A stretch of DNA of 64,000 nt from a virus (taxonomy: Duplodnaviria > Caudoviricetes). Where the stretch lies: IMG/VR virus record IMGVR_UViG_3300027708_000029, positions 1-64,000 of that record. One strand, 5' to 3'. The notes below the pieces were generated by a model. That model did no database searches and was not told the DNA's origin. It was given only the letters and a program-made list of their open reading frames with translations. Every line of letters starts with the position of its first letter. Position 1 is the first letter of the stretch. Position numbers and translations under genes: made by a program. Positions 1-64,000 of the stretch are shown here, one piece after another.

Positions 1-1
1 A

Positions 2-3000
2 ACAAAAATTTCTAAAATTTATAATGGATTCTCTCCTGCTGAAGACTTTACCGAGTTCAAAGACTTTTTTGAAAAACCAGATGGGGTAGATTCAGCAAAG
101 CCATTTATTATTTTAGCTCAAACTAGTAAAAATATACTAAGAGACAGAATAGATGCTCTTGGTTCTGATCTAGGAAAGAGAAAATTTGGTGTGAAAGATG
201 ATGATCTTATTCCTTTTAATACATCAGATAATAAAGGAACAAAAAAGTTTCCATGGATGATTAATGAGTCACTAAGTAATTTAGGTAAAGAATTTGAGAC
301 TAAACAAAAAGAAGCATTAGTAGAAGAATTTAATAATGGTCTTATAAAAACATCTATTATTCAAAAGGTTGGGGCAAAATTAAGTTGGCCTTTTGATAAT
401 GGCAAGCCGTTTGATCTATCATTTGATGCTATGTACACAAAATATCAAGGACCAACATTTGATAAGGCGACTAATTCTTTTGATGAAACTAAACCTATTG
501 ATGTTCTTATTCCAGAAAAGGGAGACACTCGATTAAGTCTTTATAAGCAACTTAGTACAGATAATAGAAGATTTATTTTAGGGCCAAACGATAATGAAAA
601 TGACTGGAATTTAGTTAGACAAAAAGCAGCAGAAAATTATATTGCTGGAATTAAAAATAAATTAGCTCAACCAGAATTAGATGTACTAGCCGATAAAGTA
701 AAAAAAGATAGTCCTCCTATAAGATTTGGTAACAGGAGCACTTTAAATTTACTTCCATCAGATCAGTCTGGTGATCTAGGGATGGGGAAATATGTTTTTA
801 CTGGAAACAGCAGTACAGGAGGAGAGTTTTCAATTGGTTCATATTTAGTTGAGGCTATTGATCAACATTTTGAGAAAAATCAAGAAATTGCTAAAAATGC
901 TGTAGGAGGTATTGATCAGCCAAATCAACTAGGAGACGTTATTGGAGATAATGATATTTCTGGTGCTCTCCGAACTCTTGCAAAAGGTGCTCTATCAGTT
1001 TTTGGTCGCAGACCCATTCCTGGTTTCCGTAATGGTTGGCTATATCAAAGATTGCGTGGTGTGAGAAATATATTTGGATCAGGAAAGCGTGGTCAAGGAG
1101 GTATCAGAGATGGTGGCGTAGCTAAAAATATTTCATCTTTTATAGCCGGTATATTTAATGGTGCTGGTGGGGATGTTAGTAATTTATTCCAGTTGGCTAG
1201 AAATCCTTCTCAATATCAAAATCTTCAAGAAACAGCATTATTAATGTCTGGTGCTTGGAGTGCTTTTAGTGGTTTAGCCGGAGGAAATACAAAATTTATT
1301 AAGAGTTTGATGAAAGATGGAGATAATAGTAATTTCCAAGATTTGTTTAGGTCTTTAGGAGCATCAGCAAAATTCCAAGAAGCTGCCTCAAGAGAACTAT
1401 CTCCAGATTTCAGAGCCCAAATGGGACAAATGCTACAAGGTTCCAAAATTAGAAAAATTGGAGCAAATGGATCATTGACATATGAAGATTTTACAGATCA
1501 AGTACCAAAAGACTATGCTGGCTTAGTTGATCTTGCTCTTAATCCATATAATGAATTTAGTAATATTGGTGTTCGTCATCAATTAATTGAAAAATTAAGA
1601 ACGGATATTCTTAATGGTAAAGATAGTAGAGGAATGCCATTTTATGATCCTAGAACATCTGGATATATAAATAATAATCTTTTATCATTACAAAGATGGT
1701 ATGGTGGTGATGGTAGAGCATGGCCGGGACAGGACTCTTTCTTTGACACTAATCTATTAGAAGAAGATAGAAAAAAATCTTTTATAGAAGCTTATAAGAA
1801 TAATGCTAATGCTGATATCTATCATGATGCTGAATTAGCTAATACTCAATTAGGAATAAAATCAAGATATGGTAATCTACCACAAACTTCTTGGTTTGAA
1901 GATCGATCAATAGCTACTCCACAAAATAGGGCTACTGGTGGTTTAATATATGCATCTAATGGATCATTAATTAATTTTACTCCAAGAGGTACTGATACTG
2001 TACCTGCAATGCTTACTCCGGGAGAATTTGTTGTTAATCGAGCAGCCACCCAAGCTAATTTGCCTTTATTACAGAGTATTAATAGAAATAAAGGTGGATC
2101 AGTTAATTATTATGCTACTGGTGGACTAGCAGCTGGTGGTGGTACTGGATATTCATCAGAACTACCAAGAAATATTAGAGATATTAAAACAGATACTAAG
2201 ATTTTAAAGAATGACAATAAAGAAATTTTAAAATCTAACAAAAAATTATTAGATTCGTTAGGACCAGATAAATACATGAGTCAAGGTGGTACTGTTTATG
2301 CTTCTAATGGTAAATTAATCAATTTCCAACCTCGCGGAACTGATACTGTTCCCGCCATGTTAACTCCCGGCGAATTTGTAGTTAATGCACAAGCCACAAA
2401 AAATAATCTTCCACTACTTCAAACTATTAATAGCGGAGCAATGAGCAAGGGTGGTATTGCTTACTTGCAGATGGGTGGTCTGCCACATGAGAATACTCCT
2501 TCTATGCATAGACTAAATGAAAAATATGCTCAAGAGTATATGAAATATAGAGAAGGAACTAAGCACTATCATACAAGATCTTTTGATGATGATTTGATGG
2601 AATGGTTAACAGAAAAATATCCTGGAGTTATTAAAAGTCAAATAAGAGCTGAAAGAATTAAAAATATTGCAAAGTCTTTAGAAGAGAGGGTGGTAGAAAA
2701 AGAAAAGACTCTTAAAGCTGATAAAATTACAGACAGAAAAGGAACATCTTCAACTTATGGTAAAATTGTTGGTTTTAATCAGCATTTTCCTGGTAAAGTT
2801 GCTATATTAAAAGCATTTGATCAAGATAAAAAATTAGTAAGAGAAGAAGATCTTAAGTATGTTGATAGTGTTGATTCTGGTGGTGGATTTGGAGCAGATC
2901 TTATTCCTACAAAGGATGCTCCAGGATACAAAGACAAACCCAGACACTTAATTCGTGTTCCAATACGAACACTTAGCGAAGATTCCAAAACACTTATAGA

Positions 3001-6000
3001 AAATTCACGAGCCCAAACTGGTTATTTTGGATCAGATTACGGCAAGGTAGCAAATGGAGCGTTTATAACTTGGACAAATCGTCGTGGAACTCATAAAACC
3101 GATGGTGTTCTAAAATCATTTGATAAAAATACACAAATAGCCAGAATTTTAAAAGATAATAATAGATATACAAGTATTAAATTATCAGATTTATCCGAAA
3201 TAGATGAAGATGCAGTATTAAATGCTTATAATCTTAATAAGGGTGGAATGATTTATGCTCAAGATGGATTTGATCCATCAAAAGCAAGAGCTCCCAGTTC
3301 TGATGTGCGAAAAGCTAAAAGAAATGAGTATTTACAAAGACAAATAGAGAGAGAAGAAGCAAAAGAATTTAATAAATTAGGTATTAACTATAATAATAGT
3401 ACCACCACACAAGATATAATAAAAGCTTTGAAGCAACAAAGAAATTTCCAAGAAAAAAATGACTACTATTTACGTCAATTTATTTCAGACGAATCATTAG
3501 GATTAAGACTAAAAAGATTTCCAAAAATTAGCAAAGCAATTGAAACTATAAAAGAACAATCGACTATAAATCCATTTGATCCTCCAAAAATAGATCCTCT
3601 TAATCCTGCCAAACCATCTACAGTTGATGAGCCAAGAGTATATTATAATGGGGTGGAACAGCAAGCAAAAGGTAAACCTTACTCTAGCGGTGGTGTGGTT
3701 TATGCTCAAGATGGATTTGATCCATCAAGACCATTAGGGCTCGGTGCTTATCGTCATGGAAAAGGACCTTATTCAACACTACCCCAACAGCCTATTACGA
3801 ATTTTGACAGTGAGAAGTTGGCCGGAGAAGGCAAAGCTGCTTTATACGGAGCTGCTAAATCAATACTTCCAGGTTTAGCTGGTTTGGGTGCTGGAGTTTT
3901 AGGTTTACCCACCACAGGTCCTGGTGGATTTGCTATTGGTTTAGGAGCAGGGACCGCAGTATATCAAGCTCAAGAAAATCTTTTGAATGCTTTAGCTCCA
4001 GAAACAAATAAAAATATTAAAGATACTATGGAAGAACATTGGCAGGCTTCGTTATTCGGGTCTGTAGTTGCTGGTTTTGGTGCCGACAAGATAGGTCGTA
4101 ATCTACTTTCTTCTTCTGTCAAAAATACTTCAAGAATCCCAATTCTTAAAACTGGTAATGGTTCTGTAAGACCAGATATGAAAAGTCCTGGTCAAGAAGC
4201 TATGGAAGAATTCTTCTTAAGAAGTAGACCATCAGCAAGTGCTCCATTAGATGTACCAAAATCTTCTAAAACTGTGCCTCTTTTTCATGCTAGTAATACT
4301 GGTTTAGAAGACTCTATTTTAAAAAGTTTTCAAAAAGAAGGAGGCAAAAGTGGAATATCTAAAGGATATGGACAAGGAGCTGGCTTATACACCTACACTA
4401 GTAGGGAAGCAGCTGAAAAACATGCCAGATCTATTATGCAAGGAAGTGCGATTACAGGAGCAGATACTCGTGGCAAACCAATGATTGTTAAATTTGATGA
4501 AATATTAGATTCATCAAGATTTGATCTTGATTATGAGCTAAATAAATCATATGTGGCTCGTTGGTTACATGATAATTTTGATCAAGTACAATCAGTATTA
4601 TCTGATATGAAATACTCCCCATTATTAAAGAAACTAGAATTACAAGATCCATCTGGTAAAACTTTAAGGGGTGTTCAAACACAAACATTTGCTAGTCCAA
4701 ATAGTGGAGGGGCAGGTCTTGCAGATAGTTGGCTAATGCAACAGCAGACCAGACTACCAAGCAGGCGAGCAATATATGATAGTATAGATTCAGTCACAAG
4801 AGATGGTGAAGTTCTATCCCAAATTATGAAGTTTATAGGAAAAAGAAATCCAGAGATGCTTCAGAAATTTAGAGAAGGATTTTTTGAAACTATGCCACCT
4901 GGATCAGCTATTAAATATATTGGTTCAGACAATTTAGTCCCTAGTAATATTGATGTATTAGCTAAGGCTAGAGGTGGGGTGGTTTATGCTAATAATGGAA
5001 TGTTAATTCCTTATCAGCCAAGAGGCACAGACACTGTACCAGCCATGCTCACACCCGGAGAATTTGTTGTTAATCGTCAGGCCACCCAAGCAAATCTACC
5101 ATTATTACATTCCATCAATAACGGATCAGCCCCATCTGATCCTAATCATTTTGCTAATGGAGGATTAGTAGGACTATTAAGAAATAAAAATATTAATAGA
5201 TCAGAAATATTAGCAAGACAAGCAGATGCTGAGGGTATTTGGTTAGCAGTAGATAAGAAAGGACATCCATATAAAAAAGATTTCTGGACAGTTGATGACG
5301 ATAATTTAATGAATATTAGACAAAAAGATTTAATTATGGTCAAAGGAATTGGCTCTAAAAAAGGAGCTATAGCACAAGTTCTCAAAGACTATCAGATGGA
5401 TTTGATAAACTCTGGAGGTAGTGTAGATAGAGCTTCAGTTTTCTTAAGAAAAATGAGAGCACAATCAGTAACCAAAAGTAAAGAAGATCTTGTTTTAGAT
5501 GAATTAGCTTATCAAATTCAAGCTAAACCTGAAAGATTCAAAAAAGAAGCATATAGTAGTGAGAATGATATTGCTATAGACACTAAAGCAAAAACAATAA
5601 TTGATTTAATAACTGCGGTTAATCCCGTTAATCCCGTTAATCGGCAAGGAATAAGTCAGGCTATCGCTCAAAGAGAATACGGAAAATCTTCAGAAAGATT
5701 TGAATATCTACGTCAAGTAATAAATAATACTGAAGATGGCATAAAGATTTTAACTAATTATGATTTTGCAAAATCGAAGATGTCTCAGGGAACAAAAGCA
5801 ATATTTTTAGAGGAAGATATCGCTGGAAAAGATTTAGACAAAGAAAAATATGGTATTTCTGATATGGGAGGTCAAGGCAAAGAAGCTCCTCGTCTAATTT
5901 TAAAACAACAAAACGAATGGGCTAAAAAAGAACAAACCTATATTAATAATGTTTGGCAAAAAGTAAAGACAGCACTTAGAATACCAGATGGGATGTTATT

Positions 6001-9000
6001 AAATACCAATAATAATATTGCTTATGATGAAACTACTTTGATTCCTACTAAATTTAATAGAGGTGGTGTGGTTTATGCTCATGATGGATTTGATCCATCA
6101 AAACAAAAAATGCCTACTTTATTTGATTTGCCTCAAGATTTTAGACAAACTCAGAAACCTTATAAGCCAGATGTTAAGCCAAAACCAGGATTAGCTGGAG
6201 CATCAATAGGAGCACCAGGAACAGTCAGTCCTACCCAGCAGCAAGCTATTGATAAGAAGGTTAGGGAACAGACACCTCAAGACATTCCCTATTGGTTTGG
6301 AACAAGAAAAGAATCACAAACTGAAAGACAACATAGAGTAATTCAGTCTTCTTTGGACGAAGGTACACCTGAATGGTATAAAAATGCTGGAATAGCTTGG
6401 CAAATGGTTGAAGATTTAGGATCAGGTCTAGCTGTAAAGCCTAATAATCCTAGACTACTATATAGTCCTAGAGGAATAAAAACACCAATAACAAAATCTC
6501 CATTTTCAATACCCGTTCCCGATTATGGAAGACAACAACCACCAGTAGTACCAAAATCAAAAACTCCGCTGCCTACGCCTAAACAACCAGTAGTATCACC
6601 AACTCCACGACCAGAAAAAGTTTCTTTGGGTTTTGAATATTTGGGTACTCGCGGTGCTGCTAATCCAAAAGCTGGAGGAGTCAAAGGAACCGGTCTTACC
6701 TCAACTGATACACAAGCTACGGCACAAGTATTTGACCCAAGTAAAACTATGTCTCAAAGTCGAACATTGGCAGAATATCAAAAATCTCTAAAAGATGCTA
6801 GAGATGCCGAATTCAAAAGATTAGATAAACTACAAGCCCAATGGGCCAAAGAACAACTTATAGAATATCAAAGACAAGAAAAAGAAGGTACTCTTAAACC
6901 AGATTATCAACAGAGAAGCTTAAAAGAAAGAGCAGCTGAATTTGCTAGACTCAGAGCAGAAGGCCATAAACAAAGAGTAGAGGCAGACCATATCTCGGCT
7001 CAGAATTCATCCAAATTTGACTTTGATGCCAAGAGAACAGGTGATTTTAGTTCAGGATCTTTTATAAAATCTCAAGCTAAACCAACTTTTTCTAAATTTA
7101 TTCCAACAAAAGATTTTGATATTGATTCGATACAGAGACTTATGCAATATCCTCAACCAGTTTTTGATAGTTTAGTTGAAAGAGTATATCAACTAACTGG
7201 AACATCTGGTGAATTACCAAAAACATTTAATCGTACTAATTTATTGTTTGGAGATCAAGAGATTGGTATTACTGGAATAGGAGCAGCTGCTCCTGGTATT
7301 AAGCAGGAGCCTATTGGTCGTATGGGGTTTAGGGATACTATTGGTAGAGAAAATATAAAGAACGCATTAATAGAAGTACTATTAAGTAATTTCCGTTCAG
7401 AAATAGATAAATTTCAACCTGTTAATCTTGGACCAGTGGATGAAATGAATGCCAGAGAATACAAAGATAGAGGTTTAATTGGAAGCGCTGAACAAAAAGT
7501 TGGAGGAATATATGGTACCAGAGTCGAAGGAACTGGTAATTTCTATCACCCAGAAAGCAATTCTGCTGCTGCTAAATTTTTGTCTACACATACTAATTTT
7601 AATTTAACTCAAGCAGATACTGATCCAAAACTAGCACAATCTAGAGGTGGATTCTTAATAGAAACAGCTCGTGGAGTATTAGAACGTGCTCAACAAGAAG
7701 TTATGACCAAGCTTCAACAAGCTGTCCTTGCTCAACAAAATAAACCACAAACTCCAGACGTTCATGGAGCTCCAGCCAGTAATAAAATTCGCATTATAAG
7801 TCCAGAAAATTCAAATTCAAATACAGTTAATTCAGAAGTATTAGGAGAGTACGGAGAGATAATTGCTTTTTATGAAGATCCAAAAACTGGATCTGCTAAC
7901 CAAGCATGGGGAAGAGTTTCTGCAAAACCGATAGATAAAAAAACCTATAAAATAGAAACATCATTAGCTAAAAAAGGACATGGAGAAAGTTTATATCATG
8001 CTATTATAGAGTATATCACTAAAATAGGTGGTTCTGTAATACCTGATTATCCTGAAACTCAATCTCCAGATGCTAAAAAATTATGGAAAAAATTAGAAAA
8101 ACATCCTGATATTAGTGGTGATCGTGAAAATGGTTATACTAAAAAACCAAGTCTTATAACAGATCCTACTAGAGTGGGGCCTGGTGTTAGTGAAAACTAT
8201 ATTAGAAGACCAACAAATTTCGATGAAATCCATCAACAAGGCTATGGTGATTTAGTTAAGCCCGTAAGTCCAACACCGGTCACACCAATACCATCCCCCA
8301 GAGCAAAAGCATTTATTCAATCTAAATCTCGGGGTGGTGTGGTTTATGCTAGTAGTGGAGCATTGATTCCTTATGAACCAAGAGGCACGGATACTGTTCC
8401 AGCAATGTTAACTCCTGGTGAATTTGTGATCAATAGAGCTGCTACTCAAAAAAATCTTCCCTTATTAAAAAGTATTAATAGTGGTGGCAGTAATTACAGC
8501 TCTGGAGGTGTGGTTTATGCAGAAGATGGTACTTTTATACCATGGCGTAATAAATACTCTCAAATGCAAGGAGAGAAAGAAAATGCATATCGTAAAGAAC
8601 AAGAAAGAAAAGTCCAAGCCTATAAAGAAGAACAAGCTCGTAGAGCAAATGAATATCAAAATAGAGGTTCTGTAAGACCTTCCTCTCCAACAGCACCTCC
8701 TCAACAACAAAATCAACAACAAAATCAATATCAAATGAGCCCACAAACGAGCCAAAGAGTTAATATGGCCGCTCAGGCAGCATTTGATCCTAAAAATTCT
8801 GGAGATGTTAATAAACAACTAACAATATTTGGTACATTATTAACTGGAACTAATCAAGTTTTAACACAATTTGGTGCTACTTTAGAAAATATGATTAAAG
8901 GTATGGGAGCAAGTCCAGTTGGTGGTGGTGTAAATAATGGTAGTGCAGGACAACAAGGTAGCCAAAATCAGAATAAAAATGGCCCATTAGATGGATTAAG

Positions 9001-9226
9001 TGATTTTACAACAAAATTTGGAGAATTTATCGGTCAATTACAGAAAATAAACTTACCACCAGTTATCAATGTTATGGGTAATCATAAAGTTGAGGTAATA
9101 TTTAATGGGGCAGAAATATTGAGAGAATTACAACCTGAAATTTCTAAATTAGTAGTTGCTCAGGTTGGCGGAGCAATGAAGTCGATTAGTGATCAATCAG
9201 AAGGTGCATTTAAATATCAAGTCTAA
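2..9226 (+). CDS. Tape-measure-like giant virion polyprotein with repeated GG-x-x-YA / GTDTVPAMLTPGEFV modules and inserted cargo domains (5'-partial)
   Basis: The frame is open from nt 2 through the GTG called at 191, so the start lies upstream of the window. Four copies of a module resembling the C-terminal ...GEFV... module of tape measure proteins; lies directly upstream of tail genes. Confidence 0.75.
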   Translation, partial: TKISKIYNGFSPAEDFTEFKDFFEKPDGVDSAKPFIILAQTSKNILRDRIDALGSDLGKRKFGVKDDDLIPFNTSDNKGTKKFPWMINESLSNLGKEFETKQKEALVEEFNNGLIKTSIIQKVGAKLSWPFDNGKPFDLSFDAMYTKYQGPTFDKATNSFDETKPIDVLIPEKGDTRLSLYKQLSTDNRRFILGPNDNENDWNLVRQKAAENYIAGIKNKLAQPELDVLADKVKKDSPPIRFGNRSTLNLLPSDQSGDLGMGKYVFTGNSSTGGEFSIGSYLVEAIDQHFEKNQEIAKNAVGGIDQPNQLGDVIGDNDISGALRTLAKGALSVFGRRPIPGFRNGWLYQRLRGVRNIFGSGKRGQGGIRDGGVAKNISSFIAGIFNGAGGDVSNLFQLARNPSQYQNLQETALLMSGAWSAFSGLAGGNTKFIKSLMKDGDNSNFQDLFRSLGASAKFQEAASRELSPDFRAQMGQMLQGSKIRKIGANGSLTYEDFTDQVPKDYAGLVDLALNPYNEFSNIGVRHQLIEKLRTDILNGKDSRGMPFYDPRTSGYINNNLLSLQRWYGGDGRAWPGQDSFFDTNLLEEDRKKSFIEAYKNNANADIYHDAELANTQLGIKSRYGNLPQTSWFEDRSIATPQNRATGGLIYASNGSLINFTPRGTDTVPAMLTPGEFVVNRAATQANLPLLQSINRNKGGSVNYYATGGLAAGGGTGYSSELPRNIRDIKTDTKILKNDNKEILKSNKKLLDSLGPDKYMSQGGTVYASNGKLINFQPRGTDTVPAMLTPGEFVVNAQATKNNLPLLQTINSGAMSKGGIAYLQMGGLPHENTPSMHRLNEKYAQEYMKYREGTKHYHTRSFDDDLMEWLTEKYPGVIKSQIRAERIKNIAKSLEERVVEKEKTLKADKITDRKGTSSTYGKIVGFNQHFPGKVAILKAFDQDKKLVREEDLKYVDSVDSGGGFGADLIPTKDAPGYKDKPRHLIRVPIRTLSEDSKTLIENSRAQTGYFGSDYGKVANGAFITWTNRRGTHKTDGVLKSFDKNTQIARILKDNNRYTSIKLSDLSEIDEDAVLNAYNLNKGGMIYAQDGFDPSKARAPSSDVRKAKRNEYLQRQIEREEAKEFNKLGINYNNSTTTQDIIKALKQQRNFQEKNDYYLRQFISDESLGLRLKRFPKISKAIETIKEQSTINPFDPPKIDPLNPAKPSTVDEPRVYYNGVEQQAKGKPYSSGGVVYAQDGFDPSRPLGLGAYRHGKGPYSTLPQQPITNFDSEKLAGEGKAALYGAAKSILPGLAGLGAGVLGLPTTGPGGFAIGLGAGTAVYQAQENLLNALAPETNKNIKDTMEEHWQASLFGSVVAGFGADKIGRNLLSSSVKNTSRIPILKTGNGSVRPDMKSPGQEAMEEFFLRSRPSASAPLDVPKSSKTVPLFHASNTGLEDSILKSFQKEGGKSGISKGYGQGAGLYTYTSREAAEKHARSIMQGSAITGADTRGKPMIVKFDEILDSSRFDLDYELNKSYVARWLHDNFDQVQSVLSDMKYSPLLKKLELQDPSGKTLRGVQTQTFASPNSGGAGLADSWLMQQQTRLPSRRAIYDSIDSVTRDGEVLSQIMKFIGKRNPEMLQKFREGFFETMPPGSAIKYIGSDNLVPSNIDVLAKARGGVVYANNGMLIPYQPRGTDTVPAMLTPGEFVVNRQATQANLPLLHSINNGSAPSDPNHFANGGLVGLLRNKNINRSEILARQADAEGIWLAVDKKGHPYKKDFWTVDDDNLMNIRQKDLIMVKGIGSKKGAIAQVLKDYQMDLINSGGSVDRASVFLRKMRAQSVTKSKEDLVLDELAYQIQAKPERFKKEAYSSENDIAIDTKAKTIIDLITAVNPVNPVNRQGISQAIAQREYGKSSERFEYLRQVINNTEDGIKILTNYDFAKSKMSQGTKAIFLEEDIAGKDLDKEKYGISDMGGQGKEAPRLILKQQNEWAKKEQTYINNVWQKVKTALRIPDGMLLNTNNNIAYDETTLIPTKFNRGGVVYAHDGFDPSKQKMPTLFDLPQDFRQTQKPYKPDVKPKPGLAGASIGAPGTVSPTQQQAIDKKVREQTPQDIPYWFGTRKESQTERQHRVIQSSLDEGTPEWYKNAGIAWQMVEDLGSGLAVKPNNPRLLYSPRGIKTPITKSPFSIPVPDYGRQQPPVVPKSKTPLPTPKQPVVSPTPRPEKVSLGFEYLGTRGAANPKAGGVKGTGLTSTDTQATAQVFDPSKTMSQSRTLAEYQKSLKDARDAEFKRLDKLQAQWAKEQLIEYQRQEKEGTLKPDYQQRSLKERAAEFARLRAEGHKQRVEADHISAQNSSKFDFDAKRTGDFSSGSFIKSQAKPTFSKFIPTKDFDIDSIQRLMQYPQPVFDSLVERVYQLTGTSGELPKTFNRTNLLFGDQEIGITGIGAAAPGIKQEPIGRMGFRDTIGRENIKNALIEVLLSNFRSEIDKFQPVNLGPVDEMNAREYKDRGLIGSAEQKVGGIYGTRVEGTGNFYHPESNSAAAKFLSTHTNFNLTQADTDPKLAQSRGGFLIETARGVLERAQQEVMTKLQQAVLAQQNKPQTPDVHGAPASNKIRIISPENSNSNTVNSEVLGEYGEIIAFYEDPKTGSANQAWGRVSAKPIDKKTYKIETSLAKKGHGESLYHAIIEYITKIGGSVIPDYPETQSPDAKKLWKKLEKHPDISGDRENGYTKKPSLITDPTRVGPGVSENYIRRPTNFDEIHQQGYGDLVKPVSPTPVTPIPSPRAKAFIQSKSRGGVVYASSGALIPYEPRGTDTVPAMLTPGEFVINRAATQKNLPLLKSINSGGSNYSSGGVVYAEDGTFIPWRNKYSQMQGEKENAYRKEQERKVQAYKEEQARRANEYQNRGSVRPSSPTAPPQQQNQQQNQYQMSPQTSQRVNMAAQAAFDPKNSGDVNKQLTIFGTLLTGTNQVLTQFGATLENMIKGMGASPVGGGVNNGSAGQQGSQNQNKNGPLDGLSDFTTKFGEFIGQLQKINLPPVINVMGNHKVEVIFNGAEILRELQPEISKLVVAQVGGAMKSISDQSEGAFKYQV
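1937..2083 (+). repeat. 49-aa module, copy 1 (GGLIYASNG...PRGTDTVPAMLTPGEFVVNRAATQANLPLLQSIN)
   Basis: Read directly from the translation; aligns without gaps to copies 2-4. Confidence 0.95.
2285..2431 (+). repeat. 49-aa module, copy 2
   Basis: GGTVYASNGKLINFQPRGTDTVPAMLTPGEFVVNAQATKNNLPLLQTIN. Confidence 0.95.
3242..3283 (+). repeat. 42-bp short module, copy 1 (GGMIYAQDGFDPSK)
   Basis: 38/42 nt identical to the copy at 6062. Confidence 0.9.
3689..3730 (+). repeat. 42-bp short module, copy 2 (GGVVYAQDGFDPSR)
   Basis: 40/42 nt identical to the copy at 6062. Confidence 0.9.
4973..5119 (+). repeat. 49-aa module, copy 3
   Basis: GGVVYANNGMLIPYQPRGTDTVPAMLTPGEFVVNRQATQANLPLLHSIN. Confidence 0.95.
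6062..6103 (+). repeat. 42-bp short module, copy 3 (GGVVYAHDGFDPSK)
   Basis: ggtggtgtggtttatgctcatgatggatttgatccatcaaaa. Confidence 0.9.
8333..8479 (+). repeat. 49-aa module, copy 4
   Basis: GGVVYASSGALIPYEPRGTDTVPAMLTPGEFVINRAATQKNLPLLKSIN, followed by a further GGVVYAEDG at 8504-8530. Confidence 0.95.
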
Positions 9227-9257
9227 GTCTAATAATTAATGCCATAAGGAGACCGTA

Positions 9258-12200
9258 ATGGCCGATACAACAATTTCCGGTATACTAAATATTGGTTCTG
9301 GTACAACACCAGATATAAAACTGTCAAACACTTCTGGTGTTACTACTGCTTTTAATGCTAATAAGTTAAACATTGACTTTAGCATTAAAGGAACCGGTAA
9401 TGGTCTAGTATATTTCGATGCGTCAACTGGACGACTAGGTATTGGTACGGGTGTGCCTGACGCTATTCTACACGTTGTTGCTCCATGTTCTAAAGATGGT
9501 CTAATTGTTGAAAGTGTCACAAATTGCCCAACTGGAGTCACTCTATTATTAGTTCATAATCCCCAAACTGCTCCAGTATCAGGCAGTTATCCCGCTATAA
9601 TTAATCTTGCTGGTCGTGATACTAATGCTAATGAAATAGCTTATGGTCAAATTTTATCTAAGATATTAGATCCTATCACAGGATATACTAGTGGAGAAAT
9701 TCTTTTTACAGTTGATAATCGTGGGACTAATACCCCTGTATTTAAAGCTAATGTCAAGAATGTAGTATTGGGTGGTAATAATAGCGTGTCTGGTTACTCA
9801 TATACTGTTGTCGGTGGTAATAATTCTGTTACTGGCGTCGGTTTAACCAGTATTGGAGCATATAATAATGGAGTATCTAATAGTGGTTTAATTATTGGTA
9901 GTGTTAATACCATCAATGGTTCTAAAATTCTTGCTTTAGTTAATAATTCTAAATTTGTTGGAGCCAACAATATTGCTATGGGCGATACTGTAGCTATTAC
10001 TGGTTTATCTAATATTTTTATTGGTAATTCTAACTCTCTCACCGGATCAAACAATATTTTGATGGGAGATAATAATAGTTTTAATGGAGATATGAATATT
10101 GGTTTAACTCAATTATCTTCAAACACCGGATCTTCAGGAATTATTTTTGGCGCTTATTCCACTAATAATGGAAATAATAACGTATACATAGGCAACCTGA
10201 ATAACCTTATTGGTAATTCTAACAATGTTGTTGGATCATTAGTTTCTGTGACCGGAGATAATAATAATATTTATGGTAGTTCTGATTCTATCCTAGGATC
10301 AAAATTAATCTCTATAGGATCAAATCAATCCTTAAATACTATGACTAGTGGTATTTTTATTGGTAATGATATGTCACTATCTAATTCCAATAAGCTCTTA
10401 TTTTTGGGCATGGGTAATACCAATACAAAAGATGGTCTAGCAAAAAGCATTCTGATTGGTATCAACAATAATCTAAGTAGCGGTACCCCAGATCAGATTT
10501 TATTGATTGGTCAATCGAATATTATCCAAAATATTACGGGGTCTGTTGTATTAGGAAATACTAATAATGTTAGTGGATCTGTTTCTAATAATTTAGTCAT
10601 GGGAAATGCTAATGCCGTATCATTAACTAGTACAAATAATTTAGTGCTAGGAATGTTAAATAATCAAACTGGTATTTATATTGATTCTGATGGTAATATA
10701 ACAGGATCGGGCAAAAGACCAGCTGGAACTGTTATTAATTCTATAGTCGCTGGTATAAATAATGTTTTGTATGCTGGAAATAGTCATATTGTAGTGGGTA
10801 ATAAAAATGCCATATCAGGTTCTAGTAGTAATACTTTAGGATCATATAATAATCTTAAAAATAGTACAAATGCTTACAATGTTGGTAATTCTAACTTTTT
10901 AGCAGGTAGTCAACTAGCAACAGTTGGTAGTAAAATTAATTTAGTTGGTCAAGAATCAGTAGTTTTTAATACATCCAATCAGCAAATGAATGTTTTTGGA
11001 AGTGGGAATATTGTTCTTGGATATAATCAAGTTGTTAATAATAGTATTGCTGTGGGCACTTCTAATAGATTAGATGGCTTAAATAATATTGTTTATGGTC
11101 GTAATAATATATTAGGATCTACTAGAAATACATGCTTTATGACTGACGCTGGTGGTACTACTATCACTATTCCAACTAAGGGTATGTTAACTCAGTATTT
11201 ACAGGGAGACAAGATATTAGTTTCTTTTCAAAATCCTCCATCAATATCTAATACTTTTGTAAGAACTATTTCAGCAATTGTCGAGGATACAATTGAACCA
11301 AGAACCTATATTACTCTTGATATTCCGGTTATTCTTGATTATGGGAATGGTTATTACTCTATAAATAATGCGTTTGATGATAATAATAGTCCTTCTAGTG
11401 TTGTTAGTGGACTTATTATGCCATATCAAAGAATGGGTGGTGCTGGTGGAGCAGAGCTTAACCCTATATATGGTTCTAATAATATTATTGTTGGATCTAA
11501 TAATACATATCCTTTCACTAGTGGTTTAATTTTAGGCTATAATAATTATATGTTTGGTGTGAGAAATATAGCTATTGGATATGGTTTGACCGGAGTTGCA
11601 GATGATACTCTATATTTAGGTACTAATAATAGTAATAAGATGATTCTTGATAATTATAAGATTGTTTTTAATTCCGGTAAACTACAGCAGAATCTTATAT
11701 TCAAGTCTGCTTCAGATTCTACTAGTGTTCTCAATGCTAATCTTAATAATAATCGTATTGGTATTAATACAGATAGTCCCACGTCTTCTCTTTCTGTTAG
11801 TGGACTTTTAACTACCACAGATTTTAAATTAGGATTTTCTTCTCCCGATGCTTATGTATTAACCAGTAACACTAATGGAGTTGGAACATGGCAGCTACCA
11901 GTTAGATTATCTGGTACTAATGGAGGCATGTTATTTAAGGTTACTGATAAAGGAGCAAGCGGAATTGCAGAAATTGCATATGACCCCAATAATAAACAAC
12001 TAGGATTTAATTTGGGTGGTAATAGTGAGCTTTATATTAATAGTACTGGTTTATTCTTAAATGATCAGGCACTCTCCTATAAAGTAAGAATTCGTGGTAG
12101 TGGTGGAGTAGATTTTGCTAGAACATTATTTGATACTGATTATCCTAACCATAGAATTAATTTTTATAATATTGGTGGTAATTCTGGAAGTTTCAATAAT

Positions 12201-13628
12201 TTTAGTTTAAATAGTGGATTAACATTACCAGTTAGTTTAACCGGAACTTATTTGTATGTTAACAGTAATGGAAAATTATCCTCTTATGTAACAAGACCCA
12301 ATACTATTCTATTTTCTAATAATGCCTCATATTCTACGGGAAATAGTAGTCTTCGCTGGATTAATTCACAGCAAGTTATGGCTATGGGAGCATCAGTTGA
12401 TGTTACAGAAGATACTGTTCCTACTAATGGTTATGATGGTTACTACAACATATTATTAAGTTCTAATTCACAAGTAGATACAGTATTTAATAATCGTGGA
12501 TTTAATAACAGATTTGCTGTTTTAAATTCTGGTAATGACAGGACTATAGGTTTTCATATTAGTCCAACTGGGCCTGTGGCAATCAATACTTCATTATCAA
12601 ATTTGTCGTCTGTTAATTCAAAATCAACCCTGTATGTCAACGGTAAAGCATGGGTTACAGAATTAAAAGTAGGAAACGATGCTGCACCATCAGGATATTA
12701 TCTAAGAACAGATGCTTCTGGAAATATTCGTTTTAGTAATCTTGATATTAATAATCAGTTTACTGCATACTCTACTGATGCTATCACTAATAGCTATCCT
12801 ATTAATGTAATTTCTACTACACAGGGTGTAGATGGTTCATTCATTACTAATTTTGGTTTTACTAAAAGAAACTCTAATGGAAATCCATTTACAGCAAGTG
12901 ATGATGGAGCATATGTCGCATATAATGGTTTAGCTTGGGTTACTGCTAGTGGTCTCAAGGCATATCAAACCCAATTAGAAACAGGTAATGCTCAAAGTTG
13001 TCCTGGTATAGCTATTGGTTATAAGCCATCGGTAACTAGCACATTTAACACCCATGCATTTGCTGGTGGTTCATTTAGCCATAATAGTAAAACATATGAT
13101 GGATCATCTCAATATGTCCAATATTATCTAAGAACTCGTACAACAGGCCCAAGCAATACAACTAATCCGTTAGTTACTAATTGGTCAAAAACTAATGTTG
13201 TATCAGATGAAAGCCCAAATAACTGCATTAATTTTAATGATTTTTATGCTTTAGATTCTTATACTCCTGGATATGATAGAGTTTGGGGCTATAAAATTAG
13301 TGTTTCAGTATTATGGCAAAATAGCACACAAGCTACCCCTAATAATAGTGCTAGAAGATATGCCGGAACATATCAAATTGAGGGTGGTGTATATAGATCA
13401 GCGGATGGTTCTAATTTTTATAAGTTTGGTAATGAAAGTATTAAATACTATGGAGATACTATGCCATCTTTTATGGGATTATCTACTGAAGTAAGAAATA
13501 CAAGTAGTATTCCAAGACTTAGTATAGTTGCCAGTGGTGTTGGTGGATATACCGCTCTTTGGTCAGCTACTGCCAGAATTAATCAACTCAACCATCCTGG
13601 AGATCTTACTCTATACGGAACAGTTTAG
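9258..13628 (+). CDS. Tail fibre / adhesin-like virion protein with beta-roll (YadA-head-like) repeats
   Basis: AAGGAG RBS; many approximately 14-aa 'N-x-x-(I/V)-G-x-x-N' repeats; GIGTGVP..LHV and RIGINTDSP..LSV motifs typical of phage fibres. Confidence 0.7.
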   Translation: MADTTISGILNIGSGTTPDIKLSNTSGVTTAFNANKLNIDFSIKGTGNGLVYFDASTGRLGIGTGVPDAILHVVAPCSKDGLIVESVTNCPTGVTLLLVHNPQTAPVSGSYPAIINLAGRDTNANEIAYGQILSKILDPITGYTSGEILFTVDNRGTNTPVFKANVKNVVLGGNNSVSGYSYTVVGGNNSVTGVGLTSIGAYNNGVSNSGLIIGSVNTINGSKILALVNNSKFVGANNIAMGDTVAITGLSNIFIGNSNSLTGSNNILMGDNNSFNGDMNIGLTQLSSNTGSSGIIFGAYSTNNGNNNVYIGNLNNLIGNSNNVVGSLVSVTGDNNNIYGSSDSILGSKLISIGSNQSLNTMTSGIFIGNDMSLSNSNKLLFLGMGNTNTKDGLAKSILIGINNNLSSGTPDQILLIGQSNIIQNITGSVVLGNTNNVSGSVSNNLVMGNANAVSLTSTNNLVLGMLNNQTGIYIDSDGNITGSGKRPAGTVINSIVAGINNVLYAGNSHIVVGNKNAISGSSSNTLGSYNNLKNSTNAYNVGNSNFLAGSQLATVGSKINLVGQESVVFNTSNQQMNVFGSGNIVLGYNQVVNNSIAVGTSNRLDGLNNIVYGRNNILGSTRNTCFMTDAGGTTITIPTKGMLTQYLQGDKILVSFQNPPSISNTFVRTISAIVEDTIEPRTYITLDIPVILDYGNGYYSINNAFDDNNSPSSVVSGLIMPYQRMGGAGGAELNPIYGSNNIIVGSNNTYPFTSGLILGYNNYMFGVRNIAIGYGLTGVADDTLYLGTNNSNKMILDNYKIVFNSGKLQQNLIFKSASDSTSVLNANLNNNRIGINTDSPTSSLSVSGLLTTTDFKLGFSSPDAYVLTSNTNGVGTWQLPVRLSGTNGGMLFKVTDKGASGIAEIAYDPNNKQLGFNLGGNSELYINSTGLFLNDQALSYKVRIRGSGGVDFARTLFDTDYPNHRINFYNIGGNSGSFNNFSLNSGLTLPVSLTGTYLYVNSNGKLSSYVTRPNTILFSNNASYSTGNSSLRWINSQQVMAMGASVDVTEDTVPTNGYDGYYNILLSSNSQVDTVFNNRGFNNRFAVLNSGNDRTIGFHISPTGPVAINTSLSNLSSVNSKSTLYVNGKAWVTELKVGNDAAPSGYYLRTDASGNIRFSNLDINNQFTAYSTDAITNSYPINVISTTQGVDGSFITNFGFTKRNSNGNPFTASDDGAYVAYNGLAWVTASGLKAYQTQLETGNAQSCPGIAIGYKPSVTSTFNTHAFAGGSFSHNSKTYDGSSQYVQYYLRTRTTGPSNTTNPLVTNWSKTNVVSDESPNNCINFNDFYALDSYTPGYDRVWGYKISVSVLWQNSTQATPNNSARRYAGTYQIEGGVYRSADGSNFYKFGNESIKYYGDTMPSFMGLSTEVRNTSSIPRLSIVASGVGGYTALWSATARINQLNHPGDLTLYGTV

Positions 13629-13653
13629 TTTTTAGGAAAGGACATTTATCATT

Positions 13654-15255
13654 ATGGCTACGTCAGCATTTCTTAGTTATGGATCTTTTAGTTTTTCAGG
13701 AATTAGCGGATATCCAATACCGTCCATCTCTATTTCCAAAGAATATCAAAGAAATGGAGCAGGAAAAACTATTGGAGCAACAACATCAGTAAATTTGGAA
13801 GGAAAATTATTTACTGGTAGTGGAAATAGTGGACTTCCTCACTTATTAGTATTAGAAAGTGGTCTTAGATCAGTTTTTATTGATGGAGGAACATTAACGT
13901 TTGGTTGTGGTTCAACTAGTGGATCTTTTTCTGGAGGTAAAATATCAAGGTATTCTGCTAATAGAACAGATAATAACTGGACTACGACTATTGACTATAG
14001 TATTGATTTACAATTTGAAAATACTGTTACAACTGGTAATAATCCATTTTATGTTAGTAGTGCTCAAGACGAATGGAATATGGAGACTTTAGACGAAACA
14101 GCATTTGCTAAAGGACCATTTAATCTTGCAAATTATTTACCAGGATATGGAAATCCTACTCTTTCTTTTAATCAAGGACAAAACTATCCTTTTTATAGAA
14201 TTACTCGTACTCTAGGAGCAGTTGGTAAATACATACCATTTACAGGAGGTAGTGGAATTAGCGCTATTCAAAATGCTAAAGGTTGGGTAAATTATCAATT
14301 AGGAGATCAGCCAACTTATAGTGGTGTGATTGGATTAAGATTATATAATTTTGTTAGAAGCTTAAGTGTTAGTGAAGTTGAAGGGTCTTTTAGAATAACA
14401 GATAATTGGATAGGAGTACCTAGTGGAGTAACAATACCATATATAGAAACTTTTAATATTGATAGCTCATTAGATTCAGAGCTTTTAAGAACAGTAACAA
14501 TACAAGGAACAATCAAGGGACTAGAGCCATTTAATAGTGGTAATATATACAACCCTAATGTATTGCCGTATCTTAGTGGCTCATTAAGTGGCTCATTAAC
14601 TGGCTTGTATAATGATAATACTCATGTAAATGGTACTAATGGTACTAAATTTATATATGCATTAAGTGGGTATAAGGATATAAAATCTAATTTACTTAAT
14701 AGAATAAGCAGTGCTTTTGCTACTGGTACTTTAATTACACTTGGTTATTCTACTTCTGTTAGTAGTGGACTTTTACCAATGAATCCTCTTCCAATGAGTA
14801 TCACAGAAGGAATGAATCCAGCAGAAGGAACAATAACATATAATTGGGTTTTTAATAATAGACCAAGGCCTTATATTACTGGTGCTCTTAGTGAATCATT
14901 AACTATAGATGATCGTCATGCTACCCCTGTTATAGCTTCTATCTTTGTATTGGGGCGTAAATTAGGACCTATTTTACAAGATTTAGGAACTTTTAGTTCA
15001 TCAAGCAGAACAGTAAATTTTGAAGTAGTATTTCCTAAACCTAGTAGTTTAGTAGATATTGTATTCCCAGGCAACCACTATACTACTATAACAGGTGTAG
15101 TAGAAAAATTTAATCCTGCTAGTTTTATGATTGGCTATGCTGGTGTAGCGGGAATTAAATCATATGTTACGGCAAATACCAGCAATTGGGTACCAAAAGA
15201 CGGAAGAATTAGTGTTAGTAAGACTTGGGATTGGGTAAGATGTATAGAACAATAA
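13654..15255 (+). CDS. Putative virion structural (tail/baseplate) protein
   Basis: 533-aa beta-strand-rich, S/G/T-rich ORF inside the structural operon. Confidence 0.55.
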   Translation: MATSAFLSYGSFSFSGISGYPIPSISISKEYQRNGAGKTIGATTSVNLEGKLFTGSGNSGLPHLLVLESGLRSVFIDGGTLTFGCGSTSGSFSGGKISRYSANRTDNNWTTTIDYSIDLQFENTVTTGNNPFYVSSAQDEWNMETLDETAFAKGPFNLANYLPGYGNPTLSFNQGQNYPFYRITRTLGAVGKYIPFTGGSGISAIQNAKGWVNYQLGDQPTYSGVIGLRLYNFVRSLSVSEVEGSFRITDNWIGVPSGVTIPYIETFNIDSSLDSELLRTVTIQGTIKGLEPFNSGNIYNPNVLPYLSGSLSGSLTGLYNDNTHVNGTNGTKFIYALSGYKDIKSNLLNRISSAFATGTLITLGYSTSVSSGLLPMNPLPMSITEGMNPAEGTITYNWVFNNRPRPYITGALSESLTIDDRHATPVIASIFVLGRKLGPILQDLGTFSSSSRTVNFEVVFPKPSSLVDIVFPGNHYTTITGVVEKFNPASFMIGYAGVAGIKSYVTANTSNWVPKDGRISVSKTWDWVRCIEQ

Positions 15256-15275
15256 TTTAGATATAAGGACAACAA

Positions 15276-18200
15276 ATGCCTCAACAGAATCCATTCACAT
15301 GTTCTGGATCATACGAAGAAGTAGGACCATATAATCAGACATTATTTTTAGGATGTAGTTTAACTAGTTTTAATATTAATCTAGGATGGGGTGCTGATGC
15401 TAGTTCTATAACGATTGGCTTAGTATCAGATCCAGCATATCATCCAGCATCACAAAAATATGGTCCACTAAATGCTTTGGTTACTAGTACTAATGCCAAC
15501 ACTAATACTGCATCAACAGCTTTAAGACAAAATGCGGATGGTTCAATTAGTGATACTGATGCTGGTAGAAATTTATTCAAAACAATAAGTCCACAAATAG
15601 CAGATCAAAATCAATATAACGATTTAGGAAAAGTTTATTGGGATACTATTAATAATAGAAAAAAATACTGGACCGATCCTGATCCTGGATTTTTAGGATT
15701 AGCTAAATATCAACCAGATGGACAATTAGTTCGTAAAGCTTACGATATTATTGGTGTTCCAGCTTTTTTTAAATTTTCTTCTGGATTATCTTTTGGAGGT
15801 ATGATTTCAGATTGGAAAGCCAATGGTGGTCAGGGCGGTAGTGGATTATTCGAAGTTACACTTAAAAGTTATTCAAGTTTATTAACTGGTTCTTATTTAA
15901 TTATTGATGAATATGTTGGTTCAATATCTACTGAGATTAATAGTACTATTGCTGTTCCTTCAAATACTACTGGTGTTTATACTTCAGATATAGTTAAAGG
16001 AAATATACCAAATGTATTCAATGTTTTTGGCTATTTAGAAAATAAAGGATTTGGATATGCTGGCAAAACAGAATCTGGTGTTTCTGCTCTGCAAATTTAT
16101 TATGCTTTACAAGATCTAACGGGAGGAAAAGATTGTCCGTTTTCCCCATATGGAGCACTGATCGCTAAACATCCATTAACCATGGATGGTACTGCTGTTG
16201 ACGTAACTAATCAAACAGTAACTAGCCTTCTTTCTTCTAATAATACTATGACCCTACAAGAATGTGGATTATGTCCTAATATTACAGCCAAAGATAATAT
16301 AAAAAGAACCAAATTAAAATTAGATCTAAGCGAAGTACCAATACCTCCAAATGATTTATTTTTAACTGGTATGTCATATATTACTATATTAGATTTTATT
16401 ACCAAAATATGTAATGGTGCTGGTTTTGAGTTTTATGTCGATTTTCGTCTGCCAGATCCAACTATTCCAGATGAAGTAGGAAATTTTTCTGGAGTTATTG
16501 TTATTAGAACAGTAAGTAGAAGAAACCAACCTCCTAGAGAAATCATTAAAAATATAGTAGGCAATTTAGTTAATGCTGGCGCTAAAATTAGTTCTTATCA
16601 ATATGGACAAGAATACAATGATAAAGAAGTTAGAGCTATGTATATTGGGAGCAAACAACAAAGATTATTGCAAGTTAGGTCGGTAAATTTATCGATTAAA
16701 CAAAGTAGTTTAGTTTTTGATCCATATTATGATAATGGAAAGGGTCATTTTGTTACTTTCAATTCTACAAGTAATTCAGATGGAGCTGTTCCCAATATCA
16801 ATAGGTATGAAAATTATTTTAGAATCCCAGACCCAGGAAGCACAAGATACTCCCAGACTGCTACAGATGGTGGATCAGCGGTTGGTCAAATAAATAATTG
16901 GGATATTTTTCAATCTGTTGTACATTTTGGTCCAAATTCTTTGGGTATTTTGAGAGGCAATTATTTTCCTACTGAAGAACAAGATCCAGCTTCTCTTTAT
17001 CAAGGAAATCCTAATCCTGCTTTTGCAAATGATGAGAGCTATCCAATATACAATGATCTTATTAGCCCATATTTTGGTTATCATGGTCAAGATACCACTG
17101 CAACCACAGTACCATCTGCTATCGATTGGCATGAACCTAGAAAAGTATATCTAGATCGTAAGATGGGTCAATTACAAATTGTTTTTAGAAATAATGATAT
17201 TACTTCTTTATTGACTAGAGCTTTTACTTCTAGTGGCGAATTTGTTGTTTTGGAAAATGAAATTAGAGCAGCTGGTGGTGGATTTGAAGCTTGGTTTTCA
17301 TATTGTTTTGATAATATATTCAATACAGACATTGCAGATCTGATGTACTCAGCATTTTGTGCTCAGTATCCAGTTTTTGGTAATAGAAGAAATTTTTTAG
17401 CTGGTTTAAATATTATTAATTGGAATGCCGTTAATAAAAGCACAACCACGCAAACCAAAGAAACCAGAGCATATACTATTAGTATAGAAAATGCTCAACC
17501 ATATGTTCAATCTTTATATGCAGATTTAAAAAAGATTCACTCTTTTTTTTCAGATATTTGTGATACTTATTATGCTAAGCAATTTATGGTGAAAACACAA
17601 AGAATGAGATGGTATCAAACATCTCCCTTTAGCAATAGTGATGGTGAAACATATGTTAAATATCCAGATCCAAATGGTAATAATTTTGCTTATTCAACTT
17701 CTAGTAGATTTTTTACAGATTGGGAAATATCTACTGATGGAGCATGGGAAGAAGAAGGTAATTTTATAGATGATACTATAGTTGTTGGTTCTACTCAAGC
17801 TGCTTTATTTTCTGATGATAACAATAAAATAACGCCTATTCTAGGTTTTAATGCTAATGGAGATTTTGCTTCTAGAGATTTTTGGTCTCAAACATATTTA
17901 GCTAATCGTAGTAATCCCAACTCATTAACTGCTCTAATGTTATCAAGATCACAACCTTTTGGATCAGCAGTAGACAGAGGTATATATTTCTATTTTCCTT
18001 TGGATCATAATATGAATGCTTCAGACTATACCTATATTCCATATAGAAATCCAATATTAACTAATTTAGGTTTAACTAATCTGACTAATACTTTGGTTGG
18101 ACAAACTTTAGCTCCAACAACTGCTCATGGAGAACCAGTTCCTACTGATTGGCAATATAAAATGTATGCTAAGGCTGAAGTTGAGCCCAAAGTAATTTTT

Positions 18201-20774
18201 TTAAAGGATGTTGATGACGTTTATAGACCTAGAGCTATATTATCTCTACAAAGCCCATTGTATTTAGGAGGAGGAAAATCTGATACTCAAGATTCTCTCT
18301 CGTATGTCCAACTGCATGATGCTTTAATTAAAATGAACAGAGGATCTGCCCAACCTCCCAATAATATATCTCGTACGAATAATTCTTTAAAAGCTACTGC
18401 TAATCCAATGAATTGGAAAGCTATTCTTTGCGCTTGGGGATTTTCTAGCACCATGAAATTAATTGGCGGCTATCATGGAATATCTATTAATAATTCAGCA
18501 GAGAACGTATCTATTGTTAAAAAAGCTGCTTGTCCAGAGTTTGCGGCAATTCCTATTAAATTTAACAGGGCTACTTATGGTCCTTGGATAAATCATCCTG
18601 GACTTCAGGGTGTTTCTTCATTAATATTTATTCCCACAGATCCTAATAATGGATATGATCAAAATACTCTTAATAATTTAGTTAATAATTTAGTAGGTGG
18701 AGTTAAAGTAAATATTGATGATAGTCTTAATCCTTGGAACTGTGGTGGAACAAATGCTTTAGATGCTGTAGTTATGAATCAAATTAAAGATGATGTAAAT
18801 TATCAACAAGTTACCGAACAAGGTAATATTACTGCTGTTGGTATGTTATTGAACGATCCTAATGGCAAACCTTATAGTATAGGTAGTGTGTTAAAATTAA
18901 CTGCGGCAGATACAGCAGGACCGATAGTAACCAACTTGAGTCTTAGTCTAAATAATGGTGGTATTACTTCTATTTATAACATGAGAACATATGTTAAGAA
19001 AATAGGATTTTTTAATAAAGAAAATTCTGATAGAATCAAAGATACTAATTTAGAGTTTATGAGAAGACGCAGAGATACAAATAATAGTATTAATAGTGCT
19101 TTAAATAAAATTAAACCAAATACTTTTCCTAATACTAGCAATGGCCTTCTAGGTGGAGCAGACACACCCAAGCCATTGAGATGGAGCCCTTTCGAAGTTT
19201 TAGCTGGTGCGGCATATCCTCAACTAAATTTTAAAAGTTCTGTTGGGGATATTTATGCCGATTTAGGATTTTCTCCTTCATGGTCAAAATCTCCATATTC
19301 TAAGACTGCAAGCTATAATACTAAAGACATGTTAAGATATTTAACAAATGTCTCTGTTCAAGATATTCAAGAATTACCAAGAGAATTCAAAGATGACTAT
19401 TCTCAAAAATCATTCATGAGTTTAGATGGTCTATTATCTCCTATTTCTTTTTATCCAACTCTATATGGCTCTACTTATAATATTACAAAATATTCTAGAG
19501 ATCATTGTGCATTTTGTAAAGGTAGTGGTAATTATACCTGGGAAAAATTTGACATTCCCAGAGATACAGGAACTCAACCATCTGGTTTTGCAGGATTAAT
19601 ACAGTTGAAATCGAGCAAAACCGATATTTGCCCATTTTGCGAACCTGCTTCTGATAAAGCTAAAAGATCGTATAAGAGTGCTTCTCCAAAACAAACTAAT
19701 CCTCCTTATATTTTAGCTAGCGGCGATGACTTAACAATTATTTCTAAAAATGCAAATACAGGACAGCCATCTGGAGAAAATAATCAGAATACGATTATTA
19801 ATTATTCTACTCTAAATCCTATATTATTAAGTAGTGGAGAATTTAGTTGTTTTCAAAATAGACAATCTGGAGATCTTACTGGACACAGCATAGACTTGAT
19901 TGGTTTGGGTATGACAGTTCCAGAAACTGGTAATTCTTTAAAATTAGCTTATTCATCAACAGTAGAGAAAAACTTTTTAGATTATGATCAGAACTATATT
20001 GATCATTGTTTAACTCATTCTATTCCTGTTTCTACGGGTTCAGGTGTTCCTGCAAATAATGCAAGATTTTTTGGGCTACGAGGACCATTAATGGTTCATG
20101 CTTGGGGATACGACTTAGAAGGTTTTCCAGTTCCTAATTCTTCTGGTGAACCGAAATTAGATTACAATGGAGATATTGTTAAAGATAGTAGTGGCAATAT
20201 AATATACAAAAATCAAATTCAAAAATCTGATCAAACCTGGACAGAACCATATAAAGAAAATTCTTTCTATAAAGGTTGGGGGCAATTACCAGGAACATGG
20301 CCAGTTGGTCCTGTTGATCTTAGATGGGACGATATTGCTGGAGTTTGGGTTGCTGGAGGCAATGGATACAAACCAATTTGGATAGTTATAGAAACAGATT
20401 TGGTAGGAAATCAGCCATCTCGTGGTGAAATAGTAGATGATTCTTATAGTAATCAACCATTGGCTAGTGGATTACGTCGTTTAGTTTTTGTGAAAGATCC
20501 TCTAGGAGTTAATGGCGCTCCCAGAGGAGCTCATATTTATTGTAATTATAATAGTCAAAACGGATTTTATGAACCAATTTATAATAAAGTAAGTTTAAAT
20601 TCAGGTATTATTAGAGGAGCAAATTCAGTAGATATGTACAATATGTATCGCAATACTACTGCAACATATCTTACTACTTTTTCTAATCCTTTAGATTTTA
20701 ATGTTAATGTTGGAGATGCAGGACTATTTACTTTTATAGGCAGCGGATGGGTTTTACAATCTTATAGGTGTTGA
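15276..20774 (+). CDS. Large putative tail/baseplate hub protein with a CxxC...CxxC insert
   Basis: 1832 aa in the structural operon; CAFCKGSG...CPFC zinc-finger-like motif. Confidence 0.55.
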   Translation: MPQQNPFTCSGSYEEVGPYNQTLFLGCSLTSFNINLGWGADASSITIGLVSDPAYHPASQKYGPLNALVTSTNANTNTASTALRQNADGSISDTDAGRNLFKTISPQIADQNQYNDLGKVYWDTINNRKKYWTDPDPGFLGLAKYQPDGQLVRKAYDIIGVPAFFKFSSGLSFGGMISDWKANGGQGGSGLFEVTLKSYSSLLTGSYLIIDEYVGSISTEINSTIAVPSNTTGVYTSDIVKGNIPNVFNVFGYLENKGFGYAGKTESGVSALQIYYALQDLTGGKDCPFSPYGALIAKHPLTMDGTAVDVTNQTVTSLLSSNNTMTLQECGLCPNITAKDNIKRTKLKLDLSEVPIPPNDLFLTGMSYITILDFITKICNGAGFEFYVDFRLPDPTIPDEVGNFSGVIVIRTVSRRNQPPREIIKNIVGNLVNAGAKISSYQYGQEYNDKEVRAMYIGSKQQRLLQVRSVNLSIKQSSLVFDPYYDNGKGHFVTFNSTSNSDGAVPNINRYENYFRIPDPGSTRYSQTATDGGSAVGQINNWDIFQSVVHFGPNSLGILRGNYFPTEEQDPASLYQGNPNPAFANDESYPIYNDLISPYFGYHGQDTTATTVPSAIDWHEPRKVYLDRKMGQLQIVFRNNDITSLLTRAFTSSGEFVVLENEIRAAGGGFEAWFSYCFDNIFNTDIADLMYSAFCAQYPVFGNRRNFLAGLNIINWNAVNKSTTTQTKETRAYTISIENAQPYVQSLYADLKKIHSFFSDICDTYYAKQFMVKTQRMRWYQTSPFSNSDGETYVKYPDPNGNNFAYSTSSRFFTDWEISTDGAWEEEGNFIDDTIVVGSTQAALFSDDNNKITPILGFNANGDFASRDFWSQTYLANRSNPNSLTALMLSRSQPFGSAVDRGIYFYFPLDHNMNASDYTYIPYRNPILTNLGLTNLTNTLVGQTLAPTTAHGEPVPTDWQYKMYAKAEVEPKVIFLKDVDDVYRPRAILSLQSPLYLGGGKSDTQDSLSYVQLHDALIKMNRGSAQPPNNISRTNNSLKATANPMNWKAILCAWGFSSTMKLIGGYHGISINNSAENVSIVKKAACPEFAAIPIKFNRATYGPWINHPGLQGVSSLIFIPTDPNNGYDQNTLNNLVNNLVGGVKVNIDDSLNPWNCGGTNALDAVVMNQIKDDVNYQQVTEQGNITAVGMLLNDPNGKPYSIGSVLKLTAADTAGPIVTNLSLSLNNGGITSIYNMRTYVKKIGFFNKENSDRIKDTNLEFMRRRRDTNNSINSALNKIKPNTFPNTSNGLLGGADTPKPLRWSPFEVLAGAAYPQLNFKSSVGDIYADLGFSPSWSKSPYSKTASYNTKDMLRYLTNVSVQDIQELPREFKDDYSQKSFMSLDGLLSPISFYPTLYGSTYNITKYSRDHCAFCKGSGNYTWEKFDIPRDTGTQPSGFAGLIQLKSSKTDICPFCEPASDKAKRSYKSASPKQTNPPYILASGDDLTIISKNANTGQPSGENNQNTIINYSTLNPILLSSGEFSCFQNRQSGDLTGHSIDLIGLGMTVPETGNSLKLAYSSTVEKNFLDYDQNYIDHCLTHSIPVSTGSGVPANNARFFGLRGPLMVHAWGYDLEGFPVPNSSGEPKLDYNGDIVKDSSGNIIYKNQIQKSDQTWTEPYKENSFYKGWGQLPGTWPVGPVDLRWDDIAGVWVAGGNGYKPIWIVIETDLVGNQPSRGEIVDDSYSNQPLASGLRRLVFVKDPLGVNGAPRGAHIYCNYNSQNGFYEPIYNKVSLNSGIIRGANSVDMYNMYRNTTATYLTTFSNPLDFNVNVGDAGLFTFIGSGWVLQSYRC

Positions 20775-20780
20775 TATCAA

Positions 20781-23700
20781 ATGAGTTGCTGTACGCTATT
20801 TAATAGGTCTTTATTCACTGAAGCTGTTTTAACCGGACTTAGTGTTGAAGTTGATATATCAAGTCTCAAGAATCTAATTCCTGCTTTTAATTCAGGAACT
20901 AGTGGATTATGGAGACCAATTATTGTTAGCGGGAACACTTCCAATCATAACTATGTTGATCTGTTAACCCAGCCTCAAACAACTTTACGCCAAGCTTTTG
21001 ATCCATTTAATTGCTCGTCAGCTATTACTTATGTTGGAGATTATAATGATTTAGAAAAACCAATTTTTGGTTTAGATTGTAGTTATTGTAATTCCTTAGA
21101 GCCTACAGACACTATTTGTTGCACTGGTTCTGGTTCTTGTGACAATAGAATGTTGAAAGATGATTATTTGCCTAAAATACCATTATTAAATCAAAAATAT
21201 TTGAATACATTTTATGATTGGAAATATCATAATCAATTTCCATCAGTATCGAATAAACCATTGGGTTTTGAACATTTTATTAAGCTGTCTAATTTAAAGA
21301 ATTTTAATATTACTAGCAATAGTAATCAATCTGATGTATCTGAAGCAAAAATGATGATTGATTGGTCTTTAAAAGAAAGAATAGGAGAAATACCTTATGA
21401 CAAAGAAACATCTCAATATGATAATATAGATGACCATAATAAAGCATATGCTAAGTTTTTACAAGTTGGTAAGACTTGTGGAAATTTTATACTCACCAGT
21501 CTTGAGCCTGATGGATCTGGATATAATCCATACTATCCTATATTTAGTGGATTAATAGGGCCCACAGGACAAAATATCCCTTGGCCAAATTGGAGAGATG
21601 TTTTACCAACTCCTAAAGAATTTTCTGCAATACCTTATGGGTTTAATAATAAAACTTATGACAATATTTTTGTAAAACATAATAAACTTGGATCTCATTG
21701 GAAATGGAATTATACTTCAGGAATATTAGGTTGGTACAGATATTACCAAACAGGAATTGTAAATGATCCCAGAGCAATTTCTGGTGTTGATCTTTATGTT
21801 TCGCCAGGAGATGTATTTTATGCTACAAATGATGGCCCAGAGTATTCTCCCTATAATGGAAATAGAACAGGAAATACAAAGTTTTGCCCATCCGGGTTAA
21901 AGTTAATTCAAAATAATGGTGTTGTTGGAATTGTCCCTAGTGGTTCTAAATTTACATATATTTCTAATAATCTATACGATAGATTTTATAGTATTTATAC
22001 AGCACTAGATTTTATCAATGAAGAAGATAATACTAGAAATTCCAATCTTAATCTATTAAGTCCTATAGAGATATTTGAGCTATCTGCATTATTATGTACT
22101 TCTCCAGAATATGATCAAATTACAATAGATCTATTAAAAAGAAATCTGGATCAAAATTATATTCTTAATGAATATAGACAACTATCTGGATTTAATAGTG
22201 ATATGTCAACTAGTAAAATTAGTTCAATTAGTAAACTGGATTTTGTGCAGACAACAGGGGATTTAATAACAGCATTAGCTAATAAATATGGGGCATATAT
22301 TTGGTTTCCTCCACAAGCCACAACTACATTAGAATTTACTAAAGATATTGATGCTGCATGTTATATGGATTTAGATTTTGATATGACTGTAAAATTATCA
22401 GATACTTATAGTGTATCATCTCCAGGATCTAGGGGTATGAAAGATTGTTCAGGACCTTCTTTCAGAAAGAACTTTGATTATTCTCAATCTTTAGAATTAG
22501 CTAATTTGACCTTAGAAACTAGAAGAGATATCAGAACAAGATATGACCAGACCTGTATTAGTGGGGTAATAGAAATATCTAAAGCTGCAAAAATGGCTGG
22601 AGTTTATTTCAATAATAATCTTATTAAAGAAATAGTATACTCTACAGGCATAGAGCATTTTTATGCCAAATATCCTAAAGCCGAGATGAGTAGAAAATAT
22701 AGTGCTACTGCTGCTAATCTAAGAATTGATAAAGCTGCTTTTCATAATCAGGGTGGAGTATATTACGATAGTAAAATATTTGGAGTAGATAATAGCACCG
22801 TATTTGTTAATAATGTGTCATTAAATTTTTCTAACACACCAAGAGCCAAAATTAAATTTACTACTAAAGATGCTGGTATTAAACTTTATAGCTTAAAAAT
22901 AGAAAAACTAAGAGGATCAACTTCAGGCACCTATGAATGTAGAGCTTTTCCTAATAAAAATAGCTGTGGGTGTTTTGGATTATTGAGTTTTCCAGAATAC
23001 CCATATATTTGTAATCAAAGTTCTTTAGTTTTTACTAATGATCCACTAAGATATACTCCTGGATTATCTACTGCAAATAGTCCAACTTTAAAATCATATG
23101 GAGGCTATTCAGCTAGCTATGTTAGCGGGATATTAGGTAGTCAAACAATACCGAACCACCCAGCAGTAGGGGCCTCATTGACTTCTGTTAATAAAAAAAT
23201 TGATCCAGAAATGCCCTATGGGTGTGAACAATCCATTCAGCTCAGTTTACCTAATTATGTATATAGTTCATGGTCTTTGTCTTTACCTAGTTATGATACT
23301 GTTCATGCAGATATTTGGGCACAAGTTTTAGAAAATGTTGATTTATTCAGAACTACATTATCATGGGAAAATCCAGATAATCCAGATGGTGGGTTTGATT
23401 CTATACCAAATCCAGGATATCAAAGATTTGCTAGTAAAGTCAATATTAATGATAATGTTTCTGTTTATGATAAACAAAAGAAAATAGTTGTACAAAAAGG
23501 GGATGGGGTAACTGATATAACAGTTAAAATTACTAATCCATATTTATTATCTATTTTAGAAAACACTGAGTATGTGTTATATCCTCCAAACGGTAATTCT
23601 TGTCTTGCTGGTAATATAATCGGTGGAGATGAGAATATTTTAGTTCCTATTAAATTTAGTAGAATTCCAAGAAAACAATTAATTAATTTTGCTATACCAT

Positions 23701-26700
23701 CTACAACTGGTATGGGAATTTTAAAAAGAGGATTTTTCCATCCTAATAGTGGTCTTACATATAATACTAATTTATACATTAATGGAGATAGGACTATTAA
23801 AAATAGCCCGATAGAATACTCAAAACAATCTCCATATATCTCCTATGATAAAGAACTTTTTAATTCCGGTTCTCCATATAATTCTGGTTCAATATTAATA
23901 GGAGATTTTACAGATGACGTTAAGAAGATATTGTCTCAAATAGATGGCTTTGGTTCTCACAGGAAACCAAGACTATATTTAAAACTTGGTAGTAGATGGT
24001 ATGAATATAACACTGATGATACTTTTGGATTTAAAAAAGACAATAACACATATATTGGTGAACCCTATTTATTCAAATATTCTAGTCAAGACTCTTTTGA
24101 AAAAGTTGATGGTCCAATAATACCAGTATCTCCAAAAGGACATATTAACTTTAGTTTTCTATATAATTTTCTTCCAAGCGGAAATAAAATTACACATTAT
24201 TCAGAAAGAAAATATCCTTTCTCATATAATGACTTCGTTTCAAACCCAAATGATATTAGAATAGCTAAATTAAATGGAATAAGACTATATTTTGTATTGG
24301 GAGAAAATGATTCGGCCTTGGTGACATCACATGATTCTATTAGTCAGTTGACAGAGGATGAACAAAATCAGATTACTGCAACATATCCTGAATTAATATT
24401 AGCGAATGGAGAAAGATGGAAATATAGAGGAAATGGAGCAAAAAACGATAGTAAATCTTATGCTTTAGTAGATTACAATCGTTTATATACTAATTTTAGC
24501 GATTTACATATTGATTACAATAAAAGAAATAGACAAGGATATATTTATGATACTAGAAAAAAGTGTAACCAAACTGTTAAAATTTACAATAAAGAAAATC
24601 CATCACAAAATTATGACGCTAAAATTATAGAGAAAAGTCTATATCATATAACTGTAGATAAAAATAAAAATAAAATTGTAAGAAAAAAGAATCTTATTAA
24701 TGAGTATAGAAATTTTTATACAGAAATTAAATTTGATCAAGATATACGATATAGTCAATGTTATATTGATTTTAGTTTATTAAATCTAGATTCCTCCAAT
24801 GAAGAGGGGGCAGATTCATTTTTAGTTTACCAGAACCAACCAACACTAAAACGAGAGACCGATAGTTTATTATCTAATGGTAATTATTCAACTAAATGGT
24901 CTGATATTTTTAGTTTTGATGGTAAATTAACTAATGATCTATCTCAATATTTTTATGGTTCTGATTATTTAAATAGTATATATCCATCTAGTCTTTATGA
25001 TAATAACTTTTTTAAGATTATTATTAACAATGCCGACTACAAAATACATAGATATAATATTAATCTAAATAACAACAATTTATTTGTTACTCATTCTGGT
25101 TTAGCAAATTATGCCATACATCAACAATATAATATTGGTTTAGATATTTTAACTAATGGATCTATGGAAGATTATCAAAATTATCTTTCTTTTATAGATA
25201 TTAATATTCCTCAATCTGGAGATAATCTAAAAAATGGTTTTAGAGATAAAATTCAGCCTCATTTAAAAAATATGATTGATAATAATAAAATACCATTAGG
25301 GTCTATTAAAATTAGTGGTATTTTAGCAAATTTAGGATCAACTCATCCTTATGAGGATGGTTTTATTTCTCCCACCGCTAATTTATTTTGGGTAAATTTA
25401 CAAGGAGGTAAACTACTAGAATCTGCTTTTATGATCAATGCTAATAAAACTTTTTATACAAATACATTGAGGGTAGATAGTTCTCCTTTCCAACTCTCAC
25501 AAATTAATTCTACAACGAAAGTAAATTCAAATGGTTGTTATAAAGTTTTTTATCCATTAGTGCCTACAAATACCCAAACTTTTACAGATAACGTATTAGA
25601 ATTTGATCATTTCAAACAAGTACCATATACAGGAGGTATTTTTTCTAGGCTTCCGGTATATTGTGACACAGATAATCTTCCGGCTGGAGGATGTTCAAGT
25701 TTAGCTTGCGGAATGAATACTGCTGGATATGTATCATATAGCGGCACATATAATATACAAATTAATAAAACAAAAATATTAGAAGATTCAAATAATGATA
25801 TTCCTTATATTTTATCATATGATGCTGGTTTTTATAATCCTATAGGAAACAAAGGTTTAAAGTATATTCAAAGATTAGAGTTACCTCCGTATAATACTTT
25901 GTACCCGGCTTCTAATTGTGACATGACATCTCCTAGGCCAATAAACAATAGGATCTCTGTACTAAATGAAGAATATCAACAGTTAATGGTCTGTAGTATA
26001 GTAAATGATCATACAGCATTAGTTCAGAATACTGATATATTAGCTAATGAAATGTTTTTTAGACTAATGTATGGAGAAAAACAAAAAATTAATTTAAATA
26101 CTATAGACAATATTAATGATTCAATTTCTTTTAAAGATTTAATTAAGTATAATTATCCAAAAATAGAAGCTAAAGACGTATATAAAAACATACCATATGA
26201 TTTAGACACATCAGCAGATACTAGTAATAGAAAAATATTTGGAACCTTAGCTATCAAAGGTATTTTAGAAGTTGGTCATTCTATCACAGCAGAAATTGCT
26301 GGTAAGAATATTAATATTTCTATTGAAAGACAAAATGGTAAAATAGTGTCTATAGCAACAGTAGATGGAAAAAGTACATCAGGAATAATATATACTGAAT
26401 CTTCTGTTACTAATAATTTGATAGTGAGTAATAAAATACTTTCTGGATATACTTTTTTGAAGGCTTGTGTAGAATTAGAAAGAAGAAATCTTGGATTTTA
26501 CCACGCTTTTACTTCTGGAAAATTTAATGGAGATAAAGATTGTGATGGTAATGAACTTACTTATCCTTGGTGGCCTATTATGGATAGAGCAGCATGGTTA
26601 GCAATAGCCCAAGCCGAAAGGGATGCTCAAGCAGCTAGAAATGCAGGAAATAATGATCTTGCAGATTTATTATCTAGGAGTGCTCAAGATCAGTATAAGC

Positions 26701-28631
26701 CATATGCTTGTCCATATCCATCAGATATGAGTGCTCAATATTATTGGTCTAGTCATTTTTATAATTGCAGCCCAGATTTTCTAGATGCTCAAGGAAGAAA
26801 AATTCCAGAATCTCCATTTCCTGCTGGGGCTGGGGGTTGTGCTAATACAAGTAGTGCAGGAGGGCCGCCGGGTTGGGTATGTACAAATTGGGGGGTTGGT
26901 CTTGGCGTAGGTGCTTTAGATTCAAATATATACACAGTCCTAAGCACTAAATCTAAAAAAATAAAATTAGGAGGAATTGCAAGAGGGATTTTTGGTTTAA
27001 CAAAACCATGTTTCGTAGCAGGAGGTAGTATTAATCTTACTAGAAATGGTTATGGAAATATTGAAGACCGTATAGGAGGAGCCGCTATTGCTAGTCCAAT
27101 AGCTATAGGTAGTAAAATTACATCTACCAATAGTCCTTGTGGAACTTGTTATACATTAGATCATACAGATCCATTGACTGGTTATAAATATTACGATCCA
27201 ATAAGGAAAAAATCAGTCCCCCCTTCTGATGGAGATCTTGAAGATAATTGTGAATGTGCAAATTGGGATTATGGCTATTGTAGAAATTCTAATAATTCTA
27301 GTTGTTTATGTAGTACTGATTCATATGATTATGATGAATTTGATTACAATTTTGAATATTGTAGATATAATATTTCTTTAAAATCACACAAACGAAAAAT
27401 AAAACAAAATTCTAATGCAATATCAGTAAGCGCAGCTACTCCTTGTCAAAACACAACCCCAGGTAGAGTTATAGGAGCATCTCTTTCTGGTGGAGGAGAA
27501 GTGCAAGAAGAATTTAGCTTTTTAGAAAGTTCCGCTGGAGCCCCAGCAACATGGTATATACATAATGCAGAAAGAACTTTTTCATATCCTGCATATGCTC
27601 CTAAGTGTCCAGAAGATCTATGCTCTATTGAGTATGATAATAATACACTAACTATTATTATGCCTAATGGTCCTAATTTATGTATTAATAATACAATTAG
27701 AAATAATTGTCCAATAATAAATATTACTGTCCCAGATAATACTTATACAGTATCAGATTCTATTGATAGTAGTTGCGATAATTGTGGAGTAGAACCTAAT
27801 AAGATTAATATGGTTGATCAAAAACAAAATTGGGAAATTATTACAGAAACAAGAACCTGTATTTTAGGAACTATTTTGAGCGATGGAAATCCAAATGAGA
27901 ATGGTCCTTTAGAAATGGGTTGTCAAACAATAAGTTGTGGATATTGTAATATCTGTTGTAGTAATCAGTGTTGCAATAGCGATTATACAAATTGTGGACA
28001 AGGATTAGCTTTAAAAGAAGCCCCAGATTCTTTCCCTTGGAGCGTCTGTATAACATATTCTGAACCAGTGGTTTGTGTTGGTGGTAATGATAGATATCCA
28101 TTAGCAACAGTAGGAGGTTGTGATATTCCAATAGTATATCCTATTGTAACATCTAATACTACTGCAAATAGAAGATATGTAAAATTATGGGAAGATCAGA
28201 TGAAACAAACTAGACTTAATACTGCTCCATGTTTTAACAATAGAACAATAAATGTTAACGATATAGTAGAAGGTGTTGTTCCAGGATCTTGTAGCGATAT
28301 TACTTTTACTACAGTTGTTTATAATGGAATGAAATATAGAGCAACTATGGGAGATCCAGTAGTCGGCTCCAATCCTGTAACATTTACAGTTGCTTCTTAT
28401 ACTTACCAGTATCGTAGACCGAAAACTATACAAGATATTTTTAAAGGAGACGAATTAACAGCAAAATGCAATAATGTCGTAGCGTCTTGTCCATCAACAA
28501 TTCCATTAAATATGACAGAAAAAATTAAAACCGTAGATTGCAACACTATTCCAACATGTTATGATACTAATATTCCAATATGTGATAATGATAATTATTG
28601 TTGTAGAACAGGAAAGACTTCAATATCATGA
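20781..28631 (+). CDS. Very large Cys-rich putative virion protein
   Basis: 2616-aa ORF with dense Cys clusters at the N-terminus and in the C-terminal third. Confidence 0.55.
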   Translation: MSCCTLFNRSLFTEAVLTGLSVEVDISSLKNLIPAFNSGTSGLWRPIIVSGNTSNHNYVDLLTQPQTTLRQAFDPFNCSSAITYVGDYNDLEKPIFGLDCSYCNSLEPTDTICCTGSGSCDNRMLKDDYLPKIPLLNQKYLNTFYDWKYHNQFPSVSNKPLGFEHFIKLSNLKNFNITSNSNQSDVSEAKMMIDWSLKERIGEIPYDKETSQYDNIDDHNKAYAKFLQVGKTCGNFILTSLEPDGSGYNPYYPIFSGLIGPTGQNIPWPNWRDVLPTPKEFSAIPYGFNNKTYDNIFVKHNKLGSHWKWNYTSGILGWYRYYQTGIVNDPRAISGVDLYVSPGDVFYATNDGPEYSPYNGNRTGNTKFCPSGLKLIQNNGVVGIVPSGSKFTYISNNLYDRFYSIYTALDFINEEDNTRNSNLNLLSPIEIFELSALLCTSPEYDQITIDLLKRNLDQNYILNEYRQLSGFNSDMSTSKISSISKLDFVQTTGDLITALANKYGAYIWFPPQATTTLEFTKDIDAACYMDLDFDMTVKLSDTYSVSSPGSRGMKDCSGPSFRKNFDYSQSLELANLTLETRRDIRTRYDQTCISGVIEISKAAKMAGVYFNNNLIKEIVYSTGIEHFYAKYPKAEMSRKYSATAANLRIDKAAFHNQGGVYYDSKIFGVDNSTVFVNNVSLNFSNTPRAKIKFTTKDAGIKLYSLKIEKLRGSTSGTYECRAFPNKNSCGCFGLLSFPEYPYICNQSSLVFTNDPLRYTPGLSTANSPTLKSYGGYSASYVSGILGSQTIPNHPAVGASLTSVNKKIDPEMPYGCEQSIQLSLPNYVYSSWSLSLPSYDTVHADIWAQVLENVDLFRTTLSWENPDNPDGGFDSIPNPGYQRFASKVNINDNVSVYDKQKKIVVQKGDGVTDITVKITNPYLLSILENTEYVLYPPNGNSCLAGNIIGGDENILVPIKFSRIPRKQLINFAIPSTTGMGILKRGFFHPNSGLTYNTNLYINGDRTIKNSPIEYSKQSPYISYDKELFNSGSPYNSGSILIGDFTDDVKKILSQIDGFGSHRKPRLYLKLGSRWYEYNTDDTFGFKKDNNTYIGEPYLFKYSSQDSFEKVDGPIIPVSPKGHINFSFLYNFLPSGNKITHYSERKYPFSYNDFVSNPNDIRIAKLNGIRLYFVLGENDSALVTSHDSISQLTEDEQNQITATYPELILANGERWKYRGNGAKNDSKSYALVDYNRLYTNFSDLHIDYNKRNRQGYIYDTRKKCNQTVKIYNKENPSQNYDAKIIEKSLYHITVDKNKNKIVRKKNLINEYRNFYTEIKFDQDIRYSQCYIDFSLLNLDSSNEEGADSFLVYQNQPTLKRETDSLLSNGNYSTKWSDIFSFDGKLTNDLSQYFYGSDYLNSIYPSSLYDNNFFKIIINNADYKIHRYNINLNNNNLFVTHSGLANYAIHQQYNIGLDILTNGSMEDYQNYLSFIDINIPQSGDNLKNGFRDKIQPHLKNMIDNNKIPLGSIKISGILANLGSTHPYEDGFISPTANLFWVNLQGGKLLESAFMINANKTFYTNTLRVDSSPFQLSQINSTTKVNSNGCYKVFYPLVPTNTQTFTDNVLEFDHFKQVPYTGGIFSRLPVYCDTDNLPAGGCSSLACGMNTAGYVSYSGTYNIQINKTKILEDSNNDIPYILSYDAGFYNPIGNKGLKYIQRLELPPYNTLYPASNCDMTSPRPINNRISVLNEEYQQLMVCSIVNDHTALVQNTDILANEMFFRLMYGEKQKINLNTIDNINDSISFKDLIKYNYPKIEAKDVYKNIPYDLDTSADTSNRKIFGTLAIKGILEVGHSITAEIAGKNINISIERQNGKIVSIATVDGKSTSGIIYTESSVTNNLIVSNKILSGYTFLKACVELERRNLGFYHAFTSGKFNGDKDCDGNELTYPWWPIMDRAAWLAIAQAERDAQAARNAGNNDLADLLSRSAQDQYKPYACPYPSDMSAQYYWSSHFYNCSPDFLDAQGRKIPESPFPAGAGGCANTSSAGGPPGWVCTNWGVGLGVGALDSNIYTVLSTKSKKIKLGGIARGIFGLTKPCFVAGGSINLTRNGYGNIEDRIGGAAIASPIAIGSKITSTNSPCGTCYTLDHTDPLTGYKYYDPIRKKSVPPSDGDLEDNCECANWDYGYCRNSNNSSCLCSTDSYDYDEFDYNFEYCRYNISLKSHKRKIKQNSNAISVSAATPCQNTTPGRVIGASLSGGGEVQEEFSFLESSAGAPATWYIHNAERTFSYPAYAPKCPEDLCSIEYDNNTLTIIMPNGPNLCINNTIRNNCPIINITVPDNTYTVSDSIDSSCDNCGVEPNKINMVDQKQNWEIITETRTCILGTILSDGNPNENGPLEMGCQTISCGYCNICCSNQCCNSDYTNCGQGLALKEAPDSFPWSVCITYSEPVVCVGGNDRYPLATVGGCDIPIVYPIVTSNTTANRRYVKLWEDQMKQTRLNTAPCFNNRTINVNDIVEGVVPGSCSDITFTTVVYNGMKYRATMGDPVVGSNPVTFTVASYTYQYRRPKTIQDIFKGDELTAKCNNVVASCPSTIPLNMTEKIKTVDCNTIPTCYDTNIPICDNDNYCCRTGKTSIS

Positions 28632-29122
28632 GTAATACAGCCTATTGTGATTTAGAGCTTTTAGATAGCACCTTTAATAATAAACCACTTTATAAATGTA
28701 AATATTGTGATTTGACAGTTGCTTTAGAAGACCCAGAAACTAAAATAATGTGTTTTAAAAAAATAGAAGATATAGCACATAAAATACATCAAAACCATAC
28801 TGGGAATTTTGATTCAAAACCACCAATTCATCTATCTGGTCAACAAAATATCAGAGATGTAATATTAGAAGAAACCAAAAAAGATGCAATAAAAAGATCT
28901 GTGAATCCTGAGGCAGAATCGTCTAGCAAAATGTGCTCGGAGGATGAGATAGCTGAAAGACTGGCCATTTGTAATTCTTGCGAATACTTCAAAGAAAACT
29001 CTTGTTTATTATGTGGTTGTACGGTTATAAGAGAAGCAAATTATAAGAATAAATTAGCTTATAAAAATCAAAAGTGTCCGGCTGATAAATGGGGACCCAT
29101 TATCACTTCTGAAACCTATTAA
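28628..29122 (+). CDS. Small Cys-cluster protein (DUF6171-like C-terminus)
   Basis: ERLAICNSC...CLLCGC...KL...CPADKW pattern plus an N-terminal CKYC; ATGA overlap with the upstream gene. Confidence 0.6.
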   Translation: MSNTAYCDLELLDSTFNNKPLYKCKYCDLTVALEDPETKIMCFKKIEDIAHKIHQNHTGNFDSKPPIHLSGQQNIRDVILEETKKDAIKRSVNPEAESSSKMCSEDEIAERLAICNSCEYFKENSCLLCGCTVIREANYKNKLAYKNQKCPADKWGPIITSETY

Positions 29123-30059
29123 ATCTTGCAACTTCTGTCATAGCCATACCATAAACACACTGAGTTTGTAAGATTTTTGTTTCTCCATCAACTTTAATTA
29201 TTAGAGTAACTGGCACAGATCTAGCTCCAGACCAATTTCTAAAATTATGCAAAGCGACTATAAATTCTCCATAAGGAGAGTGTCCAGCTGGCCAAAAGAT
29301 ATTCTCAACTGGTTTATTATTTAAAGAAACCTGATTAGCATTCATATCTACATCTAACATACCCCCACAAACACCGTGTTTATTAGTCCAAGAGATATAT
29401 GAATTTTGGCCAAATGATCTAAAAAATACATGAACATCTATGTCATCAATAGTATTCCATCCTATTGATACCTGTACATCTCCAGTTTTTGCCCCCGCAG
29501 CGTTTAATCTACGGCCAATTTCGGCCTCTCCTGCCTCTCCAAAGCCATTATTTAATCCACTAGAGCCGGAAGTGGGGATGCTTTTAATAAGGTCTCCCAG
29601 CACGTTCTGAGAAGTATTTTGTTCTTCAGTAGTCTCTGATTTAGTTTTGACAGGCTCTGTTACAGTCTCATCTGCTAAATCATTTATAGTTATTAAGTCT
29701 GGTGCTGGTTCTTCTATAAAAAATTCAGGTTTAATTTCTTCTTCTATTATAGGATCTGTTTCATTTTTTGATTCTACTATTTCTTCTATTATTTTATTTT
29801 CATCGGCACCAGAAGAGGAAATTTCTTCTTGGTCGAAATCTATTTCAACAATTTCTTCTTCGATAATATTTGAAGGAGAATTTGAAAAAGATAATACTAA
29901 GCTAATTTTTTTAGGCGGAAGATTTACAGATATAGATAAACAAAGAATTAACAATATAGAAGTGTGCCATATTGTACTATGGAAAACACCAATTCTATAA
30001 AGGTAATTTATTTTTTGATCTAACTTTTCTCGCCCTGATTCTTTTGCCATTTGTGCCAA
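29103..30059 (-). CDS. Membrane-anchored YfaP/DUF2135-like protein
   Basis: N-terminal TM helix (STIWHTSILLILCLSI), acidic linker, then VSIGW..DIDVHV...GGMLDVD...PVENIFWP. Exact start uncertain. Confidence 0.65.
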   Translation of the reverse strand: MAQMAKESGREKLDQKINYLYRIGVFHSTIWHTSILLILCLSISVNLPPKKISLVLSFSNSPSNIIEEEIVEIDFDQEEISSSGADENKIIEEIVESKNETDPIIEEEIKPEFFIEEPAPDLITINDLADETVTEPVKTKSETTEEQNTSQNVLGDLIKSIPTSGSSGLNNGFGEAGEAEIGRRLNAAGAKTGDVQVSIGWNTIDDIDVHVFFRSFGQNSYISWTNKHGVCGGMLDVDMNANQVSLNNKPVENIFWPAGHSPYGEFIVALHNFRNWSGARSVPVTLIIKVDGETKILQTQCVYGMAMTEVARFNRFQK

Positions 30060-30352
30060 CCATTATTTGGTAACCAATTGTTTTCGTCATCTTTACGCTT
30101 GGGAAATAGGGTACCACCCTTTTTATGCTGACCGAAAGACAATACTGCCCCACAGTCCATACATCTTAGTTCATAATAATCGTTACCTTCGACATTACGA
30201 ACTATAAACTTAAGATTAGTACTCTTACACAGCCCGCACTTATCTTCTGAAAAGATTTCCTGAATTAAGGCTAATTCCTTAAAAATTTCCTTTTGTCCAG
30301 CAGCTTCTAATTCAAAAGATAGTTTGTCGTTGGCCGTATAAGTTACTTTCAT
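30020..30352 (-). CDS. Zinc-ribbon hypothetical protein
   Basis: CGLC...CMDC. Confidence 0.6.
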   Translation of the reverse strand: MKVTYTANDKLSFELEAAGQKEIFKELALIQEIFSEDKCGLCKSTNLKFIVRNVEGNDYYELRCMDCGAVLSFGQHKKGGTLFPKRKDDENNWLPNNGWHKWQKNQGEKS

Positions 30353-30356
30353 AATA

Positions 30357-31085
30357 TCACTTCCAGTTTGGTAAGTACCCTGTTAATTCTTCTGTAATTT
30401 TACTCATATCTTGCTGATACGAAGTCAAGTGCTTGATCACACCAACTGCATCCTCATGTGAGATATTATATATGTTCTCTTCAGCAATTGCAAGTGATTT
30501 TATTAAATTACTCACATTAACATTTAGTCTTTGAGCAATTACATCTATAAAATTAATTTGATTAACACTAATCTTAGATACTGAATTTTCATCTGGATGA
30601 TCCTCAATATCTTTTGCAATTTCTTCAGCAGCAACAACTTTTCTTAGTTTCAGACCTCTTCTTAATGCACGACCTTCTGCTCTCGTTTCTGCAACAGCAG
30701 TGGGGTGGTTGCGATAGATCTTGTCACAATTACCCCAATAAACGTCAGCAGCACCCGTAACAGCCCGATATTTAACTTCGTCTAGTGATGAGGAATCACC
30801 TTTTAATACATAACGAATAGTATGGGTAGCAGTTGCTCTTTTTTCATTTTCTGGGCTGGGAGCTTGAACAATTTCTGTAATAGCTTCAATAACATCACAA
30901 TTTAAAGCTACTTCAAATATTCTCCTTAAACCATCAGTAGTAGGATTGCCAGAAATTTTTTCATCATCTGACAATAATCCTAATACATAGTCTGTCCATC
31001 CTAGATCATTAGGTGTAACTTTTGCTGGTATTGATTCTGTTGATTCCACAACTACTTCTGCAACTTTCTTTTCCTTAACCATCAT
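30357..31085 (-). CDS. Rad52/Sak-like single-strand annealing protein
   Basis: GAAD...AVAETRAEGRALRRGL...AAEE motif and a C-terminal 'Q..FI...S..A..I..L' helical tail. Confidence 0.55.
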   Translation of the reverse strand: MMVKEKKVAEVVVESTESIPAKVTPNDLGWTDYVLGLLSDDEKISGNPTTDGLRRIFEVALNCDVIEAITEIVQAPSPENEKRATATHTIRYVLKGDSSSLDEVKYRAVTGAADVYWGNCDKIYRNHPTAVAETRAEGRALRRGLKLRKVVAAEEIAKDIEDHPDENSVSKISVNQINFIDVIAQRLNVNVSNLIKSLAIAEENIYNISHEDAVGVIKHLTSYQQDMSKITEELTGYLPNWK

Positions 31086-31873
31086 TCATCCTCTATTTCT
31101 AATACGGTTCCTAAATTATATTTTTTGTTTTTAAGACAATCTATTAGTCTAGAATAAATCAAATTTGCTCTAGCTGTAGAAAAGTCTTTTTGTTGTTTAA
31201 CCCTAATTAATCCTAATCCCTTACCTATAAGAAGACCATTCTTCTTTTCATCATATTTCTGATTTTTCTTAAATGTTTCTTCTCCCCATATGGGAGAAAA
31301 ATGAGATGGACCATCAACCTCAATCGCTAAGTTCATTGTAGGCAGAAAGAGGTCCACTTGCAACTTGGTATTTGATAACATTTGCTCTTTATGGAATTCT
31401 ACAACATAACCATCAGCTAGCAACTTTTCCAAAAGAAACTTTTCTAATTTAGATCCTGTTTTACTACTTAGTCTAGCTGCTGTATTTGCAGACTTAACAA
31501 TATTAGCTTTTTCTTCTGTACTTAGATTATTCCAATTGGCCCGACTTTTTTCTTTTCTTTGGTCTAGTTCGTCCTTGCTTAGATTGTTCCAAGAATCCAT
31601 AACCCCCATACCGATCTTCTCTTTAGTCTCTATACTTCTTTCAGATCCTTTAGTTGGGTGCTTATGTTTACCACTACTCAAAGCATTCTTTTGTGCCTGA
31701 CTTTTATCTCTAATAGGAATCTCAAACTTTTTAGCATCTCTTCTTATTTGATTGGCATATGTATTATACTTTAAAGCAATATCTTGAAAGCTTAACTTTT
31801 CTAGTACATAGTATTTATTTAAAATATCTTTTTTAGCAGAGTCAGATAGTTGTTTGTACTTTATCGATGACAT
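31082..31873 (-). CDS. NUMOD3-like plus DUF559/Vsr-like endonuclease (homing-endonuclease architecture)
   Basis: HPTKGSERSIETKEKIG and VDLFLP..LAIEVDGPSHF...D..K. Confidence 0.7.
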   Translation of the reverse strand: MSSIKYKQLSDSAKKDILNKYYVLEKLSFQDIALKYNTYANQIRRDAKKFEIPIRDKSQAQKNALSSGKHKHPTKGSERSIETKEKIGMGVMDSWNNLSKDELDQRKEKSRANWNNLSTEEKANIVKSANTAARLSSKTGSKLEKFLLEKLLADGYVVEFHKEQMLSNTKLQVDLFLPTMNLAIEVDGPSHFSPIWGEETFKKNQKYDEKKNGLLIGKGLGLIRVKQQKDFSTARANLIYSRLIDCLKNKKYNLGTVLEIEDE

Positions 31874-32321
31874 TTTTAATTTCCTTACTATCTATTTGTT
31901 TAATTAAGCTTAGGGGTTTTTTCCAACAAATATCACATAATTCATATGTATCAATATTATCTGTAATTATCTCAATATTATCCTTCATATACATATTATA
32001 CCAAAAGCCATATGGAAGAGAAGAATTTTTATTCCATTCAACTTCTGGCATATACAAGATTTGTTTTTTTGGAACAGGAAATGTTTGTGTTAGCATTGCG
32101 CTCTTGGTATCAAAAACAAATAAAATTCCATCAAAATACTTAGCTTGCTGAATATGCAGGGTGTAGTACTTATTGTTCATATCAATTCTATTATATTGAT
32201 TATTAAATAATACAATATTATCATATGGACATAATTTACATAGATCGTTTAATGCTGTAAGAATATTATTCTGTGCTGGGGAGTTTGGTAATATGTCTAG
32301 TAGATAAAAGCCGATATCCAT
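31842..32321 (-). CDS. Hypothetical protein, single Rossmann domain resembling half of a GT-B fold
   Basis: Alpha/beta pattern at the end of the GT cluster; weak. Confidence 0.4.
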   Translation of the reverse strand: MDIGFYLLDILPNSPAQNNILTALNDLCKLCPYDNIVLFNNQYNRIDMNNKYYTLHIQQAKYFDGILFVFDTKSAMLTQTFPVPKKQILYMPEVEWNKNSSLPYGFWYNMYMKDNIEIITDNIDTYELCDICWKKPLSLIKQIDSKEIKNVIDKVQTTI

Positions 32322-32323
32322 AA

Positions 32324-33106
32324 TTAACCCTCAAAAACGGTTGGTAAAAATTGATTTTGAATATAATATTTGAATGATGAAATCTCTAAGTCATAAATCT
32401 TATTTTTCAAAATCTTATTAGCGATATTAGAAGAAATGTCATTTGTTATTTCTATGTTGTCGATACCACAAACTTGTGATTCAATAGAATATTTATCGTC
32501 TAAATCTATTAAACATTCATAGTTATTTAGTATCAAACAAGCATCATGCTGATTTAATACTCCTACGTTTTGTGGAGGATTGAACGTTGGAGAATTGAAT
32601 AAAACCAATCTTTCCTTGCTATGAGGATATAGCATCGGTCCTACTATATCAATATTTTTTTGATTATCTTCTGATAACATTACAGCAATTTTATTATTCC
32701 TGGGTTTTTCAGGATTAATTCTGGTAAAAATATTACTATCATACAATTTAGAATAAAGTAGCGGATTTTCTACATCTGTAACTAAACATTCTTTTTTCCC
32801 AGCTAATGTGATTTTATTCAGATTCCAGTATTCAATTAATTGTTTATCTGGAATATTAGCATTAATGAAAATTATTATTTTAACAGATTTGTTGTATTCA
32901 TTAATAAAGTCATGGAATTCTTGAGTATATTCTTTTGCTGGTAAAATTATTACATTTGGTCTATGAATATGAAATAATTCAAATAAATTACCATGAACAC
33001 CAAGAGCTATAATTTCAATATTATCTGAAACTACAGAGTTTAAATTTTGGATGAAAGAGAGATATTCGCTCTCTTTTGCTATATGTATTAAAATTTTGTT
33101 TTTCAT
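32324..33106 (-). CDS. Degenerate GT-B-like protein
   Basis: YDSNIF...ILNNYECLIDLDDKYSIESQVCG resembles the GT4 C-terminal 'EA.ACG' region. Confidence 0.45.
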   Translation of the reverse strand: MKNKILIHIAKESEYLSFIQNLNSVVSDNIEIIALGVHGNLFELFHIHRPNVIILPAKEYTQEFHDFINEYNKSVKIIIFINANIPDKQLIEYWNLNKITLAGKKECLVTDVENPLLYSKLYDSNIFTRINPEKPRNNKIAVMLSEDNQKNIDIVGPMLYPHSKERLVLFNSPTFNPPQNVGVLNQHDACLILNNYECLIDLDDKYSIESQVCGIDNIEITNDISSNIANKILKNKIYDLEISSFKYYIQNQFLPTVFEG

Positions 33107-33109
33107 TAT

Positions 33110-33802
33110 TTAATCTTTAATTTTATGTTTATCTTTCATCCCTATGATATTTATAATTGAATCGTTATTTACAATAATTTGTTCATATTTTGCATCATTA
33201 GTGATAGACTTATTTATTACTTCAAATAAAAACATATTATCGTAATAAGATGTGATATTATTTTTTATCAAATCAATATCTTGATTACAAATATAAACAC
33301 TATCACACCAAGCATAATCTCCAATATCATAAAAAATATAGTCTACTTGTCCTTTATTATCTGTTCTCGCCCCCAAAAATTTTGTGTTTTGTTGAGATTT
33401 TTTTATAGTTTTGGAAAGAATCCATGATTTTTTTGTAGAAAGATTTTTATGGGGCGATAAGTTTCTGATCAGTGTTCCACTATTGATAATAAAAATTCCA
33501 TCATAGCTGTCTAGTTCATAATTAGCTAAAATGAGTTTTAGTGCATAACCTTGATTCTTAGTGTCAAATTCATTATTGCTTATTGTTTTAATGTCGGTAG
33601 GTATTTTTTTATGTAGTTTATCTCCTCCAAATCCAGAAATGATAGATATATCTGTTTTTGGGAAAAGATTTTTTAAGTTATTAATTTGACACAAAATTAA
33701 TTCTCTATTAAACCCATTAGACTTTAAAAGTCCAATTGGTCCAAAAGATTTCATTCCTTTTGTTATCTCATAGGATAAAATAAAACACGCTATTCTGCTC
33801 AT
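33110..33802 (-). CDS. Sugar/choline-phosphate nucleotidyltransferase-like protein (degenerate)
   Basis: ILSYEITKGMKSFGPIGLL...IISGFG...N.EF..N fits the NTP-transferase fold, but the Gly-rich loop is altered. Confidence 0.55.
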   Translation of the reverse strand: MSRIACFILSYEITKGMKSFGPIGLLKSNGFNRELILCQINNLKNLFPKTDISIISGFGGDKLHKKIPTDIKTISNNEFDTKNQGYALKLILANYELDSYDGIFIINSGTLIRNLSPHKNLSTKKSWILSKTIKKSQQNTKFLGARTDNKGQVDYIFYDIGDYAWCDSVYICNQDIDLIKNNITSYYDNMFLFEVINKSITNDAKYEQIIVNNDSIINIIGMKDKHKIKD

Positions 33803-34215
33803 TTACTTTTTTCAATTACTGCAATAGAATATACATCTTCATGAACATGCTTTAATAAATTGAAACCATTCAAACCAGATACAAATCCAAGAAAATCAGT
33901 TTCCATCCATGAAGATTTCAAACCATTAATCAAAGATGAAAATGCCTCGCTAGATAAACTACCATTTTTAATTTTATGGGCTAATGATTCTGGATTTAAA
34001 AATTTCACTGTTATAGAACCCCCATGATTTAATTTTTTACATAGTTCCATAAAAATTTTGTTTCTATTATCTTGGTCTACTTTATCTATAGTTGTAAAGA
34101 CAATATTATTCACATATCCATTGGTAACTTGAAAAATATTTTCTGTACTAATATTAGAATATCCTATTACAGTATCTTTTTCTTTATCTACAACAACATT
34201 GATTTGATTAATCAT
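33799..34215 (-). CDS. Truncated class I SAM-methyltransferase-like protein
   Basis: ELCKKLNHGGSITV matches the 'L.PGG.L' region; no clear GxG motif I. Confidence 0.4.
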   Translation of the reverse strand: MINQINVVVDKEKDTVIGYSNISTENIFQVTNGYVNNIVFTTIDKVDQDNRNKIFMELCKKLNHGGSITVKFLNPESLAHKIKNGSLSSEAFSSLINGLKSSWMETDFLGFVSGLNGFNLLKHVHEDVYSIAVIEKSK

Positions 34216-35135
34216 AGCGTAAATGCCTCTCTATTAGCTTTTTGTATTATATTACTCATAATGGTACTAAAATTATTGAAATCAAATTGGTTAAGTATAG
34301 CTTCTGAATTATTTTTTCTTTCTTCATCATTGATATCAAGTATTTGGGCTAGTGCAGGAAAGATTTCTTCTATATTATTTATGAATGTTAATCCATTTAT
34401 GTTTAGGTATTCTTCTGATGTTATAGGTGATTTTATCGATATTCCAGCGCACCCTGATGCTATTCCACACAGAAGATTTAAAACATTATGCTCTGCTAGA
34501 TCAACACATACTTTATAATTATTCATTGTAGAATTTATAACTTCAATGGGAATCCTAAAAGAGCTCATAATATCACAAGAATAATTTTTTTCAATTAATG
34601 CTGCTTGTATTTGTTGTGCATATGGCGAATTATCACAATTTAAAATCAATACATCTTTTCTTTTTGTGGTACTATTGACGTATTGAAAAGCTCTAGGTAC
34701 TCCATATTTCAAAACTATACTATTGTCTAGTCTCCAAGAATTTTTGGCAGATTCTGAGAAAAATATTTTGGTTTCTTTTTTGAGTCTTTGACTCATAAGA
34801 ACCAAATCTTCTTTTTTTACATTTTGTGGTTTATGTGAGTGTGTTAAAATAATTGTGTTTAAATGAAATTGTTTGATAGTTGGATTGGTTGTATAATTTA
34901 AAAGTCTATTGGTGATGCATAGATTGTAATTATATAGAGAAAGGTGATGATTTGGTAAATCAATCATATTATCAAGTTCGTAATGAATATTATTACTACC
35001 AAATATATAATACTTATGTTTATCTATAGCTGAGATACAGTGATCTATAATATTATTTTGTGGATAGTAAATTACATTATAGTTGTCTTCTGTAATTTTT
35101 TGCAATATATTTCCAGTAACAAAACTCAAATACAT
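34212..35135 (-). CDS. GT-B-like protein (degenerate GT4)
   Basis: IFFSESAKNSW...YGVP...MNNYKVCVD...LLCGIASGC. Confidence 0.5.
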   Translation of the reverse strand: MYLSFVTGNILQKITEDNYNVIYYPQNNIIDHCISAIDKHKYYIFGSNNIHYELDNMIDLPNHHLSLYNYNLCITNRLLNYTTNPTIKQFHLNTIILTHSHKPQNVKKEDLVLMSQRLKKETKIFFSESAKNSWRLDNSIVLKYGVPRAFQYVNSTTKRKDVLILNCDNSPYAQQIQAALIEKNYSCDIMSSFRIPIEVINSTMNNYKVCVDLAEHNVLNLLCGIASGCAGISIKSPITSEEYLNINGLTFINNIEEIFPALAQILDINDEERKNNSEAILNQFDFNNFSTIMSNIIQKANREAFTL

Positions 35136-36250
35136 AGTTTTTTCCCTATTGTCTCATAGCTAAATTGATCAATTAATTTTAATCCTAGTTCTTTTTTCTG
35201 TTCCCATTCTTTTTTATTGGTCTTATATAGAGAATATGCTGCTCTCATTTTTTCTATAAGATCATAGATATTTACCTGATACCAATATTCGTTAGCATTA
35301 TAAATATCAAATTCATCTGGTAAAATTTTATTATCTAGTATAACTGGTGTTCTATGACTTTGTACAATATAGCCGTTCTTATTGTCAATAAAATCTATCA
35401 TTCCAGTATTATCTGGCACTATTGGAGTTTTACCAAGAACCAGCGCTTCTGCTGCTGTTCTACCAAAAGATTCTGCTTTTGAAGTAGAAACAAAACAATC
35501 GCAACAATTATGTAATCTAATAGAATTTTCATAAGATAGTTCTTCAGTAATGATAACTTCTTTTTTATATCTATGGCTAATATTAAGTCTTTTTTTAATA
35601 TCTTCTATTTCTTTCTCTATTAATTTATAAGAATCTCCAATAGACATATTGGATATATTGGTTTTTATAATTAACGACACTGGTTGATTAATATCAAAAG
35701 CTAAATGAAAAGCAGTAATTAAATCTTTAAGATTAGCTCTTTCATTATAGTCCCCCATATAATAAAACTTGAAGGTTTGTTTAATCATTGGGTGTAGGTC
35801 TAGTTCTTTATCTCTATTATTATTAATTAAACCAATATCTAATGGTTGAGATATAACTTTAATTGATTTAGTAACACCAGATTTTCTTAAACATTTTTCT
35901 TCTTGTGTACTAGCTACCCAAATTTCATCCATTTGATTAATATTGAACATAGAGATAGAATTAGAAATATTATTTGTGTCTAATTTGATACATCCAATAT
36001 GCTTTTTAAATTTGCCATTATAAAATAAACAATGTGGTAGTGTCTGCTGTATAACAGCATCATAGGAATCATACAAAGAATTTTCATATTCTAGTATGTC
36101 TCTATCAATTTTTTCCGATGGCGAACCTAAAAATATAGGTCTGGTAGTCAAATTATATTTTTGTTGAGAAGCTATCGCTTTAATATAGCTTTGAGAAGCT
36201 AATCCAGAATCATCTTGTTGTCTATATGGTCCCAAAAATAATGCGTTCAT
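35126..36250 (-). CDS. Glycosyltransferase family 4
   Basis: CDCFVSTSKAESFGRTAAEALVLGKTPIV GT4 signature. Confidence 0.85.
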   Translation of the reverse strand: MNALFLGPYRQQDDSGLASQSYIKAIASQQKYNLTTRPIFLGSPSEKIDRDILEYENSLYDSYDAVIQQTLPHCLFYNGKFKKHIGCIKLDTNNISNSISMFNINQMDEIWVASTQEEKCLRKSGVTKSIKVISQPLDIGLINNNRDKELDLHPMIKQTFKFYYMGDYNERANLKDLITAFHLAFDINQPVSLIIKTNISNMSIGDSYKLIEKEIEDIKKRLNISHRYKKEVIITEELSYENSIRLHNCCDCFVSTSKAESFGRTAAEALVLGKTPIVPDNTGMIDFIDNKNGYIVQSHRTPVILDNKILPDEFDIYNANEYWYQVNIYDLIEKMRAAYSLYKTNKKEWEQKKELGLKLIDQFSYETIGKKLCI

Positions 36251-37914
36251 TTGATACTTTCTTTCATATGAGCATATTGAATAAAGTCTTCTTCTCTTAA
36301 AGTATTTTGATTATTTTTTACATTTTGGGCTACATTATTGTTAGTGATGATATTGTTTATAGAATTTATCGCGTGTTCAGGAGTATATGGCTCAGTATGC
36401 ATTCCATTAATAGAAAACCCATAGTCTAAATCTCTAATCATATTTAGCAATATTAAGGATGAAGTTAATTGGTGCTGCGGCATATGTTTGGATACGGCAC
36501 CAGTAATGGCATCATATGGACTAATATTAGGAGGCAAGTTATTAATGGGTTCTAGCATTGGTAGGCTTTCTTTCCATTTGCCTTGTAATCCTTTTAGGAC
36601 TACGCTATCAAAATATTTTTCCCATTTTTTAGCTATATTATCCCAATTATAATGTTGCTCAGTAAGCTTGCGTGTTTCAAATCTTTTCTGTTGTTTAAGA
36701 AAATCTGGCAAAGAAAGATAGTTATATAAAATTTCTACTAAATGATCATTATCCGGATACACTCTAACAGCTTTAGTTTCTAGCTCTTTAAAATACTGGT
36801 TAATTCTAATAGGATATCCACCAACTTTACGAACAACATCGCTCATAGCGCTATAATCTACAGATGCAATCGGAACACCACAAGCCGATGCTTCAACTTG
36901 AGGCATACCAAACCCTTCGCAAATAGCATATTGAACATATATGTCAAAAGAATTCATAAGCATATTTAATGTCTGGGAAGATACGCCAGCGCCAACATTA
37001 GGAAGAGAAAATGCTTTTTGACTACATCTTGGACAATGAGCCATAGGATGTTGATATAAACAAGGATAAAAATACCCACAGTTTTTGCAGCTGTAGGAGA
37101 ATAGTACTCTATTACCCACCTTATATTCTTTTAGTAATTGAGGAAGATCCCAACCTGCATCAGGATAACTAGTATGAAGATAGAGGTAAGTTTTTTCTCC
37201 TATTGGATTATTTTCTGCTTGTAATTTTGATAGGAAGGATTTAAGACTTGAAAATAGTTCAGGAATAAGTTTCCTTTTTTGATTCCTCATTACAGAACCG
37301 ATAATAAAACTATCCGGGTCAAGTCCAAGATGACTCTTTAATTGTTTTCTATCCTCTATCATATTAAATGTATTTAGATCAACACCCGGAGATGTGGTGT
37401 CTATATATTTAATTTTATTATTACTCTGTTTTAACAAGGTTTCTTTACCAAAATCGGAATAGGTAAAGATCGCATCTGCTTGTAAAAAAGTGTCAATCCA
37501 TTCTTCCTGTTGTGGAGCAGAGTCCACGGTTGGCATAAGTACCCAATGGAAAAATGGTCGTAATGGCGAAAATTGCTGATACGAACTCATCCAGTAATCT
37601 CTAACATCAAATACAATATCTGGCTGGAAATCTAATAAGACTCTTTCAAATCTCCAACGACCAAATTGATTTTCCATAGAGCTATTATATTCTTGACTTC
37701 TGGGATCTTTAGAATCCACAGCATTAGCATAATATTTCCAATGAATATCAACGTCTTTTGGATCATTCACTTTACCATAAGAAGCAAATTCTGCTATCTC
37801 ATATTTTCCGGTAGCATGAAGTCTTTTTAGTATTTCTCTGGCATATGTTCCAAAACCAGAACTTAGAAAGCTGGCCTCAGAACACATTAAAATTTTGAGT
37901 TTTTTGTTAGACAT
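36247..37914 (-). CDS. Glycosyltransferase family 4 with a zinc-ribbon insert
   Basis: SGFGTYA, RNQKRK, EGFGMPQVEASACGVP; CKNC...CPRC insert. Confidence 0.9.
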   Translation of the reverse strand: MSNKKLKILMCSEASFLSSGFGTYAREILKRLHATGKYEIAEFASYGKVNDPKDVDIHWKYYANAVDSKDPRSQEYNSSMENQFGRWRFERVLLDFQPDIVFDVRDYWMSSYQQFSPLRPFFHWVLMPTVDSAPQQEEWIDTFLQADAIFTYSDFGKETLLKQSNNKIKYIDTTSPGVDLNTFNMIEDRKQLKSHLGLDPDSFIIGSVMRNQKRKLIPELFSSLKSFLSKLQAENNPIGEKTYLYLHTSYPDAGWDLPQLLKEYKVGNRVLFSYSCKNCGYFYPCLYQHPMAHCPRCSQKAFSLPNVGAGVSSQTLNMLMNSFDIYVQYAICEGFGMPQVEASACGVPIASVDYSAMSDVVRKVGGYPIRINQYFKELETKAVRVYPDNDHLVEILYNYLSLPDFLKQQKRFETRKLTEQHYNWDNIAKKWEKYFDSVVLKGLQGKWKESLPMLEPINNLPPNISPYDAITGAVSKHMPQHQLTSSLILLNMIRDLDYGFSINGMHTEPYTPEHAINSINNIITNNNVAQNVKNNQNTLREEDFIQYAHMKESIK

Positions 37915-37941
37915 AAAAAACGGGGGTGTTTTTGCACCCCC
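37915..37941 (-). terminator. Intrinsic-terminator-like hairpin after ssb, abutting the next start codon
   Basis: On the minus strand: GGGGGTG-CAAAAA-CACCCCC-G-TTTTTT-ATG. Confidence 0.65.
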
Positions 37942-37969
37942 ATCTCTTAAAATGGTAAAGGGATTTAAT

Positions 37970-38341
37970 TTAGAAACTAACTACTTCTTCTGCCTGATCC
38001 TTGCTCTTCTTAGATAGTTTAGTAATCTTAGAAAAGTTATTAACACGAACCTTTAGGGAATTATGCTTAACACCATCCTTTTCCCATGAGTCGTTCCTGA
38101 GAGATCCTTCGACCAAAACAAAATCACCCTTCTTAAATGACTGACCGATAATTTCGGCACCACTATCCCATGCTTCACAAGGAACGAATGTTGTTACCTT
38201 ATCTCGCTCACCATTTGCCTTCGTGTATTCCCTAGAAACAGCTACAGTAAAATTAACTACCGAAGTCTGCTTACCATTTGTATTTACTACACGCATCTCA
38301 GGGTCTCTAGCTAAATTACCACGTAGAATATTAATATTCAT
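37970..38341 (-). CDS. ssb: Single-stranded DNA-binding protein
   Basis: ILRGNLARDPEMR...FTVAV...GSLRNDSWE; AAGGAG RBS supports the ATG at 38341 rather than 38392. Confidence 0.95.
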   Translation of the reverse strand: MNINILRGNLARDPEMRVVNTNGKQTSVVNFTVAVSREYTKANGERDKVTTFVPCEAWDSGAEIIGQSFKKGDFVLVEGSLRNDSWEKDGVKHNSLKVRVNNFSKITKLSKKSKDQAEEVVSF

Positions 38342-38392
38342 CAAGTTCTCCTTAAAATAAAAAACCAAGGTCCAAAAAACGAACTGCTCCAT

Positions 38393-38420
38393 ATTATAGA
38401 CCGAGAGGAGCCAGCGTCAA
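38393..38420 (-). promoter_or_regulatory. Sigma70-type promoter for ssb
   Basis: TTGACG-16 nt-TATAAT. Confidence 0.7.
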
Positions 38421-40048
38421 GTCTTAGGAATATACGTCTTTTCAACTATTAACGAATCACCAGACTTGGCTCTGTTTCCTTTAATAATGATTACATTACC
38501 ATCAAATAAAATATTTCGATAAGCCTTATATGCTTCTGGAAAGAACACAACAGAGTCTATTACTCCTGTACCATCACTCATAGTAACAAATGCCATCTCT
38601 TGACCGGGAGTCTTACCAGATTTAGTTTTAGTAACACCCACATTCTCTATCTCTCCACATAAAATAATATTATCTTTAAGAGTAGTATTCTTAAAATCTT
38701 TACAAGTTGTATTAGTCATTGTAATATCATACATATCAACTTTAGAACAGGTAATACTGCATCCTAAGAAAGCATCTTCTGCATCAGAGATCCAGTCTGG
38801 ATTATCTTCCAAAGAATATGGGGGTTTATTATAGCTGTTAATTAAATCAAGTATGATACTTTTCCTGTTCTTGTTAGATTTACCATTATGATACAAATCA
38901 TATAAGGCATCTCCAATAGATTTATATTGATGCAAGTTGGCTAGGATGAAATCTGATTCTTTTTTTGTTAATTCAGACACTAAACCAAATTCAAATAACA
39001 TACTTGTTCTTTGTTTACCCAAATAAGAAACAGCACCACTTTGAATCAAAGCTTTGGCCGATGTAGAATTGATATTTATCAAAACCTTCATCAGCATTTC
39101 AACCCAATTCATAGTGTCAAAATCTAGTTTTTTATCCGTTTTAATTTTAATCAATTTATCAAAAACAGATTGTCCAAACCCTTTAATATCTGTTAATCCA
39201 AAATAGATCTTGTTGTCTTTTAAGATAAATAGTTGATTTAGATTCCTAATATCAGGTATACAGACAGGAACATCCATCTCATTAGCATTTTGCACTAACT
39301 CTTTGATTTCTGCTTTAGGATCAATTTTATCTTTAGCAAATCTCAAATAGGCTGCAAAAAAGATTTTTGGAAAATGAGCTTTTGTATATGCTGATAAATA
39401 ACTATTAATAGCATAACTAACAGCATGGGATTTATTAAAAGAATATCTTTGAGATTTTTCAATCCAGCCGAAAATTTCTTCTGCTTGAGAAGTAGCTACT
39501 GTTCCTATTTTTTCTGTACCTTCTAAGAACTTAATTTTAATCTTAGCCATTTCTTCTGGTTTCTTTTTACCAATGGCTTTTCTTAACATATCTGCTTCTT
39601 GAAGATCAAAGCCAGCTACAATCTTAGCGATTTCCATAGCTTGTTCTTGATAAATCATTTCCCCATAAGTTCCCTTTAAAATAGGTTCTAAAGAGGGATG
39701 ATAATAATCTACAGACTCCTGACCATTCTTCTTATCTATAAAATGATTGGAAACTGATTTACCGTCTCTAAAAGCTTCCAAGCATCCTGGTCTCATAATA
39801 CTAATCAATGCAGAAAGCTGTTCTATATTCTCTGGCTTTAATTTTTTGGCCATAGATTTACCAAGTCTAGATTCCAATTGAAAACACCCTTTAGTATTTC
39901 CATCTGAAATTAAATCCCAAGTCTTCTGACACTCCAAACTAATCTCTTCTATTTTTGGATTAAATTTAAGAGTCATTCTGTCTTTGTCTTCATGTTCAGA
40001 CAGAATATCAAAAGAACAACCGCAACTATATTGAAATTTTTTAGGCAT
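38417..40048 (-). CDS. dnaE: DNA polymerase III alpha, C-terminal half (fingers/HhH/OB)
   Basis: GCFQLES, RPG, IYQEQAM, LRKAIGKK, YSFNKSHAVSY, MAFVTMSDGTG. Confidence 0.92.
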   Translation of the reverse strand: MPKKFQYSCGCSFDILSEHEDKDRMTLKFNPKIEEISLECQKTWDLISDGNTKGCFQLESRLGKSMAKKLKPENIEQLSALISIMRPGCLEAFRDGKSVSNHFIDKKNGQESVDYYHPSLEPILKGTYGEMIYQEQAMEIAKIVAGFDLQEADMLRKAIGKKKPEEMAKIKIKFLEGTEKIGTVATSQAEEIFGWIEKSQRYSFNKSHAVSYAINSYLSAYTKAHFPKIFFAAYLRFAKDKIDPKAEIKELVQNANEMDVPVCIPDIRNLNQLFILKDNKIYFGLTDIKGFGQSVFDKLIKIKTDKKLDFDTMNWVEMLMKVLININSTSAKALIQSGAVSYLGKQRTSMLFEFGLVSELTKKESDFILANLHQYKSIGDALYDLYHNGKSNKNRKSIILDLINSYNKPPYSLEDNPDWISDAEDAFLGCSITCSKVDMYDITMTNTTCKDFKNTTLKDNIILCGEIENVGVTKTKSGKTPGQEMAFVTMSDGTGVIDSVVFFPEAYKAYRNILFDGNVIIIKGNRAKSGDSLIVEKTYIPKT

Positions 40049-40745
40049 GAGATGTTGGTGATTGAAATGAGTCCTTAAACTTAATCTTATTTCCTAGGTT
40101 ACGATGTAGTCTCATAAAACGAACCAGAATTTCTGCACAATCCTTAACATCTTTGAGAGCATCATGGGCACCCTCTTTATTAATACCAAGATAATCTCTC
40201 AGAGTATCTAAAGAAAGATTTTTTAGATCGCTATTGTTTTCAAACCAATAGAAAACTAAATTCATAATATCTAATACATCTCTTGGATAAAAAATATCAC
40301 TTCTATCTTCTTTATTAGTATTACCATATTTGCGACTAAGTCTATCAATAATTGGTAGGTCGAACCTATTAATATTATAGCCAGCGGCAATAGGGGCACT
40401 AAATTGGCTCTTCTTACTAGACCTGCTATGGTGCATAGTCAAATAATTTGTAAATAACTTCCATGATTGATCTTGAGAGGGATATTTCTTCCACTCTGCT
40501 AAAATAGCCTCTTTTGAAGAACCTCTTACTTTAGCATGAAAATCTAATATGTCTGTAGTATATTGGTAATCTTCATCATTTGCCAAAACTTCTGGTTTAA
40601 AAAAGATATTAAATTCAGAATTGGGAACAATCTCTAATTTCAATGGATCAATAATCACTGCGGCAATCTGAACAGGACTACAAGACTTTGGGTCAGAGCC
40701 ATCTGTTTCAAAATCAAACACACAAATTTTGTTATAGTTAATCAT
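40041..40745 (-). CDS. dnaQ: DnaQ/epsilon-like 3'-5' exonuclease (DEDDh)
   Basis: VFDFETDG, AGYNINRFDL, AHDALKD. Confidence 0.9.
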   Translation of the reverse strand: MINYNKICVFDFETDGSDPKSCSPVQIAAVIIDPLKLEIVPNSEFNIFFKPEVLANDEDYQYTTDILDFHAKVRGSSKEAILAEWKKYPSQDQSWKLFTNYLTMHHSRSSKKSQFSAPIAAGYNINRFDLPIIDRLSRKYGNTNKEDRSDIFYPRDVLDIMNLVFYWFENNSDLKNLSLDTLRDYLGINKEGAHDALKDVKDCAEILVRFMRLHRNLGNKIKFKDSFQSPTSHA

Positions 40746-40936
40746 TCGGTGGTCTCAACCTCTACTTCTATTAATGGTAGAACCTGAATCTTTTGTTCTG
40801 GATTGTCTAATCTAGCAGCATTTATAACTGTACAACAACTAATTCTTTGTTCTTCAGTCTTAGTATACTTATTAAGTTCAAATGTAAATACCTTACCAAT
40901 AGCTAAATCCATAAATTTAATCTTTTGGGTTGCCAT
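40742..40936 (-). CDS. Small hypothetical beta-rich protein
   Basis: Fills the gap between dnaE-N and dnaQ with coupled overlaps; an AAAGGAG RBS precedes the ATG at 40936. Confidence 0.6.
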   Translation of the reverse strand: MATQKIKFMDLAIGKVFTFELNKYTKTEEQRISCCTVINAARLDNPEQKIQVLPLIEVEVETTE

Positions 40937-40938
40937 AA

Positions 40939-42832
40939 TCAATCTCCTTTTGATAAAATGTCTTGAATAGTCATGATCTTATCTAACATTGCCACGCCAA
41001 GAATATCAAACTTGATAATACCTAACGCTTCTAGGTCTTGCATCTCCATGCCAGCTATAAGTTGGTCATTTTTTGAATCATATACCATAGGACACAGAGT
41101 ATTTAATGGTTGAGCACTAATTGCAATACCAGCCGCATGTTTGGACTGATTAGACTTAGTACCTTCTAATCTAATAGCCTGTTCAAACCTTTTGGCAAGT
41201 GGTCCCTGCAATTCATTTTTTTCATCTATATAGCACCATTCTTTCAGTTTATCTGGCTCATTTTCTAAAGCCCACCGAATAATAGATGCTTCGCCGGTTT
41301 CTTCTTTCATTTCTTGAAGATCATCTGCAATTTTAGCTTCATCTGGAATACTTTTAGTAATCTTATTCATTTCATCAAAGGATATATTACCATAAACCCT
41401 TAATACGTCCTTAATGGCACCACGACCCTTAATAGTATTAAATGTAATCATTTGAGAAACCTTATCAGCCCCATAACACTGCTTAATATATTCAATTACA
41501 TTTTCTCTTTTGTTGATAGGTACGTCTACGTCAATATCAGGCATAGAGATATGATCTTTGCTATTTCTTCCAGCATTATAAAATCTATCAAACAATAAGC
41601 CATATTTAATAGGATCAATACTAGTAATACCAATTAAATAAGAAACTAGACAACCAGCAGCACTTCCTCTTCCTGGTCCCGGAAGCCAGTTATTTGTTCT
41701 AACATAATTCACAATATCCTGCACAATTAAAAAGTAACTAGAAAGATCTGCTCCTTGTAGAACCTCTAATTCGTACTTAATTCTATTAACATAATCATTT
41801 TGAAGATCTTTATCTATAACATTAGCAATTTTATCTCTCCAACCATTACGACATAACTGCCTTAAATATTCATCTGGATTTGCCCCATCTGGACAAGAAA
41901 AGGGAGGTAAATGTGGCTTATCTAAGATGTTGTAGTTTTCACATAATGAATCTACTAATTTAGTATTTTCCATTTCTTCTTCTGTATGAAAATGACCCAT
42001 TTCTTCTGGAGATAAGATATGGAAGTTGTCGGATGTAAAAAAGCACCCAAGAGGCACCTCCTCATCGTTACTAATCTTCCTGCTGATCTCTGGGAAGGTC
42101 GTTTTTAAATTATTACAGAGAAGCACCCTTTGATCTACAGCATCCTCCTTACGGCAATAGTGAGCGTCTGGTGTGGAGATGATTTTTGTGTTGGTCATTT
42201 TGGCCAAATCTCTCATAGCACCAGTCAAAACTGTTTGGATAGGAGAATTGGCCGAATCCATTAATTGTGCTTCTAAAAAGAAATTTTCTTTACCAAAAAC
42301 ATCTTTAAGTTTACCAATTTGATCAATACCTATATTTTTCCAGTCGCCAAGTAATTGATTATCAACACTAATCTTATCTGCCAAATAGGATCCAGCATGA
42401 CCACAAAATCCAATAATATTATTATTACAATATTGTGCAAGAGTCTCTATATTTAGTCTTGGTTTATGATAAAAATGATCGGGTTGATTAGACTCAGAAA
42501 CAATTCTAATAAGACTCTTCCATCCCTCGTAGTTCTTGGCTAGAATAACAAAGTGAGTTAGGTCTTTATTTTCTTTTGTTTTAATCTTAGGATCTTGATC
42601 ACAAATATAAATCTCACACCCTAAAATAGGTTTAATACCCTTCTTCTTCATTTCTGTATAAAATTTAACTGATCCAGCAATATTACCATGATCAGTCAAT
42701 GCGCAAGAAGTTGCACCTATTTCCTGACATCTTTCAGCAATAGTTCTCGGTTGCGATAGTCCATCCAAAAGTGAGTACATAGCCCACCTAAGAATGGACA
42801 TGCAGAGGCACATATCCTCTAGTCATGTCCAT
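40939..42832 (-). CDS. dnaE: DNA polymerase III alpha, N-terminal half (PHP plus palm); reading frame interrupted by a 10-nt insert at 42781-42790
   Basis: AAGGAG RBS, ATG at 42832, MDMTRGYVPLHVHS-TAG; main frame MYSLLDG, ALTDHG, GRGSAAG, PDIDVD, KFDILG. Confidence 0.9.
42794..42832 (-). promoter_or_regulatory. mRNA stem-loop spanning the dnaE leader, directly 5' of TCT-TAG
   Basis: ATGGACATG pairs with CATGTCCAT (9 bp) and AGAGG with CCTCT (5 bp) around a 7-nt loop. Confidence 0.7.
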
Positions 42833-42873
42833 ATCTAATTTTCTCCTTATTTCGTTGTTCTAACCAAAAATAT

Positions 42874-43914
42874 TTATACGGTGCCGGGTGCTTTGTAGTG
42901 ACCTATACTATAGCCGGGAGCTTGATACTTGTCAATGACAGCTTTCATCCCAGTTGTGTCTATATCATGTTTAACTTGTTCGCACTTTGTCATACATTGG
43001 TCTTTAGCTGTTAGTTGACCATCTCTATATTCTGTTAATGGTTGTATTGAACTATTAGCAAATGTACTTTTCCCAAAGTGGCATAACTTACTGCATTTCC
43101 AACTTTTATTTAGTTGTGGCTTTTGAGTATTCTTTATAGTCTCAAATTTTTGTTTCAACATGATTTCTGTTTTGTATAGATCTGTTTTATCAAAACAAAT
43201 AGTAAATGCTCCACCATCATTGATGAAATTAATAGATATCATTACGTGTTCGATCTCTGGGTACATATGCTGAATAGCATAGTGATATATTCTTAATTGA
43301 GGATCATTTTGTAATTTTTCTAAAGTTTTTTCTTCTCCAGTAGCCCAGTCTAATCTTCGTCCTGTTTTCCAATCAATAACTTCTAGAGTATTGTTATTGA
43401 CTTTGGTAATAAGATCAATAGTGCCTTTTATAGCAAGATTTCCTTCAAGGATTCCATCTTTGGTTTCATATCGGTATGATGACCAGGGTTTCTTAATCTC
43501 AAGATCAAAGCGTTGTTCTGGCTGAACGATATGTCTATTCCTAGGATCAAACATACCCTTATTATATTCTAAAGCTTTATTAATCCATGCATGACAATCT
43601 TTATGATCTTTTGGTTCCCAAACATGATGAGTGAACTGAGAAGTATAATATTCATATACTTGATCAGTTATTTTTTTGATACTATAATTATTAATGTCTA
43701 CTTTTCCGACAACATCATCCTCAAAAATTGGACTATTGTTTTGGGTATTTAGTTTAATAAATGCTAAGATTTCTAAAGCCTTATGACAAATAGTTCCTTT
43801 GTCTGCTTTTTTATTTGATGGAGATCTTAAACCAAGGATATACTCAAAAAAATATTGCTGTGGACACATAGAGTGTGTGCCATAAGAACTACTTCTTAGA
43901 TATGTAATTATAAT
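42874..43914 (-). CDS. PD-(D/E)XK Cas4/RecB-like exonuclease; probable non-AUG start
   Basis: GTICH..LE, GTIDL, VIDWKTG, QLRIY; Cys at the N-terminus and C-terminus; the frame extends upstream as IIITYLRSSSY, providing the usual N-terminal S-x-S strand. Confidence 0.85.
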   Translation of the reverse strand: MIITYLRSSSYGTHSMCPQQYFFEYILGLRSPSNKKADKGTICHKALEILAFIKLNTQNNSPIFEDDVVGKVDINNYSIKKITDQVYEYYTSQFTHHVWEPKDHKDCHAWINKALEYNKGMFDPRNRHIVQPEQRFDLEIKKPWSSYRYETKDGILEGNLAIKGTIDLITKVNNNTLEVIDWKTGRRLDWATGEEKTLEKLQNDPQLRIYHYAIQHMYPEIEHVMISINFINDGGAFTICFDKTDLYKTEIMLKQKFETIKNTQKPQLNKSWKCSKLCHFGKSTFANSSIQPLTEYRDGQLTAKDQCMTKCEQVKHDIDTTGMKAVIDKYQAPGYSIGHYKAPGTV

Positions 43915-44504
43915 GTGAATATTCCTTTTTCTTTTAAGAAAGCTACTATTAATTCTGACTGTTGGAAAATATTTAATCTATCATTTTGAACAAATGAATC
44001 AAACTTCCACGGAGAATATTTTTCTGGATCTAGCGCTGTTTCGCTTGGATGATCTGAATGATATGGATTTCTAGTAAGTTTTATTACTAGTCCACCAACA
44101 GCTTGAATAGCTTCCACTTCATTGGGAAATCTGCAATCAGCTATAATAGCCAAATCTGGTTTTTCATTCTTTATTCTGTTAATAGTAGCACTAGTCCATA
44201 CATCATTTTTCATTTTACGAAATAAATCAGTACCAACAAATTGCATAACTTCTCTAGCTGTGAGATTTTTACCTTCCCATGAAATATCTGTTTCTGTATT
44301 CTTATCCGTATCTTCTCCGTAACATTGCTGATAAGTTAATCCAAGTATATTTATACATATTTCTTGTTTGAGTGGATCAGCAAAATTATATATCTTAACA
44401 GAACGATCTTCTCCTACATTAGCTTTATAATAACCCAAAACAGCTTCTGCACAGGTTGTTTTACCGGATTGTTTTCTACCAGCGAACGCTATAATCTTGG
44501 TCAT
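43908..44504 (-). CDS. Deoxynucleoside monophosphate kinase
   Basis: GRKQSGKTT, FADPLK, REVMQFVGTD, DCRFPNE, HPSETALD. Confidence 0.9.
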   Translation of the reverse strand: MTKIIAFAGRKQSGKTTCAEAVLGYYKANVGEDRSVKIYNFADPLKQEICINILGLTYQQCYGEDTDKNTETDISWEGKNLTAREVMQFVGTDLFRKMKNDVWTSATINRIKNEKPDLAIIADCRFPNEVEAIQAVGGLVIKLTRNPYHSDHPSETALDPEKYSPWKFDSFVQNDRLNIFQQSELIVAFLKEKGIFTL

Positions 44505-45652
44505 ACAATGCTTTCTAAGAATGGTTTAATTTCTGTTTCTATTTCTGATTTAGTCATTTCGCCGATATCTGATTTTGAAATTTGTGGAATAAATATTCTA
44601 TATGTATTTTTACATTTTTCTTTAATCTGTTCAGCAGCTTTTCTGCCAGCATCATCATTATCTGTTAATATAACAATAGTCATAGCGCCAGAAGAATCAA
44701 GCATAATTTTTTGCCTATCACTCAGAGAAGAACCAAATATAGCTACACTATTATGTATTCCACTTTCTTCTAATCTCCATACATTTCCTGGGCTTTCAAC
44801 TATTATAGCTATTGTACTTTTAATAATATGTTCTTTTGCAAACCAGAAATTATATAGACAGTTTTGACTTTTAAAGTTTGCGCTATGTTTCCACTTGGAA
44901 GATAACCATTTCTTTTCATCAGATGGACAGGCCTCTTCTGAATCATGATATGATGAACATTTAGGGCATTTTTCAGATATACTCCTACCGGAACATCCTA
45001 TCATATGGGTATAGTCATTATTATAGATTGGAACAACAACCCTATTAGACATCTCTTTATTTGGCTTATTACAAAATCCAATATCATATTTATTAAGTAT
45101 CTCTAATGAGTATCCTCTACTTAAATAATACTCAGCTGGCATTATCAAAGACTTTCTCACTTGTTCTCTTGTAGGAAGTTGTGATACTGGAGCTTGTGTA
45201 GCTGTAGCATTACCAATATAGTTAATAGTACTAGTAAATAATTTTTTATCTTTATCTGAACTAGATATCTTGATATTCTTTAAGTCTTTCTTAATGAACT
45301 TGAGAGCAAAGTCTAAAGCATCATTAAAAGAACAGGCCTTATCTCCATCTTTTTCCCAGCCATGCTTTTGATGAGATAATACCCCTCTGATAAAACCTAT
45401 TACTGATGCTTTAAATACTTTATCACATCCATGTGTTCTACACTTCCAATTACCTCGATATCGATCTCCTTCTGGATATAGATTGATAGCTGAGATGTTG
45501 TCTCCACCGTGGATAGGACAAGCCATTGAAATCATCTTATTATTTGATCTATACTCAATATTAAAAAAGTCTAGTAAGGTATCAATATTATCACATACCT
45601 CATCACAAACTATTTTAAGCTTGTGTTGATCATTCAAATGGGATTTCTTCAT
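44501..45652 (-). CDS. dnaG: DNA primase (CHC2 zinc finger plus TOPRIM)
   Basis: CPIHGGDN...WKC, RVVVPI, IVESPG, LTDNDDAG; likely start MKKSH at 45652. Confidence 0.88.
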   Translation of the reverse strand: MKKSHLNDQHKLKIVCDEVCDNIDTLLDFFNIEYRSNNKMISMACPIHGGDNISAINLYPEGDRYRGNWKCRTHGCDKVFKASVIGFIRGVLSHQKHGWEKDGDKACSFNDALDFALKFIKKDLKNIKISSSDKDKKLFTSTINYIGNATATQAPVSQLPTREQVRKSLIMPAEYYLSRGYSLEILNKYDIGFCNKPNKEMSNRVVVPIYNNDYTHMIGCSGRSISEKCPKCSSYHDSEEACPSDEKKWLSSKWKHSANFKSQNCLYNFWFAKEHIIKSTIAIIVESPGNVWRLEESGIHNSVAIFGSSLSDRQKIMLDSSGAMTIVILTDNDDAGRKAAEQIKEKCKNTYRIFIPQISKSDIGEMTKSEIETEIKPFLESIV

Positions 45653-47084
45653 TATTTTGTTCTTCAACAACAAATCCATCAGATGCGCCACCTTTATTAT
45701 TAATGACTTCTAATCTTGTTCTGCCTTCAGTAATCTTTGCACACCAACCCTTCATGTGGCAGTTAATGTAATCATTATCGTCTAGTCCACCTCCATGTCT
45801 GCTAATTAAAGGAACTAGTTTACGATTGCCATTATCTGGACCATCTTCAGCAATCTCTTCAGGAGTTTTTCTCTTAAAAATACTAAAGTTACTACACAAC
45901 CAAATGATTCTATCTGAACCACTTGCTGTATCTGTGCTTTCCTTTGTAATACCATCTCTATTTAATTGGATAAATGCAACAATAGGAACCTTATATCTAA
46001 CAGCAAAGTTATGCAGAGAGGTCATCATAAAACCAAGAACCTGATATTCTTTTAGGTCTTGGCTCATACCAGCACTATCCATTAGTTTTAAATAGTCATA
46101 GAAAATGACACAATCTTTTGCTGTGCCATCATCATTAAGACCAACTTCTTTTAAAACCCAACGTCTCATAATAGCTAGCTGATCTTCAAATGGTTTACCA
46201 GCAATACTTTTATGAAAGAATGGTGTTTTCTTAATTTCTTCTACTGCTTGTAGTAATTTAGTTTTCTTATCTGGTGATTCTGCAAACTTACCAGTTTCAA
46301 TTGCATTGATCTCAATTTCGGTCATCATTGCTAAGATTCTGTTAATATGATCTTCTTTATTCATTTCCGTATCCATATTCAATACGGGAACTCCTAGCTT
46401 GGCTACATTACGACCAATATTATCTGATAGTAGAGTTTTACCAGTCTTAGGACGAGCAGCTATAACATTAACCGTGCCTTTTCTTAAACCACCACCAATA
46501 GCTTGATCATATGCTGGAAAACCAGTAGGAATACCAATCTGATCAGTTTTGTTCTCTTCAAGATTACGAATATAGGCATCTAGATCTTTACCAATAGTGA
46601 CAGGATTATTATCACTATCATTTAGCAAAGAAGTAAAATTGAATATCGTTTCTTCTGCAATACCAAGAATAGAACCAATAGGCTCTGTACCATTAACGTC
46701 TAGAATTTTTTCTTGAGCTAATTCAAGTTGTTTTCGTAAAAGTCTAGCAATCTCTAGTTTGCGAATCTTAGCAGCAAATTTACGAACATTATCTAAAGCT
46801 ACTGGAAAATCAATGATAGCTCTAAGATGTTGAACCTCTTCCTTTTTGCTTAAGATATGTCCATAACCCAATTCTTCTGCTACTGAAAAAATAGTAGCCA
46901 CATCGATATTAGGCTTTTGTTCTCTTTCACAAACAGTTTTAAGACATTTGTAAATGATAGAATTACTATCAATAGTAAATGATGTATCCTGAATAATATC
47001 AGCAATATCTAAATAAGCATCTTCGCCATAATTACATATTCCAGATAAAACAGCACGTTCTGCTGCAACGTCACAAAGTATCAT
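45630..47084 (-). CDS. dnaB: Replicative DNA helicase
   Basis: AERAVL, GIPTGF, AARPKTGKT, DYLKL, QLNR. Confidence 0.93.
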   Translation of the reverse strand: MILCDVAAERAVLSGICNYGEDAYLDIADIIQDTSFTIDSNSIIYKCLKTVCEREQKPNIDVATIFSVAEELGYGHILSKKEEVQHLRAIIDFPVALDNVRKFAAKIRKLEIARLLRKQLELAQEKILDVNGTEPIGSILGIAEETIFNFTSLLNDSDNNPVTIGKDLDAYIRNLEENKTDQIGIPTGFPAYDQAIGGGLRKGTVNVIAARPKTGKTLLSDNIGRNVAKLGVPVLNMDTEMNKEDHINRILAMMTEIEINAIETGKFAESPDKKTKLLQAVEEIKKTPFFHKSIAGKPFEDQLAIMRRWVLKEVGLNDDGTAKDCVIFYDYLKLMDSAGMSQDLKEYQVLGFMMTSLHNFAVRYKVPIVAFIQLNRDGITKESTDTASGSDRIIWLCSNFSIFKRKTPEEIAEDGPDNGNRKLVPLISRHGGGLDDNDYINCHMKGWCAKITEGRTRLEVINNKGGASDGFVVEEQNNEEIPFE

Positions 47085-47085
47085 A

Positions 47086-47478
47086 TTAGCCTGCTGCTCC
47101 GGAACATTTGTTACACTTATATCTGTCTATTGAGTCTGTAATTAGCACTGGATTAACAGTCTCTTTCTTTCCACAAACTCTACAAATAGCAGTGACCAAA
47201 TTGAATGGTCTAGCTCTTGGTACTGGGGGCTGAACTATTAATTTCTTATCTATTTCAATGTCTTCCATATGCATTCTTTTTTCCATCATAGCATCAAACT
47301 TATTATTTGAAGACTTTGATGTTGAAGGTTTACTCTTGTTATTGGTACGAGGAGTTTTCTTCTTAGTCTTCAAGTCATTCTGCTCTGACGAAGCATTGTC
47401 CTGCTTTGGCAGCATAGACTGAAGCATTAAAATCATCTGCTGTATTTGCTGAGGATCTAAGTTCATATTATTGTCCAT
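47086..47478 (-). CDS. Hypothetical protein with a C-terminal zinc finger
   Basis: CRVC...CNKC. Confidence 0.6.
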   Translation of the reverse strand: MDNNMNLDPQQIQQMILMLQSMLPKQDNASSEQNDLKTKKKTPRTNNKSKPSTSKSSNNKFDAMMEKRMHMEDIEIDKKLIVQPPVPRARPFNLVTAICRVCGKKETVNPVLITDSIDRYKCNKCSGAAG

Positions 47479-47962
47479 GTTTAGTCACTTTCATTCTTTG
47501 AATAGCAATTAAAATATCTGATAAATTCTTAATAGAGTTAGCTATATATGATAAACGATCAGTTCTTTGTTTAGCATAAATCTTAATTTTATTTAAGGAT
47601 TGAGCTTTATCATTATGTTTAATTGCCTGATTAGATTTTTCAACGTATCCATAACCTTTATAATTATTGATATCATCTGCTATTACTATCTTAGTAGTAT
47701 CTTCTGCCCAATTATATCTAGCTATTTCTCTATTAATAGTTCGTTGAACATGAAAAGAGAACTGTGCTAATCTATAAGATATCTGACCACAATCTTCTGG
47801 AGTTAATTTTTCTAATTCATCTCTATTCATAGATAGATAGCTATTTAGTTCTGCTTCTGGCAAACCTCCAGCAGAATATCTAGGAAGACCTAGATTATTT
47901 TCATATTCATCTAGAAGATTATCCCAATCTTGTAATTCTTCTTTAGCAGTTTTATTGCTCAT
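47468..47962 (-). CDS. Helical hypothetical protein, possibly a UvsY-like recombination mediator
   Basis: Coiled-coil pattern and position near recA and dnaB; function inferred only. Confidence 0.45.
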   Translation of the reverse strand: MSNKTAKEELQDWDNLLDEYENNLGLPRYSAGGLPEAELNSYLSMNRDELEKLTPEDCGQISYRLAQFSFHVQRTINREIARYNWAEDTTKIVIADDINNYKGYGYVEKSNQAIKHNDKAQSLNKIKIYAKQRTDRLSYIANSIKNLSDILIAIQRMKVTKHGQ

Positions 47963-48362
47963 TTTTAATCCTATTAGACCAAAGTTCTACATCTTCATGA
48001 AATGGCAACTCAATATAAGTTATACCATTTATATCACACCATTCCTGTTTTTCCTGATCTCTCTTCTTGTGTCTAACAAATCCTAGCAAAGTGTTATGAT
48101 AGAATGGCACAAATTTATAATGTTGCTCTCCATGCACCTCTATTGTTTTCTTTAATAGAGGGATATAAAAATCTAAGTATAAAGTTTCTGATCTTCTTAG
48201 AGGAATTGCCACTTCTTCCAGAATTTGCATCGTGGGGAAGCATTTATGTAGTAAGTCCCTAGCAACCAAGTGCAAGGACGATTTGTTTTTAGCTTTCCCA
48301 TGCGCAATGCCTCCAATAAGTTGCCAATTACACATGTTACCATCAAGATCTTTTACTTGCAT
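47952..48362 (-). CDS. Vsr/DUF559-like endonuclease
   Basis: LDFYIP..IEVHGEQHY...RD..K..WC. Confidence 0.75.
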   Translation of the reverse strand: MQVKDLDGNMCNWQLIGGIAHGKAKNKSSLHLVARDLLHKCFPTMQILEEVAIPLRRSETLYLDFYIPLLKKTIEVHGEQHYKFVPFYHNTLLGFVRHKKRDQEKQEWCDINGITYIELPFHEDVELWSNRIKNEQ

Positions 48363-49378
48363 TTAATGCCCATTGTTTCCTTGACTTGTGCTAGTAAACT
48401 ATCGTAGACAGCAGGATTATCTACTATATACTGTCTTAGTTTTTCTGTTCCTTGAAATTTAGGCTTGTCTGTAACTGATGTTAGAGTATACCAAGCGCCA
48501 CCCTTTTGTATAATACCAATATCAACTGCAAGCATGAGCAATTCCATTTGCTTATCTATGCCCTGACCATATCGAATATAGCTAGTAATAGTTCCGCCGG
48601 GAGCGCCTAATGCAGAGCACATTACTTGCCATTGAATTTCTTGACCAATTTGTTGACCATCTTCTGCTGATCCAATTTTCCAAGCGGTGTGGAACTTAGC
48701 TCTTAGTTTAATATCTGTTTGATAAGCAATAGCCTGACCACTCTTTTCTTTCCATTCAACATGACCAGTACCTGGATTACCCATTAAGTGAGTAATACCA
48801 ATAACAATATTTCTATTCACAGGAATAACATTCGCCACCTTCCTGCAAAACTTAGCCAATAGTTTAGCCCCATCCGCTCTTTGCATTTTGTTCATATCGC
48901 TAGTGATTTCTGTTTCAGTACATAATGCAGAGTAGGAGTCTATGATAAGAACACATCCAGGAATTTCATTAATAATTCTCTCTCCAATCTGGAGATATTC
49001 TTCTGCATGTAAAATCTTACCTTGCTGAGAACCTATAATATGAAATCTATCTAGATCTAATCCTGGAATTCCTTCTAAATCCCTTTTCTTTAATCTACCT
49101 TCAATGTTAAGGTAGTACACTTCTCTACCCTCTTTGAATCCCTGATAAGCATATTCGGGTCTTTGTGCTGTGGCAGCAAAGTCTAAAGAGGTCGTGGTCT
49201 TTCCACATTTCGGTTGTCCGGTTAAAATCATAAAACTTCCTTCTGGGACACCACCATTTAAAATAATGTCCAGAGAAGGGCTCACAGGAATTGTAATGAG
49301 TTTTTTGTCAACAACAGCACTTGCTGTGAGCATGATTTCATTACCGAAATTTTTAATTACGTCTTCTTTGAGACTCAT
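48353..49378 (-). CDS. recA: RecA/UvsX-like recombinase
   Basis: SLDIIL.GGVP.G, GQPKCGKTT, IIDS, I.YGQGID, GAWY. Confidence 0.88.
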   Translation of the reverse strand: MSLKEDVIKNFGNEIMLTASAVVDKKLITIPVSPSLDIILNGGVPEGSFMILTGQPKCGKTTTSLDFAATAQRPEYAYQGFKEGREVYYLNIEGRLKKRDLEGIPGLDLDRFHIIGSQQGKILHAEEYLQIGERIINEIPGCVLIIDSYSALCTETEITSDMNKMQRADGAKLLAKFCRKVANVIPVNRNIVIGITHLMGNPGTGHVEWKEKSGQAIAYQTDIKLRAKFHTAWKIGSAEDGQQIGQEIQWQVMCSALGAPGGTITSYIRYGQGIDKQMELLMLAVDIGIIQKGGAWYTLTSVTDKPKFQGTEKLRQYIVDNPAVYDSLLAQVKETMGIKCK

Positions 49379-49794
49379 TGATCTAAATCCTTAAGTTTGG
49401 AAATAATATTTTTAGAAACTGGTGATTTTATACCAAAAGTGATATTATCTTTTCTTTCAATAGTTAAACTAAGAGTTGTGTTTTCTTGTTTAATATTAAT
49501 TTCTTGTTGTTCTATAATAGCAGGAAGATGGGGTGCTCGCAAAGAATAGATTTTCTTGCCTTGATCAGTATTGAGAGCCCTTATGATTGCTTTAGCTGAA
49601 TATGTCTTAAGTAATTTATGAGCAGAACCTATTTGATTTCTAAAAAAAGTTGCCCACTTATTATGTACCCAGAAACGATAATGTAAATCTAGTTTGTCTT
49701 TTTGGGCTTTTCGTTCACAGATAATCTCTGTAATAAACTGAGCCTGGGACACTTCTTTCCCATTTGAGTACTTAGATATGTATTTGTCGCACAT
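49375..49794 (-). CDS. Hypothetical protein
   Basis: Overlap-coupled ORF within the operon. Confidence 0.65.
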   Translation of the reverse strand: MCDKYISKYSNGKEVSQAQFITEIICERKAQKDKLDLHYRFWVHNKWATFFRNQIGSAHKLLKTYSAKAIIRALNTDQGKKIYSLRAPHLPAIIEQQEINIKQENTTLSLTIERKDNITFGIKSPVSKNIISKLKDLDQ

Positions 49795-50210
49795 TACTTT
49801 TTAAACTGATTTAGTTCCTGACAAACATTTTCCAAAGAATTATGAAATTTTTCAAAAAACTTATCCATATGTATTTTCCAATCATCCTTAGCTTTGACCG
49901 GAACATGATAATATTTTTCTACGATCTCTTTAATCTCCCCAAGATATCCTTTATCGTCTATCTCAGATACTTCTGCTTTAATAAAAAATGTAATTTCATG
50001 AGGAGCTGTTGTAACATGCTTAGAATGTATTACATCTGGGTGTTTTTCTGAAAAGTCTGGAACACCATTAGGATTATTAATATCAATATCTGTAAAACGA
50101 TTATCTTTAATTTCTTCTATAGCAGCATTCAGCTTATTTTCTATAGTAGATAGAAGCTGTTTTTCTTCTTCTGTCAATTGTTCATATATACTTGCAAATG
50201 ATTCTATCAT
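49794..50210 (-). CDS. Hypothetical protein
   Basis: Overlap-coupled ORF within the operon. Confidence 0.65.
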   Translation of the reverse strand: MIESFASIYEQLTEEEKQLLSTIENKLNAAIEEIKDNRFTDIDINNPNGVPDFSEKHPDVIHSKHVTTAPHEITFFIKAEVSEIDDKGYLGEIKEIVEKYYHVPVKAKDDWKIHMDKFFEKFHNSLENVCQELNQFKK

Positions 50211-50215
50211 AATAA

Positions 50216-50557
50216 TTAATTATTAAATGGCCTGAAAATACCTTTTTGATTCTTGCGTCCTTCTGGAGGACTAGCTTTCTTTAGATCGTCATTCATAGCA
50301 GAAGCTTCTTTAGTCATAATAGATACTTTACGAGTACCTCCAGCACTTTCATTAATCATAAGGTTTTTTGATGGAGATTTTCCCATAGGAGAAGAAACAG
50401 TTTTGATAGAAGCTTGAGGGGTAGTAGATGGACTATCTATAACATTCTTAACCTGACTATCAGTAAGAGATAGTTCGTTAGCAATCTTTGGAGAATCCCA
50501 CCCCTGACTATTCAGCCATAGAGCAGCATACTTTTGAATCTTATTAATTCTAGCCAT
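50216..50557 (-). CDS. HTH-containing hypothetical protein
   Basis: QGWDSPKIANELSLTDSQV is HTH-like. Confidence 0.6.
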   Translation of the reverse strand: MARINKIQKYAALWLNSQGWDSPKIANELSLTDSQVKNVIDSPSTTPQASIKTVSSPMGKSPSKNLMINESAGGTRKVSIMTKEASAMNDDLKKASPPEGRKNQKGIFRPFNN

Positions 50558-50952
50558 TATTCTTTCTCTCTTTCAGCATTGTGAAGCCATGCGACATTTT
50601 TGGTTTTTAAAAATTTGACATACCAATTAAACACCTTTTGGTTTACTTCAGCAAATTTATTATTTGATCGACAAACTCTATTCAAAAAACTATTATTAGT
50701 TTCTTGACCCAAAATAGATACTGGATTATATAGTTTACCATTATTACTTAGTCTAATAGTATATTTGGTTGTTCCATTTTTTCTTTTTGTTCTTTTAGCA
50801 AAAACAGAATCTGTTTCAGTTTTTGTTTGAGGAAGATCATCTGAACCTAAAAAATCTTCCATACCCGATAGTGTAAAAAATTCAGCAATAATTTCTTCAT
50901 CAATATTCTCTGATGAATACTTGCTTTCAGGATTAAAAATAAAATTATCCAT
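50557..50952 (-). CDS. Hypothetical protein
   Basis: ORF within the operon, preceded by an AAGGA RBS. Confidence 0.65.
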   Translation of the reverse strand: MDNFIFNPESKYSSENIDEEIIAEFFTLSGMEDFLGSDDLPQTKTETDSVFAKRTKRKNGTTKYTIRLSNNGKLYNPVSILGQETNNSFLNRVCRSNNKFAEVNQKVFNWYVKFLKTKNVAWLHNAEREKE

Positions 50953-50967
50953 AGTTTCTGATCCTTT

Positions 50968-51318
50968 TTAGGAAGTCCATTTGGTTTTGGATTTAGGTTT
51001 TTGTATTCTAGACATACCTTTGGGTAGTTCTTTTTGAGATGGTTCTTCTTTATAGTCGTTATGTTTTTGTTCTAAGCTTATTTTATGGTCTTGACTAAGC
51101 CTATCTCTATTACGATTAGCCAAATCTCCAAGTGTCTTCAGTTCACTATCTGATTTTTTAATAGAAGTATTAAGAGTTTTAATATCTTCCATATATAGCC
51201 TATGCGTTTTCTTGCTATTGCAATTCTCACACTTTGGTTGAGCAATATAGTCTTTGATAGGGACTACTAATTCAAATTTAGCATCACACTTCTCACAACA
51301 ATATGTATAGCACGGCAT
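50968..51318 (-). CDS. FmdB-family zinc-ribbon protein
   Basis: MPCYTYCCEKC..FE...CENC; start at 51318 overlaps the upstream TAA. Confidence 0.75.
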   Translation of the reverse strand: MPCYTYCCEKCDAKFELVVPIKDYIAQPKCENCNSKKTHRLYMEDIKTLNTSIKKSDSELKTLGDLANRNRDRLSQDHKISLEQKHNDYKEEPSQKELPKGMSRIQKPKSKTKWTS

Positions 51319-51899
51319 TATAAATAAGACTCTGGAAGGTAAATCGTCCATTCTTTGGGAATGTCTGACCTTATCTTAAGAAGAAGTCCTCTTACTGGCA
51401 AGTACTTTGCGCTTTTATTTGGAACTACTGGAAGATTTTTAAGAGGCATATTGGCCTCTTTTGGTGTTCTATTACCCTTCTTACGATTACATTCTATACA
51501 AGCTGTAACAATATTTGTCCAACAAGTAGGTGACCCTATATTTTTTTTCCAAATAGACTTAGGAATAACATGGTCATAAGTCAATTGATTGATTTCTTTT
51601 TCACAACCACAATATTGACAGCTATAATTATCTCTAATGAATAGATTTTTTCTAGAAAAATTGACACTCTGATGATTTAAACGAAAATATTTTGCTGTTT
51701 TCACAACAGCTGGTATGGGTATTTTTTTATTATTAGCCCCACAAATATAATCGTTTTTATAAAAGTCTATGATCTCTACTCCGACACGAGAATTTTCTTC
51801 GTGCCTATAAGCCCATACCAATGCTCTTTTCCAAGAGATGATACCTAGTGGGGTGTAATCAGCATTCAAAATTAAGCATCTACTATTTTGAGTTTGCAT
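51318..51899 (-). CDS. HNH endonuclease (McrA-like)
   Basis: LILNADY.P, RDNYSCQYCG, TYDHVIPKS, WTNIVTACIECNRKKG. Confidence 0.9.
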   Translation of the reverse strand: MQTQNSRCLILNADYTPLGIISWKRALVWAYRHEENSRVGVEIIDFYKNDYICGANNKKIPIPAVVKTAKYFRLNHQSVNFSRKNLFIRDNYSCQYCGCEKEINQLTYDHVIPKSIWKKNIGSPTCWTNIVTACIECNRKKGNRTPKEANMPLKNLPVVPNKSAKYLPVRGLLLKIRSDIPKEWTIYLPESYL

Positions 51900-52611
51900 C
51901 TTTTTCGTAGTTGTCTAGTCTTCCGATAATTTTCCCGATGATTGGATTTCTCACAATGTCTGATGCTTCTAGTCTAGCAACAGCAATACCTTCAATGTCA
52001 GCTAGAGCATTTGTCATTGACCAAAAGCCGCCCTGCATATGTCTATGTAAATCTGATTGACTAACGTCACCAGTTAATACCATTTTACTATTAGTTCCAA
52101 TTCTTGTGAGCAACATTTTAAGTTGATCATATGAAGCATTTTGACATTCATCTGCTACGATAAAAGCATTATGAAAATTACGACCTCTCATTAATCCAAG
52201 AGGAACAATTTCTATTTTATTATTAGTTTTAAGACTAGCGTATTTAGCACTAGGTATGAAATGATTTACTTCATCTAATAATGGTAATAGATAAGGATGT
52301 AATTTTTCTTCTGCTGTTCCGGGCAAATATCCAATCTTTTCTCCTGATTCAACTACTGGTCTGGTAATAATAATCTTTTTTACCTTGTCGTCCAGTAAAT
52401 ATTCTAAAGCCATACCAACAGCAATATGTGTTTTACCACTACCAGCAACTCCTTGACAGAATGTAATAACATTTTCTGCTATATCTCTGATATATTGTTT
52501 TTGGTTTTCTGATCTGGGTTTTAGCCTATTTCTGTAAATTTCTGGGATGGGGAGTTCTTTAGTAGCATCGATGACCTTGGACCTTTTCTTGGTGGTTTTA
52601 TTTTTTCTCAA
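51883..52611 (-). CDS. phoH: PhoH-like ATPase
   Basis: GVAGSGKT, RPVVE, GYLPG, MRGRNF, DECQN, LTRIG, GD.SQSD. Confidence 0.95.
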   Translation of the reverse strand: MRKNKTTKKRSKVIDATKELPIPEIYRNRLKPRSENQKQYIRDIAENVITFCQGVAGSGKTHIAVGMALEYLLDDKVKKIIITRPVVESGEKIGYLPGTAEEKLHPYLLPLLDEVNHFIPSAKYASLKTNNKIEIVPLGLMRGRNFHNAFIVADECQNASYDQLKMLLTRIGTNSKMVLTGDVSQSDLHRHMQGGFWSMTNALADIEGIAVARLEASDIVRNPIIGKIIGRLDNYEKDANSK

Positions 52612-52654
52612 GGCTTACCCTTTAGCTAATATATGGAGTAGAGATCCCAAGTTA

Positions 52655-52678
52655 TTCTTATAATACACCATATAAGAA
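52655..52678 (-). promoter_or_regulatory. Inverted repeat containing a GTGTATTA motif upstream of phoH
   Basis: ttcttata-N8-tataagaa; the same 8-mer occurs upstream of nrdJ. Confidence 0.4.
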
Positions 52679-52731
52679 GTATTATTATCGTAAACAATTA
52701 GCACTTGCTAGTTAATTGACCGTTAACTCTA

Positions 52732-54924
52732 TTAGAGTAAACAAGCTCCACCAGCACAGCTGATCTCCTCAATACCCGCAGTATTGTCTTCTGTTTCTAG
52801 TAATTGAGTATAATCCACCTTCTCAAAACTATCATAAAGATCACAGTATAACTTCCAGTTGTAGACATCCTTCATGCAATAAGTCAGTCTCCTGTTATCT
52901 CCATTAAAATACTTAGTAGCAAAGTTTTTCATCTTATTAATAAACCTAACTTTATTTTCATCATCTCCATCTTTGGCTTGATTTAAACTAACATAATCAC
53001 AAGCTGCCCATAGATTATTGTTAAAAGCATTTAGACCAAGCTCAATCAAACCAGAACACCACAATGCAGCATCTCCATATTCTTTAACAATCTCTCTACT
53101 AGTATAAACAGTAGTAAAAGGAGCTTGTGGATAATCTTTGTCTCCACTTTGAGGAATTAAAGATATACCTGCAAAATACTTTCTATTATCATAGATATAT
53201 TTTGTTACAGAATCCCATTCATCGGGTTTCACTGTTACAGTATTACTAACATTATGACTCAAATATTCTTGTGTACATAATGATCTATTTTTGCCAGAAT
53301 GAACCCAATTCTTTTGTGTATCTTTTACAACAGAAAGCATTTCTACTGCTGGTAATTGATTTCTTAATTTAGCTCCATCTGGTACTTCTATTGGAAACTT
53401 AACTACTTCATCAGTATTATTTGCAGACCATGATGATTTCTCACAGGCTTGTGGATTAACTTTCTTGAAGTGTTGATATGGTGCTTCTAAAATATTGGCT
53501 TGTACGTGGCGTATATAGCGTTTGGCATGGTGTGGGTGGATACCAGAGCTAGTACCAAGCATACTTGATGATGTTCCTTCTGGTTTTAGGCATGTAACTC
53601 TAGCCGCTTGATTAATATTGATCCTTTGGGAAATCTGCTTATTGGTATCAACAGCAATCTTAGCGCCCTTAGTTAATGTCTTTTCTGTAAGAACAAGATC
53701 ATGCTTTTCCATAGTGCCAGTTAAAGACACTCCCAAAAGAGCTTCTCTTGCAAAAATCTTTTCGCTAGTTTGTCCAAGATAGTCTAGTTTTGTAAAACCA
53801 GCTTGTAATGTACCAATAATAGCTGCTGCTTTGCATCTCTCATAAAAATCTTCTTCGTCATCAACACTAGAACAATTGATTGTTGAAAGATTGCAGCCTT
53901 GCCATCCAGACTTACCAGATTCTTCTTCAATAGGCCACATACCAATTTCTACACAAGGATTAAAAATCATTTCTGTGGATTCACTCCAGATAAATCCGGG
54001 TTCTCCAAATTCTTTAACCGATTGCATCAATAAAGAAAATTCTTCAAAAGTAGTTTCGCTTTTTAAGAGTAAGGCAGAATTATTGCTTCGTGCTCTTTGT
54101 GGATTCTCCATATACCAGTTTCCAGTTTTAGCTTTAGCCATTTCTTCATCATTATGACTAAATAAAGCTAGAGATGCACTTCGTCGAACACCACCAGATA
54201 ATACAGCATCACTGCTATGCATAACAATATCATATGCATCAATAGGTCTAAGTTTCTTTTGTCCATTTGCCAAACATCGGTCTAGTAAAGTACGAATTTT
54301 TTCAAGACCATTAGCAAGAGGCTCATATCCTGGGGCTTTGCCTACTCCAGAAGCTAGTGCTGCTCCCTTTGGTCTGATATTAGAATAATCAAATGAAATA
54401 TGACTATTTTTGTATTGTTTAAATTCTTCTACAGGCTTGCTGAAATAAGAACTTAACAGAACACCCAAAGCATTGGACCAGCCTTCAATGCTATCATCAA
54501 TAACATACTTAGTTGATTGTCCTTTTTCCACTTCATGCTCTAATGATGGAAGTTTAGCAACATGGTGCTTTTGAACACTAAAGCCAGTTCCTGATCCACA
54601 CAATAGTAACCAAAAACACTCTTGGAAAAATCGTAATCTATCACAATAAGAAGCTGTGCAATTATATATTTTGGCATGTCGTTTGAGAATAGGATCTCCA
54701 CCAAACTGTAATGCTCTCTGACTACCTAATACTTTCTTCTTATACATCATATCGTAAGCCCAATCGATCTCTTCTGAGATTCCAAATGTATCATAACGAG
54801 AGTGCATCATTTCTCTAACTCTGTCTACAGCTTCTTTCCAAGTTTCCCTTCTATTTTGATCACTTAACCATCTGGCATACTTACTAACGAAGGTATAATT
54901 TTGAAGTTCTTGTAGAGCTGACAT
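52732..54924 (-). CDS. nrdJ: Class II (adenosylcobalamin-dependent) ribonucleotide reductase
   Basis: YNC, GSGTGFSV, GGVRRSA, NPCVEI, GCNL, KPEGT and C-terminal CAGGAC; no beta subunit gene in the window. Confidence 0.85.
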   Translation of the reverse strand: MSALQELQNYTFVSKYARWLSDQNRRETWKEAVDRVREMMHSRYDTFGISEEIDWAYDMMYKKKVLGSQRALQFGGDPILKRHAKIYNCTASYCDRLRFFQECFWLLLCGSGTGFSVQKHHVAKLPSLEHEVEKGQSTKYVIDDSIEGWSNALGVLLSSYFSKPVEEFKQYKNSHISFDYSNIRPKGAALASGVGKAPGYEPLANGLEKIRTLLDRCLANGQKKLRPIDAYDIVMHSSDAVLSGGVRRSASLALFSHNDEEMAKAKTGNWYMENPQRARSNNSALLLKSETTFEEFSLLMQSVKEFGEPGFIWSESTEMIFNPCVEIGMWPIEEESGKSGWQGCNLSTINCSSVDDEEDFYERCKAAAIIGTLQAGFTKLDYLGQTSEKIFAREALLGVSLTGTMEKHDLVLTEKTLTKGAKIAVDTNKQISQRININQAARVTCLKPEGTSSSMLGTSSGIHPHHAKRYIRHVQANILEAPYQHFKKVNPQACEKSSWSANNTDEVVKFPIEVPDGAKLRNQLPAVEMLSVVKDTQKNWVHSGKNRSLCTQEYLSHNVSNTVTVKPDEWDSVTKYIYDNRKYFAGISLIPQSGDKDYPQAPFTTVYTSREIVKEYGDAALWCSGLIELGLNAFNNNLWAACDYVSLNQAKDGDDENKVRFINKMKNFATKYFNGDNRRLTYCMKDVYNWKLYCDLYDSFEKVDYTQLLETEDNTAGIEEISCAGGACLL

Positions 54925-55075
54925 GATGTATAAATAATACTCCTATAAATTGTTCTGACACAGCTTTGGTTCTTGGTAATACACTATCGAATGAAAAAGA
55001 ATTCGATCTCTGTGAGCGATGAATTTATCATATCTCCACACGAAAAAAACACCAGCGCATTGTTTTTTATTTGTC

Positions 55076-56083
55076 TCACCAGTCAGAATGTTTGAATTTC
55101 AACATAACTTGCTTTATAGCCATCCACATATCTAAATATTGGTAAGTGGCTAATCTTCCTAGAAAAATAGTATTCTGTTCATTTTTAGATAATTGAATAT
55201 ATTTCTTTGCTATCTCAACACCGTCACCAAATGGTATTGGGTAGTAAGGAATATTATTTTGGTTATATTTAACTGGATATTCTTCAGTAATAACTGTTGT
55301 GGAGTGAGAATGATTATGTTGCAAGTAGCTGTGGTCGTATTTTCTAGTATATTCTACAATATTATTGTTTTGATTCTCTATAAAATATGGCATTTTTTTG
55401 TCTGTAACTGTGTGCTTAAATTCTAATGATCTATATGGAAGCTCGCCGTAGATATAATTATAGTATTCATCTATCTTACCAGTATATACAGTAAGATCAG
55501 TATTAAAATTTTTCCAGTCTTCATTGGAGCATGATAGTCTGATATCAAACCCTTTAAGCATATTTTCCATCATTTTAGTATATCCGTGTTTAGGCAAACA
55601 CTGATACTTTTGTCCCTCAAACCAAGTAGGATCTTCACAATCTTTTGTTTTGGGTATTCTGTTTGTTATAGTTCGTGGTATAGAATCAAAAGGAACACCC
55701 CATTGTTTTTCTGAATAATCTTTAAAGATAAATTCTAGTATTTCTTCTTGAGATAATTCTCTACCAATTTCTTTTTCTGTTTTTTTACTATATGGCAAAG
55801 AGATGAGACCTAATTTTGAATTGCCTTTGGGTTGTAATTTAAATGGTACCCACTCGGTATATCTGCTTAAAAACTCAAAAACTTCGTCATCATCTGTATG
55901 AAATATGTGTGGTCCATAATTATGTAGCATTGTTCCGCACACATTACTATCAAAACAGTTGCCTCCAATATGATTTCTTTTATCAAAAATAGTTACATGA
56001 TATCCTCTTTCTTGTAGTAAAATAGCAGAGGTTATGCCAGATAGTCCGCAGCCTATTACTTTAGCTTTTAATATTTTCATCAT
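55076..56083 (-). CDS. glf: UDP-galactopyranose mutase
   Basis: GCGLSG, HIGGNC, YGPHIFHT, GELPYRSL, PYYP, GRLATYQYLDM. Confidence 0.95.
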   Translation of the reverse strand: MMKILKAKVIGCGLSGITSAILLQERGYHVTIFDKRNHIGGNCFDSNVCGTMLHNYGPHIFHTDDDEVFEFLSRYTEWVPFKLQPKGNSKLGLISLPYSKKTEKEIGRELSQEEILEFIFKDYSEKQWGVPFDSIPRTITNRIPKTKDCEDPTWFEGQKYQCLPKHGYTKMMENMLKGFDIRLSCSNEDWKNFNTDLTVYTGKIDEYYNYIYGELPYRSLEFKHTVTDKKMPYFIENQNNNIVEYTRKYDHSYLQHNHSHSTTVITEEYPVKYNQNNIPYYPIPFGDGVEIAKKYIQLSKNEQNTIFLGRLATYQYLDMWMAIKQVMLKFKHSDW

Positions 56084-56909
56084 GTATATTTTTGTCTTGA
56101 AAGGATAAAAGAATATTATAGATTTTTTCGTATGCTGCTTCTTTAGTTAAATATTTTAGGGCAAACTTTTTTTGTTCTTCTTTGATATATTTTTGCATAG
56201 CTGGGTCATTTTCAATGATACTATAGTTTTGTTCTAAATCACTAAGATCTTCTTTAATAGGAATATAATGTTTCCAAGGAACAAAAAATTCATGCCACCA
56301 TTCTTTATAAGGATTATCAATTATAAAAACAATTCTTGGAGAAGATACTAATATTTTTAATCTAGCAGAATAACCTGCTCCTTCAATATCTAATAAATAT
56401 TTCCATTTATTTATTTGTTGCTGGAAAGACAAATATTTTGCAGTATTTTTCCATAAATTATCTGGATCTTCACGATTCCATTCTAGCGTTATAGCTTCTG
56501 TAAAAGAAGTATCTTGATATTTATTAATATAGTCTCTTCTTTTCTCTCCAGTTATAGCTCCTATCCATCCTATTTTGTTGCTTAATGGAATAGTATCGTC
56601 AAAAGAGCTAATCAATTCTTGATAATTTTGAATGTTACAAGCTGGCCAGGAGTCATAAGCAAAACAAGGAAATGTTTTTGCATAATTTTGTGTTATAGTT
56701 GAAAAAGAAAAATGATGACTATCTGATGGACGATCACCGGTCCATATAGCCATTTCAAATTCTTTCCCAGGATAATTATTGTATTTTTTAATTCCATAAT
56801 GAATAGAATTATATATTAGATCTCTAACTGATTCTCCTCTGGTTTCATAATTATTGAAAAGTCTTGTTTCTATTTTTTGAAGATCTTGTGATACTAAAAC
56901 TAATCCCAT
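56061..56909 (-). CDS. Glycosyltransferase family 90 (CAP10/POGLUT-like)
   Basis: KWKYLLDIEGAGYSARLK.L...EWW...PWKHYIPIKEDLSDL. Confidence 0.85.
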   Translation of the reverse strand: MGLVLVSQDLQKIETRLFNNYETRGESVRDLIYNSIHYGIKKYNNYPGKEFEMAIWTGDRPSDSHHFSFSTITQNYAKTFPCFAYDSWPACNIQNYQELISSFDDTIPLSNKIGWIGAITGEKRRDYINKYQDTSFTEAITLEWNREDPDNLWKNTAKYLSFQQQINKWKYLLDIEGAGYSARLKILVSSPRIVFIIDNPYKEWWHEFFVPWKHYIPIKEDLSDLEQNYSIIENDPAMQKYIKEEQKKFALKYLTKEAAYEKIYNILLSFQDKNIHDENIKS

Positions 56910-56911
56910 GA

Positions 56912-57586
56912 TTACACCTTAAAATTATGTAGTAAAGTAGCGTTCATATCAGCATTAACAAATTTACCATCAACAACATGAATAGGAATATTAGATACTT
57001 CCTCCCAATGACCAAAAGAAAGTCCTGCTTTTCGTCCAATTAAAGTTAAAATCATATCCATAAAATAATTTTGTGGAAATTTATCAAATAATTCTTGAAA
57101 TAATACAAACATATTTTTTTCTTTAATAGTGGTAAAATATTTACTAGAAAAAATAGTTCCACCACAACCAGTGTGTATTTTAGGTTCTTTAATATCTAAT
57201 ACATCATATAGTCCAACTTCTTGTGGTCCGCAAGGATTGTTAGGGCCAGCTATATCAAATTTGGGTTCTATACTAATAGTTCTATTTGTTAGCACATCTG
57301 TTTCTAATAATAATGTATGTGTAAAAGTATTATTTAATCCAAATTCAAAAAAGTAATCAGCAAATCTTGGTCCAAAAGAACCAACTCCGCAATGTGTTTG
57401 TTTATGCCATAAATTATCTGTATGTATTATTTCGGCTCCAATAGATGATAAATATTTAGATGGGTCTTTACCACCAGCGTTAATAACTCTTATTGGAGTA
57501 TTTGGATGATGTCTACGAAAAGAATGTAATGTAAAGAAAGCTCTTTCAAAATCATTTCGCATAAATAATATAGCTTGTATATTCAT
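56912..57586 (-). CDS. GT-A-fold glycosyltransferase-like protein
   Basis: SFRRHHP..I, LLETDVL, GCGGTIF, C-terminal H..K. Confidence 0.6.
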   Translation of the reverse strand: MNIQAILFMRNDFERAFFTLHSFRRHHPNTPIRVINAGGKDPSKYLSSIGAEIIHTDNLWHKQTHCGVGSFGPRFADYFFEFGLNNTFTHTLLLETDVLTNRTISIEPKFDIAGPNNPCGPQEVGLYDVLDIKEPKIHTGCGGTIFSSKYFTTIKEKNMFVLFQELFDKFPQNYFMDMILTLIGRKAGLSFGHWEEVSNIPIHVVDGKFVNADMNATLLHNFKV

Positions 57587-58497
57587 AAAACAATCTCTGA
57601 TAAATAATTTTTTACAATATTAGACCAATCAAAAGTTTTTGCATATTCTCTAATTTCTGTTCTCATTAGATTACTGACTTGTCTATTTTTAGATATAACA
57701 TCATTAACATAATCTATATCTTGTATTTTTTGCTCTGGTATTACTGTTATCCAAGGCTTGCTTTTGTCTAATGATTGACTCGCCGGTTCAGATAATACTA
57801 ATCCAAGACCAGCAGACATAGCCTCTAAACACACCAAGGGTTGAAGTTCATCTTGACTGAGTAATACAAGATTACTAAATTTAGTCAAATTCTCTTTTAC
57901 CTCGTCATAATTCCAGGAACCAAGATATTTATCTGATGAGTAATCAAAATGATTATCCTCTTTATTTCCTACATATACTACATCTAAACCTAGTTTTTGA
58001 AATATTGCCTGTCTTTTTAGAGACATTATTTTGCCTAAATATATAGAAGTAGAGTGTTCTGGTTGATTATCAAATGATATATCATTACAAAATACTCCAT
58101 TGGGTATAATTTTAACGTTCATATTATGAGCTAAAAAAAATGATTCTTCTATATTAGATAAGATAAAAGCTTTTGATTGTTGTAAATATGGTAAAATACT
58201 TTTCCAAAAAGGTATTGAATATCTAAATCCTCCTCCATGATTGGTAAAAATTTTATATTTGGCATCCATCCTGCTGAATGGTATCCAATGTTTACCAAGA
58301 TGGTTATGTACAACTTCTGGTTTAAATCTTTTATAGTCTTCTAGAACCATAAAATCTTCTATATGATTAGATATTAAAACATCGTGCCCAGCTTTTTCTA
58401 ATTCTGTTTTATAGGCCCATACAACCCTTTCTAATGCTCCCCAACCTAGAACAGGAGGGACGGGTATTGAGCCATCACTAATAAGATGAAATTTCAT
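57583..58497 (-). CDS. Glycosyltransferase family 4
   Basis: PP.GWGALE, IPNGV, ELQPLVCLEAMSAGL, FDW. Confidence 0.85.
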   Translation of the reverse strand: MKFHLISDGSIPVPPVLGWGALERVVWAYKTELEKAGHDVLISNHIEDFMVLEDYKRFKPEVVHNHLGKHWIPFSRMDAKYKIFTNHGGGFRYSIPFWKSILPYLQQSKAFILSNIEESFFLAHNMNVKIIPNGVFCNDISFDNQPEHSTSIYLGKIMSLKRQAIFQKLGLDVVYVGNKEDNHFDYSSDKYLGSWNYDEVKENLTKFSNLVLLSQDELQPLVCLEAMSAGLGLVLSEPASQSLDKSKPWITVIPEQKIQDIDYVNDVISKNRQVSNLMRTEIREYAKTFDWSNIVKNYLSEIVL

Positions 58498-59249
58498 TTG
58501 TGAATAAAATAGATATCCTTTCTAGAGTGTTCATATTTCTTAAAATTACTAGTAAAAGGTTCTCCAATTAATAGTTTTTTATTAGGTAATAAGTATCTGA
58601 ATACATATTGACCAACCCACATATCAGCATTAAAATATTCATATTTCATATCTTCTCTTGCTTGACAGAATGTTTTTAAAAATTCAAGCATATTGTCATA
58701 TGAACCTCCTATAACCCCCATATTAATTAAATCCCATTCTTTAGCATTTTCTGTAAAGAATTCTAGATTATCCCATTTAAGATCTCTATGAATCCAAAGA
58801 TATGGGAATTCAGATAGTTTAATACTATCTTTACAGATAAAATAGTTTATATCAGGAAAATCTATTAATATTTGAGAGGGATCTTTTACAACCGTAACAT
58901 CAGAGCCATCAGTCAAAAAAACAGAGTCGAATTTATTAGCTAATAGATATTTTTTATAAGCAAAGAATCTCCAGTCATTATTTGAGTATTCTGATGGTGC
59001 AGTATAAACGAATTTTATTTTATCTGTTTCATATGTTCTCAAAAATTCATCAGATAAATTATCATAAAAAATTCTAGCTTCTAGCCCCAGAAAAACAATA
59101 GAGTTATACCAGTTTTTAATATAGTCAAAATTATTTTGTAATACTCTTCCATCTTTATCTCTTCCTATCACAGCATCATCGGAAGGATCATTGGGATGTT
59201 TTTTTTGTGAAAAATAAGTAGTAAATATAACTGGTTTATTCATTGTCAT
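58494..59249 (-). CDS. GT-A-fold glycosyltransferase-like protein
   Basis: RF..Y, VFLTDGSDV, LINMGVIGG, DM, FIHK. Confidence 0.6.
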   Translation of the reverse strand: MTMNKPVIFTTYFSQKKHPNDPSDDAVIGRDKDGRVLQNNFDYIKNWYNSIVFLGLEARIFYDNLSDEFLRTYETDKIKFVYTAPSEYSNNDWRFFAYKKYLLANKFDSVFLTDGSDVTVVKDPSQILIDFPDINYFICKDSIKLSEFPYLWIHRDLKWDNLEFFTENAKEWDLINMGVIGGSYDNMLEFLKTFCQAREDMKYEYFNADMWVGQYVFRYLLPNKKLLIGEPFTSNFKKYEHSRKDIYFIHK

Positions 59250-60108
59250 CTTTTTTTGTTATTTCTGATGATAAAGAGGTATAAAAAATTTGATTAATCT
59301 GTTCCATTTTTTCTACTTGTTCTTTAGCTATTTTGCTACAAGTCTCTGGAGGAACATTTGATAAATCCAAAACTGCTTTAGGCTTACAGTCTGGTATCAT
59401 GACTATATTGCCAAATTTAGAAATTTCAGAACAGAAATTAACATATTCTGGTTGACCCACAGTTGACCAAAAACATTGTTTCAATATTGGTGTTCTAACC
59501 AAGCTAAATCCACCATAACCAGCACTTATGGAAATTGGAGAATTTTTATTCCAGGCTTCTCTATCTTCTTTCAATAAGAATGGGCAGTCTGTGAATGGTA
59601 ATCCATGATGAAAATATTTGTCTCTGAATGTTAATATATCATAGAAACTATCTTCTGTAACTTCTTCCATAAGATCTTTGGTTTGAAAATCCCGTGTATT
59701 AGCAACTAACATTACTGCCGCAGGAATAGTCTTGGCTTTTTCAAATAGTTTTATAAAATCTATATGATCAAATACAACATCTGTATTAAGTAATAAAGTA
59801 TATTCTGTTTCAGCCATTGTCAACTGATTTAATTTATTTCTACAGTATGAAAATAACATAAATCTATGCAAAGGTTCCAAACTTTCTAGTTTAGGAACTC
59901 CAAGATCTTCATGTACTAATTCACCAGATTTATTGTCAAGCCATTTGCTCAATATTTGTTGAGTATTGTCTGAAGAATCATTTTCATAAAAATAAAAATT
60001 GAACTTGAAATTTTCTAGATTTGATAATTTTTCTAGACACGCAAGAGTTCGCTCTATATAAGTTTCAGAATCTCTCCATATTCCACAAACATTAATTTCT
60101 GTAACCAT
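59236..60108 (-). CDS. CAP59/GT69-like glycosyltransferase (possibly degenerate)
   Basis: YENDSSDNT, RN.L, FYD...RD, SAGYGG; the DxD position reads NTD. Confidence 0.6.
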   Translation of the reverse strand: MVTEINVCGIWRDSETYIERTLACLEKLSNLENFKFNFYFYENDSSDNTQQILSKWLDNKSGELVHEDLGVPKLESLEPLHRFMLFSYCRNKLNQLTMAETEYTLLLNTDVVFDHIDFIKLFEKAKTIPAAVMLVANTRDFQTKDLMEEVTEDSFYDILTFRDKYFHHGLPFTDCPFLLKEDREAWNKNSPISISAGYGGFSLVRTPILKQCFWSTVGQPEYVNFCSEISKFGNIVMIPDCKPKAVLDLSNVPPETCSKIAKEQVEKMEQINQIFYTSLSSEITKKDDNE

Positions 60109-60117
60109 ATTTTTCCT

Positions 60118-60582
60118 TTAAACTTTAAGATTATTAATCCACGATAGGTCTGGGTTTATATATTCAACAGTCATTCCACTCATTTTGATAAATAGATCAA
60201 ATCTTTTCTTTTGTTCTTCATCAAAAAGATGAGTTCCATGATTTTCTCTCATATAGACTTTTGTTATTCCTTCTTGCCATAAAGCCATTATGCAATCATT
60301 GCAGGATTGGCCTGTAACATACGCTATTCCATTTTCGGGTCTGATTGTACAATTAGATAGAGCATTACGTTCCGCATGAATCATCCAAGGATACTTTTCT
60401 GGTCGAATATTAGGCAGTTTACTATCATCAAGTCCTTTAGGAAAACCATTATATCCTAATCCTAAAATCCTATTATGATGATCTGTTATAACACAGCCAT
60501 GTTGGGTTTGTATGTCATGACTACGAACAGCCACGGCGTGTGCTAATCCTATAAAATATTCTTGCCAGTTTGGTCTAAACAT
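60118..60582 (-). CDS. dCMP deaminase
   Basis: RSHD..TQHGCVI, GYNG, HAERNAL, C..C. Confidence 0.9.
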   Translation of the reverse strand: MFRPNWQEYFIGLAHAVAVRSHDIQTQHGCVITDHHNRILGLGYNGFPKGLDDSKLPNIRPEKYPWMIHAERNALSNCTIRPENGIAYVTGQSCNDCIMALWQEGITKVYMRENHGTHLFDEEQKKRFDLFIKMSGMTVEYINPDLSWINNLKV

Positions 60583-60588
60583 AACTGT

Positions 60589-60616
60589 ATGATAGATACT
60601 TTTTTCATCTGGTCAA
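60589..60616 (-). promoter_or_regulatory. Sigma70-type promoter, probably giving a leaderless dCMP deaminase mRNA
   Basis: TTGACC-16 nt-TATCAT, then 6 nt to the ATG; no SD. Confidence 0.6.
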
Positions 60617-63600
60617 GATTTACATTTAGTTAAAGTGCCATCTTCGGTAATTGTTCCTATAACTCTGGAGAATATATCATAACAAGACCCTGATATAAAA
60701 ACAGCATCACCGCTTACTAAATTATAGTTTTGTCCAGAAATAAATGTGGCATTTCCAATAACTGTACCCTCATTTTTACTATACTTAAATGTAGTATTAT
60801 GATTTATAGCCATTCCTTTATTAGTAGAATAATTTATAAATAGACTATCAGAATTAGTATTAATGACACCTTTGTACGAATTCTCAGAATGATCAAAAAG
60901 ACCACCACCATTTTCAATTGAGCCATTATTTGTGCTATAATAAAAAATGTAATCTCCAAAAATATATCCATGATCACTTTGAAGAATATGATCATTGCTC
61001 CAAATATATGTATTTTTTCCAACTCTTTGTATAATAGGATTAGGATTAATTGGATATGGTGGAACGTATTCTATTCTTTCTATAGTATCAGAATTATCAT
61101 TAGTAGAACTCAAAAAAAGAGTTTTACCTGTAATAAAATGAGAATTTTTTGAGTTAGAAAATATTGATACTCCATTGATTGTGCCTTTATTTGTTGAATT
61201 AATAAAAACAATAGAACAAATATTATCTTGTATAAATCCAGAAACATATGGTTGCCCATAAAAATAAAGTATTGTTGGATCTATATTATTTTTAATATCA
61301 TCATTTCTACCATTAATAATATTTCCATAATTAATTGAATTATTACCAAAAGAACAAAGTCCATTTAATGTTGCTAAATAAGCATTAGTAGATTTATTAA
61401 AAAAAGATAAACCATCTATATTTCCAAAATTTATACTATCATTGAAACTGCCACCATTTGCAAGATATCCACCATAATTTGTGCTTTGATTAAAAAATCC
61501 AGTATTAGAAATAACACTATTTTTAATAATTATTCTATTTTGTGCTATAATTTCATCAATATCAATACCAGAAGAATTAGCACGGCGATGAAAATAAGAG
61601 TTTGATATATTGAAAGCATTACCACCAAATAAAGCACCATCTGTAAAAGGTGCTCCATTAGCAAAAATAGAACTTACATATTCAGATTTATTAAAACTTG
61701 CGGTGCCAACAACATTTGATCCGAAACATAAACAATTTTCCATGGTAAGATTACCACCTATATCACCATAATTATCTGAATTAGTAAAAATAGCATCTCT
61801 AGTTATATCTCCAAAATTAACAGAACCACTAAAATTACCACTACTATTAATATTGTTAAAGTTTTTGGAATTATTAAATATTGCAAATGTTGATAATGCA
61901 CCAAAATTTTTTGAATTATTGATGAAATTCAAAGTTCCACTAGTATCTAAAATATTACCAGAATTAATTGATCTATCAAATGATCCTAAATTAATAGTTC
62001 CATAATTAATAGAGTTTTTAAAATTTACTATATGTTCAATATTTCCATAATTTGAACAAACTGTTCCTGTTCCAGTAACACCACTAAAAATGGCAGTAAT
62101 ATGACTACTAGGAAAAACTGGATATATAGAAATATTTCCATAATTAATTCCAGTAGTTTCAAATATTACTTGTTTATATCCAAAAATATTTCCTCTATTT
62201 AGAGTATTGTCTTGAAATTTTATAGATGGGCTTTTATTAAATAAAGTTAAAAAATATTCATTAGTTATATTACCAGTATAATAAATAAAAGTATTTGATT
62301 GTACGTCATAGGAACTATCTATTGTTAATATTCCACTTGAAGTAAATACAAACTTTTCATGTTCTATTGGAGTCCAAGTAAGTCTTCCATTATTTATTCC
62401 TGAATTTTTAAAATTTATAACAACATTTTCTAAAGAAGCATTATTGATACCACTATCTAATATTTCTATTTGACGATAACCATCTTTAAATATACGATCT
62501 TGTCCAGAAACAAATGGTCTTCTCATGGAGCTATTATTTATAGAAAAATCATGAAAATTTGCTATTTCTAATACTCCCAAATTTTGATTTTTTGATCTAT
62601 GGAAAAAATTTCCAGATTGTACATATCCATAATTTGTAGAATTGTTTAAAAAATATCCACTATTTATTATAGCCATTTTATCATTTAACGTATTATCAAA
62701 AAAAACTGCTCCTTTAGCATAGTTTTTATTAATGGAATAACCAGAAAAGAAAACTGGTTGATTTTTATTTTCTATATATCCATAATTGATAGTATTTTCA
62801 AAAAAGTTAAAATCATTATTTCCAGAAGCATAATTAATAGAGTTTTGTCCAAATTCTGCTAAATTGCCAATCCTAGAACCGCTCATGTTGATAGATTGAT
62901 TACAAAATATCGCATCTTTTTGTATCATAGCTCCAGAAATATTTTGACTATGACCATAAAAAGACCCATATGTAACATTGCTTCCGTTATGAGAAAAACT
63001 TTCAAATCTTCCGCTTCCAACTTGTCCACTATTAGCAGATTGACCATAAAATATAGCCCCAGTAGCATTACCCATATTGATTGAGGTATTGTTAAAGATA
63101 CCTAAAGAAACAATATTTCCACTATTTATTGAATCTTTATTAAATATACCAGTAACTAAACTACCATAATTAACACAACCAGATCCAAAAGATGCTATTC
63201 CAGTTACTACAGATCTATTAGATGAAGCAGAATCAAAGAGAACTGTAGCAGCTGGGGCAATTAATTGATCATAATTAGTGGAACCACTAACAAAAGAAAT
63301 TATTCCGGAGTTTCCAATAGATCCATGATTTTCAGAATTACTTAAGAATAAAAAATTTCCAGAACCATCACCAATTTTGTATTGATTCTTAGAAAAAGTA
63401 AATTTAGAGCCACTGACTAATGGACCATCATTAATAGCATAATCAAACCAAGAATATTTTGTTAATAATCCTTTATTCAAAGTGCCCGAATAGAAAATTG
63501 CTGGTTCTAAAATAATACCTTTGTTGATTGCTCCACTTACAAAAGTAGTAGTCCCAGAAACAACCCCAGCGTTAATTGATCCTGCACCACTAAAAATTAC

Positions 63601-63999
63601 ATCTCCATATATTGTTCCGCTATTAATACATGTTTTTGTTCCAGTTGAAACAAAGAAGATATTTTGACCATATAAGTTACCAACATTGAAAGACTCTTGA
63701 AATAAAAATGATCCAGTTAACGATGCTTTATTAATTGATTGATTTTGAAATATAAATTTACCGTTACCACTTCCTTCGATATAACAATTATCTAATAAAA
63801 AACAACCATCATATTTAATTCTATCTCCTAAACCAGAAACATCCACTAGTGTAGAAAACAGATCACTTTTTGTAGCTCTAAGAGTTGTAAAATATGGAAT
63901 TTGACTATTTAAAGTTACACCACTTAAATTAATGGTATTTGACGTTATATAGGAATTATTAATTGATGAAAATTTACTAGTTAAAATAAAAGAATTTAG
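60613..63999 (-). CDS. Beta-solenoid repeat protein (F-x-x-x-S-x-N-x-G repeats), 5'-partial
   Basis: The frame is open from the GTG at 63846 to the window end; dozens of approximately 14-18-aa repeats. Confidence 0.7.
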   Translation of the reverse strand, partial: LNSFILTSKFSSINNSYITSNTINLSGVTLNSQIPYFTTLRATKSDLFSTLVDVSGLGDRIKYDGCFLLDNCYIEGSGNGKFIFQNQSINKASLTGSFLFQESFNVGNLYGQNIFFVSTGTKTCINSGTIYGDVIFSGAGSINAGVVSGTTTFVSGAINKGIILEPAIFYSGTLNKGLLTKYSWFDYAINDGPLVSGSKFTFSKNQYKIGDGSGNFLFLSNSENHGSIGNSGIISFVSGSTNYDQLIAPAATVLFDSASSNRSVVTGIASFGSGCVNYGSLVTGIFNKDSINSGNIVSLGIFNNTSINMGNATGAIFYGQSANSGQVGSGRFESFSHNGSNVTYGSFYGHSQNISGAMIQKDAIFCNQSINMSGSRIGNLAEFGQNSINYASGNNDFNFFENTINYGYIENKNQPVFFSGYSINKNYAKGAVFFDNTLNDKMAIINSGYFLNNSTNYGYVQSGNFFHRSKNQNLGVLEIANFHDFSINNSSMRRPFVSGQDRIFKDGYRQIEILDSGINNASLENVVINFKNSGINNGRLTWTPIEHEKFVFTSSGILTIDSSYDVQSNTFIYYTGNITNEYFLTLFNKSPSIKFQDNTLNRGNIFGYKQVIFETTGINYGNISIYPVFPSSHITAIFSGVTGTGTVCSNYGNIEHIVNFKNSINYGTINLGSFDRSINSGNILDTSGTLNFINNSKNFGALSTFAIFNNSKNFNNINSSGNFSGSVNFGDITRDAIFTNSDNYGDIGGNLTMENCLCFGSNVVGTASFNKSEYVSSIFANGAPFTDGALFGGNAFNISNSYFHRRANSSGIDIDEIIAQNRIIIKNSVISNTGFFNQSTNYGGYLANGGSFNDSINFGNIDGLSFFNKSTNAYLATLNGLCSFGNNSINYGNIINGRNDDIKNNIDPTILYFYGQPYVSGFIQDNICSIVFINSTNKGTINGVSIFSNSKNSHFITGKTLFLSSTNDNSDTIERIEYVPPYPINPNPIIQRVGKNTYIWSNDHILQSDHGYIFGDYIFYYSTNNGSIENGGGLFDHSENSYKGVINTNSDSLFINYSTNKGMAINHNTTFKYSKNEGTVIGNATFISGQNYNLVSGDAVFISGSCYDIFSRVIGTITEDGTLTKCKS

Positions 64000-64000
64000 T

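What the first reader, a model, noticed from the sequence alone, without database searches (positions are those of the whole stretch)
42778..42848. Candidate programmed ribosomal bypass or frameshift in phage dnaE: 10-nt stop-containing insert behind a stem-loop
Seen: the minus strand reads AAGGAG-10 nt-ATG GAC ATG ACT AGA GGA TAT GTG CCT CTG CAT GTC CAT TCT [TAGGTGGGCT] ATG TAC TCA CTT TTG GAT GGA. Removing exactly those 10 nt gives YVPLHVHS-MYSLLDG, the canonical DnaE PHP motif (LHxHSxYSLLDG) with no extra residue. The ORF track's 'MCLCMSILRWA' start is a wrong-frame artefact. The 39 nt before TCT form a 9+5-bp hairpin that includes the start codon. The insert begins with a stop codon, contains an SD-like AGGTGG, and ends in GCT, a 2/3 match to the TCT before the stop. 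Known: T4 gene 60 bypassing uses a take-off codon, an adjacent stop, RNA structure and a matched landing codon. Inference: a +10 hop from TCT to GCT, or a +1 frameshift adding RWA, or reinitiation at MYSLL with the 14-aa peptide acting in trans. Any of these could control polymerase level.
Basis: partly seen in the sequence, partly recalled or inferred. Interest (0 to 1): 0.9.

Follow-up and report, generated by a model that had tools for sequence, protein, structure and literature searches.

The report
Ribosome-hop cassette in phage dnaE
The DNA polymerase gene of this uncultured lake phage is broken after 14 codons by ten real bases that start with a stop codon; they lie in a conserved RNA device, left behind by a selfish nuclease gene, that ribosomes most likely hop over.

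Summary
On the minus strand, AAGGAG, then ATG, 14 codons (MDMTRGYVPLHVHS), TAG and 7 more bases precede ATG-TAC-TCA (MYSLLDG) of the dnaE N-part. It is not an assembly error. An independent run holds the identical stretch, and 75 IMG/VR dnaE loci carry a stop-started insert at the same codon.

Gaps are 6, 8, 9, 10, 11 or 12 nt, so all three frames occur. That rules out one simple frameshift. Of 49 distinct versions, 22 have no start codon for reinitiation.

In all 50 distinct cassettes, the triplet before the resume codon is the first one after the stop that matches take-off TCY. It is TCN in 31 and NCY in 19. Two covarying helices flank the take-off codon, and a third, alternative pairing is conserved.

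The cassette is scattered on the DnaE tree. In some relatives it follows an HNH endonuclease gene, which is seen full-length and in truncated stages. Only about 17 nt of its tail remain here.

Best reading: a short programmed translational bypass, a miniature analogue of T4 gene 60/MobA. It is untested at the bench. The scan noted this dnaE cassette before in related phages (e1-5644472, e1-6108612).

The parts
42843..42848 (-). Shine-Dalgarno AAGGAG of the leader. The 17 nt AATAAGGAGAAAATTAG (42850-42834) are identical to the 3' end of the HNH endonuclease gene of relative L164.
   Evidence: sequence; local alignment score 45, against a maximum of 31 in 500 shuffles.
42824..42832 (-). Start codon and 5' arm of helix H1 (ATGGACATG).
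   Evidence: H1 is paired in 99.1% of cells over 50 distinct sequences, and 2 of its 9 pairs change on both sides.
42804..42820 (-). Inner stem-loop of the 5' hairpin (AGAGG ... CCTCT).
   Evidence: It aligns poorly across relatives (62.3% paired), although each sequence folds some inner stem.
42794..42802 (-). 3' arm of H1 (CATGTCCAT, the H-V-H codons). Its GTCCAT is also the 5' arm of the alternative helix H3 (GTCCATTC, 42799-42792).
42791..42793 (-). Proposed take-off codon TCT (Ser14, the S of the PHP motif HxHS).
   Evidence: It is TCT or TCC in all 75 cassette loci found. Both search patterns fixed this codon as TCY. The 25 cassettes found by the protein search, which did not fix it, also have TCY.
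42788..42790 (-). Stop codon TAG, which would sit in the A site at take-off. It is the first codon of the 10-nt coding gap and part of the 5' arm of helix H2.
   Evidence: A stop stands here in 25 of 25 cassettes from the protein search. Among 50 distinct cassettes it is TAA in 27 and TAG in 23. It is TGA in 2 further loci, with a compensating CTC codon.
42781..42790 (-). Coding gap TAGGTGGGCT (10 nt), ending in the proposed landing triplet GCT (42783-42781).
42778..42780 (-). Resume codon ATG (the x of HS-x-YSLLDG).
   Evidence: all 55 uninterrupted relatives have exactly one codon between HxHS and [YFHM]S[LM][LM]DG.
42769..42789 (-). Helix H2. AGGTGGG (42789-42783) pairs with CTCACTT (42775-42769), and the loop is CTATGTA.
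   Evidence: Across 50 distinct sequences 89.3% of cells are paired, and 4 of 7 pairs change on both sides.
42759..42766 (-). GGATGGAC (codons L-D-G-L), the 3' arm of the alternative helix H3. It excludes H1.
   Evidence: RNAalifold. It is exact in 42 of 50 distinct cassettes, and in 19 of 26 insert-bearing against 4 of 55 insert-free loci.
40939..42780 (-). Body of the dnaE N-part (PHP and Pol III alpha palm; 613 aa plus stop).
   Evidence: PF02811 3.5e-31, PF07733 8.5e-73.

Best explanation
This is a programmed short-range translational bypass (hop).

Proposed steps (inferred). Ribosomes start at ATG 42832 and make MDMTRGYVPLHVHS. They then stall with Ser codon TCT in the P site and TAG in the A site. 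Peptidyl-tRNA-Ser lets go of the mRNA, which slides 10 nt. The tRNA re-pairs with GCT through its second and third positions. Decoding resumes at ATG 42780. The product is ...PLHVHS-MYSLLDG..., the intact PHP motif of the DnaE N-part.

RNA signals (their existence and conservation are shown; their roles are inferred). Three helices surround the site.
- H1 pairs the start-codon region with the H-V-H codons and ends right at the take-off codon. If it re-forms behind the ribosome, it would pull the mRNA forward by about the length of the gap.
- H2 holds the stop codon in its 5' arm and the landing triplet at the stem-loop junction. It would hinder release-factor access and present the landing site.
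- H3 (GTCCATTC with GGATGGAC) is an alternative partner for the H1 3' arm. It would keep the start codon open before translation.

Origin (partly shown). The cassette came with a free-standing HNH homing-endonuclease gene inserted between the PD-(D/E)XK nuclease gene and dnaE. That gene has been deleted in this phage. By analogy with T4 MobA/gene 60, the gap probably protects the carrier from the nuclease. This last step is pure analogy.
For: (1) The insert is real and recurrent. It stands in 25 of 80 loci from a protein search blind to the leader. A pattern scan found it in 73 of 75 hits. A scan anchored on H1 found 2 more with TGA among 82 hits: 70 with TAA/TAG, 2 with TGA, 10 unrelated and 0 with a sense codon there. 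An independent run's contig is identical.

(2) Gap lengths among 50 distinct cassettes are 6 (1), 8 (3), 9 (9), 10 (18), 11 (18) and 12 (1), so all three frames occur. All 55 uninterrupted relatives have exactly one codon between HxHS and YSLLDG.

(3) Landing rule. In 31 of 50 distinct cassettes the triplet before the resume codon is a Ser codon (TCT 17, TCA 11, TCC 3), and it is the first TCN in any frame after take-off. In the other 19 (ACT 10, GCT 8, GCC 1) it is the first NCY. There are 27 distinct gap sequences.

(4) Structure. 87.1% of cells are paired, against 32-51% when partners are slid. 8 pairs change on both sides, and 0 of 500 shuffles reach the observed covariation. The stop codon itself covaries: TAG with CTA, TAA with TTA or CTT, and TGA with CTC.

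(5) The leader is under protein-level constraint. Y-x-P-L-H-V-H-S is found in 25 of 25 blind-found cassettes.

(6) The gene matters. All 26 cassette-bearing dnaE N-parts are intact over more than 500 aa. No PolA or PolB family match was found in the 131-kb genome, which is 95% complete.

(7) Mobile origin. The insert label needs 9 changes on a 56-protein DnaE tree, at least 7 of them forced by well-supported branches. An extra 238-253-aa ORF is present in L065 and L067 only (0 of 55 insert-free loci). It matches HNH endonuclease families (phrog_3322 1.4e-22, phrog_374 3e-19; tblastn). Thirteen loci carry its tail: 5 full-length, 3 of 106 aa, 4 of 73 aa and 1 of 40 aa.

(8) Precedents. The T4 gene 60 bypass is part of the MobA HNH element, and the nuclease gene is often lost while the bypass is kept (bioRxiv 10.1101/2022.08.31.505936, Discussion read). 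A 10-nt bypass in the phiHau3 terminase was confirmed by mass spectrometry in E. coli (PMC10732093).
Against: There is no protein, ribosome or RNA evidence. The two metatranscriptome runs laid do not cover the site, so removal at the RNA level is not excluded.

In this window the landing triplet GCT matches the take-off codon in only 2 of 3 positions, as in 19 of 50 distinct cassettes.

The nascent chain is only 14 residues long, so the gene-60 type of nascent-peptide signal cannot act in the same way, and short peptidyl-tRNAs are prone to drop off (general knowledge).

H3 is nearly invariant, so it has no covariation support. The pair counts were made on an alignment fitted to the model. Both pattern scans fixed part of the sequence. 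The tree is the quick one, because the careful search did not finish.

The nuclease's target and the immunity role were not tested. It shows no BLASTP similarity to the T4 MobA remnant gp60.1 (E 1.5).
Confidence: 0.7

Rival explanations
1. Termination followed by reinitiation. The 14-aa leader is released at the stop, and a separate DnaE N-part starts at ATG 42780 (MYSLLDG). The leader is then either dispensable or acts in trans.
For: In this window an ATG stands right after the gap, with AGGTGG 3 nt upstream. 23 of 49 distinct versions have an ATG or GTG 3-12 nt before the Y codon in the right frame.
Against: 22 of 49 distinct versions have no ATG/GTG/TTG in the downstream frame, and 4 more have one only 36 nt upstream. 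The leader keeps the PHP residues YxPLHVHS in 25 of 25 blind-found cassettes. Without the leader the PHP match starts at profile position 8 instead of 2. This reading does not explain the landing rule, which holds in 50 of 50. The AGGTGG is not conserved.
Confidence: 0.12
2. A mixture of frame-specific recoding events: +1 frameshifting for 10-nt gaps (here giving HVHS-RWA-MYSLLDG), -1 or +2 shifts for 8- and 11-nt gaps, and stop readthrough for 6-, 9- and 12-nt gaps.
For: A stop in the A site is a classic stimulator of +1 shifts. The +1 frame is open here.
Against: It would need three mechanisms in one homologous cassette. It would add 2-4 residues inside a motif whose spacing is fixed in 55 of 55 uninterrupted relatives. 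tRNA-Ser on UCU cannot re-pair on CUU (inference). No suppressor tRNA is among the phage's 10 tRNAs. The gap nucleotides vary as helix partners, not as codons.
Confidence: 0.07
3. The gap is removed or repaired in the RNA (cut and rejoined, or edited) before translation.
For: The gap lies between two helices. No RNA data cover the site.
Against: No known splicing system removes 6-12 nt. The excised lengths vary while the helices stay the same. The stop codon and a take-off-like triplet at the gap's two ends are what translation needs, not what cutting needs.
Confidence: 0.05
4. It is a scar. The gap inactivates the PHP leader or the whole N-part, and the phage tolerates this.
For: The cassette probably arrived with a selfish element.
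Against: All 26 cassette-bearing N-parts are intact. The cassette's helices and stop are kept through compensatory changes in at least 9 lineages. No other polymerase family was found in the genome.
Confidence: 0.05

Closest known systems
Phage T4 gene 60 translational bypass within the MobA (HNH) mobile element
   Same: A stop codon follows the take-off codon directly. The stop and part of the take-off codon lie in the 5' arm of a stem-loop: the T4 record reads GGA TAG CC...GGCTATC. A matched or near-matched landing triplet comes right before the resume codon. The insert sits in a highly conserved motif of an essential replication enzyme. It is linked to an HNH endonuclease gene that decays while the bypass is kept.
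   Different: The gap is 6-12 nt, not 50. It lies at codon 13-15 of the gene, so the nascent chain is very short. The 5' helix contains the start codon, and an alternative downstream partner exists. The gene is different (dnaE, not topoisomerase). There is no sequence similarity to the T4 MobA remnant. Nothing has been tested at the bench.
UUA-triggered short bypass in the large terminase of Streptomyces phage phiHau3 (10-nt gaps) and two prophages (7 nt); PMC10732093
   Same: The gaps are very short (7-10 nt) and break a conserved junction. Flanking RNA structures bring the landing codon near. Frameshifting is rejected because extra residues would fall in a conserved junction.
   Different: The trigger there is a rare sense codon read by a regulated tRNA; here it is a stop codon. 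That case has 3 genes; this one has at least 50 distinct versions. No nuclease link is reported in the passages read.
Low-level 'stop-hops' in E. coli (Weiss et al. 1987). Seen only as a reference entry; the content is recalled.
   Same: tRNA re-pairs on a matching codon just beyond a stop. L139 reads TCT TAA TCT, exactly this form.
   Different: Those are inefficient and unprogrammed events. Here dedicated, covarying helices surround the site.
prfB-type +1 programmed frameshift (recalled)
   Same: An in-frame stop sits in the A site early in a gene.
   Different: There is no slippery P-site codon and no SD 3 nt upstream, and the gaps are not all +1.

Membership tests
Programmed translational bypassing (as a mechanism class) | Two open frames of one protein are separated by untranslatable bases, and exact removal of these restores a conserved motif. 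| tested here: met
Programmed translational bypassing (as a mechanism class) | A poorly decodable A-site codon (stop or hungry codon) stands directly after the take-off codon. | tested here: met
   A stop is there in 25 of 25 blind-found cassettes. None of the 72 dnaE hits of the H1-anchored scan has a sense codon there.
Programmed translational bypassing (as a mechanism class) | The landing triplet can pair with the take-off tRNA. | tested here: inconclusive
   It is a cognate Ser codon in 31 of 50 distinct cassettes and a 2-of-3 match in 19 of 50, including this window's GCT.
Programmed translational bypassing (as a mechanism class) | One polypeptide is made across the gap. | not testable with these tools
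   This needs mass spectrometry or reporters. RNA runs do not cover the site.
T4 gene 60 / MobA cassette (as a homologous family) | Insertion in the Topo II large-subunit gene with a gap of about 50 nt. | tested here: not met
   The gene is dnaE and the gap is 6-12 nt.
T4 gene 60 / MobA cassette (as a homologous family) | A take-off stem-loop holds the stop codon. | tested here: met
   H2 is 89.3% paired, and 4 of its 7 pairs have double changes. The T4 sequence is shown for comparison.
T4 gene 60 / MobA cassette (as a homologous family) | The MobA-family HNH endonuclease gene is adjacent. | tested here: inconclusive
   An HNH-type endonuclease gene is adjacent in 5 loci and truncated in 8. 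It shows no BLASTP similarity to T4 gp60.1 (E 1.5). T4's own mobA is defective, and an intact MobA was not compared.
phiHau3-type UUA bypass | A rare UUA codon sits in the A site at take-off. | tested here: not met
   The codon is TAA, TAG or TGA in all cassettes.
prfB-type +1 frameshift | A gap of +1 with a P-site codon that can re-pair in the +1 frame. | tested here: not met
   Only 18 of 50 distinct cassettes have a 10-nt gap. TCT followed by T offers no re-pairing (sequence).

The most novel reading that the evidence does not exclude
The cassette is a self-contained, portable 'spring-loaded' RNA device. Before translation, GTCCAT pairs downstream (H3), which leaves the start codon open. 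The first ribosome melts H3 and H2. At the stop, GTCCAT re-pairs with the start-codon arm behind the ribosome (H1). This drags the mRNA forward by up to the length of the stem and closes the start codon to the next ribosome. On this reading a hop of 6-12 nt is driven by mRNA refolding alone, only 14 codons into the gene and without a nascent-peptide signal. Together with the similar micro-gaps that this scan noted next to nuclease genes in other phages, it would make short nuclease-linked coding gaps a general and overlooked class of phage gene structure.
Probability: 0.3. Interest if true: 0.9.

Novelty: new variant of a known kind. Interest (0 to 1): 0.8.

Why it matters
Only two kinds of programmed bypass in phages came up in the literature searches run here: gene 60 and the phiHau3 terminase.

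This cassette offers at least 50 natural versions of a much shorter hop. They come with covarying helices, all three stop codons, six gap lengths and graded landing matches. That is a ready-made mutational series for asking what makes a ribosome let go and where it lands.

It also matters for annotation. Gene callers give a wrong start for the only polymerase of a large group of freshwater phages.

Finally, it extends the link between homing endonucleases and coding gaps beyond T4-like phages.

Tried and rejected
- Assembly error: rejected.
- Run X4: its contigs stop at 42710 and resume at 42914. A hole in contigs proves nothing.
- RNA runs X15 and X18: they cover only 43617-44000, so they say nothing about the gap.
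- blastn against isolated phages: only a 77-nt match to Bacillus phage G.
- tblastn against isolated phages: at most 34% identity, so there is no cultured relative.
- Alternative genetic code or suppressor tRNA: rejected, because the frames differ and none of the 10 tRNAs is a suppressor.
- RNAalifold on the MAFFT alignment: it predicted only H3. H1 and H2 needed a model-based alignment.
- First model search: it picked up 13 weak reverse-strand hits, so it was repeated at E 1e-10.
- Other copies of the device: 1 model hit in the window. A genome-wide scan for a start-codon hairpin followed by a stop found the cassette, its mirror image and 2 other hits, against 2.1 expected from shuffles.
- Scan of prokaryote genomes: 22 pattern hits, of which only L187 is a true cassette. 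It is an 8-kb contig binned with a Chitinophagia MAG, which is too weak to name a host.
- The nuclease ORF: no Pfam match above cut-off, no PDB sequence match and no similarity to T4 gp60.1.
- Co-conversion tract: identity among cassette lineages is raised only in the first 30 nt after the Y codon (0.77 against 0.67), not beyond.
- Literature: five searches found no paper on a dnaE bypass.
Full report
1. THE OBSERVATION

Read on the minus strand, the window shows the following:
- AAGGAG (42848-42843), then 10 nt.
- ATG (42832-42830) and the codons GAC ATG ACT AGA GGA TAT GTG CCT CTG CAT GTC CAT TCT (TCT = 42793-42791).
- TAG (42790-42788) and GTGGGCT (42787-42781).
- ATG TAC TCA CTT TTG GAT GGA from 42780.

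The leader translates to MDMTRGYVPLHVHS*. The frame from 42780 gives a 613-aa protein (P0001) with a PHP domain and a Pol III alpha domain.

The ORF list's 624-aa frame starts at an ATG inside the leader and reads MCLCMSILRWAM.

Pfam places P0001 from position 8 of the PHP profile. The uninterrupted relative L008 matches from position 2, beginning with its own LHCHS. So the leader encodes the missing first strand with the HxH motif.

The window is part of a 131,248-base IMG/VR virus record, rated 95% complete.

2. THE INSERT IS REAL DNA

- A contig of an independent freshwater run (X3) spans 42417-43366 without any difference or gap.
- Run X4 has a break in its contigs over the site.
- The two RNA runs cover only 43617-44000, so they say nothing about the gap.

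3. RELATIVES

A protein search that used only the part after the gap gave 134 pattern matches. Of these, 130 encode relatives and 80 loci were kept.

Insert-free loci (55 of 80):
- They read straight through, for example MKNYTPLHCHS-M-YSLLDG.
- There is always exactly one codon between HxHS and YSLLDG.
- The dnaE start overlaps or abuts the stop of the upstream PD-(D/E)XK nuclease gene.

Insert-bearing loci (25 of 80):
- The insert stands at exactly the same codon.
- It always begins with TAA or TAG directly after a TCT or TCC Ser codon.
- It always follows a leader that begins MD.../MG... and ends Y-x-P-L-H-V-H-S.

Two pattern scans of IMG/VR added more:
- The first gave 75 hits, 73 of them dnaE cassettes.
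- The second was anchored on the hairpin and left the next codon free. It gave 82 hits: 70 with TAA/TAG, 2 with TGA, 10 unrelated, and none with a sense codon after TCY.
- The same pattern in 596 Gb of prokaryote genomes gave 22 hits, and only one fits the covariance model.

4. WHY IT IS NOT A SIMPLE FRAMESHIFT OR REINITIATION

Among 50 distinct cassettes (74 sequences), the gap from the stop through the triplet before the resume codon has these lengths:

| gap length (nt) | distinct cassettes |
|---|---|
| 6 | 1 |
| 8 | 3 |
| 9 | 9 |
| 10 | 18 |
| 11 | 18 |
| 12 | 1 |

- All three frame relations occur in one homologous element.
- Any reading that translates the gap would put 2-4 extra residues into a motif whose spacing never varies in the 55 uninterrupted relatives.
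- 22 of 49 distinct versions have no ATG, GTG or TTG in the downstream frame. 4 more have only an ATG 36 nt upstream.
- The phage's 10 tRNAs include no suppressor.

5. THE LANDING RULE

In 31 of 50 distinct cassettes the triplet just before the resume codon is a Ser codon (TCT 17, TCA 11, TCC 3). In every one of these it is the first TCN triplet, in any frame, after the take-off codon.

In the other 19 (ACT 10, GCT 8, GCC 1; this window has GCT) it is the first NCY triplet.

This is what a P-site tRNA-Ser sliding 5' to 3' would meet first. L139 reads TCT TAA TCT, the classic stop-hop form.

6. RNA STRUCTURE

Every distinct cassette folds in the same way. For the window the fold is -27.4 kcal/mol, z -3.9, with 0 of 200 shuffles as stable. 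The three helices are:

- H1. ATGGACATG, with the start codon, pairs with CATGTCCAT, the H-V-H codons. It ends at the base before the take-off codon and encloses an inner stem-loop.
- H2. Its 5' arm starts in the stop codon and its 3' arm is the (Y)-S-L codons. The landing triplet sits at the junction of stem and loop.
- H3. RNAalifold found this alternative on a MAFFT alignment. GTCCATTC pairs with GGATGGAC, the L-D-G-L codons. It shares GTCCAT with H1, so the two exclude each other.

On a model-based alignment of the 74 sequences (50 distinct), the counts are:

| measure | value |
|---|---|
| cells paired, as modelled | 87.1% |
| cells paired, partners slid by 1-3 columns | 32-51% |
| pairs with changes on both sides | 8 |
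| shuffles reaching the observed covariation | 0 of 500 |
| H1 paired | 99.1% (2 of 9 pairs with double changes) |
| H2 paired | 89.3% (4 of 7 pairs with double changes) |
| inner stem paired | 62.3% |

This alignment was fitted to the model, which favours the structure.

Independent of the alignment, the arms can be read off the raw sequences: TAGAGAA/TTCTCTA, TAACGA/TCGTTA, TAGCGA/TCGCTA, AAGTGA/TCACTT. In the two TGA cassettes the pairing is GAGTG/CACTC, where the Leu codon has become CTC.

H3 has no covariation because it hardly varies. Its evidence is synonymous-site conservation:
- GGATGGAC is exact in 42 of 50 distinct cassettes.
- It is exact in 19 of 26 insert-bearing loci against 4 of 55 insert-free loci.

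7. ORIGIN

Phylogenetic scatter:
- A quick maximum-likelihood tree was built from 56 distinct N-part proteins. The careful search did not finish.
- On this tree the 20 insert-bearing rows need 9 changes of state, at least 7 of them forced by well-supported branches. They are still more clustered than any of 500 shuffles.

An extra gene in some relatives:
- In L065 and L067 a 253/238-aa ORF lies between the PD-(D/E)XK gene and dnaE.
- It matches PHROG endonuclease and HNH endonuclease families (1.4e-22, 3e-19).
- It also matches phage genes annotated as HNH endonuclease (36-42% identity over about 65% of its length).
- Pfam gives nothing above cut-off and the PDB gives nothing.
- Its last codons overlap the SD and the start-codon arm.
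- No insert-free locus has an extra ORF there (0 of 55).

A decay series:
- A scan for this ORF's tail gave 13 loci.
- The ORF is full-length in 5 of them, cut down to 106 aa in 3, to 73 aa in 4 and to 40 aa in 1.
- In the window, 17 nt before the start are identical to that tail. The alignment score is 45, against at most 31 in 500 shuffles.

Extent of the shared tract:
- Similarity among cassette lineages is raised only in the first 30 nt after the Y codon (0.77 against 0.67).
- So the shared module ends at about GGATGGAC.

8. COMPARISON WITH WHAT IS KNOWN

I read the Discussion of Manning and Atkins (bioRxiv 10.1101/2022.08.31.505936). It states that:
- the gene 60 bypass belongs to the MobA HNH element;
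- the insert protects against MobA nicking;
- the nuclease gene is often lost while the bypass stays;
- the A-site codon is a stop or a hungry codon.

The T4 record itself shows GAT GGA TAG CC..GGCTATC.

PMC10732093 (passages and section 3.4 read) reports 10-nt and 7-nt gaps after UUA in the phiHau3 and prophage terminases. A junction peptide was found by mass spectrometry in E. coli.

The abstract of bioRxiv 10.1101/2024.12.09.627546 proposes that pairing of mRNA leaving the ribosome drives forward bypassing. I assign that role to H1 here, as an inference.

The present cassette differs from these in several ways:
- the gene (dnaE);
- the gap length;
- the position, 14 codons from the start;
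- a 5' helix that contains the start codon, with an alternative downstream partner;
- a nuclease with no detectable likeness to the T4 remnant (E 1.5).

Five literature searches found no paper on a dnaE bypass.

9. EARLIER NOTES OF THIS SCAN

- The same kind of dnaE cassette was noted in two related phages (e1-5644472, e1-6108612).
- Similar micro-gaps next to nuclease genes were noted in other phages (e1-5879515 and others).
- I reached the structure, the gap-length series and the tree scatter before seeing these notes.
- The nuclease link was looked for after them and after the Manning-Atkins abstract.

10. VERDICT

The best reading is a programmed 10-nt hop from TCT to GCT over TAG. It is part of a nuclease-derived cassette whose nuclease gene has been lost here (confidence 0.7).

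- Shown: the DNA is real, the cassette recurs, the helices covary, the landing rule holds, and the nuclease link and its decay series exist.
- Inferred: the hop itself, what each helix does, and the immunity function.

Noticed in passing
window 38417-42813 (minus strand): dnaE is encoded in two pieces with no intein: the N-part (40939-42813) and the C-part (38417-40048; finger, HhH and OB domains). A 66-aa ORF (40742-40942) and a DEDDh-type exonuclease gene (40041-40745) lie between them. All 18 relatives inspected have the same N-part, and those whose fetched DNA reaches far enough show the same order of genes. The scan noted this layout before (e1-5784912, e1-6160393).
   Followed up: partly
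own genome G000:C1 102082-102431 and 126494-130251 (outside the window): ARAGORN finds a phage-encoded tmRNA (tag GKTSLALAA) and 10 tRNA genes. One is a tRNA-Ser with anticodon ACT. There is no UCN-reading Ser tRNA and no suppressor.
   Followed up: no
L157-L169 (relatives): The HNH endonuclease gene upstream of the cassette shows a stepwise decay series: 238-253 aa, then 106, 73 and 40 aa. The 3' end, which overlaps the dnaE SD and start, is always kept.
   Followed up: yes
L202, L203 (relatives): Two cassettes use TGA as the stop after the take-off codon. The paired Leu codon is changed to CTC, which keeps helix H2.
   Followed up: partly
L187 (prokaryote genome collection): One true cassette lies on an 8,130-base contig binned into a Chitinophagia MAG. 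This is a weak host hint or a binning artefact. The strong AAGGAG SD argues for caution.
   Followed up: no
window 42794-42838 (plus strand): Because H1 is an ATG...CAT palindrome, the plus strand shows a mirror-image 14-codon mini-ORF. The covariance model also gives weak reverse-strand hits in 13 relatives. This is an artefact of the palindrome.
   Followed up: yes
own genome G000:C1 120100-120165 (minus strand): A 21-codon mini-ORF whose start pairs with the 8 nt before its last codon. It is one of 2 extra hits, against 2.1 expected by chance, so it is probably nothing.
   Followed up: no
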